A DNA stretch of 32,000 bases from an uncultured archaeon. GTDB taxonomy: Archaea > Asgardarchaeota > Lokiarchaeia > Sigyniarchaeales > Promethearchaeaceae. The notes under the pieces are model-generated. The model had not been told where the DNA came from and made no database searches. It saw nothing but the letters and a program-made list of their open reading frames with translations. This document shows positions 1 through 32,000 of the stretch, one piece after another. The stretch lies in contig CAYRPF010000006.1 in the NCBI GenBank assembly GCA_964426185.1, forward strand, positions 42,711 to 74,710, read 5' to 3'. Both the position numbers and the translations under genes were made by a program. Every line of letters starts with the position of its first letter. The stretch's first letter is position 1.

Positions 1-1995
1 TCTGGGTATTTAATTAATAAATATAATTTACCAAATGCTGCTTCTGCAAAAACAAGAGCTGATGATGTAATGAAACTATTGATCGATGAGCATGATTCTG
101 GAAATTACTTCATTTTCAAAAATAATGCCTTCGATTACAAGCGTAACTTTGATTTAAGCGCCTCTTCTTCAGTAATGGATTTAAAAACTAATGCTTATGG
201 GATTTTAGCTTTGCTAGAATGGTTTCTTGCCGATGAATTGGTTGAGAATAGCAATTATTTGAGAGTAGAGAAAGCAGAAGCTATTTTCAACAATTTCTAT
301 CATCACCTTTGGAGTAATTCATATTCTCTTTTTATGAATACAATGTGGAAACCGGGAGCCAATATAGTAGTGCTTGATGATACAATCGATGTGGTTGCAA
401 ATTCAATTATGTTACTTGCAGTAGAGCGATTATATCAAATTACTGGGAATTTTTCATACTTTGAAATTGCTATGAAAATGTTCAACGGTTTAGAAAAGAA
501 CATGCGCGATTCGGCTTATGGAACTTATTATACATCAGTAAATGCTACTTCTGGGCAATATAATGATATAAAATCCTTAAAAACTCATGCAAATATAATC
601 AATGCTTACAATGAACTAAATGATTTTGGTCAACAATCTTCATTAACCTTAGATTTAAATCAAACCGAGTTTATCAAGGGTGAGGCTAATCCATTAAATG
701 TATCTGCTGAATATTTCTTGGATTTTACTTTATCTTCTGGTGATTTCACAAAACAAAAAATCTATGATATATTTAATGCAACCTTTTCATTTGTATTTCG
801 TGCTCCAAATGGAACAATAATTGAATCCCAAGAAATCTCCGGAAATAATTCTGGTAAATGCTTTGTTCTTTTCAATTTCGAAGATAATATGGAATTTGGT
901 GAATATCATGTCTCTCTTCGAGTGAATTATACTGGAATTTCGACTCAGTTTGCGTCTAGTGTCTTCAACTTGCAACCTGGCATTGAAATCGTTAATTTAA
1001 CTTTACAATCTTCAAAAATTCGATGTGGTGAGAATTTTAATGTTTCATTCCAAATCGATTCAGAAAAAATTACCAATATAACGGCTGATATTCAAATTGA
1101 AGGCGATTGGATCAATAACCAAACGATTTTCAATCAATTAATTCAAGCTGAGACTTTAAATAATTATAGTTTCACAGTTATTGTTGATCAAGTTGCTGAA
1201 TTTGGTAATTCAAATATAATTATCAAAATTCTCAATAATTCTCTGGAGTACGCAGAATCCTCAATTGAATATATGATCTATAGTTCGATTGAAATCATTT
1301 CCGTTCAACAGGTTGCCACCGTATTTCGTGCACGAAATTTTACAACTATTGTATCAGTTGAAAATAAAATGGGGTTTGCGGAATCCATAATAATGGAATT
1401 ATCAGGAGACAATATATCACCGATAAATTTGAGCCTTAATTTAGCCGCTTATCAAATAGAAACTGTTGAACTAACCTCTTTTGTTCAATTAGATACCTCT
1501 CTTGGGGATTTATCCTATGATTTCCAAATTTCTCGAAAATCCGATAATTCAGAGATTAAAACATATTCGCTTTCATCGAAAGTTAAAAACCCATTGGAAT
1601 TTCTCTACATTACTCCCCCAGAGAAAGCATACCAGTGGCGTCAGAATAGCATTATATGTTCAATTCAAAATAACATGGATGACCCCCAAGGAATTCAAGT
1701 ATATCTTAATGATCAATTAGTTTCCTCACTCTCTTCAGTAGCACCTGGGGAAAATATTCTCAGTATTCCAATTTCTAAAACCTTGCGAAATCCTTATGAA
1801 CTTGGAATCAAATCGTTTAGAATTGAAATTTATGATAGTAATGGTTTGCTACTTTACCAAGATACCATTACTACTCAAGTTGAGCCTTCATTGGGGAGTA
1901 TCTTACTCGGATATGTTCTACCATTAGCAATTCCTATTATCGGAATTGTCATTGTAAAGCATATGGCTTTAGAAAATAAAAAAAGATTAATGTAA
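1..1995 (+). CDS. Large membrane-anchored surface glycoprotein, 5'-truncated: alpha/alpha-barrel (six-hairpin glycosidase-like) segment, then beta-rich Ig/CARDB-like domains and a C-terminal TM anchor
   Basis: Frame 1 is open from base 1 (SGYLINKYNLP...), so the ORF-track start at 70 is internal. Helical repeats (ANSIMLLAVERLYQITGNFSYFEIA...DSAYGTYY) resemble six-hairpin glycosidase-like proteins. Many N-x-S/T sequons. C-terminal hydrophobic helix ILLGYVLPLAIPIIGIVIV followed by basic tail NKKRLM. Confidence 0.7.
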   Translation, partial: SGYLINKYNLPNAASAKTRADDVMKLLIDEHDSGNYFIFKNNAFDYKRNFDLSASSSVMDLKTNAYGILALLEWFLADELVENSNYLRVEKAEAIFNNFYHHLWSNSYSLFMNTMWKPGANIVVLDDTIDVVANSIMLLAVERLYQITGNFSYFEIAMKMFNGLEKNMRDSAYGTYYTSVNATSGQYNDIKSLKTHANIINAYNELNDFGQQSSLTLDLNQTEFIKGEANPLNVSAEYFLDFTLSSGDFTKQKIYDIFNATFSFVFRAPNGTIIESQEISGNNSGKCFVLFNFEDNMEFGEYHVSLRVNYTGISTQFASSVFNLQPGIEIVNLTLQSSKIRCGENFNVSFQIDSEKITNITADIQIEGDWINNQTIFNQLIQAETLNNYSFTVIVDQVAEFGNSNIIIKILNNSLEYAESSIEYMIYSSIEIISVQQVATVFRARNFTTIVSVENKMGFAESIIMELSGDNISPINLSLNLAAYQIETVELTSFVQLDTSLGDLSYDFQISRKSDNSEIKTYSLSSKVKNPLEFLYITPPEKAYQWRQNSIICSIQNNMDDPQGIQVYLNDQLVSSLSSVAPGENILSIPISKTLRNPYELGIKSFRIEIYDSNGLLLYQDTITTQVEPSLGSILLGYVLPLAIPIIGIVIVKHMALENKKRLM

Positions 1996-2013
1996 ACTTA
2001 ACTATATAAAAAC

Positions 2014-3756
2014 GTGAAAAAAATGAATAGACAACAAAAATTATTGACATTATTTGTAAGCTTGGCAATTTGTGGGATAATTTTTCCAACATTAATTGGT
2101 GGTCATTCCTTTAATCCAAGTTATTCTCCATTAGCAGCAGCTGACGATGACATTTTCATAACTTCAGACGATGTTACTATTGATCGGACTACTATAAAAC
2201 GTGTTCTTCAATCGGTAAATATAACCTATAATAATTCTGGACCTCAATTGGATTCATCTGGATTTCAAGCCAACTTAACCTTTGTAGATGATTCTAGTCT
2301 TCTTTTATCCATGACAAACACCAGTAGTGCTCCTGATATTTGGTCTCTTGAATTTACACCCGATGCAGTAAATATAACTGGTGTTGTTCAAGTTTTTATC
2401 TTACCTACTGATGTAATTGGTGGTTTTACAAATGAAGTTCCTGATGCATCTTTCACAATTGAAAACAACTTACCTCATGTTTCAGTGCAAATGAATAAGA
2501 ATGAATACTATCGAAATGAAACTATTTCTCTCAATTTTTATCCATCTGATATTGAACAAGCCGTTGAAGAACTAAATTGGACCATTAGTTTATACCGTTC
2601 AGGATCTGGTTCTCCGATTGAAGTTTTTGTGGAAAATGCTTCGATATTTGAATATTCATATGTGATTTCAAATGATACTCAGTTAGGAACCTATTATATT
2701 AATGCCACTAGCTGGGATGCAGATGAACGTAACATTGATTTATACTATTTTGAAATTTTGAATAATATTCCTGTTATCGATGCTATTCAATTAGAAATCG
2801 ACGAAAGTTTATATGATGATGTAGAATCAACAGCAATCTCTGTTCTTCGAGGAGAAAATTTCATCTTACGCCTTAATGCAACAGATATAGATGGTAATTT
2901 CGAAAATTTCCGATTAACTATTACTGCAAATGATCCTTTATCTGGGGACGCTATTTTCTTTGGAGATTATAATGATATTTTACCGAATCTAACAGGAAAT
3001 TCTTGGTTATTTGAAAAAGATATTGTATTTCCTATTACCATAAATATTGGAATCACAGAGATGAATGTTGAATTACGTGAATATGCTTCCGATAATGAAA
3101 CATTATTGGATAAAACCAACCAAATTATAACATTTCAGCTCCAAAACAATGCTCCTGAAGTGAACCATGTATTCATAAATGGAATTTATGCAGAACCTTT
3201 ATCATTTACTGCTAGTGAGGTTTTAAATTTCACCTTTGATGTTGTAGATTCTGAAGATGAAAGTTTAATTGCTAAAAATCGTGAGAATCATAAAGAGATT
3301 TACGCCTATATTACTCTTATTTTCACTCATGATGCTTCAGGAATTCAAAAAGAATATACCATGCCATATCAATATGAAGAAAATGCTCTTTTCCAGTTAA
3401 ATACTTTCGAATTAGAAGCGGGAACGTGGTCAGTTCAAGTTATTCTTCAAGATACTGATGGATTAACCTCCGAGATTTCTGATCCTATTCTATTTGAAAT
3501 AGAATCAGCAAAAAGCGTCAATCCGATGATGTGGTTGATGTTCGCTATTGGAATTATTCTGGGTGGTGTGGTTATCTTTGCGGCAACCTATGCTACCTTG
3601 AAAATTAGAGTTATGCAGCAATCACGAATCTCCAGTAGTAATGAAGCGGAACTTCCTGAAGTAAGTGAAGAGAATGTTTCTCCAGCTGATAAAAACACAA
3701 AAGCCAAATCAAAGCCCGATACTAAAAAGGATAAGAAATTGGTTCGGAAGCTCTAA
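2014..3756 (+). CDS. Type I membrane surface glycoprotein with tandem Ig-like beta-sandwich domains
   Basis: N-terminal signal (KKMNRQQKLLTLFVSLAICGIIFPTLIG). Repeated linker motifs (TIENNLP, EILNNIP, QLQNNAP) with D-x-D/E motifs (PSDIE, ATDID, VVDSED). C-terminal TM (WLMFAIGIILGGVVIFAATYATL) and Lys-rich tail. Begins 18 bp after the upstream gene. Confidence 0.75.
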   Translation: MKKMNRQQKLLTLFVSLAICGIIFPTLIGGHSFNPSYSPLAAADDDIFITSDDVTIDRTTIKRVLQSVNITYNNSGPQLDSSGFQANLTFVDDSSLLLSMTNTSSAPDIWSLEFTPDAVNITGVVQVFILPTDVIGGFTNEVPDASFTIENNLPHVSVQMNKNEYYRNETISLNFYPSDIEQAVEELNWTISLYRSGSGSPIEVFVENASIFEYSYVISNDTQLGTYYINATSWDADERNIDLYYFEILNNIPVIDAIQLEIDESLYDDVESTAISVLRGENFILRLNATDIDGNFENFRLTITANDPLSGDAIFFGDYNDILPNLTGNSWLFEKDIVFPITINIGITEMNVELREYASDNETLLDKTNQIITFQLQNNAPEVNHVFINGIYAEPLSFTASEVLNFTFDVVDSEDESLIAKNRENHKEIYAYITLIFTHDASGIQKEYTMPYQYEENALFQLNTFELEAGTWSVQVILQDTDGLTSEISDPILFEIESAKSVNPMMWLMFAIGIILGGVVIFAATYATLKIRVMQQSRISSSNEAELPEVSEENVSPADKNTKAKSKPDTKKDKKLVRKL

Positions 3757-3820
3757 GATTTTTTTAATTTTTAGGTAAGATTTTTCTTTCTTTTTCAATG
3801 TTCTTTCTTCTTCTCCTAAA

Positions 3821-3925
3821 TTCTCATTTCATCATTTTCTAATGATATTGTGTGGTTTGTAATACTACATTGCATCAAAGTGGTGATAAATAGCACAATA
3901 TTACAGTGAAATGATGAAATGAGAA
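3821..3925 (+). other. Long imperfect inverted repeat / stem-loop between convergent genes
   Basis: 3821-3837 is the exact reverse complement of 3909-3925 (17 bp). 3843-3853 pairs with 3893-3903 allowing G-U. Inner hairpin tgtaat/attgca. Confidence 0.75.
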
Positions 3926-3964
3926 AAATTACGGGATGCATTCAGAAAAATGCAATTTTGGGTG

Positions 3965-4171
3965 TTAAATTAAATATCTGAATATATACTTGATGATTTT
4001 CTGACCGTTGGAAAAATATTCATCTGTATGTTCTTTAGCTATTTTTGGAATTATTTGTTCCCAAGTATAATCCAACACATCCGAAACACTATGAATTTGC
4101 CGTGATAATTGGGAAATTTCATTTACTAATCTTTCTGGGGCAATTTTTGCTCTTTTTGCTAATTCGGTCAT
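3965..4171 (-). CDS. Small helical hypothetical protein, possibly the last gene of the lipid operon
   Basis: 68-aa ORF 30 bp downstream of the activator gene on the same strand, with an SD-like GAGTGA upstream of the ATG. No recognisable family. Confidence 0.45.
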   Translation of the reverse strand: MTELAKRAKIAPERLVNEISQLSRQIHSVSDVLDYTWEQIIPKIAKEHTDEYFSNGQKIIKYIFRYLI

Positions 4172-4201
4172 TAATAATCACTCTTTAACAAATTGTGTAA
4201 A

Positions 4202-5329
4202 TTAATATACCGCCCATTTACCGCATCGATCTCCCCAACGAGCAACCAATTCTTTCTTCTTCTTTCCGTCTTTTTCATCTGTGTTGTGCATATAAACGGA
4301 TACAACTTCACATCGATTAGGACAACCTTGACATTGAAAAGTTTTAGTTTCAAAATCGAAATGTAATAAACCAAATCCACGAAATTGTGTTTTCCAACTA
4401 CCAGTCATTTTACGCGTGCGTTCTGCTTCTTCTTTCACTAATAATGCTGCACCATATGCTCCCATCATAATGTTTAATCCATCTTTGGGAACAATAACTT
4501 TCTTATGAAGTTCTTCTTCGAATGCTTTAATTAAACCTTCATTAAATGCCACACCACCTTGAAATAATATTGGTTCCTCAATTTCCTTTCCTTTACCAAC
4601 ATTATTAAGGTAATTTCGAACCAAAGCATCGCATAATCCCCGAATGATGCTTTCTTTTGTATATCCCATTTGAGCTTTGTGAATCATGTCTGATTCAGCA
4701 AAAACTCCGCATCGTCCTGCAATAGTGACATTTTCTTTAGCACGTAGAGCATAATCACCGAATTTTTCTATAGGAATTCCTAATCTGGTAGCTTGATGAT
4801 CTAAAAAACTCCCAGTTCCAGCAGCACAAACAGAATTCATAGCAAAATCTGCAACAATTCCATCTCGGAGAATAATAATTTTTGAATCTTGCCCTCCAAT
4901 CTCTAAAATGGTACGAACTTCAGGATAATAATGACTGGCGGCTACAGCATGGGCAATAATTTCAGTTTTTGCAATATCTCCACCTACTACACTTTTTATC
5001 AGATAGCGCGCCGAACCGGTGGTACCCACTCCAATAATGCGAATTTTTTCTAATATCCCACGTTCTTCTAGTTTTTTTTTTAATTGAGTCAACCCTTTTT
5101 TGGAAGATTCGATTGGACTACCTTGATTTCGTAACCAGAGGCGTTCTACGATATTTTCTTGTTCATCTAATAAGAGTATTTTGATAGATACCGATCCAAT
5201 ATCGATCCCCATATATACATTTCGGATCTTTTGAAATTTCCCTTGTTTATTGATTTGTATTTTGGATACTTCTGAATCAATTTGGACAGTAGTCGCAAGG
5301 TTAGTTTTTTCTAGCTCTGGTTTTTCCAT
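4202..5329 (-). CDS. ASKHA-family CoA-substrate activator ATPase (HgdC / BadF-BadG-BcrA-BcrD type) with C-terminal Cys cluster; PlsA/Ger activation-domain-like
   Basis: Motifs GIDIGS, GTTGSAR, EIIAH, ILEIGGQDSK, NSVCAAGTGSFL, RCGVFAESD, FQGGVA, MGAYGAAL. C-terminal CQGCPNRC...GDRC. Confidence 0.92.
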   Translation of the reverse strand: MEKPELEKTNLATTVQIDSEVSKIQINKQGKFQKIRNVYMGIDIGSVSIKILLLDEQENIVERLWLRNQGSPIESSKKGLTQLKKKLEERGILEKIRIIGVGTTGSARYLIKSVVGGDIAKTEIIAHAVAASHYYPEVRTILEIGGQDSKIIILRDGIVADFAMNSVCAAGTGSFLDHQATRLGIPIEKFGDYALRAKENVTIAGRCGVFAESDMIHKAQMGYTKESIIRGLCDALVRNYLNNVGKGKEIEEPILFQGGVAFNEGLIKAFEEELHKKVIVPKDGLNIMMGAYGAALLVKEEAERTRKMTGSWKTQFRGFGLLHFDFETKTFQCQGCPNRCEVVSVYMHNTDEKDGKKKKELVARWGDRCGKWAVY

Positions 5330-6618
5330 TAATTATCACTATCTTCCTTACTATTTTTTTCTGTGGCTTTCGTATTAAAAATCTCCGATAATAAAATATT
5401 GAAGTTATTGGCAATTGGGGTGAGTAATTCATCAAATAATGGATTTTTTTTAGCTTTTGAGAGGTGTTGATCATAAATTTTTCCAATTTCATGAGGTTCT
5501 TGGTATTTCCCTTTGAAGCGTGGATTTTCTTGGCGATTGGATTTCATTAAATCGATAAAACTTTCTAAACGTGTGCGCATCCCTTCGTATCCTGTATGTT
5601 CATCAATGCTATAGAACTGAATTGGTAAATAAAATGGATCAGGACTTTGCCCTTCTAGAATCCCACGCGCAGTGTTTTCAGGCATGCAAGTAAAAGGATA
5701 TAAATGAATAAAACCATCAAATCCCAGTTGCTGGGCTTCAATATAATGTCCTACTACCCACATGGCTTCTCCTCCAATATCTAAAGGAATGTAAGGTTTT
5801 GAAAAACGTTCTAACTTTTTTCGTTCTAAATTAATGTGCAACTTATGAAGAATCCAGTCATATAAGCTATTTGCTAAATGGACTTCAATCCCTTCTTCTC
5901 CAAATTTCCGAACAATATCCATATTTACGAAAGGTTCCATGACTATATGATTTTCTCCCGTTACTACAATCCGTAAAGGTTCAATATCCCTTTTAATTGG
6001 AATTTTTCGGAATTCTTCTTGGATAATTTGGCTGAAATTATGAAGTTTATATAAATCCCACTCCTCATCCAGTCGATCCATTAATATTTTCACAGTTTGG
6101 GTTGTATTTCCTTTATGAATTTCTCTACATCGTACTAAGCCCTCTAAACGAGTTATATCTGCAATATGGCTCATTTTTGATAGGGCTAAGCGGGTACAGT
6201 TGATTATGTCAAAATATTTCATGAGTGGATCTGTTATGTTTGTCAATTGAAGCAGAGTTTTCGTCCATTTGAAATTAAGCAGGTTATCTTGTTGTATAGG
6301 AATGATTTCTACATCGTATCCTAAATCTTTTAAGATTTTTTCTTGAATTGGGGCATAAAATCCAAGCCGACACGGACCACAATCGATTGACATCACAAAA
6401 GTATGAATATCGTGATTTTTAATCATGTTAATGAATTCACCTAATGTCACCTTGAAAGGAAAGCAGACGAATTCCGGTGAAACTTTGGCTCCCATTTTTA
6501 TTACGTCACGGGTTACAGGTGGTGGTGGAAACACTGTCACTCCTGGTAATTTCTCAAATAGTGCTCGAAATGCAATTCGACTCCAGCCCATAGAAGGAAA
6601 ACTTATTAATTTGCCCAT
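5329..6618 (-). CDS. 2-hydroxyacyl-CoA dehydratase-like Fe-S subunit (PlsR / C-terminal reductase-domain-like)
   Basis: Motifs SPEFVCFPFKVTLG, CGPCRLGFY, VVTGENH, YPFTCMPE, DEHTGYEGMRTRLESF. TAATG overlap with the activator gene. Confidence 0.82.
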   Translation of the reverse strand: MGKLISFPSMGWSRIAFRALFEKLPGVTVFPPPPVTRDVIKMGAKVSPEFVCFPFKVTLGEFINMIKNHDIHTFVMSIDCGPCRLGFYAPIQEKILKDLGYDVEIIPIQQDNLLNFKWTKTLLQLTNITDPLMKYFDIINCTRLALSKMSHIADITRLEGLVRCREIHKGNTTQTVKILMDRLDEEWDLYKLHNFSQIIQEEFRKIPIKRDIEPLRIVVTGENHIVMEPFVNMDIVRKFGEEGIEVHLANSLYDWILHKLHINLERKKLERFSKPYIPLDIGGEAMWVVGHYIEAQQLGFDGFIHLYPFTCMPENTARGILEGQSPDPFYLPIQFYSIDEHTGYEGMRTRLESFIDLMKSNRQENPRFKGKYQEPHEIGKIYDQHLSKAKKNPLFDELLTPIANNFNILLSEIFNTKATEKNSKEDSDN

Positions 6619-6633
6619 TAGAATTTCTCCGTT

Positions 6634-7716
6634 TTATTTGTTATAAGGTTCGTTTGATTTTGTTTCTAAGAGATGTGAGTATTTTTTTCTGCGGATCATA
6701 TCTACAAATGATTCTATCCGTGTTACCATTCCAGATTCACCCGAATGTTCATCGAGAATTAAAGTTAAGAATGGAATTTTGCGGGTTTTCATATCTCGCA
6801 TTACTAATTCTTCTATAAGACTATCTGGACCACATGAAAAAGAAATCAGAAAAATAACTCCATCGATTTCACTTTTTCCCTCTGTTAAGTAATATCTAGC
6901 GGTTTTTAGAATTTCATCTTCACTCTGCCAATATTGTTCATAGATTTTATTAATTTTTACTGGTTTTTTGAATTTTTCTGGATGAGTATCTTCAATTGTT
7001 AAAATACGGCAATCTAATGTTTTCAATCGTTCAATAAGATGCATATTAATATAAGATTCATAGACATTGTAGGGGTGTCCCAGAAGAAGAATAGAAAGAG
7101 GAAATTTTCCTCGAATTTTTTCAGCAATCATTTCATGAAATTTTCTTTTTTTAAGAACATGGCTTGGATTTTCATCGAAACTTGCTAAGATATCCAAGTA
7201 ATTAGTAGAATTCATCTGGGATTGCAGTTCTTTAAATTTTTTGAGAGCAATTACCCAAGTTTTCCCCGAATCTTCAGCTGAATATCCTAATTCTTTTCCC
7301 ATATTGATAGCGCCCTCAATTCCGTATTGCTTTTTTGCATTAACTTCAAGTGTTAATATTGGAACTGGTAATTTCATTCCATATTTGATGGTTTCAGGCA
7401 ATGTCAAGAATTTTGGGCAATAATATTGATTATGATGAATGGAAACATATCGAGGGATGAAAATATAATCTAAATCTGGGTTTTCTTCAAGAAGGGCATG
7501 CACATGTCCGAAATATAGCTTCATCGGAACGCAAAGTTCGGAAACTGCTTGTTTTGCTCCAAATTCCACTATTTTGGCTGTAGTTGGTGGAGAAATTACT
7601 ACTTCACATTGAAATTGGCGGAGTAAATATATCCATAATGGACCATAGCGGTAAAAATAAAGTGCTCTCGGGATCCCTACTTTTAATTTTCGTATGAAAT
7701 TCTCATTTTCTACCAT
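6634..7716 (-). CDS. DUF2229 (CoA-enzyme activase-associated) dehydratase/reductase-like Fe-S subunit
   Basis: Motifs KVGIPRALYFY, VVISPPT, SELCVPMKLYFGHV, YCPKF, LLGHPYN, SFSCGPD, DEHSGESGMVTRIESF. Confidence 0.85.
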   Translation of the reverse strand: MVENENFIRKLKVGIPRALYFYRYGPLWIYLLRQFQCEVVISPPTTAKIVEFGAKQAVSELCVPMKLYFGHVHALLEENPDLDYIFIPRYVSIHHNQYYCPKFLTLPETIKYGMKLPVPILTLEVNAKKQYGIEGAINMGKELGYSAEDSGKTWVIALKKFKELQSQMNSTNYLDILASFDENPSHVLKKRKFHEMIAEKIRGKFPLSILLLGHPYNVYESYINMHLIERLKTLDCRILTIEDTHPEKFKKPVKINKIYEQYWQSEDEILKTARYYLTEGKSEIDGVIFLISFSCGPDSLIEELVMRDMKTRKIPFLTLILDEHSGESGMVTRIESFVDMIRRKKYSHLLETKSNEPYNK

Positions 7717-8541
7717 TTAATTTATACTCCCTGATTGATTCTCCTTTTTTCTATCTTCAACTTCAGCCCATAAGTCTGTCCATAAGCTTTTGATTTTTCG
7801 TTTTACTTTTTTGTTAATTTTCTCTAAAAGCCGATAATCTAACTCGTGACTTTCTTTAAAGAGAGAATCGGGCAATAACGGTTTCCCAAAGCGAAGCAAA
7901 ATTTTCCCTTTAATGGCAGGAATTTTCATCTTTGGACCAAAAACACGATCTGTTCCGAAAATTGCTAAAGGAATTATAGGTACACGACTTTCAAACGCAA
8001 CACGAATATATTCTGGATAAAAGGGTAATAGATTTCCATTTCCTCGATTGGGTCGCATTTCAGGATATAGGATTATCCATTTATGTTGTTCCAAGTGTTC
8101 AATACATTCTTCTATGGCATTTTCTTCTAAATCTGCAGTACGTGAGAAAATAGCTTGATTGATTCGTACAAGATTCATCATCATGGAATCCACCCCTAAT
8201 CTCATAGGGAGAACATGATATGGAATTTTTTTCATCTTATGCATAATACTAATCCCACAAATGATGGGATCTAAAACTGACTGAAAATTTGCAACAAATA
8301 ACGCTCCTTTTGAAGTAAATGTTTCTAAATGCTCTATATCAGAAATTTCCAAACCATATTGCGTAGTAAAAAGCCTCCATAAAAGCGGTTCTTCAATACC
8401 TCGAAGAAAAAGACCGTCAATTGCTTCTAAATATCCAATTTTTTTTGTCACTTGTCGAAGGCCGTAGATATTATTATTCAGAGGGTCAATAATATATTTT
8501 CTAAGGAAATCCATACCGAAATTTTCCGTCATTGTAAACAC
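7717..8541 (-). CDS. PlsC-fold lysophospholipid acyltransferase paralogue with degenerate catalytic motifs
   Basis: GALFVANFQSVLDP (His of HX4D replaced by Phe), LYPEMRP (vs FPEGTR), VPIIPLAIFGT, LRFGKPL. Stop abuts the next start codon. Confidence 0.8.
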   Translation of the reverse strand: MFTMTENFGMDFLRKYIIDPLNNNIYGLRQVTKKIGYLEAIDGLFLRGIEEPLLWRLFTTQYGLEISDIEHLETFTSKGALFVANFQSVLDPIICGISIMHKMKKIPYHVLPMRLGVDSMMMNLVRINQAIFSRTADLEENAIEECIEHLEQHKWIILYPEMRPNRGNGNLLPFYPEYIRVAFESRVPIIPLAIFGTDRVFGPKMKIPAIKGKILLRFGKPLLPDSLFKESHELDYRLLEKINKKVKRKIKSLWTDLWAEVEDRKKENQSGSIN

Positions 8542-8561
8542 TTCCCAAACATGCAGTAAAA

Positions 8562-9596
8562 CTAAGAAATACTTAGATTATCCATCTCAGACGGTACCTT
8601 TTTCTTGGACTTTTCATTATACATTTCTGGAATTGATGTTTCACTGGTTGTTGCAACATCTTCTTTAACTAAATTACTCTGATTATTCAAGATCTCAACC
8701 GGAGCAATATCTTCTTTAGAGCGAATTATTCTAGATTTGTTCATTTTTCCAGAAAGTAGCAAAATGACATCATTCCGCATCGCTTCTTTAATTAATTCAG
8801 CATTTTCAATATTTGGCGCCAAGGATGGATCAATATAAACAGGATTTCCAATAACCACTGAGATTTTATATCCTTTATTCCAACGGATGCCTAACACATT
8901 TACATGCTTAGGAAACACTTTAAAGGCACCAAAAATTGCACAAGGCACATAAGGAACTCCTGTTTCGAGACACAAACGGGCTGCCCCTTTTCGAAATGGG
9001 CCTAATTTGCCATCTGGTGATCGAGTTCCTTCCGGAAACATCCCCACACACCCCCCTCCTTCCAAGACAGAACGAACCTTAGTTAAGGCAGCTTCATCTT
9101 TCTGTTCTCTTTTTAAAGGTATTGTGCCAAAGGGCTTAATTATTGAGCGAAAAATGGGAATTTCGAAATTTTCTGCTTTAGAAAGCCATTGTACTTTTCT
9201 GTGAACAGCTGATCCTACTAAGAAAGGATCAAATTCTGATTGATGATTTGCAATTACCAGAGCACCACCGTGTTCGGGAAAATTTTCTTTACCCTTTATC
9301 TCATAACCCCAGAAAGTGCGGAAAAATTGAATGAAATTGGCTCTTCCAACATTCCAATAGATAAATTCATCATAAATCTCTAGTATTCCCAATTCATTCA
9401 AGAATTTTCTTCCCCAGTCACAAATAGGGTCAAATGGATTATACTTTAAAAGAAGCTTGAGAATTCCGGAGGTGACGGAAGATAATGTAGGTTTTGAAGA
9501 AATTTGTGCTTTTTTTTGCATAGTTAGTTTATTATCGGGCTTATTGCCCGATCTATCTATTGAATCTTCGTTTTCTGGCACCGTAACAACCTCCAT
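8562..9596 (-). CDS. plsC: 1-acyl-sn-glycerol-3-phosphate acyltransferase (PlsC/LPLAT family)
   Basis: Intact motifs ANHQSEFDP (HX4D), LSKAENF, GTIPLKR, MFPEGTRSPDG, FRKGAARL, VPYVPCAIFG. Confidence 0.92.
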   Translation of the reverse strand: MEVVTVPENEDSIDRSGNKPDNKLTMQKKAQISSKPTLSSVTSGILKLLLKYNPFDPICDWGRKFLNELGILEIYDEFIYWNVGRANFIQFFRTFWGYEIKGKENFPEHGGALVIANHQSEFDPFLVGSAVHRKVQWLSKAENFEIPIFRSIIKPFGTIPLKREQKDEAALTKVRSVLEGGGCVGMFPEGTRSPDGKLGPFRKGAARLCLETGVPYVPCAIFGAFKVFPKHVNVLGIRWNKGYKISVVIGNPVYIDPSLAPNIENAELIKEAMRNDVILLLSGKMNKSRIIRSKEDIAPVEILNNQSNLVKEDVATTSETSIPEMYNEKSKKKVPSEMDNLSIS

Positions 9597-9613
9597 AAAT
9601 GGGAAATTTACTC

Positions 9614-9669
9614 AAATCACTATCTAGTTGAATGTGATTTAACGTGATGAATCCTCTGTGCTTTATAAA
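9614..9669 (-). promoter_or_regulatory. Putative TATA box with a downstream palindromic operator for the lipid operon
   Basis: TTTATAAA at 9662-9669. Inverted repeat AAATCAC-N13-GTGATTT at 9614-9640, between the TATA box and the plsC start. Confidence 0.45.
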
Positions 9670-9681
9670 TTTATCAAAAAA

Positions 9682-10836
9682 TTACACTTGAATGAATTCG
9701 GATTTGGTCAATACTTCAACTTTTCCATTTACAATTGCGATATCATTTTCCAATCGGTGCCCTCCCATTCCTTTTTGATATGCTCCAGGCTCAATCGTGA
9801 AAACCATTCCATTTTCTAAAGTTATCTCTTTCCAAAATTTAAGTGAATATTCATTCTGTGGTTTTCGGCTTAGAAATGGGGCATCATGTACTGTTAATCC
9901 AAGACCATGCCCAAGTGCATATGGCATTTCATAACCACCATCTTTAAGAATATCCTCTGCAGTTTTATGCACTTTCCAAAGGGGTACTCCGATTTCAAGC
10001 ATATCTACAGCCGCTTGATACGCTTTAAAGGTTAATTCATGCATTTTTTGTTGAGTTTCATTTAATCCACCAAAACTAAAAGGAACTGTAACATCAGAGT
10101 TATATCCTTTGTATTTTACCCCAAAATCAATTAATCCTAAACCTGGAAGCGCTAATTTTTCGTTTGATGCCCAAGGATGGCAGTGAAGCATATGAGCACG
10201 GTTACTATTTCCAACCAAAGTGGGAAAAGCCAAATCTTCAGCACCTTTTTGTGCCATCTGCTTTTGAACATAAAAATCGAGATCTTTTTCCGTTTCTTCT
10301 GTGGCATTACTTAAGAAATGGCGGATATCTTGCACCGTTTCGGTAGCAATCCTAGCTGCTTTACGAAGTAGTTCAATTTCACGCATTGATTTAGTTGCTC
10401 GCATACCTTCAATAAATCGTGTTATTTTAGGTATTTCGCGATAAAACTTAATATTGGAAATGGTTTCTTCCATTCTTACAACAGTTGCGTACGGAAAATT
10501 GTTTGTTACCGCCAGCTTTATTGTAGATTTCTTTATATGCGTCGTGAGATATTCTTTTATCGCTTCATTCCAGTTGTACTTGTAATTTACGGGATTAATA
10601 ATTTCATCTACCTGAGCTTCTTTTAGAGCTAAAGGTACATCCCAAGGAATTAATGCACTTTCCCCTGATTCCAAAATGATCGCCATTCCATCCATAGGAT
10701 GGCCCGTTAGGTATTGAAGATTTATGTTTTTCGAATCTTCATTATCAGTAATGAGTAATGCATCAATTTTTTCTTCTTGCAGAAATTTTAATAATTTTTC
10801 AAATTTTTCATCTGTTATGCTACGCATCAGGATCAT
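9682..10836 (-). CDS. pepQ: Xaa-Pro aminopeptidase/prolidase (peptidase M24B)
   Basis: Creatinase-like N-domain. RATKSMREIELLRKA. Metal ligands in LIDFG, YNSDVT, GHGLGLTVHD, TIEPG, RLENDI. Confidence 0.9.
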   Translation of the reverse strand: MILMRSITDEKFEKLLKFLQEEKIDALLITDNEDSKNINLQYLTGHPMDGMAIILESGESALIPWDVPLALKEAQVDEIINPVNYKYNWNEAIKEYLTTHIKKSTIKLAVTNNFPYATVVRMEETISNIKFYREIPKITRFIEGMRATKSMREIELLRKAARIATETVQDIRHFLSNATEETEKDLDFYVQKQMAQKGAEDLAFPTLVGNSNRAHMLHCHPWASNEKLALPGLGLIDFGVKYKGYNSDVTVPFSFGGLNETQQKMHELTFKAYQAAVDMLEIGVPLWKVHKTAEDILKDGGYEMPYALGHGLGLTVHDAPFLSRKPQNEYSLKFWKEITLENGMVFTIEPGAYQKGMGGHRLENDIAIVNGKVEVLTKSEFIQV

Positions 10837-10982
10837 TTTATTTCTAAATCCGATTCTTTAAAAATTATTCTTGGTTTAAAATCAGAAGTTCATTTTTTTC
10901 TATAATTAATTGCTTCAAATCGAAAATTTTTTTTTAAATGTCGGATTTTTCACCATATCAGAATTAAGTATTGTGATATATA

Positions 10983-11312
10983 ATGACCAGACATCATGGC
11001 TATCGTTCGAAAACTCGACGTATTTTTCGTAAAAACATCCGAAATCGTGGATTACCCGGCTTATCTCGCTTTATGATTGAATATACTCCTGGAATGAAAG
11101 TTGATATCTTAGGAGATCCTTCTTTTCAAAAACGTGGGTTACCACACCGTCGTTTTGTAGGAAAAACAGGTGTTGTAATCGCACAGCGCGGTCGTTGTTA
11201 TGAAATTCAAGTAAAAGATCAAAACAAATTGAAAACTTTATTTATTGGTCGTGAACATATCCGAATTAACAAAGATTGGCAATTAAAACAACAAGAATCG
11301 ACTGAAGCGTAA
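10983..11312 (+). CDS. rpl21e: 50S ribosomal protein L21e
   Basis: GYRSKTRRIF, GLPHRRFVGKTGVV, KTLFIGREHI. First gene of the conserved archaeal rpl21e-rpo4-DUF655-ksgA cluster. Confidence 0.95.
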   Translation: MTRHHGYRSKTRRIFRKNIRNRGLPGLSRFMIEYTPGMKVDILGDPSFQKRGLPHRRFVGKTGVVIAQRGRCYEIQVKDQNKLKTLFIGREHIRINKDWQLKQQESTEA

Positions 11313-11384
11313 AGTCAAATTTCTAGTTTTAATTAAAATCCTTTTTTTGCTCTTCCACAAGCTTTTATAATACAGGTGACTAAT

Positions 11385-11738
11385 TTGGTAAAAAAAATTC
11401 TAAATGAACAAAAAATATCTATCCCAGAAGTGAAAGAGATTTTGGACAAAGTAAGTGAACGGATGCAGAAGTTAAATACTCCCATAGATCCGTTTACTGA
11501 AGCCACATACGAATATTGCCAAAATTTCAGTAAGATGCCGGCAGATGTTGCCCGTAATATCATCAATATGCTCAAGGAAGAGTATGGTATGGATGATTCA
11601 CATGCTATCCAAATTGTGAATATTGATCCGAGATTTCCACAAGAAGTTCGAGTAATTTTAGAAAAGGATCCAGTTTTACGGGCTCTTTCTGATGAAGATA
11701 TCATTGTCATGATTCAGAAAGTCAAAGATTACCAGTAG
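11385..11738 (+). CDS. rpo4: DNA-directed RNA polymerase subunit Rpo4 (RpoF)
   Basis: ISIPEVKEIL, TYEYCQNFSKM, AIQIVNIDP...EVRVIL, plus synteny. The start is probably TTG at 11385 after SD GGTGA (11375-11379); the ORF track starts at GTG 11376. Confidence 0.92.
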   Translation: MVKKILNEQKISIPEVKEILDKVSERMQKLNTPIDPFTEATYEYCQNFSKMPADVARNIINMLKEEYGMDDSHAIQIVNIDPRFPQEVRVILEKDPVLRALSDEDIIVMIQKVKDYQ

Positions 11739-12067
11739 TATGCGAGTGAAAAGGCGTTTTTGCTTTTCTCTTTTTATATTATTTTTTCGACACAATTTCA
11801 TTTCTCTTGAATAATCGAATTTTCATTAATTTTATTAATGCGTTTTGAATTATAGAAGATATAATCAAAATTAGTAGAAGTGAACAATATGAACCTCAGT
11901 TATGACTCTGGACCTCCCTTTCTTAGGCAGTTTTTTTCGCGTCTATGGAAAAGGTAAACCGAAGCCAATTCTCTTTCAATATTTGACCTCTTTTTTCAAC
12001 TGAGGTAAAAAACTTGATGAAGAAATATTTTTTTTTATAAAGATTTCAGCTAATTAGACTCTCCCGA

Positions 12068-12841
12068 ATGGTGAAAACAGAAATGGATGATCCCGAACGA
12101 AGTTATCCCCCTAGACGAGGAAAAAAACCCTACCCTCGGCGTTCTTCATATAAACCAAAGTTTCGTGGTCCAAGGCGAGCCCCTCATCGTAGATCTTCTA
12201 GACCAACAGTATACATACGAAAGGGGACTCTTGTTTATCTTCTTGATATCTTACAGCATGGAGGAGTAGATACTGCAGGGCATTCTTGGCATCCAATTGG
12301 CCAGGTAATTGAAATTCCTACTTTTCGTCTGTTAGAAGTAAATTTAAACAAAAAATTAATTCCGGAGTTAAAAGTCCCCCAAAAGATTATATATGAAGGA
12401 ACAGAAGAAAGTCCTTTAGGTCGTGCCAATAAAATACTCCAATATGACGATTTGACACCAACTTCTGTGACTACTTTAGTTTCGGTAGTTGAGACTTATG
12501 TTCAGGAAAATGAGGAAAAATTTGTTCATTTTGTCAATACAGCTGGACCTATTACCTTGAAACGGCATTCATTAGAGGTATTACCTGGAGTTGGTAAAAA
12601 ATTAATGTGGGAGATTATAAATTATCGCGAAAAGCATCCATTTAGAAGTTTTAAAGAAATTCATGAAAATGTTCCTGGATTTAAACCGGTAGATATCTTC
12701 ACAAAACGAATAATTGAAGAAATAAGTGATCCTGATCAAAAACATTTCCTTTTTACACGCTATAATCGTCGAAGATCAGAAAATCAAAAAGAAGATCACC
12801 GTCGCTATCAACCTCGTGATGATTTTCGTCCTCGAAGTTAA
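12068..12841 (+). CDS. DUF655 family putative RNA-binding protein (helix-hairpin-helix) with Arg-rich terminal extensions
   Basis: FRLLEV, FVHFVNTAGPITLKRHSLEVLPGVGKKLMWEII, PFRSF, RIIEEI. Conserved position after rpo4. TATA-like TTTATAAA about 27 bp upstream. Confidence 0.9.
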   Translation: MVKTEMDDPERSYPPRRGKKPYPRRSSYKPKFRGPRRAPHRRSSRPTVYIRKGTLVYLLDILQHGGVDTAGHSWHPIGQVIEIPTFRLLEVNLNKKLIPELKVPQKIIYEGTEESPLGRANKILQYDDLTPTSVTTLVSVVETYVQENEEKFVHFVNTAGPITLKRHSLEVLPGVGKKLMWEIINYREKHPFRSFKEIHENVPGFKPVDIFTKRIIEEISDPDQKHFLFTRYNRRRSENQKEDHRRYQPRDDFRPRS

Positions 12842-12871
12842 TATTTTTTAAATCCTTTTTAGGCGAGTTCC

Positions 12872-13837
12872 ATGCCATATTTTACTGCTCAAGAGCTGCA
12901 ATTGATGCAAAAAACCTTGGGAATACGATTAGATAAATCTCGTGGGCAGTGTTATTTAATAGATAAAAATATTCTAAATTTAATTATTGAATATGCAAAA
13001 TTAGATCCCCAACAAGATCGTATCATAGAAATTGGGGCAGGTTTGGGGATTCTTTCGGATTATTTGATTCAAAACAGCGCCCAAGTCTTTCTAGTGGAAA
13101 ATGATCGAAAGATCGCAAATTTTTTGTATTCCAATTATCATAATCATTTTTCTTGTGAGTTTATTGATCTGTCTTCTTTTCAATCTCGATTGCTAACTCA
13201 AGGGTTAATTTCAAGAAATAAGTCTAAGGTGATTATTCTTTTTGGGGATGCGTTAAAAATACCCTTTCCTTCTGCAAATCGGGTAGTTGCAAATATACCC
13301 TATCAAATTTCTGCTCCTATACTCTTCAAAATGATTGAAAATTGGCATTATTCTCAAGTAAATCTCATGGTGCAAGCAGAATTTGCTGACAGATTGATTG
13401 CGAGTGTAAATAGTTCCTCTTATTCTCGCTTAAGTGCAAGTGTTGGTCTTTTTTTAGATGTTCATATCGATCATATAGTTCAACCTACGTCATTTTTTCC
13501 TCGTCCTCGTATTCTTTCTAAATTAATTACTCTTCATCCAAAACCTCCACAATTTGTGGCTGGTTTTAACAGTTGGGAGAATAAAAAGATCTATCTTTCT
13601 TTTCTACAAGGTATTTTTCCTTATAAGAATAAAACTTTAAGAAATGCAATACGGATTTGGATGAAGCACCACTCTGAAATAAAATCCGAATTTCCATATT
13701 TTCATAAAATTTGTTCCAATCCAGAAAAATTTCCCGGAATACTTGAAAAAGTGCGTAATATTTCTCCAAAAACTCTTTTTTCATGGTGCATTTATGGAAA
13801 AACAGGTGAGTTAGAATTTGAAGATTCTTCCAATTGA
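12872..13837 (+). CDS. rsmA: 16S rRNA m6,2A dimethyltransferase KsgA/RsmA/Dim1
   Basis: KSRGQCYLID, IEIGAGLG, VEND, GDAL, VANIPYQIS, LMVQAEFADRL, YSRLS, SFFPRP. Confidence 0.93.
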   Translation: MPYFTAQELQLMQKTLGIRLDKSRGQCYLIDKNILNLIIEYAKLDPQQDRIIEIGAGLGILSDYLIQNSAQVFLVENDRKIANFLYSNYHNHFSCEFIDLSSFQSRLLTQGLISRNKSKVIILFGDALKIPFPSANRVVANIPYQISAPILFKMIENWHYSQVNLMVQAEFADRLIASVNSSSYSRLSASVGLFLDVHIDHIVQPTSFFPRPRILSKLITLHPKPPQFVAGFNSWENKKIYLSFLQGIFPYKNKTLRNAIRIWMKHHSEIKSEFPYFHKICSNPEKFPGILEKVRNISPKTLFSWCIYGKTGELEFEDSSN

Positions 13838-14546
13838 TCCTCCGTTAGATGCAAGAAATGCCATAGAATATTTCAATTTGCAATTGGTTATTCCAAATCA
13901 AGTTTATTCTCCCTCAGATGATACTGATTTATCCATTTTTTTTTTGAAGAAATGGATTCAAACGATAGAACAATCACCCTTTACATCTAAGAAAGATAAA
14001 ACCGTTCGAATATTTGAGATGGGAATCGGGAGTGGTGTATTATCTCTCTATTTAACTTCACGTTTAATCCAAAAAGGGTATATTCCTGAAGTGATTGGAG
14101 TAGATATCAATCCTATTGCGGTTGAAACAGCCAATTTTAATGCAGAATTAAACCATCTCAGTGAAAAGATGACCTTTCTTCAAGGGGAATTCTTCAACCC
14201 ACTTTTATCTGATTCAGAGCGAAATTTTACCCCATTTGATTTTATTATCTCAAATCCTCCCTATTTAGCAGGAGAGCCACAAGTAATAAATGAAGAGAAT
14301 AAGCAGCCAATTGATTATGCATGGGAAGGCGGATTAAACGGATACGAAGTAACTTTAGATTTTTTAGACCAAGTCGATCCATTTCTGGCTTCTCCTGGTG
14401 ACTTTATGCTGATATCTTCCAGTAATGTAGATCAAAACCCCATCATAACTCGACTTGAGGAATTGGATATCAAAATTATTGAGATCTTGCGAACACATAA
14501 ATTCTTTGAAGATATTTTACTCTATCATGGTCGCAAGGAAAACTAA
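13818..14546 (+). CDS. prmC: HemK2/Mtq2-like release factor glutamine methyltransferase
   Basis: VYSPSDDT, EMGIGSG, GVDINP, ISNPPY, WEGGLNG. Overlaps the end of rsmA by 20 bp. Confidence 0.85.
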   Translation: MKILPIDPPLDARNAIEYFNLQLVIPNQVYSPSDDTDLSIFFLKKWIQTIEQSPFTSKKDKTVRIFEMGIGSGVLSLYLTSRLIQKGYIPEVIGVDINPIAVETANFNAELNHLSEKMTFLQGEFFNPLLSDSERNFTPFDFIISNPPYLAGEPQVINEENKQPIDYAWEGGLNGYEVTLDFLDQVDPFLASPGDFMLISSSNVDQNPIITRLEELDIKIIEILRTHKFFEDILLYHGRKEN

Positions 14547-14563
14547 CAAAAAATTGGTCAAAT

Positions 14564-15835
14564 TTAACCCATTTCCGCTTCTGAAACAAGTTTAATGATT
14601 TTTTCGGTTTCTTTAGCGAGTTTCTTAGGTAAAGGACTGGTATCTACATCTAAAAATCCGCTTACAATTAAATTTATACTTTCACTTTCAGAAAGTCCGC
14701 GACTCATTAAATATTCAATATGATCATCTGCAATTTTTCCCACTGAGGCTTCATGTGTTAGGGTGACTTGTGGATTTCTTGCTTGGATTTCAGGAATAGA
14801 GTCTACTCGTGAATGATCCGAGAGAATAAGGGCAGAACAATCGATGTGACCTGTAACATCTTTACCATCTCCAATAATAGTTCCCCTCGCTTTCACATGA
14901 GCGCTATCGATTGCTAAAACACGAGAAATTAATTCTGCTTTAGAGCCTTCTCCGATTAAGTGCGCGGTGGCACCTGTATCAAAATAACTGTTTCCCTTAC
15001 CATAGATTAGTGTTTGACCGTAGTAAGAAGAATTTTTTCCAACAAGATTGATTACTGGATTAGTTTGCAAATTTCGTACTGCGGACATGACGATATAGAA
15101 ATTGGAAAACTCAGCATTGTCTTCTAATATTATTCCCGTACGGGGGCGAACATTGGTATCGTCTGCCCAATTATGCACCATTGTAAATGATACTCGCGCA
15201 TTTTTCTTCACATAAAATTCAGAAACGCCTAAATGTAAGGCTTTACGGGCGATTCTATGGGTTGAACAGCCAGTAATGATATCTAATTCTGAACCCTCCT
15301 CTGCAATAATAATGTTATGCACGACTTGTTTCATGCCTGGGAGGTTAACAAATAAACATGATTGCAATGGAAATACCGTTTTTCGGTCTTTTTTGGCGTA
15401 AATAAAATATCCTTGAGAAATCTCTTGAATCGCAGCTTCGGCAGTATATTGATCTTTATCGTATGGAACTGCTTTCCATAAATAGTCTTGCAAATTAAGT
15501 TTTCCATCTGTTCCATCATATTTTTTTAAAGCTTCTTTAATGGGGAGCAATTCTATTCCAGGAGTATTGCTAACACAGAGATCATACTTATTACCAGTTT
15601 GCAAATAGAGACCACTTTTTTTCTCATTAACGTCTATCCCAACTTTATCCATTGATTCCTTTAGATCTTCGGGAATTTCTTCTTCTGAATGCAAAGTTCC
15701 TTCAGGTTTTCCTTCATCTCCTAAAGTATAATCATTCAAGTTAATTCCATCGTTATTTTGTTGTTTGGCTCGTTCTAAAACCTTGTGCGCTTTATCCTTG
15801 ATTTGGTCTGGTGAATCTTTTGTTTTCATGTTCAT
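14564..15835 (-). CDS. sufB: Fe-S cluster assembly scaffold SufB/SufD family (SmsB-like)
   Basis: PLQSCLF, HNIIIAEEGSELDIITGC, HLGVSEFYV, MVHNW, GHIDCSAL, LTHEASVGKI, YLMSRGLSE, IVSGFL. Confidence 0.92.
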   Translation of the reverse strand: MNMKTKDSPDQIKDKAHKVLERAKQQNNDGINLNDYTLGDEGKPEGTLHSEEEIPEDLKESMDKVGIDVNEKKSGLYLQTGNKYDLCVSNTPGIELLPIKEALKKYDGTDGKLNLQDYLWKAVPYDKDQYTAEAAIQEISQGYFIYAKKDRKTVFPLQSCLFVNLPGMKQVVHNIIIAEEGSELDIITGCSTHRIARKALHLGVSEFYVKKNARVSFTMVHNWADDTNVRPRTGIILEDNAEFSNFYIVMSAVRNLQTNPVINLVGKNSSYYGQTLIYGKGNSYFDTGATAHLIGEGSKAELISRVLAIDSAHVKARGTIIGDGKDVTGHIDCSALILSDHSRVDSIPEIQARNPQVTLTHEASVGKIADDHIEYLMSRGLSESESINLIVSGFLDVDTSPLPKKLAKETEKIIKLVSEAEMG

Positions 15836-16647
15836 AGTGTAAAATCAACCTCTTTCAATAATGAAGAATTTTCCACGCAGCTAACACATTCACGACAAGC
15901 CTCAAACCCATTTTTCATAATAGAATTAATAATCAAAGCGGGATCTCCTGAACATGTTATTGTTCCATCCATCATTATATGGGCACGTGTGATATGGCCG
16001 AGAAATTTTAAAATATAACCTAAATGTGTAATGATTAAACCAGATTTACCTTGTTTCGATGGAATTTTATCACGATCGAGCAATTCTCTCATAATTTTTG
16101 CAATTAATTCAACGTTTTCCACATCTACACCTGAATCTGGTTCATCAAACAAGAGTAAATCTGGCTTTAAAACCATCATTTGGAGGATTTCTGAGCGTTT
16201 AACTTCACCTCCGCTAAATCCCAGATTTACATCTCGATTTATGTATTCTGGGGAAAATTTAAGCCTAGTTGCGAGTTGCTGTATGTCGGAAGATAATTCA
16301 TCGGTGCATTCTGTGTTATTTCCTCTTTTTTCGCTGCAAACCGTTAGTAATTTAGAAAGTTTAAGCCCATTAATCGCGGGAGGGTGTTGAAAAAGAACAC
16401 CGATCCCCATTTGGATTCGTTCATTTGTAGGTAAATTGGTTATATCTTTATCTTTAAAGAAGATGTGACCGTTAACCACCTTATAATTTTTAAATCCTAA
16501 AATAGTTTTTATCAAAGTTGTTTTTCCAGCTCCATTTGGTCCGAGTAAAACATGAACTTCTCCTTTTTCGATATTTAAATTAAAATCTTTTAAAATTAGT
16601 TTGCCTCTTACTTCAACGGCTAACTTTTCTATTCGCAACCACGACAT
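15832..16647 (-). CDS. sufC: Fe-S cluster assembly ABC ATPase SufC (SmsC-like)
   Basis: Walker A GPNGAGKT, RDVNLGFSGGEVKRSE, Walker B LLFDEPDSGVD, IITH. C-terminal CRECVSC. ATGA overlap with sufB. Confidence 0.93.
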   Translation of the reverse strand: MSWLRIEKLAVEVRGKLILKDFNLNIEKGEVHVLLGPNGAGKTTLIKTILGFKNYKVVNGHIFFKDKDITNLPTNERIQMGIGVLFQHPPAINGLKLSKLLTVCSEKRGNNTECTDELSSDIQQLATRLKFSPEYINRDVNLGFSGGEVKRSEILQMMVLKPDLLLFDEPDSGVDVENVELIAKIMRELLDRDKIPSKQGKSGLIITHLGYILKFLGHITRAHIMMDGTITCSGDPALIINSIMKNGFEACRECVSCVENSSLLKEVDFTL

Positions 16648-16886
16648 TTAAATTCATTTTAAATAAGTTCGCGTTCAGTATAAAAATTATGATTATGGAA
16701 ATTTGACCAAGTAAAATTATATCCTTATTCTAATAAATTATGTCGGCGATTATCCTATTAAAGGTATATTCCTTTCTTAACAATGAACTTCAAATAAGAA
16801 TTCGAGTTACATTAATACATTGGAAAAAAACTCCATTTTCCCAGAATGCCGACTTTATTCGGCGCAAATAAAAGGAGGGAGATTAT

Positions 16887-19490
16887 ATGGTTCAATCAAT
16901 ACCACCCAAAAATAACGACATTTTATTTTCATTGCAGAAAATATTCCCCCGACATGTAAAAAATGCAAGGGGATCACTGAAACCCTTTAATCCCGATAAA
17001 ATGGTTGAAAGCTTAAATAAAGAAACAGGATTAGATTGGAATGAATGCATCGAAGTGGTCAAAGATTCACTCAAAAGAATTACAATTTTAGGACTGGTTA
17101 CCATCCAAACTTCCATGATTCGTGAAATTATGTGTTTAGACTTGTTAGCTCGAGGCCATGAACGAGAGCGTAATATTTATGCCAAACTGATTAATCGGAG
17201 TGTCATCAAATTTCAGTTAGATCCTAAATTTATGGAAAAATACAAAGGAAAACAACCAGAGTGGGGTCCTTTAGGCTATATTACCTACAAACGGACTTAT
17301 GCACGTTATATTGTAGCTGAAAACCGCACCGAGGAATTCTATGAAACTGTTCAGCGTGTAGTCGAAGGTGTTTATAGCATTCAGAAAGAACATTGTTACA
17401 ATTTAGGTCTACCTTGGGATCCAGAAAAAGCTCAGAAATCTGCTCAGCGCATGTTTGAAAAGATATGGAATTTTCGATTTTTACCTCCAGGTCGAGGTTT
17501 ATGGATGATGGGTACCGAATTCATTGATAAACATGGTTCCATGGCTTTAAATAACTGCGGTTTTGTATCCACGGAAGATATTGTTATTAAAAAGACCAAA
17601 GCTTTCGAATGGTTGATGGATGCACTGATGCTGGGTGTGGGGGTAGGATTTGACACTAAGGGTGCTGGAAAACTCGTGATCCAAAATCCTAAGAATGAGA
17701 CATTTTTATTTGAGGTCCCAGATAGTCGAGAAGGTTGGGTTCAAGCCCTTAGACATTTATTAACCGCTTATTTTGAGGGTGAAGCAATGCCAATTTTCGA
17801 CTTTTCCAAAGTCCGTCCAGCTGGTACTCCTATCCGTGGATTCGGAGGTGTAGCTTCTGGACCTGAACCATTGAAGGAAATGCTGGATAGTCAAAAAGAA
17901 TTATTAGATAAACGTATTGGAAAAACTCTTTCATCTGTAGATATAGTAGATATGATGAATTTAATCGGAAAATGTGTGGTGGCTGGAAATGTGCGCAGAT
18001 CTGCAGAAATTGCCTTAGGAGAAATTGATGATGAAGAGTATATCAGTTGCAAACAGGATCAAAAAGCTTTATATCATCACCGATGGGCTTCTAACAACAG
18101 TATCATCGGCCGTAAGGGAATGAATTACGATAAAATTATTGATTCTATAGCAAAAAATGGAGAACCTGGAATTATTTGGTTGGAAAACTCACAAGCATTC
18201 AGTAGAATGGGAAGAGCTCCTGATTATAAAGATAAAAAAGCTGTTGGTGTGAACCCATGTGGAGAACAGACTTTGGAATCATTTGAACTTTGCTGCTTAG
18301 TTGAAACATTTCCTTCTTTGCATGAATCCTATGAAGAATTTGAAGAAACATTAAAATATGCCTATCTTTATGCAAAATCCGTAACCTTAGTTAATGTACA
18401 CTGGAATGAGACTAATGCGGTAATGGGAAAAAACAGAAGGATTGGAACCAGTCAAACTGGAATTATTGACGCATTCGCTCGTCATGGCCGTCGTACTATC
18501 TTGGAGTGGTCGGATAAGGGTTATCAATTTTTACGTAAATTGGATGAGCAATATTCAGATTTCTTCTGCGTGCCTCAATCGATCAAAATTACAACGGTAA
18601 AACCAAGTGGCACTGTTAGTTTACTGCCCGGTGTGGCACCTGGGATTCATTACCCTCATTCTGAGTACTATATCCGCCGTATTCGGATTTCTAAAGAGTC
18701 TACTTTGATAGACCTTTTAAGAGAAGCGAATTATCACATAGAACCCGATGCATATTCAGATAATAGTTTTGTTGTTGAATTTCCAATTCATGAGAAGAAT
18801 TTTCTTCGAGCAAAAAAGGATGTTTCAATTTGGGAGCAATTGGCTAATGCCATAGATTATCAACATTATTGGAGCGATAATCAAGTTTCTATTACCGTTA
18901 CATTCAAAAAAGAAGAAGTCAAAGATCTCAAATATGCCTTACAATTCGTGGAAGATAAAGTAAAAGGATTAAGCTTGCTTCCACTCACTGATTCGGGTTA
19001 TAAACAAATGCCATATGAGGAGATTACTAAAGAAGAATTTGAAAAGCGAGTTGCAAAAATAAAACCCATTAAAACATGGATTACTCATGAAAAGTCCGTT
19101 GGAACAATTTATTGCGATGGCGACAGCTGCCATCAAGTAGACGAAGCAGCAGTTCTCCGAGAAATGGAGAACCTTTTAAATGAACGAATTCCTGCGGTAG
19201 AAAATATTTCTTCCGAATCTTTTGGATTTAATGTAAAAAATGGAGTAATTCTTGAAGTTGGGCTCTACAATAAACACCTTAAAGCATTACCAAGTAATTT
19301 TTCTCATTTGGTTAATTTAAGGAGGTTAAATTTGAAAAATTGCGGATTAACTCGACTTCCGGATGGAATTGTCGAATTCCGTGATTTAGATTTTCTTGAT
19401 CTTACTGGTAATTCGTTTGCTTCATTAACACAAGAACAGCAACAATGGTTGGATAATTTACAAAGAAATGGTTGTAAAATACTCATGTAA
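16887..19490 (+). CDS. nrdJ: Class II (adenosylcobalamin-dependent) ribonucleoside-triphosphate reductase with N-terminal ATP-cone and C-terminal leucine-rich-repeat extension
   Basis: YKRTYAR, FLPPGRGLW, LNNCGF, VVAGNVRRSAEI, NPCGEQ (thiyl Cys), LCCLVE, NRRIG, TTVKPSGTVSLL, QVSITV, YCDGDSC tail. ATP-cone at the N-terminus and LxxLxLxxNxL repeats at the C-terminus. Strong SD AAGGAGG. Confidence 0.93.
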   Translation: MVQSIPPKNNDILFSLQKIFPRHVKNARGSLKPFNPDKMVESLNKETGLDWNECIEVVKDSLKRITILGLVTIQTSMIREIMCLDLLARGHERERNIYAKLINRSVIKFQLDPKFMEKYKGKQPEWGPLGYITYKRTYARYIVAENRTEEFYETVQRVVEGVYSIQKEHCYNLGLPWDPEKAQKSAQRMFEKIWNFRFLPPGRGLWMMGTEFIDKHGSMALNNCGFVSTEDIVIKKTKAFEWLMDALMLGVGVGFDTKGAGKLVIQNPKNETFLFEVPDSREGWVQALRHLLTAYFEGEAMPIFDFSKVRPAGTPIRGFGGVASGPEPLKEMLDSQKELLDKRIGKTLSSVDIVDMMNLIGKCVVAGNVRRSAEIALGEIDDEEYISCKQDQKALYHHRWASNNSIIGRKGMNYDKIIDSIAKNGEPGIIWLENSQAFSRMGRAPDYKDKKAVGVNPCGEQTLESFELCCLVETFPSLHESYEEFEETLKYAYLYAKSVTLVNVHWNETNAVMGKNRRIGTSQTGIIDAFARHGRRTILEWSDKGYQFLRKLDEQYSDFFCVPQSIKITTVKPSGTVSLLPGVAPGIHYPHSEYYIRRIRISKESTLIDLLREANYHIEPDAYSDNSFVVEFPIHEKNFLRAKKDVSIWEQLANAIDYQHYWSDNQVSITVTFKKEEVKDLKYALQFVEDKVKGLSLLPLTDSGYKQMPYEEITKEEFEKRVAKIKPIKTWITHEKSVGTIYCDGDSCHQVDEAAVLREMENLLNERIPAVENISSESFGFNVKNGVILEVGLYNKHLKALPSNFSHLVNLRRLNLKNCGLTRLPDGIVEFRDLDFLDLTGNSFASLTQEQQQWLDNLQRNGCKILM

Positions 19491-19506
19491 TAGATTTAAA
19501 TCTATT
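19489..19506. repeat. Perfect 18-bp palindrome at the nrdJ stop codon
   Basis: AATAGATTTAAATCTATT equals its own reverse complement and is followed by T-rich tracts (possible terminator). Confidence 0.6.
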
Positions 19507-19847
19507 GTTTTCATATTTTTTATTTATTAACACCATCATTTTTAAATGAGAGAAGGATGGAATCTGGGATTTTCTGAATTTAACATTTTTCTTTATCTTT
19601 GCTTTTTAATATGTAAGTTCACTGTTATTAATTAGAAGAAGCCGAGTGATTAATCCAGTATCCATAATCAACACTGATATCCCAGGAAAGTGATACCAAT
19701 TGATTAATAAAAACCGGACTAAAACTGGGAATTTGTTACCCCAATTACTCTCGTTTACTTCCTTAATTATTCATCACATATCTCACAAACAACCAAAATT
19801 AAAAGAAATCCCCAAATTTCAACCCCAAACCTAAAACCCCACAAAAT

Positions 19848-19890
19848 GCGTGTCAACGCGCCCCCCTCCCCTTTTAGGAGGGGGGTTAAC
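19848..19890. mobile_element. GC-rich hairpin resembling an IS200/IS605-family subterminal end (orphan remnant)
   Basis: CCCCCCTCC (19861-19869) pairs with GGAGGGGGG (19877-19885) around a CCTTTTA loop, flanked by GTCAAC and GTTAAC. No transposase ORF nearby. Confidence 0.4.
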
Positions 19891-20079
19891 TACTTTTCTG
19901 AGATTATTTTCATTTATCTTATTCCATCCTTTGTGTGCTCATTAAAATAAAAATATAGTAAAATATTATTACAAATTTAATGACAACTTTAAGTTAACTT
20001 TAAATATGAATGATGCTTTATATAGATTAGAGAAATAATTTGCCAATTATAGATAAAAAATTGAAACAGGTGAAATATA

Positions 20080-22665
20080 ATGGAACTAAACAGATTTACA
20101 ATCAAATTACAAGAAGCTTTAATGAAAGCAAAATCATTAGCCGAATCAAATCATAATCAACAGATAGAAATAGAGCATATATTTAAAGCATTATTAATGG
20201 ATCCAAACGAAATTGGATCAGTAATTTTACAAAAACTTGGAATCAATCCTCAACAGATAAGAAAAAGTATTGATGATGAAATATCACGCATTCCCCAAGT
20301 TACAGGAACTACAAGCGAGGTTTATCTATCACGTGATTTGAGCAATTTAATCAATGATGCAATGTCGGAAATGGATAATCTCGGTGATCAATATCTAAGC
20401 GGTGAACACATCTTTTTAGCGTTGGTTAAAGATAAAGATTATCACTTGTCAGGATTATTTAAACAAAATGGTTTAACTTATGAAAGAATATTACAAGCAC
20501 TTTCTGAAATTCGAGGGAATACTAGTATTGATTCTCAAAACCCAGAAGGAACTTACAATGTTTTAGCAAAATACACTAAAAATCTCAATGATCTGGCTAG
20601 ACAAGGAAAATTAGATCCTGTAATAGGACGTGATGAAGAAATTCGGCGTGTAATCACCATTCTCTCACGACGAACGAAGAACAATCCCGTACTTATAGGA
20701 GATGCAGGAACCGGAAAAACTGCAATTGTGGAAGGTATCGCACAACGTATTCATAATGGTGATGTTCCGAATTCTTTGAAAGATAAGGTTGTTATTGCAC
20801 TAGACTTAGGACAGTTAGTAGCTGGCGCAAAATATCGCGGTGAATTCGAAGAACGACTAAAGGCTGTACTAAAAGAAATCACAAAAAACAATGGAAAATA
20901 TATCCTTTTCATTGATGAATTACATACTCTCGTGGGGGCTGGCGCTGCCGAAGGAGCGATGGATGCTTCTAATATGCTAAAACCGGCCTTGGCACGAGGA
21001 GAATTAAGATGTATTGGTGCTACCACTGTAAAGGAATATCGTAAGTATATTGAAAAGGATACTGCTTTAACTCGACGATTTCAACCAGTTTTCGTAAGCG
21101 AACCCTCTGTCGAGCAAACCATTACAATCTTACGTGGGTTAAAGGAGAAATATGAAGTTCATCACGGAATTCACATTAAAGATGAAGCACTTATTGCCGC
21201 TGCCACTTTGTCTCACCGGTACATTACAGATCGCTTCTTACCCGATAAGGCTATTGACTTAATCGATGAAGCAGCTTCTCGTCTTCGAATTGAATTGGAT
21301 TCCATGCCGTTAGAGATGGATAATATTCATCGACAGATCATCCAATTAGAGATTGAAAAAGAAGCATTAAAAAAGGAAACTGATGAAGCAGGCCAAAAAC
21401 AAAGACAAGCTTGTGAAGATAAAATTAAAGAACTTAAACAACACTATGAGATGCTGAAGAAGCAATGGGAAGAAGAGAAAAAAATTATAGATGCGATTTC
21501 TACTATCAATAAACGGATAGAAGAATCTAAGATAGAAGAAGAACGAGCCACTCGGGAAGGTGATTTAGAAAAAGCTGCCAAATTTCGATATGGTGTCCGG
21601 TTAGAACTGCAAAAAGAAAAGGAAAGGTTAACTCAAAAATTAAATGAACTCTCCAAAGAAAAGCGCATGCTCCGTCAAGAAGTTACTGCAGAGGACATTG
21701 CTCAGATAATCTCCCAGTGGACAAATATTCCCATATCTCGATTATTGGAAGGTGAAAGAACCAAACTGCTTCAAATGGAAGATCGCCTAAGAAAAAGGGT
21801 TGTGGGACAAGATAACGCAATTTCAGCTTTAGCAAGCGCCATTCGACGAGCTCGCTCTGGAATTCAAGATCCCAATCGTCCAATTGGTTCATTCATCTTT
21901 TTAGGACCAACCGGTGTGGGAAAAACAGAAACCGCGAAGGCTTTAGCAGAGTTTCTGTTCGATAGCGAAGATGCATTAATTCGGATCGATATGTCAGAAT
22001 ACATGGAGAAACACAGTGTGTCGCGCTTAATTGGGGCACCTCCAGGTTATGTAGGATATGATGAAGGTGGGCAGCTTACTGAGGCAGTACGTAGACGACC
22101 ATATTCCGTAATTCTATTCGATGAAATCGAGAAGGCTCATTTAGAAGTTTTCAATGTTTTGCTCCAAGTTTTGGATGATGGAAGGTTAACCGATGGAAAA
22201 GGCCGAACAGTGGACTTCAAGAATACGGTATTAATCATGACTAGCAATATCGGTAGCACTTTAATTGCCGAAAAGAGCAAATCTGGAACAAAGTTAACTC
22301 AAGAAGAGATTCATGATTTGTTAAAGCAGTATTTCAGACCAGAATTTCTCAACCGAGTAGACGATATAGTTACATTTAATTCCTTGACACCAGAGCATAT
22401 AAAGGTGATTGTTGAAATTCAAATAAGCGAATTGAATAAAATATTGAGCAACCGTTCTATCACAGTCAAATTGACTCCGAAAGCTGAAGAGAAACTTGCA
22501 GAGATTGGATTTGATCCTGAATATGGAGCAAGACCATTAAAACGTACCATTCAACGATATATTCAAGATCCTTTGGCTGTGGCTATTTTAGAAGGACGGG
22601 TGCAAGAAGGACAAGAAATTTTGGTTGAAGTTGACAAGCACGGCGAATTTCAAATAGCCAGTTAA
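20080..22665 (+). CDS. clpB: ATP-dependent disaggregase ClpB
   Basis: Clp N-domain. [38 protein letters not shown], coiled-coil middle domain, [54 protein letters not shown]. Confidence 0.97.
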
Positions 22666-22928
22666 AAAATTGAAAGTTTACAGAACAAATCCTTCTTCTC
22701 TTCTTTCTGGGAAAGCACTTTTTTTCTCATTTTTTTAATTTGTTATCAGAATGGTTGTTGAACTCCCATCATCTTTTGAACCTGATAACTTTCCTTATTT
22801 TCATAGTGATTCTTGCAGCTTTTAGCCAAATCGATCAAATTTTGCAAGTTCCAACAATGACGCCGGCTGAATATCTAGCATTTCATCCTTGGTTAGCCAT
22901 CAAGGTGGATGAATTAGAATCTATTCGC

Positions 22929-24089
22929 CTAATTGGGATCTTGAGATAGGATCTCTCGTGATAGGGGTAAAAATTCTTGTTTTCGTGCATTGTGATCTTT
23001 AATGTGCCCTAGAATAATTTCTACGGCTTCTTTTTTGCACTTACCACAAAGCATCCCACCTCGGCATCGTTGATATCTATCTTGGAGCTTTGCATCATCT
23101 TTTTGGAAATGTATCTCCAATAATTTATACACCATACACTTTTCGGGAATACCACCCAGTTTTTCTTGCTCTTCCTTATTTTTACGACCTCCCGTGTAAG
23201 CACCCATAATTTTCTTTCGAATTGATTTAGGGTCATCTCCTAAATTAAAATAACTATTTGGGCGGGATTTACTCATTTTTTTATTTATATCGTCCAATCC
23301 AGGAAGTAATTTATGATAAGTGGCTGAGGGTTTGAAAAAAGGTCTTTTCTCTTCTTTTCTCGTTTCAGGATTGATTTCTAAACGACTAAAATACTTGGTT
23401 AAATCTCGGACTAACCGTAAATGGGGATCTTGATCAATACCCACTGGAACTACAGTAGGTTGAATGGCATCACGCAATTGAGGCATGAAAATATCCCCCA
23501 CCTGCACTAACGCGGCCATGTAAAGTGCAAAATCTCGTTCTCCATAAATTGCGCGCATCATATTATTAGTCACGTATCGACCTGCCCTAAACGGCATTTC
23601 CTTAACTCGAGGTTCTCGAGATTGAAGCCAAATATATGCCCGCTTTGGATCTAATCCCAATGTAAGAACGTCTGCTAAATTATCCACTGCGTATTCAAAG
23701 CTTTTCTTATACGGCATACCATTATCTACGAAAGATTCAATATCTGCAATAGCATAATAAACAAATCCCCCCATTTTCTGAAATTCTACAATTTCTGAAG
23801 CGGTGGTTAAGGTCCCCAAATGAAAATGGCCACTTGGTTTTATTCCACTCATGACAGCCCAAGGTTTCTGATGTTGTATTGCTTGAACAATTTGATTAAA
23901 ATCTCTATGACCGTAAATGATTTTTCTTCTTAGAAAACGGTTTTTTTCAAACATTGAATAAGGTATTTCAAGATCTTGAATTAACTGAATTCCAAATTCT
24001 TCGGTTAATCGAACGTAATCTTCCTCAGATAACAAACCTTGTCCCCACGGATCTACTTGTGGAACTTCTTCACTGGGATTTTTACTCAT
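22929..24089 (-). CDS. trpS: Tryptophan--tRNA ligase (archaeal type)
   Basis: VDPWG, FLRRKIIYGHRD, GIKPSGHFHLG (HIGH), VPVGIDQDPH, KMSKS, TGGR...GG. Probable start MSKNP at 24089; the ORF track extends to 24170. Confidence 0.95.
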   Translation of the reverse strand: MSKNPSEEVPQVDPWGQGLLSEEDYVRLTEEFGIQLIQDLEIPYSMFEKNRFLRRKIIYGHRDFNQIVQAIQHQKPWAVMSGIKPSGHFHLGTLTTASEIVEFQKMGGFVYYAIADIESFVDNGMPYKKSFEYAVDNLADVLTLGLDPKRAYIWLQSREPRVKEMPFRAGRYVTNNMMRAIYGERDFALYMAALVQVGDIFMPQLRDAIQPTVVPVGIDQDPHLRLVRDLTKYFSRLEINPETRKEEKRPFFKPSATYHKLLPGLDDINKKMSKSRPNSYFNLGDDPKSIRKKIMGAYTGGRKNKEEQEKLGGIPEKCMVYKLLEIHFQKDDAKLQDRYQRCRGGMLCGKCKKEAVEIILGHIKDHNARKQEFLPLSREILSQDPN

Positions 24090-24365
24090 CAAGAAAAGCA
24101 ACTTGTTATTCCATTTGAGCTTTTTGAATAATCCACCTACTCGCACTGCTAGCAACAAATAAAAGTACATGAATTATTTTACGCATGAATACGTAGTAAG
24201 AAAATAAACATGCAAATCTGCAAAGAATATTCGTTCAATACCGATACTTTGAACTGCTGTTCAATTGCTGTATGACAAAAATTTTATAATATCACGAATT
24301 TTGCTTCGTAATCTATCAAAGAAGATCTTCAATTGTTGAAGATACATCGTTTAAGGTTAATCATC

Positions 24366-25841
24366 ATGGCTGGACGTTTTCTCAAACTCTTCTCACCTTT
24401 CATTCGTATAACACCTGAAATTAAACAGCCCGATAGGGAAATTTCATTCAAGGATAAATTGATTTACACCTTCATTGTGCTGCTCATCTATACCATTATG
24501 TCAAATGTTCCAATATTTGGCGTGCTAGAAAGTGTAAGCGCTGATTATTACTATTGGCTACGAGTTATTTTAGCCAGTAACCGTGGAACTCTCACCGAAC
24601 TAGGTATTGGTCCAATAGTAACTGCTGGATTGATTTTACAATTATTACAAGGTAGTAAATTAATTGAAGTGAATATGTCAAATCCTGAAGATCGAGCGCT
24701 CTTTACAGGAGCACAAAAAGTGATTACGGTGGTCCTTACCATCTTACAGATTATTGCCTACATTTTCGGAGATGCATTCGGGGATTCTTCAGAGCTTGGC
24801 GCTGCTAACATTATTTTGATCTTTCTACAATTGCTCTTTGCAGGAATTTTAATCATGATGATGGATGAAGTCTTGCAAAAAGGTTATGGATTAGGCTCTG
24901 GGGTTTCTTTATTCATTGCCAGCGGTGTGGCGGGTCAAATTTTCTGGAATTCGTTTAGCTTTTTCAGTGATCGTTCACAAGATGGATTACCGACTGGAAT
25001 TATTATTGCCTTCTTTTCAGTTTTATTTAAATCAAATACTGACGTGCAATTAAAAGATCTTTGGATTCGTACCCAAGGCGATCCGGGATTGCTGGGATTG
25101 ATCACCACGTTGATCATTTTCTTCGTGGTAATTTATGTTGAAACAATGAGAGTTGAGATCCCGCTGACATATGCGGGATATAAGGGTTATCGTGGCAAGT
25201 ATCCCATGAAATTGCTTTATGTATCAAATATCCCTGTAATTCTGGCCCAAGCACTCTATGCAAACTTGCTGTTCTTTGGACAGCTACTTTGGAAGTGGAG
25301 TGATCGGACTGGAAAACTTTCTTGGTGGGTCAATTGGTTCGGAGTATTTGAACAGCCGGAAGGGGCACAGTATTATCAACCTGTAAAAGGATTGCTTAAG
25401 TATATCACAGCCCCTCAAGGATTGGGGCAATTAATTAATGCTTTCCAAGAAGGAAACGGAGGAAGTATGATCCTTCAATCCCTCATTTACATGGTCATAT
25501 TCATCACCATATGTATTGTTTTCGGCCAGATTTGGGTAGAAGTGTCGGGATTAGCCCCTCGGGATATTGCTGGGCAGATTTTAGGTTCACGTATGCAAGT
25601 TCCAGGATTCCGTCGAAATGAAAAAGTTATTGAGAAAATTTTGAAGCGATACATTGGACCGCTCACAATATTATGTGGATTTATAGTAGGTATGCTTAGT
25701 TTTCTTGCAGATTTTCTAGGAGCATTAAGTTCTGGAACGGGGCTACTTCTTACCGTTGGTATCATTCAAAATTACGCTGAGACTATTTCACAAGAAGCTG
25801 CTAAAGAACAATTCCCTGGAATGGGAGCTCTCTTAGGTTAA
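24366..25841 (+). CDS. secY: Protein translocase SecY/Sec61-alpha
   Basis: LASNRGTLTELGIGPIVTAGLILQLLQG, DRALFTGAQK, KGYGLGSGVSLFIA, YPMKLLYVSNIPVIL, WVEVSG, PGFRR, SGTGLLLTVGII. Probable ATG at 24366. Confidence 0.97.
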   Translation: MAGRFLKLFSPFIRITPEIKQPDREISFKDKLIYTFIVLLIYTIMSNVPIFGVLESVSADYYYWLRVILASNRGTLTELGIGPIVTAGLILQLLQGSKLIEVNMSNPEDRALFTGAQKVITVVLTILQIIAYIFGDAFGDSSELGAANIILIFLQLLFAGILIMMMDEVLQKGYGLGSGVSLFIASGVAGQIFWNSFSFFSDRSQDGLPTGIIIAFFSVLFKSNTDVQLKDLWIRTQGDPGLLGLITTLIIFFVVIYVETMRVEIPLTYAGYKGYRGKYPMKLLYVSNIPVILAQALYANLLFFGQLLWKWSDRTGKLSWWVNWFGVFEQPEGAQYYQPVKGLLKYITAPQGLGQLINAFQEGNGGSMILQSLIYMVIFITICIVFGQIWVEVSGLAPRDIAGQILGSRMQVPGFRRNEKVIEKILKRYIGPLTILCGFIVGMLSFLADFLGALSSGTGLLLTVGIIQNYAETISQEAAKEQFPGMGALLG

Positions 25842-25950
25842 ATACCCTTCTTTAATTTCATTCTCTTTTTTAATACTATTATTATCATTCGCTTATTATA
25901 GTAAAATTTTTTTGAAAAATTTTTTTACACGGCAAATCTTGATAAAATTA

Positions 25951-26619
25951 ATGTTGTTTTATCTATTCGCATGGGCAGACTTTATTAAACTGGTTTCTCG
26001 TCCACCTCATTCATTATGGTTTATTTTTCTCATATGTTTACTAGTTTCTTTTATATCCACTTTCCTAAATAAAAAACTGGTTGACCACGATAAGGCGCGC
26101 CGTATTCAAGAAGTGGTGTCCGAACATAATGCCAAAAAAAAGGAACTTCTTGAACTATCAAAAACAAATCCTAAGCGATATGCCAAGGAATACGGAAAAT
26201 GGCAAAGGAGGGATGCTAGCGTTCAAAAAATGCAACAATCTATGCAAATGCAACGGTTAAAGCCAACTTGTGTCACACTTATCCCATTCATGCTATTTTT
26301 CTTTGTAATTCGCAATATTTATACTCCAGATTGGTCTTCTATCCAACTTCCCGTAGCAAGACCACCAATTAACCCAATGGATGATTTTCCTGCTTTTATA
26401 GTAACTATGATGAGATCACAGCTTTTTTCTGCGGTGGGAAATCTTTCTGTAGAAGCGGGTTTTTTGGGTTATACGGGTTATTATATGTTATGTTCATTTA
26501 CTATGAGCACGGTATTACAGAAATTATTTGGTGTGTCCCAATCAACCCAAAGTCAAGCAGGCTCTATGTTTGATACTTCTTCTCAGATAGATTTGCCAAA
26601 ACCGAGTGATCTTTTGTAG
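25951..26619 (+). CDS. DUF106 / EMC3-TMCO1-Get1 (Oxa1 superfamily) membrane insertase
   Basis: TM1, then a cytosolic coiled coil (KKLVDHDK...QKMQQSMQMQRLKP), TM2 (TLIPFMLFF) and TM3 (GYYMLCSFTMSTVLQKLFG). Lies downstream of secY. Start uncertain (25912 TTG or 25951 ATG). Confidence 0.85.
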   Translation: MLFYLFAWADFIKLVSRPPHSLWFIFLICLLVSFISTFLNKKLVDHDKARRIQEVVSEHNAKKKELLELSKTNPKRYAKEYGKWQRRDASVQKMQQSMQMQRLKPTCVTLIPFMLFFFVIRNIYTPDWSSIQLPVARPPINPMDDFPAFIVTMMRSQLFSAVGNLSVEAGFLGYTGYYMLCSFTMSTVLQKLFGVSQSTQSQAGSMFDTSSQIDLPKPSDLL

Positions 26620-26866
26620 GAATTCCCTATTTTTCTTTTCATCTTCTTTCTTATTATGAACATACAATTTATCAGACGACGGCATTGCACTCTAAAACAA
26701 TAATATATAGCACTAACGAGTTAGTGATATTGTTTTTATATGCTTATATTGTATTCGGGGGCATCTCATTAATCGAATCAAAGGTATGTATGTGGAGTTG
26801 CGATTTTAGATGTTTCTATTTGTTGGGAAAAAAATTATAAATGGTTTCTTGTGTTAGTTATGTGCA

Positions 26867-27478
26867 ATGAATACTGAAGATGAAGGATCAGAAAAAAAAA
26901 AAGTTAAACTTTCAAACGAAGAACCTAGTAAAGAATTGCGTGAAGAATCAGATGATGAATCAGACGAAAAATCCGATGAAGAAAAGGTGCAGGTAATCGA
27001 CGTTAGCAATTTCTTCAATTATCAGAAAGCCCTGAATTCATTAATGGATTATCTGAATGTGTCAATAGATGAAACAATTTCTGGATTTACTCGTTCAGAT
27101 CAACTGTTATTTTCCCATGCGAATAAAAAATTGATCCTAAATGCGATTTTGGAATCTGGTTTTTATGATTTCTGCAAAATGCGGTTAGCTGAAGTTGCTC
27201 AAAGCAATGTTATTGAAGATCAAGAAAGTTTTATGGCAGTGATGAGTCAAATTCAAGGGGAAATTGATCTTCTCGCTTATTTGTTGGTGAATACCCGGTT
27301 GGCACACCGAACTTTGAATTTTGATCTTTTTCTCAGTCTATTAAAAGGTGGATTATTCGTTGATATTTTAGAAACACATGAACAAATAGTTAAGGATATG
27401 CGCAAGCACGCTCAAGATTTGAATCCGCAGAATATTAAGGAGAATGTGAAAGTTTCAGATAATTCGTTTTACATTTAA
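26867..27478 (+). CDS. Hypothetical helical protein with acidic disordered N-terminus and C-terminal HbYX-like motif (F-Y-I)
   Basis: 203-aa ORF. D/E/K-rich first 40 aa, helical core, ends DNSFYI. TATA-like TTATAAA about 27 bp upstream. Confidence 0.7.
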   Translation: MNTEDEGSEKKKVKLSNEEPSKELREESDDESDEKSDEEKVQVIDVSNFFNYQKALNSLMDYLNVSIDETISGFTRSDQLLFSHANKKLILNAILESGFYDFCKMRLAEVAQSNVIEDQESFMAVMSQIQGEIDLLAYLLVNTRLAHRTLNFDLFLSLLKGGLFVDILETHEQIVKDMRKHAQDLNPQNIKENVKVSDNSFYI

Positions 27479-27484
27479 CCTTTT

Positions 27485-28417
27485 TTATTCTTTCAAGTGT
27501 TTCACCATTTTATAGGCTTTTTGCGAAACAGCCACATATAGTTCTCTAAATACTTGATAAAATTGGTCAGGTTTCTCCAGATTCGGTGCCAAATTCAAAG
27601 TTTCTAATATATTAATTTCTGAAGTGGGTTTAGTAAATCGAAAACCTATTTGATAAGGAGCTTTGGGTTGAATAAAGGATGAAGGATCGATTTCTTGCGC
27701 GGGGAGAATTGGAACTTCGAAATTTTTTTCTGCAATATTGACCATTTTGCGGATTTTTTTTACCGATATTGAAATTGGTTCATTGGCACAACTTCGAGCA
27801 TGTTTAATGGTGCAAAGTAATTCTTCTCTGGCTTTTCCTCTCAGTTTTAATAAAAGAAATGGGTCGAAATCAAATACCCGCGCCACATACAATACCGTTG
27901 CTGCAATATGTTTGCAAGGAATTTCCTTATCTGGGCAAGAACAAGATGCATTGAGTTTAGTAGTAGGATTGGGAAACAAATCATATCCCAATTCTTCAAA
28001 AATTCTTTCGAAATCTTCAGGAATTGAATTTTCTAATAACTTAATGGTATAATATGCTTTTTCAGCGATTTTCATTGAAATCTGATTCCATACATCATCG
28101 GGAATCGTATCAAATAAAACTTTAACGCGGTATGGAGTAGGGGCTGTTCCTTGTACGGTGGCAAAGATCATACCAGGTGAAATTGTAATATTTGATAAAC
28201 GCTCTTCCTGTGCGTATCTAATTCCCCGCTGCATTCGAAAAGGCCGTCCATATCCAAGCATTCTATCCACCCAAAGGCGTCCCCATCGAGTTTTAGCAAA
28301 TCCATGCAGTTCTTTTTTGATATCTTGAACTACTTTACGAACATTGCTCCCTCGAGAATTGGTGGTTCTTTTATTATATTCCTTACGTGTTATTTCTTTT
28401 TTATTCGATTTTTTCAT
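27485..28417 (-). CDS. SWIM zinc-finger protein partnered with SNF2 helicase
   Basis: WGRLW, RMQRGIRYA, ATVQGT..PYRV, CSCPD...CKHIAA, DPFLLLKLRG. True start is probably the ATG at 28417 (TAATG overlap with the SNF2 stop). Confidence 0.9.
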   Translation of the reverse strand: MKKSNKKEITRKEYNKRTTNSRGSNVRKVVQDIKKELHGFAKTRWGRLWVDRMLGYGRPFRMQRGIRYAQEERLSNITISPGMIFATVQGTAPTPYRVKVLFDTIPDDVWNQISMKIAEKAYYTIKLLENSIPEDFERIFEELGYDLFPNPTTKLNASCSCPDKEIPCKHIAATVLYVARVFDFDPFLLLKLRGKAREELLCTIKHARSCANEPISISVKKIRKMVNIAEKNFEVPILPAQEIDPSSFIQPKAPYQIGFRFTKPTSEINILETLNLAPNLEKPDQFYQVFRELYVAVSQKAYKMVKHLKE

Positions 28418-31400
28418 TAGAAAAACCCCTGAGATTTCGAAAAGCTGAATAATTCCTTTAATTCTTCGTTGGAAAGTGAAGTAATCCAAGTTTCTCCCTT
28501 TACAGATAATATCCGTTCTGCAAGATCCTGTTTTTCTTCCAACATTTGATCGATTTTCTCTTCAATTGTTCCCGTTGTGATAAATTTATACACGTTAACT
28601 GTATGCTTTTGACCAATGCGATAGGCTCGATCGGTGGCTTGAGCTTCGACGGAAGGATTCCACCAACGATCGAAATGAAAAACAGTCGAGGCTTGCGTGA
28701 GATTTAATCCTGTACCGCCAGCTCTTAGGGATAAAATTAAGATGGGAATACTGTCCAGCGCAGTGGATTGAAAACTATCTACCAATTTTTGCCGTTGCCG
28801 TTCTGGAATTCCACCATGGAACCAGCCAATTGGGATGTGATACTTCATCTCGAGAAAATCTTTAAGCATGTCTCCCATTTGCTTGAATTGAGTAAAAATA
28901 AGGAGTTTATCTCCTTCTTCCAAGATTTCATCAATCATTTCGGAAATTCTTTCTATTTTTGGAGAAGCATGGAGAAATTCTGGGTAAGGAATTTGAATAT
29001 TCTCTCCATTCAAGGTGCTGGTAAAGGAAGATTTTGCGTTTTTTGGCAATATCTGTATCTTTTTCCCTGGATTATACAGAAATTGAGCGGGATGGTTACA
29101 AATCTGTTTAGTGAAAGTAAGTAATCTTAAAATTAAACCTTTCCGCTGGATACTGCTTTCTTCAAGGTTTTCCAGCTCTTGCATGGTGTTTTTCACCACT
29201 TGAGAATATAATTGGGCTTGTTGAGGGCTTAATTCCAAATAAATTTTTATTTCATTCTTTTCCGGTAAATCTTGGATTATCGATTTATCGGTTTTCAAGC
29301 GCCGAAGAATAAATGGTGCAATAAATTGTTGGAGTTTTGCGGCTTTTTGTTCGTCATGATAACGTTCGATAAATAGAACAAATTTTTGTTGAAATACTCG
29401 TCTTTGACCCAACAATCCTGGATTGAGAAAATTAAAAAGCGTCCATAATTCTAACAAACGATTTTCTATCGGTGTGCCGCTAAGTGCAATTCTGAATTGA
29501 GATTTTAATTTAAATACAGCTTTGGTTTTTAGAGCTTGGTAATTTTTGATGTTTTGTGATTCGTCTAATACAATTCCAGCAAAAGTTATTGTTTCTAAGA
29601 GAGAAATGTCGTTTCGAACTGTTCCATAGGTTGTGAGAATAATCAGGTGATTTTGATTGAATTTCTTTACAGCATCTAGATCTTTTATCCGATCTTGCCC
29701 ATGATGGGTATATACTTCGAATTCTGGGGCAAATCTTTGTATTTCCCGGCGCCAGTTAAACAATACAGATGTTGGACAAATAACTAAGATGGAACCTGGT
29801 GCATGGGGGAAATCCTCTTTTCTTCGCTGCAAAAAACTAATTACTTCTACTGTTTTTCCCAATCCCATATCATCTGCGAGGCAAACTCCAAAATTTAAAT
29901 TGGTCATGTGATACAACCATGTTAGGGCTCTTAATTGGTATTGACGCAGTGTGCCTTGAAAATTAGAAGGTGCTGAGATTGAAGGGAATTCATGGATAGT
30001 TTGTAAGGTATCAATTATTGATTGGAAATTTCCTTCCACCACTACTTCATAAGGCTGTGAATTTTCAGATAATTGAACATCTCCAATCATACCTAATTTG
30101 ATGGCTTCACTTGCGGGAATTTCGCCCTTTATTTTTGATTGCTTTTCAAAAATTGGGCGTAAATTTTCCATATCTTCAGGATCGACCAATATCCAATGAT
30201 CTCTCCAAAATATTAAGGGTTCACGTTTATTGGCTAACTTCAAGAATTCTTGCTCGGTAAGAGGTTGACCTTCAATGGTACCCTCCCAATGAAACTCTAA
30301 CATAGAATTCATATCAAACAGAGCTTGTGGTGCGCCCTTTGCTTGTATTGAACCACCACCTTGTCTTGAACTGGTGGCATCTTCTTGAATTTTAGAATTT
30401 TCTGTTTTTTTTTCTCGAATTACCAATCTTGCACTTAGGCGTTGTTGCCCTTTAGCTGCAAATTCATCAGGTAAGATTACATTAAAACCTGCTTGAATAA
30501 GAAGGTACATGGAATATCTCATAAAATCCATTACTTCTTCCGCCTTTAATTTAACCTGCGATGGACTTTTTCCAAAAAGAGCCCGTTTAATGGGTGGAAA
30601 CAATTTTGATGAAGTACCTAAAGCTCGAAGCACTTCTTCTTGCAATCCGCTTTCATCTTCGCAAACATTGGCAAATTCCGCATTATGGGTCAGAATTCCT
30701 GCCCAAAGTTCATTTAAAGGAATGAAATAATCTGGATCATGCAAAGGTTGAAGGTAAAAGCCCAGTGTCCAATCGGATTTCTCTGTTTTTGGGTATTCTA
30801 ACCGGAATGTAAAGGATAAACCATAAGCAAAGGAAAAACCTTGAATGTTTTGGACCCAATTACGGAGAATTCCTGGAATAGGTGTATCACAAAAGCGAGT
30901 AATTTTGAATTCTCGGTGTTTAGTGATACATGAATATAAAAATCTTAAATCCCAAGAGGTTGTCGGCTCATCCAAACAAGCATTCTCCAAATCCTCGGGG
31001 GAATACTGATATAAGGAAGAAAATCGCTCGAAAAATTTATCTGTAAGTGATTCTCTGATGAGTAAATCGCCTATTGTATCCATGTAATTTACGAATAGAT
31101 AGGAAGGGTGCCATAATCCTGAAGTTTGGTAATAATGAAACGATTTATGGGGAGGAATGAAATCAATTGGGATATTATAAGCACTCCAAGCACTAGTTCG
31201 TAGCACTCGATTAAATCGCTGATAATCAAGCTGGCTTTTTAAAATCATCTTCCAATGCCCTTCAAATATATTTGGTTTGAATTCAATTAAATTCGGGACA
31301 AAATTACCTCTGGTGAGTAGCTCCATGGTAAGTTTAGTTAGATAGGTCCATGTTTTTATTGATTCTGAATATTGAGGGATTCTTTTTGTACGATCTTTGG

Positions 31401-31845
31401 TTTCAATAATTTGGAGTTCAAAAAGTAGTTTGATTGCAGGCGGTAACGGAATGATTTTGCCATAGATCAAGTGTAATCTATAATTTTTAACTGGAGATGC
31501 GTCTTTTTGGAAGGTTTGTGAAAAATCATGAGGCATCGCTAAGAATATTTCGCATTCTAACAATTTCTTGACTGGAATTTGGGGAAAATACCACGACATT
31601 TCCTGATCTAAATTTTTACGCTTTTTTTGAAGTTGTTTTTGGCTAAAATCAGAATTATAATGATCTAGAGTTGCATCTTTTTCTGAATCAAATGAAATAG
31701 TTGATGTTTCAGTCAATTGAGTGGTGTCCCACATGATAAAAAAACTTGAATCTGAAGGAGGTTCAGTTTTTTTTGAAATCAAACGAAAATGCGAATGTGG
31801 TTCGTTCCAATATTTCGAAGGTAAATATGTTAATTGCAAATTCAT
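28417..31845 (-). CDS. SNF2-family ATPase/helicase (DUF3670-type N-terminal region)
   Basis: LRQYQ, CLADDMGLGKT, LVICPTSVLFNW, LDESQNIKN, ALSGTPIENRL.ELW, PFILRRLK, KQICNHP, LIFTQF, SLRAGGTGLNL, DRWWNP..E.QATDRAYRIGQ. Confidence 0.95.
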   Translation of the reverse strand: MNLQLTYLPSKYWNEPHSHFRLISKKTEPPSDSSFFIMWDTTQLTETSTISFDSEKDATLDHYNSDFSQKQLQKKRKNLDQEMSWYFPQIPVKKLLECEIFLAMPHDFSQTFQKDASPVKNYRLHLIYGKIIPLPPAIKLLFELQIIETKDRTKRIPQYSESIKTWTYLTKLTMELLTRGNFVPNLIEFKPNIFEGHWKMILKSQLDYQRFNRVLRTSAWSAYNIPIDFIPPHKSFHYYQTSGLWHPSYLFVNYMDTIGDLLIRESLTDKFFERFSSLYQYSPEDLENACLDEPTTSWDLRFLYSCITKHREFKITRFCDTPIPGILRNWVQNIQGFSFAYGLSFTFRLEYPKTEKSDWTLGFYLQPLHDPDYFIPLNELWAGILTHNAEFANVCEDESGLQEEVLRALGTSSKLFPPIKRALFGKSPSQVKLKAEEVMDFMRYSMYLLIQAGFNVILPDEFAAKGQQRLSARLVIREKKTENSKIQEDATSSRQGGGSIQAKGAPQALFDMNSMLEFHWEGTIEGQPLTEQEFLKLANKREPLIFWRDHWILVDPEDMENLRPIFEKQSKIKGEIPASEAIKLGMIGDVQLSENSQPYEVVVEGNFQSIIDTLQTIHEFPSISAPSNFQGTLRQYQLRALTWLYHMTNLNFGVCLADDMGLGKTVEVISFLQRRKEDFPHAPGSILVICPTSVLFNWRREIQRFAPEFEVYTHHGQDRIKDLDAVKKFNQNHLIILTTYGTVRNDISLLETITFAGIVLDESQNIKNYQALKTKAVFKLKSQFRIALSGTPIENRLLELWTLFNFLNPGLLGQRRVFQQKFVLFIERYHDEQKAAKLQQFIAPFILRRLKTDKSIIQDLPEKNEIKIYLELSPQQAQLYSQVVKNTMQELENLEESSIQRKGLILRLLTFTKQICNHPAQFLYNPGKKIQILPKNAKSSFTSTLNGENIQIPYPEFLHASPKIERISEMIDEILEEGDKLLIFTQFKQMGDMLKDFLEMKYHIPIGWFHGGIPERQRQKLVDSFQSTALDSIPILILSLRAGGTGLNLTQASTVFHFDRWWNPSVEAQATDRAYRIGQKHTVNVYKFITTGTIEEKIDQMLEEKQDLAERILSVKGETWITSLSNEELKELFSFSKSQGFF

Positions 31846-31860
31846 AATGCGAACGCGCCC

Positions 31861-31921
31861 AATAATTACTCATACGGAGATCTCATGATAATCTCCCTAT
31901 AGTAACTAATAATTACTCATA
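31861..31921. repeat. 14-bp direct repeat upstream of the SNF2 gene
   Basis: AATAATTACTCATA at 31861-31874 and 31908-31921, each followed closely by GATCT. Confidence 0.6.
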
Positions 31922-32000
31922 TTGGATCTGCCTTAAAAATTGTGATTTAAATTTTGAGGATTGTTGAAAAATATGATGAAAAATTTCTCATTTTATAATT

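Follow-up and report, generated by a model that had tools for sequence, protein, structure and literature searches.

We found that a window of 32,000 nt from an Asgard archaeon carries a five-gene operon in which bacterial-type PlsC acyltransferases are joined to a three-part Fe–S reductase that, judged by sequence, is a distant relative of the ester-to-ether enzymes PlsA/PlsR and Ger. The combination is widely conserved and makes archaeal ester-to-ether lipid synthesis testable. By analogy with the characterised enzymes, we tentatively propose that the operon carries out such chemistry on a glycerolipid, a reading we hold at somewhat less than an even chance. ORF calling on the window placed five co-directional minus-strand genes at positions 4202–9596:

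PlsC1, 8562–9596, minus strand, 344 aa: intact acyltransferase of the AGPAT/PlsC superfamily (PF01553).
PlsC2, 7717–8541, minus strand, 274 aa: degenerate PlsC paralogue (PF01553).
D1 (Red1), 6634–7716, minus strand, 360 aa: DUF2229 Fe–S subunit.
D2 (Red2), 5329–6618, minus strand, 429 aa: second Fe–S subunit of predicted HAD/BCR fold.
Act, 4202–5329, minus strand, 375 aa: single-domain ASKHA activase (BcrAD_BadFG).

The intergenic spacings from PlsC1 to Act are 20, 0, 15 and −1 bp, with the start codon of D1 abutting the stop codon of PlsC2. Gene content and spacings were exactly as the first-pass annotation had given them, reproduced here by ORF calling and Pfam. Its suggestion of a probable Asgard host also held: the nearest named genome is that of Ca. 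Harpocratesius repetitus FW102, an Asgard archaeon of the same GTDB genus whose D1 is 85% identical.

PlsC1 matches PF01553 (9.5e-31, 106.8 bits against a cut-off of 23) and contains motifs I–IV, including the HX4D motif I as HQSEFD (residues 118–123) and motif III as FPEGTRS (residues 187–193), and it matches Thermotoga maritima PlsC (PDB 5KYM) at 3.5e-17. A strict assignment as PlsC (LPAAT) was rejected, since PlsC1 falls below the curated cut-offs of TIGR00530 (96.3 bits, slightly under 102.95) and PRK15018 (34.8 bits against 501); its best NCBIfam matches include lysophospholipid-type acyltransferases (Aas-like PRK08633). Compared with PlsC (1-acyl-sn-glycerol-3-phosphate acyltransferase), PlsC1 has ~95 additional residues at its N-terminus, in which an (L/I)xKYNPxDP motif is conserved, and it lacks a predicted membrane helix; hydropathy analysis predicted no transmembrane segment in PlsC1 or PlsC2. 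PlsC2 also matches PF01553 (1.1e-13, 51.6 bits), but NFQSVLD stands at motif I, with His replaced by Phe, so that the HX4D pattern and the catalytic His are lost, and degenerate YPEMRPN has taken the place of motif III. Full-length orthologues from genomes G210 (64% identity) and G089 (54%) carry these substitutions too. The two sets of motifs confirm the earlier call of an intact and a degenerate PlsC, and suggest that PlsC2 is probably a non-catalytic partner, which could serve as an adaptor. Pairing with a dead paralogue is a further difference from PlsC. In relatives, both PlsC units are instead fused in one protein of ~555 aa with HX4D intact twice; the second domain in family f2 retains NHNSEWD and YPEGTTN, and the fused orthologue at locus L022 exceeds the TIGR00530 (AGP_acyltrn) cut-off, with 159.7 bits summed over its two domains.

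D1 covers nearly the whole DUF2229 profile (5.6e-44, 150.8 bits, positions 1–215 of 218), while D2 matches it weakly (4.1e-08) and is 21% identical to D1. AF2 models (pLDDT 91.4 for D1 and 83.1 for D2) predict that both have the HAD/BCR/DCCP fold, as two homologous subunits of the HadBC type. The top Foldseek matches were HadBC, DCCP, BzdNO and MbdON (E = 9e-10 for D1 and 1e-8 for D2, probability 1.00), the best being HadBC 3O3N/3O3M, DCCP 7YYL/6ENO and BzdNO 8S02 for D1, and DCCP 6ENO, HadBC and BzdNO for D2. Three cysteines are invariant in each subunit, Cys62, Cys100 and Cys295 of D1 in 19/19 sequences and Cys52, Cys83 and Cys311 of D2 in 17/17, and fused Ger-type proteins conserve them as well, in their D and C-terminal domains. 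Together with the predicted fold, they uphold the earlier description of D2 as a second dehydratase-like Fe–S protein. Act is a clear activase (BcrAD_BadFG, 6.7e-46; TIGR00241, 188.9 bits, above cut-off), with PDB matches to MbdQ (1.6e-36), HadI (6.5e-33) and HgdC (1.6e-30). Its Cys168 and Cys207, 39 residues apart and conserved in all 14 sequences, are putative ligands of a bridging [4Fe–4S] cluster. Furthermore, Act ends in a CxxCxxxC...C motif (residues 333, 336, 340 and 369) common to the second activase domain of fused Ger-type proteins, and it is 34% identical to that domain of the host's own such protein.

The similarity to 2-hydroxyacyl-CoA dehydratases (HadBC/HadI, HgdAB/HgdC), class I benzoyl-CoA reductases (BzdNO, MbdONPQ) and DCCP/DCCP-R lies in the predicted D1/D2 fold and in an ASKHA activator that is driven by ATP and carries a bridging cluster, as predicted for Act. 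At the sequence level, in contrast, the PDB dehydratases align only with the last ~60 residues of D1 and show no similarity to D2, and the operon has no CoA-transferase genes. We rejected D1 as a dehydratase D-component because its HGD-D (PF06050) match is partial (residues 281–341 only) and, at 24.1 bits, under the cut-off of 28.4, compared with 150.8 bits for DUF2229; D2 has no HGD-D match in Pfam. A genome-wide profile search found no full-length HGD-D protein in the host, whose sole match above cut-off is a D2 paralogue on contig C45 (28.8 bits, profile positions 194–341 only), 31% identical to D2. On these comparisons, D1, D2 and Act are members of the PlsA/Ger-related DUF2229 lineage and not dehydratases of the HgdAB/HadBC type.

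Within that lineage, the only members of proven function that we found in the literature searched are PlsA/PlsR (Clostridium perfringens CPE1194/1195) and Ger (Thermotoga maritima Tmari_0479; Desulfatibacillum alkenivorans SHJ90043), which are built from the same blocks, BcrAD_BadFG, DUF2229 Red1 and HAD-like Red2 (PMC13159169, PMC12838417). The operon holds this domain set as three separate proteins, and shares with these enzymes the three cysteines per reductase domain, the activase C-terminal Cys4 motif and an anaerobic setting. However, its order is Red1–Red2–Act rather than Act–Act–Red1(–Red2), and a single activase is encoded last, whereas confirmed Ger enzymes conserve two tandem activase domains N-terminally fused to DUF2229 (BBD) (PMC13159169). 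The host also encodes a fused BBD-form Ger/PlsA-type protein of 1454 aa on contig C31, with whose D domain D1 aligns end-to-end (2.8e-15) at only ~23% identity. In a Red1-domain tree of 102 rows, a branch with SH-aLRT 100 separates all split forms from the fused/BBD forms, for which the homologues from MK-D1 and Heimdall, called Ger homologues in PMC13159169, and bacterial 1400-aa forms stood in place of the characterised PlsA and Ger sequences. D1, D2 and Act make up a three-gene family of their own, deeply split and widespread among anaerobic bacteria, which is paralogous to the host's own fused gene. The first-pass annotation had read the module as a Ger/PlsA-like reductase and not an amino-acid-fermentation dehydratase, which agrees with the DUF2229 lineage but not with a position outside the fused/BBD clade; its label of a split plasmalogen synthase or Ger must be dropped, given that separation and one activase domain in place of two.

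The nearest relatives of the module belong to a large bacterial family of bare D1–D2–Act triplets, such as those of Petroclostridium xylanilyticum (WP_094549658.1), Heliobacteriaceae (MDD2421184.1) and Omnitrophota (MBU2495011.1), which have the same layout and sizes, share the module's clade in the Red1 tree and have D1 proteins 31–42% identical to the Asgard D1. Unlike the Asgard operon, they do not adjoin a PlsC gene, and their surroundings show no recurrent pattern. The role of "additional PlsA homologs lacking the activation domain" has been called unclear (PMC13274423).

In Asgard archaea, PlsC–D1 linkage was found in 45 of the 46 sampled genomes with a D1 orthologue, which span 12 genera and four GTDB families: PF01553 lies directly upstream of D1 on the same strand in 43, the link appears in the fetched loci of two more, and one locus is at a contig end. 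Across the 12 genera and down to ~41% identity, the genes stay in the same order and on one strand, spaced tightly at 0 to 20 bp with stop–start abutment, and the cultured Promethearchaeum syntrophicum MK-D1 has PlsC–D1–D2–Act at 60–70% identity. The operon is vertically conserved in Asgard archaea, which answers the earlier question of whether the linkage persists across their genomes; in the literature searched, we came across no account of such a tight linkage to PlsC for PlsA/Ger. Ger and PlsC homologues in Asgard archaea have been published before (PMC13159169, PMC6737245), and the fused Ger-type gene itself was already known (PMC13159169). Around the operon in relatives, a HAD phosphatase usually precedes the fused two-domain PlsC, PlsA/PlsR-like BBD+Red2 genes are inserted within or beside it, genes nearby encode an acyl-CoA-synthetase-like (AMP-binding) protein (L006) and a 4HBT thioesterase (L009), and a divergently oriented MFS transporter gene recurs next to it. 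Some f2 genomes keep the HAD phosphatase and two-domain PlsC without any D1, showing that the acyltransferase and reductase parts are separable.

In the ester-to-ether reading, one or two PlsC-family O-acyltransferases would esterify a glycerol(-phosphate) backbone with an acyl chain, or keep hold of such an ester, and the oxygen-sensitive radical enzyme D1/D2/Act would act on this ester next. An ATP-driven activase dimer would inject a low-potential electron into a D1/D2 heterodimer with one three-Cys [4Fe–4S] site per subunit; on the model of PlsA/PlsR and Ger, the reaction would most likely pass through a ketyl radical formed at the ester carbonyl and yield an alk-1-enyl or alkyl ether. We infer the acceptor, the acyl donor, the physical D1–D2–Act complex and the chemistry itself. 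A lipid substrate is suggested by the relatives' fused PlsC with both active sites intact, the HAD phosphatase often ahead of it and the interleaved PlsA/PlsR-like genes. Architecture and cofactor sites (fold, three cysteines per subunit, Act cysteines), the full-length DUF2229 match with the alignment to the Ger-type D domain, the PlsC–D1 linkage, a GpsA-type glycerol-3-phosphate dehydrogenase in the host genome and the nearby synthetase-like and thioesterase genes point to ester-to-ether conversion. The position of D1 outside the PlsA/Ger clade with low identity to the Ger-type domain, the bare bacterial modules in unrelated contexts, the f2 genomes with the acyltransferase part alone, the absence of a predicted membrane segment from either PlsC and the failure to find PlsY in the host genome, which is 92% complete, suggest otherwise. 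The same is suggested by the beta-oxidation-like genes around the fused Ger homologue of MK-D1 and by the lipids of this organism, which carries the operon and for which only C20 phytane and C40 biphytanes are reported, from a low-biomass co-culture and an isoprenoid-focused analysis (PMC11316595). Accordingly, the earlier idea that the operon acylates and then reduces the ester to an ether gains from the DUF2229 lineage and the conserved linkage, and loses from the isoprenoid-only lipids so far seen in MK-D1.

Alternatively, D1/D2/Act may act on a thioester or free small substrate, like the 2-hydroxyacyl-CoA dehydratases, benzoyl-CoA reductases and DCCP, after which PlsC would esterify the modified acyl group and no ether would form. 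We consider this unlikely, yet the strongest competitor: the enzymes with the closest solved folds (HadBC, DCCP, BzdNO/MbdON) all have CoA esters or small molecules as substrates, nothing around the bacterial sister modules points to lipids, and a ligase and thioesterase adjoin the operon in relatives. The fused Ger homologue of MK-D1 sits amid beta-oxidation-like thiolase, acyl-CoA dehydrogenase, MaoC and CoA-transferase genes, a hint that Asgard members of the lineage may act on CoA esters. Against acyl tailoring, the operon has no conserved gene for a CoA-transferase or an acyl-CoA dehydrogenase, the dehydratase match is sub-threshold and confined to the D1 C-terminus, and the PlsA/PlsR-like interleaving points to shared lipid-ester chemistry instead. 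It is clearly less probable that the module serves to process ester or ether lipids obtained from partners or sediment, for example by lysolipid re-acylation coupled to a reductive step, and not to build membrane lipid de novo. The lysophospholipid-type matches of PlsC1, the unsuccessful search for PlsY, the syntrophic fermenting lifestyle of the hosts (PMC11316595) and the recurrent MFS transporter are consistent with such salvage, but the operon has no conserved lipase or esterase gene, and the HAD phosphatase with a two-domain acyltransferase resembles a biosynthetic series from glycerol phosphate to diacylglycerol.

Two further explanations seem very improbable. PlsC might join an isoprenoid acid and glycerol phosphate in an ester that the reductase would turn into the ether, the two standing in for an apparently missing GGGP synthase: PcrB/GGGPS was not found in the host genome or its genus, including the closed genome G210, and GGGPS is reported missing from MK-D1 as well (PMC11316595). 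However, in family f2 GGGPS (54 of 55 genomes) occurs together with the PlsC–D1 operon, while families f6, f18 and f28 have neither GGGPS matches nor a PlsC-linked D1, so the two distributions are not complementary. We give equally little credit to an adjacency of acyltransferase and reductase without functional meaning, the two parts serving unrelated processes. Four genomes with the acyltransferase but no D1, and the bacterial modules without PlsC, would fit it; the order, strand and spacing retained over 12 genera argue for a functional connection.

ORF calling reproduced exactly the layout proposed in the first-pass annotation, with five minus-strand genes separated by gaps of 20, 0, 15 and -1 bp:

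Window 8562-9596, minus strand: acyltransferase-family gene PlsC1
Window 7717-8541, minus strand: acyltransferase-family gene PlsC2
Window 6634-7716, minus strand: Fe-S subunit D1
Window 5329-6618, minus strand: Fe-S subunit D2
Window 4202-5329, minus strand: activase Act

Pfam assigned PF01553 to both PlsC1 and PlsC2, DUF2229 with an HGD-D tail to D1, a weak DUF2229 N-terminus to D2 and BcrAD_BadFG to Act. As the remaining genes of the window are housekeeping genes (KsgA, SufBC, class II RNR, ClpB, aaRS, SecY and an SNF2 helicase), the operon is located in the core chromosome. The window is part of contig C6 of a 3.26 Mb MAG with 92% completeness. The closed genome of Ca. Harpocratesius repetitus FW102 (G210), which belongs to the same genus, encodes a protein sharing 85% identity with D1. 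The NCBI taxonomy places this genus within Promethearchaeota, and the named homologues among the best 120 for D1 are all Asgard.

To follow the linkage across the phylum, we searched a sample of 251 Asgard genomes and found a D1 orthologue (E <= 1e-80, 41-86% identity) in 46 of them, belonging to GTDB families f1, f2, f3 and f17. A PF01553 gene lies directly upstream of D1 on the same strand in 43 genomes and beside D1 in the loci examined from two more (G121 and G237), and the locus of the last, G168, begins at a contig end. The predicted adjacency of plsC is thus conserved in 45/46 D1-bearing genomes, which span 12 genera and are kin rather than independent trials. Cultured Promethearchaeum syntrophicum MK-D1 carries the operon (CP042905.2, about 336.5-341.0 kb) as PlsC-D1-D2-Act, with identities of 65%, 60%, 64% and 70%, respectively. 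This is one of two operon types; in the other, PlsC-D1 is followed by a PlsA/PlsR-like protein of ~980 aa with two BcrAD_BadFG domains and DUF2229 (BBD) and a ~469-aa D2-type protein (Red2). The idea that the solo D1 of genus g3 is served only by its neighbouring BBD and Red2 pair was dropped because D2 orthologues are present on other contigs of those genomes.

Several f2 genomes (e.g. loci L022 and L023) have a third module between the PlsC-linked D1 and D2, in which a VAO-type FAD_binding_4 domain is fused to a D1 paralogue (806-837 aa) and followed by its own activase and D2-type genes. The fusion genes are:

L021:8614-11034, minus strand: FAD-D1 fusion
L022:8128-10641, minus strand: FAD-D1 fusion
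L023:8563-11001, minus strand: FAD-D1 fusion
L030:2353-4794, plus strand: FAD-D1 fusion

The best PDB matches of the VAO-type domain are cytokinin dehydrogenase, EncM and DprE1, not AGPS, and we rejected an alkyl-DHAP synthase-like identity. Selenocysteine was likewise rejected for the in-frame TGA of the f2 D1-like matches; these codons are the stops of the fusion genes, and ORF calling showed that the alignments ran a few residues beyond them.

The operon had been described as a split plasmalogen synthase/Ger, that is, a divided form of clostridial PlsA/PlsR or of the Thermotoga glycerol ester reductase, and this description was not borne out. In a tree of 102 D1-type (Red1) domains, in which homologues other than the characterised PlsA, PlsR and Ger represented the fused and BBD forms, one branch with an SH-aLRT of 100 parts all fused/BBD forms from all split forms. 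The PlsC-linked Asgard D1 clade (support 99) takes in the FAD-fused paralogue and one bacterial-looking sequence, and its sister is an Omnitrophota sequence. Two paralogous loci of the same genome were compared with the operon:

Contig C31:27629-31993 (L004:7633-11994), minus strand: fused protein of 1454 aa with two BcrAD_BadFG domains, DUF2229 and an HGD-D tail
Contig C45:14804-17938 (L005:7805-10936), plus strand: second D1-D2-Act triplet

It is the C31 protein, not D1-D2-Act, whose domains are arranged as in canonical Ger/PlsA. This protein shares 61% identity with one from Promethearchaeum syntrophicum, ~55% with those of Heimdall archaea and ~43% with bacterial ones; fused proteins of this kind have been published as the 'Ger homologs' of Loki and Heimdall archaea (PMC13159169). 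The genes flanking C31's fused gene encode a class-III aminotransferase and a SAM methyltransferase. The C45 triplet shares 30%, 31% and 51% identity with D1, D2 and Act of the window, has no PlsC and adjoins an Arf-family small GTPase; its D1 falls elsewhere in the tree, amid bacterial split forms. Searching D1 against 1.8 billion cluster representatives (clusters at 50% identity) matched 2,633 clusters, the best-scoring of which are stand-alone forms of 300-380 aa. Stand-alone forms of 300-350 aa and ~730-aa D1-D2 fusions score best among the non-orthologues, and Omnitrophota, Petroclostridium and Heliobacteriaceae are the sources of the named ones. The bacterial D1-D2-Act triplets in the loci examined are bare, without PlsC or any recurrent context. 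A recent paper gives the role of PlsA homologues without the activation domain as unclear, and holds that sequence cannot tell Ger from PlsA (PMC13274423).

PlsC1 keeps the HX4D (HQSEFD) and FPEGTRS motifs. PlsC2 is degenerate, as had been claimed, with NFQSVLD and YPEMRPN at the two motif positions, the former meaning that the catalytic His is gone. No membrane helix was predicted in PlsC1 or PlsC2. A full-length dead PlsC2 gene is common to three genomes. In family f2, both acyltransferases form one protein of ~555 aa (diPlsC), in which HX4D and motif III are intact in both domains; judged on this comparison, the decay of PlsC2 is a Harpocratesius-specific change. Most f2 loci also have a HAD-IA phosphatase gene (~245-263 aa) directly upstream of diPlsC, at 4-240 bp in 13 of the 15 loci having a copy and at 3.5-4.2 kb in the remaining two, and it occurs there even at some loci without D1. 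Examples, among others, are:

L017:6298-7080: HAD-IA phosphatase
L022:18508-19290: HAD-IA phosphatase
L026:11160-11951: HAD-IA phosphatase
L027:6770-7555: HAD-IA phosphatase
L047:10687-11421: HAD-IA phosphatase

The phosphatase may remove a phosphate from the acceptor or from the acylated product; plant sn-2 GPATs have a comparable HAD phosphatase domain. Four f2 genomes (G083, G171, G249 and G246; L047-L050) keep the HAD-diPlsC pair, and no D1 orthologue was found in these genomes, two of which are estimated to be 100% complete, suggesting that diPlsC has a role of its own. The same four genomes have a third small PF01553 gene.

AlphaFold models of D1 (pLDDT 91) and D2 (pLDDT 83) gave HadBC, the double-cubane protein DCCP, BzdNO and MbdON as the top structural matches. 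Sequence matches to the PDB are remote, covering only ~60 C-terminal residues of D1, with none for D2, and the NCBIfam search returned no informative family for either. The Cys residues at 62, 100 and 295 of D1 and at 52, 83 and 311 of D2 are invariant, also in the matching domains of fused Ger-type proteins. Act has two invariant Cys spaced by 39 residues, a pair earlier likened to that of HgdC. The C-terminal CxxCxxxC...C motif of Act is common to the second activase domain of the fused proteins, to which Act scores 176 bits, compared to 110-130 bits for MbdQ, HadI and HgdC. Among the proteins of the window's genome there is no full-length HGD-D match, the sole one above the cut-off being partial, in the C45 D2 paralogue. 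Given the remote PDB matches, the closeness of Act to the fused domain and the absence of HGD-D, D1, D2 and Act do not fall with the amino-acid-fermentation dehydratases, a grouping that the first-pass annotation had set against a lipid role.

An O-acyl lipid ester is favoured as the probable substrate by the linkage to acyltransferases of the glycerolipid type, which is conserved and translationally tight, by the phosphatase neighbour and by the interleaved PlsA/PlsR-like genes. As the only chemistry of this lineage found in the literature searched is conversion of an ester to a vinyl ether or alkyl ether (PMC13159169, PMC12838417), we tentatively rank reduction of an ester to an ether above any other function for the operon's reductase, at somewhat short of an even chance. 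What counts against it is that the D1-D2-Act family is distinct and uncharacterised, with bacterial members showing no lipid link, and that MK-D1, which carries the operon, was reported in co-culture to have only phytane and biphytanes, in an analysis not aimed at alkyl glycerols (PMC11316595). The Asgard members of the lineage may instead act on CoA esters, a role left possible by the neighbours of the fused Ger-type gene of MK-D1 (L037:2161-12089; CP042905.2, 3.83-3.84 Mb). Genes for a thiolase, an acyl-CoA dehydrogenase and a MaoC dehydratase border one end of this gene and those for two CoA-transferase subunits the opposite end, a context that suggests acyl-CoA rather than membrane-lipid metabolism. 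The broader form of the ester-to-ether reading, in which the operon would by itself suffice to make non-isoprenoid ether glycerolipids in an archaeon via a reductase family distinct from PlsA/Ger, is rather unlikely as a whole. In such a route, a phosphatase-linked, two-site acyltransferase would build the acylglycerol and the three-component reductase would then turn the ester into an ether, possibly with a position or product specificity unlike that of the co-resident Ger-type enzyme. A further point against ester-to-ether reduction is that PlsY was not found in the window's genome (92% complete); a GpsA-like gene is present.

We also considered whether PlsC and the reductase stand in for a missing GGGP synthase, since no PcrB/GGGP synthase (PF01884) was found in the Harpocratesius genus (G000, the window's genome, G089 and G210; one of them closed). 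The phyletic pattern gives this no support: f2 has the operon plus GGGP synthase (54/55), and several families without the synthase are also without the operon. Among the other Asgard families, PF01884 occurs rarely or not at all in f3, f6, f15, f18, f26 and f28 and is ubiquitous in the remainder; the matches in f23 are divergent only (E = 1e-10 to 1e-15).

Loki and Thor archaea are already known to have PlsC homologues (PMC6737245). Full-text literature searches (DUF2229; glycerol ester reductase with Asgard; PlsC/ether/Asgard) returned no account of this operon or of what the split family does. What is new is a tightly conserved operon physically coupling acyltransferases with a distinct reductase family, where earlier there were only scattered Asgard genes, and it bears on the origin of bacterial-type lipids in the archaeal host of eukaryotes. 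With four to five genes, and present also in MK-D1, it is within reach of the anaerobic expression assay in E. coli by which Ger and PlsA/PlsR were established. Ether formation would mean ester-to-ether lipid chemistry in Asgard archaea and would annotate >2,600 clusters of uncharacterised DUF2229-related proteins. The broader reading, if true, would provide the first function for the large family of bacterial 'orphan' DUF2229 triplets and make Lokiarchaeia-like Asgard archaea, MK-D1 included, able to produce bacterial/eukaryote-like ether or mixed lipids. A negative result would call for caution in using any DUF2229 gene as an ether-lipid marker, and this would extend to the 'Ger homologues' published for Asgard archaea.

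Finally, the class II (B12-type) ribonucleotide reductase ORF of the window (867 aa; 16887-19490, plus strand) gave a weak and partial match to the barrel-domain profile, and this gene may be divergent or interrupted.

Follow-up and report, generated by a model that had tools for sequence, protein, structure and literature searches.

A leucine-rich-repeat domain fused behind the redox cysteines of an RTPR-type class II ribonucleotide reductase in Asgard archaea

Ribonucleotide reductases (RNRs), essential for making DNA precursors, are among the best-studied enzymes, and the RTPR of Lactobacillus leichmannii (PDB 1L1L) is the monomeric class II prototype. In RTPR, a loop-1 insertion domain stands in for the dimer interface and is the basis of the monomeric state. 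Asgard archaea, the closest prokaryotic relatives of eukaryotes, have many small GTPases and are rich in leucine-rich-repeat (LRR) proteins. The function of almost all Asgard LRR proteins is reported to be unknown (2026 preprint, 10.64898/2026.10.28.762692). Class II RNRs diversify chiefly at the C-terminus (PMC9669993), and there is precedent for folded C-terminal domains, adjoining or bearing the redox cysteines, that mediate turnover and oligomerization (PMC5704485). Examples of such folded C-terminal accessories are the cysteine-rich zinc-finger domain (CRD) of NrdJd and, on long class II C-termini, IscU-like domains (PMC5704485, PMC9669993). Class II ATP-cones have also been covered; a "cryptic function" was suggested for their retention, and a classical regulatory role was doubted (PMC9669993). 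The initial annotation of the gene studied here knew of no described NrdJ-LRR fusion, and none was found in the literature searched.

Catalytic core and ATP-cone

The gene lies in an uncultured member of the genus Harpocratesius, within the window (the whole stretch of 32,000 nucleotides that was analysed), where an Rfam scan matched no family. The open reading frame runs on the plus strand from an ATG at 16887 to a TAA at 19488-19490, giving a product of 867 aa (P0001). It is the sole RTPR gene in this 92%-complete genome, which also contains thioredoxin genes. The whole gene and its two N-terminal parts are as follows:

16887..19490, + strand: whole gene, ATP-cone plus RTPR-type class II ribonucleotide reductase plus C-terminal mini-LRR, 867 aa (from the ORF list, translation, TIGR02505 and orthologues P0002-P0010)
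16953..17186, + strand: divergent ATP-cone, residues ~23-100 (from PF03477 in orthologues and AF2 topology)
17214..19061, + strand: RTPR catalytic core, residues ~110-725 (from phmmer and Foldseek to 1L1L, Pfam and the orthologue alignment)

The whole protein matches TIGR02505 (RTPR) with 419.6 bits against a cut-off of 340.05 and the dimeric NrdJ model, TIGR02504, with only 62 bits against a cut-off of 400. The top PDB match of the enzyme is 1L1L, both by sequence (phmmer E 6.4e-116, query residues 110-725 aligned with chain residues 6-705) and by fold (Foldseek to 1L1L_A, E 1.7e-41, TMt 0.72, compared with ~0.5 for the dimeric T. maritima NrdJ). Pfam detects RNR_Alpha (111.3 bits) and the insertion domain PF21995 RNR-II_ins_dom at residues 269-336 (60.6 bits; cut-off 27). 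The catalytic residues C224 (NNCGF), N456-P-C458-G-E460 (NPCGE) and C469 (ELCC) align with their 1L1L counterparts; C458 is the thiyl-radical cysteine of the NPCGE finger loop and C224 and C469 are the active-site redox cysteines, and C224, C458, E460 and C469 do not vary across 82 orthologues. The original assignment to a B12-dependent RNR of the RTPR type is thus upheld by the TIGR02505 score, the best match and the aligned catalytic Cys and Glu residues. On sequence grounds, the gene encodes an RTPR-type (NrdJm) class II RNR that is predicted to be monomeric, and its homology suggests that it carries out adenosylcobalamin-dependent NTP reduction.

The L. leichmannii enzyme likewise matches TIGR02505 and is 32% identical over ~719 aligned columns. 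The two proteins have in common the loop-1 insertion domain, the NPCGE loop, the active-site Cys pair and, close to where the core ends, a C-x4-C shuttle pair. However, the L. leichmannii chain has no ATP-cone (its residue 6 aligns to residue 110 of the query), and of its 739 aa only a short tail lies beyond residue 705, where the alignment stops, whereas P0001 has a cone and adds a folded LRR domain of 115 aa after the pair. Closer still are orthologues with 64-79% identity, the ATP-cone RTPRs ~745-763 aa long of Asgard archaea, such as that of Promethearchaeum syntrophicum MK-D1 (P0011). These share the ATP-cone, the RTPR core, the Cys pair and the upstream sufC-sufBD genes with P0001, but their chains end 2-15 residues past the Cys pair.

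The N-terminal domain can be described as a divergent ATP-cone because PF03477 matches P0001 weakly, the orthologous N-termini match it, and a hairpin with four helices is modelled. On P0001 the match (residues 23-90) has an E-value of 0.027 and 15.4 bits, below the cut-off of 25.8; among the aligned orthologous N-termini, 14/14 match at E <= 10, the best at 7.4e-9. In the AF2 model, residues 23-99 form a beta-hairpin (strands 23-25 and 31-33) and four helices (36-99) at pLDDT 73-90, and the position of the KRDG-type motif reads NARG. A search of PDB sequences with the ATP-cone profile found zero cone chains, and the assignment rests on the orthologue Pfam matches and the predicted topology. 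The domain thus appears homologous to ATP-cones but divergent, with putative nucleotide binding. The cone had been singled out in the initial annotation: a cone-type domain does stand at the N-terminus, but there is nothing unusual in this, as the majority of ~745-aa Asgard orthologues (among those listed) bear PF03477.

Redox arm and leucine-rich-repeat domain

Behind the core, the C-terminal part of the protein divides into an arm and a folded domain:

19062..19142, + strand: flexible redox arm, residues 726-752, with C743-x4-C748 (pair at nt 19113-19130; from sequence, pLDDT and orthologues)
19143..19487, + strand: capped mini-LRR domain, residues 753-867 (from the tail model, Foldseek, PDB phmmer, 10 orthologous tails and pN/pS)

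Both cysteines of the arm are encoded by TGC codons that can be read directly off the DNA (C743 at 19113-19115, C748 at 19128-19130). C743 is invariant in 82 orthologues and C748 nearly so, and the arm 5' of the pair shows zero indels relative to tail-less orthologues. In the full-length model, pLDDT falls below 50 at residues 736-751. P0001 thus has the shuttle Cys pair on a flexible segment that is typical of RTPRs, but here the segment is internal and not terminal: since the LRR domain begins 4-5 residues past C748, the pair would sit in a disordered loop between barrel and LRR and not at a free end. Exactly 119 residues follow C748, in agreement with the earlier estimate of about 119 aa containing LRRs, and the LRR string quoted there lies inside this segment.

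The tail is, by model and sequence, a folded LRR domain, an alpha/beta solenoid of about three repeats between an N-cap helix and a C-cap. The N-cap helix (753-764) is followed by an FGF beta-hairpin that passes into repeat 1 (779-801), and then by repeat 2 (811-833), repeat 3 (834-848), the C-cap helix (849-860) and a final strand (864-866). Modelled alone by AF2, the tail has five strands and cap helices (pLDDT 92.6, pTM 0.85). Its top Foldseek match, over the full length, is the LRR of Chlorobium tepidum Roco (5IL7; E 1.8e-4, TMq 0.69), and the Foldseek probability is 1.00 against CtRoco, Leptospira, SHOC2 and repebody LRRs. With phmmer against PDB chains, residues 788-861 match Leptospira LIC12759 (E 5.5e-14) and SHOC2 (~3e-9). 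A profile made from the orthologous tails retrieved 138,314 LRR proteins at E <= 1e-3 and 54,620 at E <= 1e-10 from 1.84 billion representatives; the matches are headed by giant multi-repeat proteins, which confirms the LRR identity and is silent on other enzymes with a mini-module. Pfam LRR models stay below their gathering scores on P0001 (LRR_8, 20.1 bits versus 27; LRR_14, 19.1 versus 40), and the orthologues P0003 and P0007-P0010 have precomputed matches to PF23598 LRR_14. The repeat pattern is preserved in 10 orthologous tails. The PDB search, the profile, the model and Foldseek thus agree with the original reading of an LRR domain fused directly behind the redox Cys pair.

The CtRoco LRR (5IL7 / 6HLU) and the Leptospira LIC LRRs have the same repeat of 22-24 residues ending in LP (LxxLxLxxN/CxLxxLP). 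They are larger, however, from ~190 to >400 residues, and belong to Roc-COR GTPases or to stand-alone or secreted proteins, while in P0001 some three repeats are attached to a metabolic enzyme. Compared with the NrdJd CRD and the IscU-like domains, the fold and chemistry of the tail are unrelated. The tail has a slightly acidic net charge, a point against binding of nucleic acids. Because it has no conserved cysteines (a C-cap Cys occurs in P0001-P0003 only), the LRR cannot itself relay electrons.

Distribution, origin and selection

The same in-frame RNR-LRR junction is found in 10 protein clusters from independent assemblies (Logan, ENA, JGI and NCBI assemblies from different samples). Two of the genomes are closed, with the chromosomes CP104013.1 and JAIZWK010000001.1: they belong to Ca. 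Lokiarchaeum ossiferum B35, which is in culture, and to Ca. Harpocratesius repetitus FW102, of the same genus as the window. P0002-P0010 are 74-90% identical to P0001 over the full length, and the L. ossiferum ORF is 100% identical to P0010. The tail is present in 5/121 genomes sampled across the order and absent from the other 116/121. Word-based protein searches, with the tail alone among longer proteins and with residues 690-867, gave no further RNR-LRR fusions, but they are insensitive and missed even P0008-P0010; the fusion could occur in lineages beyond those found. The look at related genomes that had been proposed returned the same fusion in 10 clusters, including two closed genomes, with no stop or misassembly seen after the Cys pair, and the fusion proved neither widespread nor characterised.

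By sequence, the module resembles in type those found in the LRR proteins that these Asgard genomes encode. The caps and repeats match two LRR proteins of the same genome, L002 and L003, and LRR proteins of related genomes. The closest same-genome paralogue of the tail is the cytosolic tail of a membrane/zinc-ribbon protein, L002 (ORF 937-1824; TM, zinc ribbon and mini-LRR), which is 36% identical over 106 residues and also has three repeats, while L003 (ORF 898-1845; 315 aa) is all LRR. Both share with the RNR tail the N-cap (acidic helix, IP, FG(F/V) strand) and the C-cap (helix, GC-hydrophobic strand), but N-terminally neither is related to RNR. The module had been described as eukaryote-like; it is not specifically so, as the caps and repeats fit Asgard LRR proteins and the structure matched best is the LRR of a bacterial Roco protein. 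The L002-type membrane protein was considered for co-occurrence with the RNR tail, but the two do not coincide fully: Promethearchaeum has the L002 family without the RNR tail.

It can be proposed that the LRR module would have joined the 3' end of the RTPR gene in an ancestor shared by Harpocratesius, Lokiarchaeum and Promethearchaeum. The tail was then probably lost secondarily from P. syntrophicum MK-D1, which keeps a stub of ~12 residues; this stub looks like the beginning of the N-cap helix in the sister protein P0009, which has the LRR. Loss occurred in at least one lineage, probably in two or three. Because it was lost in at least one lineage, the module can be considered accessory and dispensable. 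Fusion with a downstream gene was considered as an origin and rejected: the next gene in MK-D1, 12 nt downstream, encodes a tRNA_bind protein, and no LRR gene is nearby. In MK-D1, tblastn also aligned query residues 1-56, but this is read-through into the same next gene and no LRR remnant. Upstream synteny with sufC-sufBD is retained, also in tail-less genomes; downstream, Harpocratesius (clpB) and Lokiarchaeum (a 248-aa ORF, a NosD-like gene and an Arf/Roc GTPase) have no neighbour in common. The neighbourhood was therefore discarded as a clue to a partner, since sufC-sufBD alone is conserved and tail-less genomes have it too.

Purifying selection acts on the tail. Its pN is 0.196 and its pS 0.771 (pN/pS ~0.25), compared with a pN of 0.041 for the core; pN and pS are given instead of dN/dS because synonymous sites are saturated even in the closest pair. 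The tail evolves about 5x faster than the core. Within the Harpocratesius-like group, the x positions of the concave face are nearly as conserved (0.58 bits) as the buried consensus (0.42 bits), whereas convex and loop positions are far more variable (1.32 bits). A conserved concave and a variable convex side are as expected of a ligand-binding face, and binding is putative. The contrast is gone in the four more distant tails (1.18 versus 1.08 bits). Beta-strand positions tend toward conservation for structural reasons anyway.

Possible roles of the repeat domain

In the preferred reading, which is given about an even chance, the protein is a working RTPR of Harpocratesius whose LRR, acquired in an ancestor, docks an external protein at its concave face. 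Binding there would keep that protein beside the redox arm. The leading guess for the docked partner, a tentative one, is a disulfide reductant, namely a thioredoxin-like protein; a regulator, or a scaffold positioning the enzyme, is about equally possible. Against docking, the C-terminus is the easiest site for a fusion, so nearness to the Cys pair may be incidental. Against a weighty role, the tail is gone from P. syntrophicum and at least one more lineage with no other visible change.

A rather unlikely alternative is that the LRR drives dimers or oligomers of a normally monomeric RTPR, allowing inter-subunit electron transfer or an oligomeric state in which the cone acts, as with the NrdJd CRD. 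In one class II RNR, the C-terminal CRD does drive dATP/dGTP-induced oligomers, and electrons can cross subunits (Loderer et al. 2017, PMC5704485); moreover, a monomeric enzyme has no obvious use for a cone, and class II cones are noted to be kept for that "cryptic function" (PMC9669993). However, Asgard archaea as a rule have RTPRs with an ATP-cone and no LRR, so the cone can do without one.

In Roco and NLR proteins, the LRR folds back onto the protein's own catalytic domains. By analogy, the tail could fold onto the barrel or the cone and gate substrate, cofactor or redox arm until a ligand such as a small GTPase or a viral protein frees it. Consistent with this, the top structural match of the tail is a Roco LRR, the nearest non-RNR relative in a protein search with residues 690-867 is an LRR-Roc-COR protein (P0278), and an LRR 4-5 residues past C748 would, from geometry, come to lie at the mouth of the active site each time the pair enters. 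But loss of the tail left no visible compensating change in the core, and residues of the concave face change from genus to genus against a core surface that is 81-94% identical, a pattern that a co-evolving external partner fits better; such a lid or sensor is therefore unlikely. It is also quite improbable that, like the LRRs in Roco and NLR proteins, the domain serves at the mouth of the active site as a lid or receptor under ligand control and so makes dNTP synthesis answer a protein signal; an Asgard small GTPase or a viral protein could be the ligand. If true, a core metabolic enzyme would be switched by protein-protein signalling, beyond nucleotides alone.

The tail might instead be a neutral or decaying passenger, a chance 3' fusion with no present function, as its restriction to few genera (5/121 genomes), its loss at least once and probably two or three times, and its fast evolution relative to the core would allow. 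This is very unlikely: the tail is intact, free of stops and frameshifts, across 10 clusters with saturated synonymous sites, its pN/pS is ~0.25, conservation extends to the LRR consensus, the caps and, inside the genus, the concave face, and its model is confident. An artefact of assembly or annotation (a missed stop, a chimeric contig or two merged genes) is scarcely credible, for although the window's genome is a 155-contig draft, no positive evidence for one was found, the identical in-frame junction occurs in two closed chromosomes and in independent assemblies, and the sequence at the junction is free of repeats and homopolymers.

Altogether, the finding concerns a small clade and a dispensable domain, with a function that is inferred only. 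The LRR nevertheless adds a type of C-terminal domain absent from the systematic survey of class II extensions (PMC9669993). The cultured L. ossiferum B35, with the fusion, and the cultured P. syntrophicum MK-D1, without it, form a natural plus/minus pair. An Asgard LRR placed on an enzyme of known reaction, with a known mobile redox arm, offers a concrete route to asking what Asgard LRRs bind.

The reductase and its LRR tail

The 867-aa ribonucleotide reductase (RNR), P0001, is encoded in the window as follows, with two domains recognized by Pfam:

16887-19490, + strand: P0001 RNR gene, a single uninterrupted ORF of 867 codons
P0001 residues 111-210: RNR_Alpha (Pfam)
P0001 residues 269-336: class II insertion domain (Pfam)

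P0001 scores 419.6 bits against the RTPR equivalog TIGR02505 (cut-off 340) and just 62 bits against the dimeric NrdJ model. Its closest solved relative by sequence is the Lactobacillus leichmannii RTPR 1L1L (E 6.4e-116), which is again the top structural match (E 1.7e-41, TMt 0.72) of the full-length AF2 model (pLDDT 78). P0001 residues 110-725 pair with residues 6-705 of the 1L1L chain, with the NNC, NPCGE and downstream Cys motifs in register, and the codons of the shuttle pair C743/C748 lie at 19113-19130, exactly where the initial annotation had read them. In the full-length model, this pair falls within predicted disorder (residues 736-751, pLDDT <50). Judged from sequence, both the RTPR catalytic apparatus and the redox arm, the flexible segment carrying the pair, are intact. 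P0001 is the sole RTPR found in its genome (G000), where thioredoxin genes are present, and the only RNR detected there besides the following ORF:

G000 contig C15, locus L011 928-3264, + strand: 778-aa ORF with an N-terminal winged-helix/DUF7347 and a partial PF13597 match

The match, to the family of anaerobic class III RNRs, is partial (33 bits, profile positions 281-402 only); the ORF may encode a glycyl-radical enzyme that is NrdD-like and divergent, or else a second RNR.

It had been proposed that a leucine-rich repeat (LRR) is fused after the redox Cys pair, and a folded LRR does begin 4-5 residues past C748. Residues 753-867 are confidently folded (pLDDT 92.6 as the isolated tail, 78-91 within the full-length model), with a predicted layout that opens with an N-cap helix, passes through an FGF beta-hairpin into three LRR strands, and closes with a C-cap helix followed by a terminal strand. 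The best Foldseek match, aligned over the entire tail, is the Chlorobium tepidum Roco LRR (5IL7; TMq 0.69), followed by Leptospira LIC proteins, SHOC2 and repebodies; phmmer matches the tail to LIC12759 (E 5.5e-14), and a profile built from the tails pulls out 138,314 LRR proteins. Pfam LRR matches of P0001 itself are sub-threshold because it has only about three repeats; several orthologues exceed the LRR_14 threshold.

The ATP-cone of the initial annotation held as a cone-type domain and lost its distinction. The N-terminal ~100 residues are homologous (38-44% identity) to PF03477-positive N-termini of ~745-aa Asgard orthologues; PF03477 matches P0001 with E 0.027, and 14 of 14 aligned N-termini match (best E 7.4e-9). 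The domain is divergent in the tail-bearing clade. This part of the finding is ordinary, since PF03477 is found in most ~745-aa Asgard orthologues among the matches listed, and class II ATP-cones have already been discussed as kept for a function not known (PMC9669993).

Distribution and history of the tail

Homologues of P0001 belong to Promethearchaeota (Asgard archaea, Lokiarchaeia). The full tail occurs in five of 121 species-level genomes of the order (G000, G001, G008, G014 and G030; the G001 copy is a fragment at a contig end), which represent two genera of one family; in the remaining sampled genomes, RNR ends shortly past the Cys pair without a full tail. By coordinates, G008, from the genus of the window, corresponds to Ca. 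Harpocratesius repetitus FW102, G030 to Ca. Lokiarchaeum ossiferum B35 (CP104013.1) and G020 to Promethearchaeum syntrophicum MK-D1. In the protein collection, the tail is borne by ten clusters at 90% identity (P0001-P0010), which derive from NCBI, ENA, JGI and Logan assemblies; P0010 matches the L. ossiferum ORF at 100% identity. The junction was found again in related genomes. It recurs in two closed chromosomes and in several samples independent of each other, so misassembly is ruled out as its source.

Another genus of the family carries a different extension past the Cys pair (P0083, 810 aa; open frames of 805 and 797 aa in G005 and G011), which is non-LRR, charged and apparently helical, so the Asgard RTPR C-terminus was extended more than once. 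Moreover, inteins (Pfam intein splicing, HNH or LAGLIDADG domains) interrupt the orthologues P0012, P0015, P0020 and P0105 (1226-1404 aa); the window's RNR copy has none.

In a maximum-likelihood tree built on the catalytic core only, with tails removed, tail-less proteins are nested within the tail-bearing group: P0009, with the LRR, is sister to the enzyme of Promethearchaeum syntrophicum MK-D1 (P0011), without it (support 100/99), and tail-less P0016 lies next to this pair. Three changes in tail presence are needed, at least two being forced by well-supported branches. Repeated gains are far less likely than a single gain with later losses, because the tails all run collinear between the junction and the C-cap. 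The MK-D1 group keeps a 12-residue stub past the Cys pair (QIISETELIKED in P0012) that resembles the first turns of the P0009 N-cap helix (tail start QIISEADFIKEL); in MK-D1, the next gene starts 12 nt past RNR.

Sequence comparison suggests a local LRR gene as the likely source of the tail. The best paralogue in the same genome (36% identity, with the same caps and the same three-repeat size) is the C-terminal mini-LRR of the following protein:

G000 contig C21, locus L002 937-1824, + strand: 295 aa, several predicted membrane helices, zinc ribbon (CxxC...CxxC), capped LRR of three repeats at the C-terminus

In a set of 14 genomes from the family, these proteins were found only in Harpocratesius, Lokiarchaeum and Promethearchaeum. 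A 315-aa all-LRR protein of the window's own genome has the same caps as the RNR tail, and in other Lokiarchaeia long LRR proteins begin with the tail-type N-cap.

Gene neighborhood

Two neighboring features were recorded, upstream of RNR in the window and downstream of it in L. ossiferum:

14564-16647, - strand: sufC-sufBD pair (Fe-S assembly), directly upstream of RNR and divergently transcribed
L. ossiferum RNR locus (L008) 10910-11992, + strand: 360-aa Arf/Ras/Roc-type small GTPase, 2.4 kb downstream of RNR-LRR

The suf pair is kept upstream of RNR in Harpocratesius, Lokiarchaeum and Promethearchaeum (L007, L008, L010), with or without the LRR; upstream of it, Harpocratesius and Promethearchaeum share DUF655, an rRNA adenine dimethylase and a methyltransferase. 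The spacer that separates clpB from the RNR stop codon (19491-20079; 590 bp) is unusually long and AT-rich with C-rich tracts, and includes a perfect 9-bp all-G/C hairpin at 19861-19885 (CCCCCCTCC, 7-nt loop, GGAGGGGGG). It has no ORF of at least 50 aa and no Rfam match; the corresponding spacer of the closest relative (L010) has a 73-aa ORF called on its minus strand. The GTPase has no counterpart at the corresponding position in the window. Its location is possibly a coincidence, but is relevant to the notion that LRRs of this kind bind GTPases.

Constraint and possible role

Relative to P0002, the closest orthologue, synonymous sites are saturated (pS about 0.77), and non-synonymous divergence reaches 0.196 in the tail against 0.041 in the core. 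The tail is therefore under purifying selection, with constraint about five times less than on the core. In the Harpocratesius-like group, x positions exposed to solvent on the concave sheet come close to the buried consensus in conservation (0.58 vs 0.42 bits), and convex and loop positions vary far more (1.32 bits); the four more distant tails lack this contrast. The tails are mildly acidic.

The shuttle pair would have to reach into the active site and afterwards regain its reduced state outside, so the LRR would travel with the arm and be positioned at the barrel mouth while the active site is re-reduced. On the simplest reading, the concave face would hold an external protein next to the arm. 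A disulfide reductant is the leading candidate, with a regulator or scaffold about equally possible; C-terminal add-ons of class II RNRs have precedent as controls on turnover and oligomerization (PMC9669993). Rival readings make the LRR a self-association module or an intramolecular lid of the Roco/NLR type. It could also be a neutral passenger.

As the initial annotation had supposed, no RNR-LRR fusion was found described in full-text literature searches that paired RNR with LRR/Asgard or with L. ossiferum, and NrdJ with an LRR or a domain fusion; LRRs also go unmentioned in a survey of class II C-termini (PMC9669993). Tail-bearing sequences are already public, labeled by the NCBI pipeline just as 'fused protease/ribonucleoside-triphosphate reductase'. 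The fusion is real and conserved, undescribed in the literature searched, and open to testing in a cultured Asgard archaeon; it is also clade-limited and dispensable. Because LRR solenoids are enriched in Asgard proteomes, yet nearly all are of unknown function (2026 preprint, 10.64898/2026.10.28.762692), it is of some value as a functional handle on Asgard LRRs.
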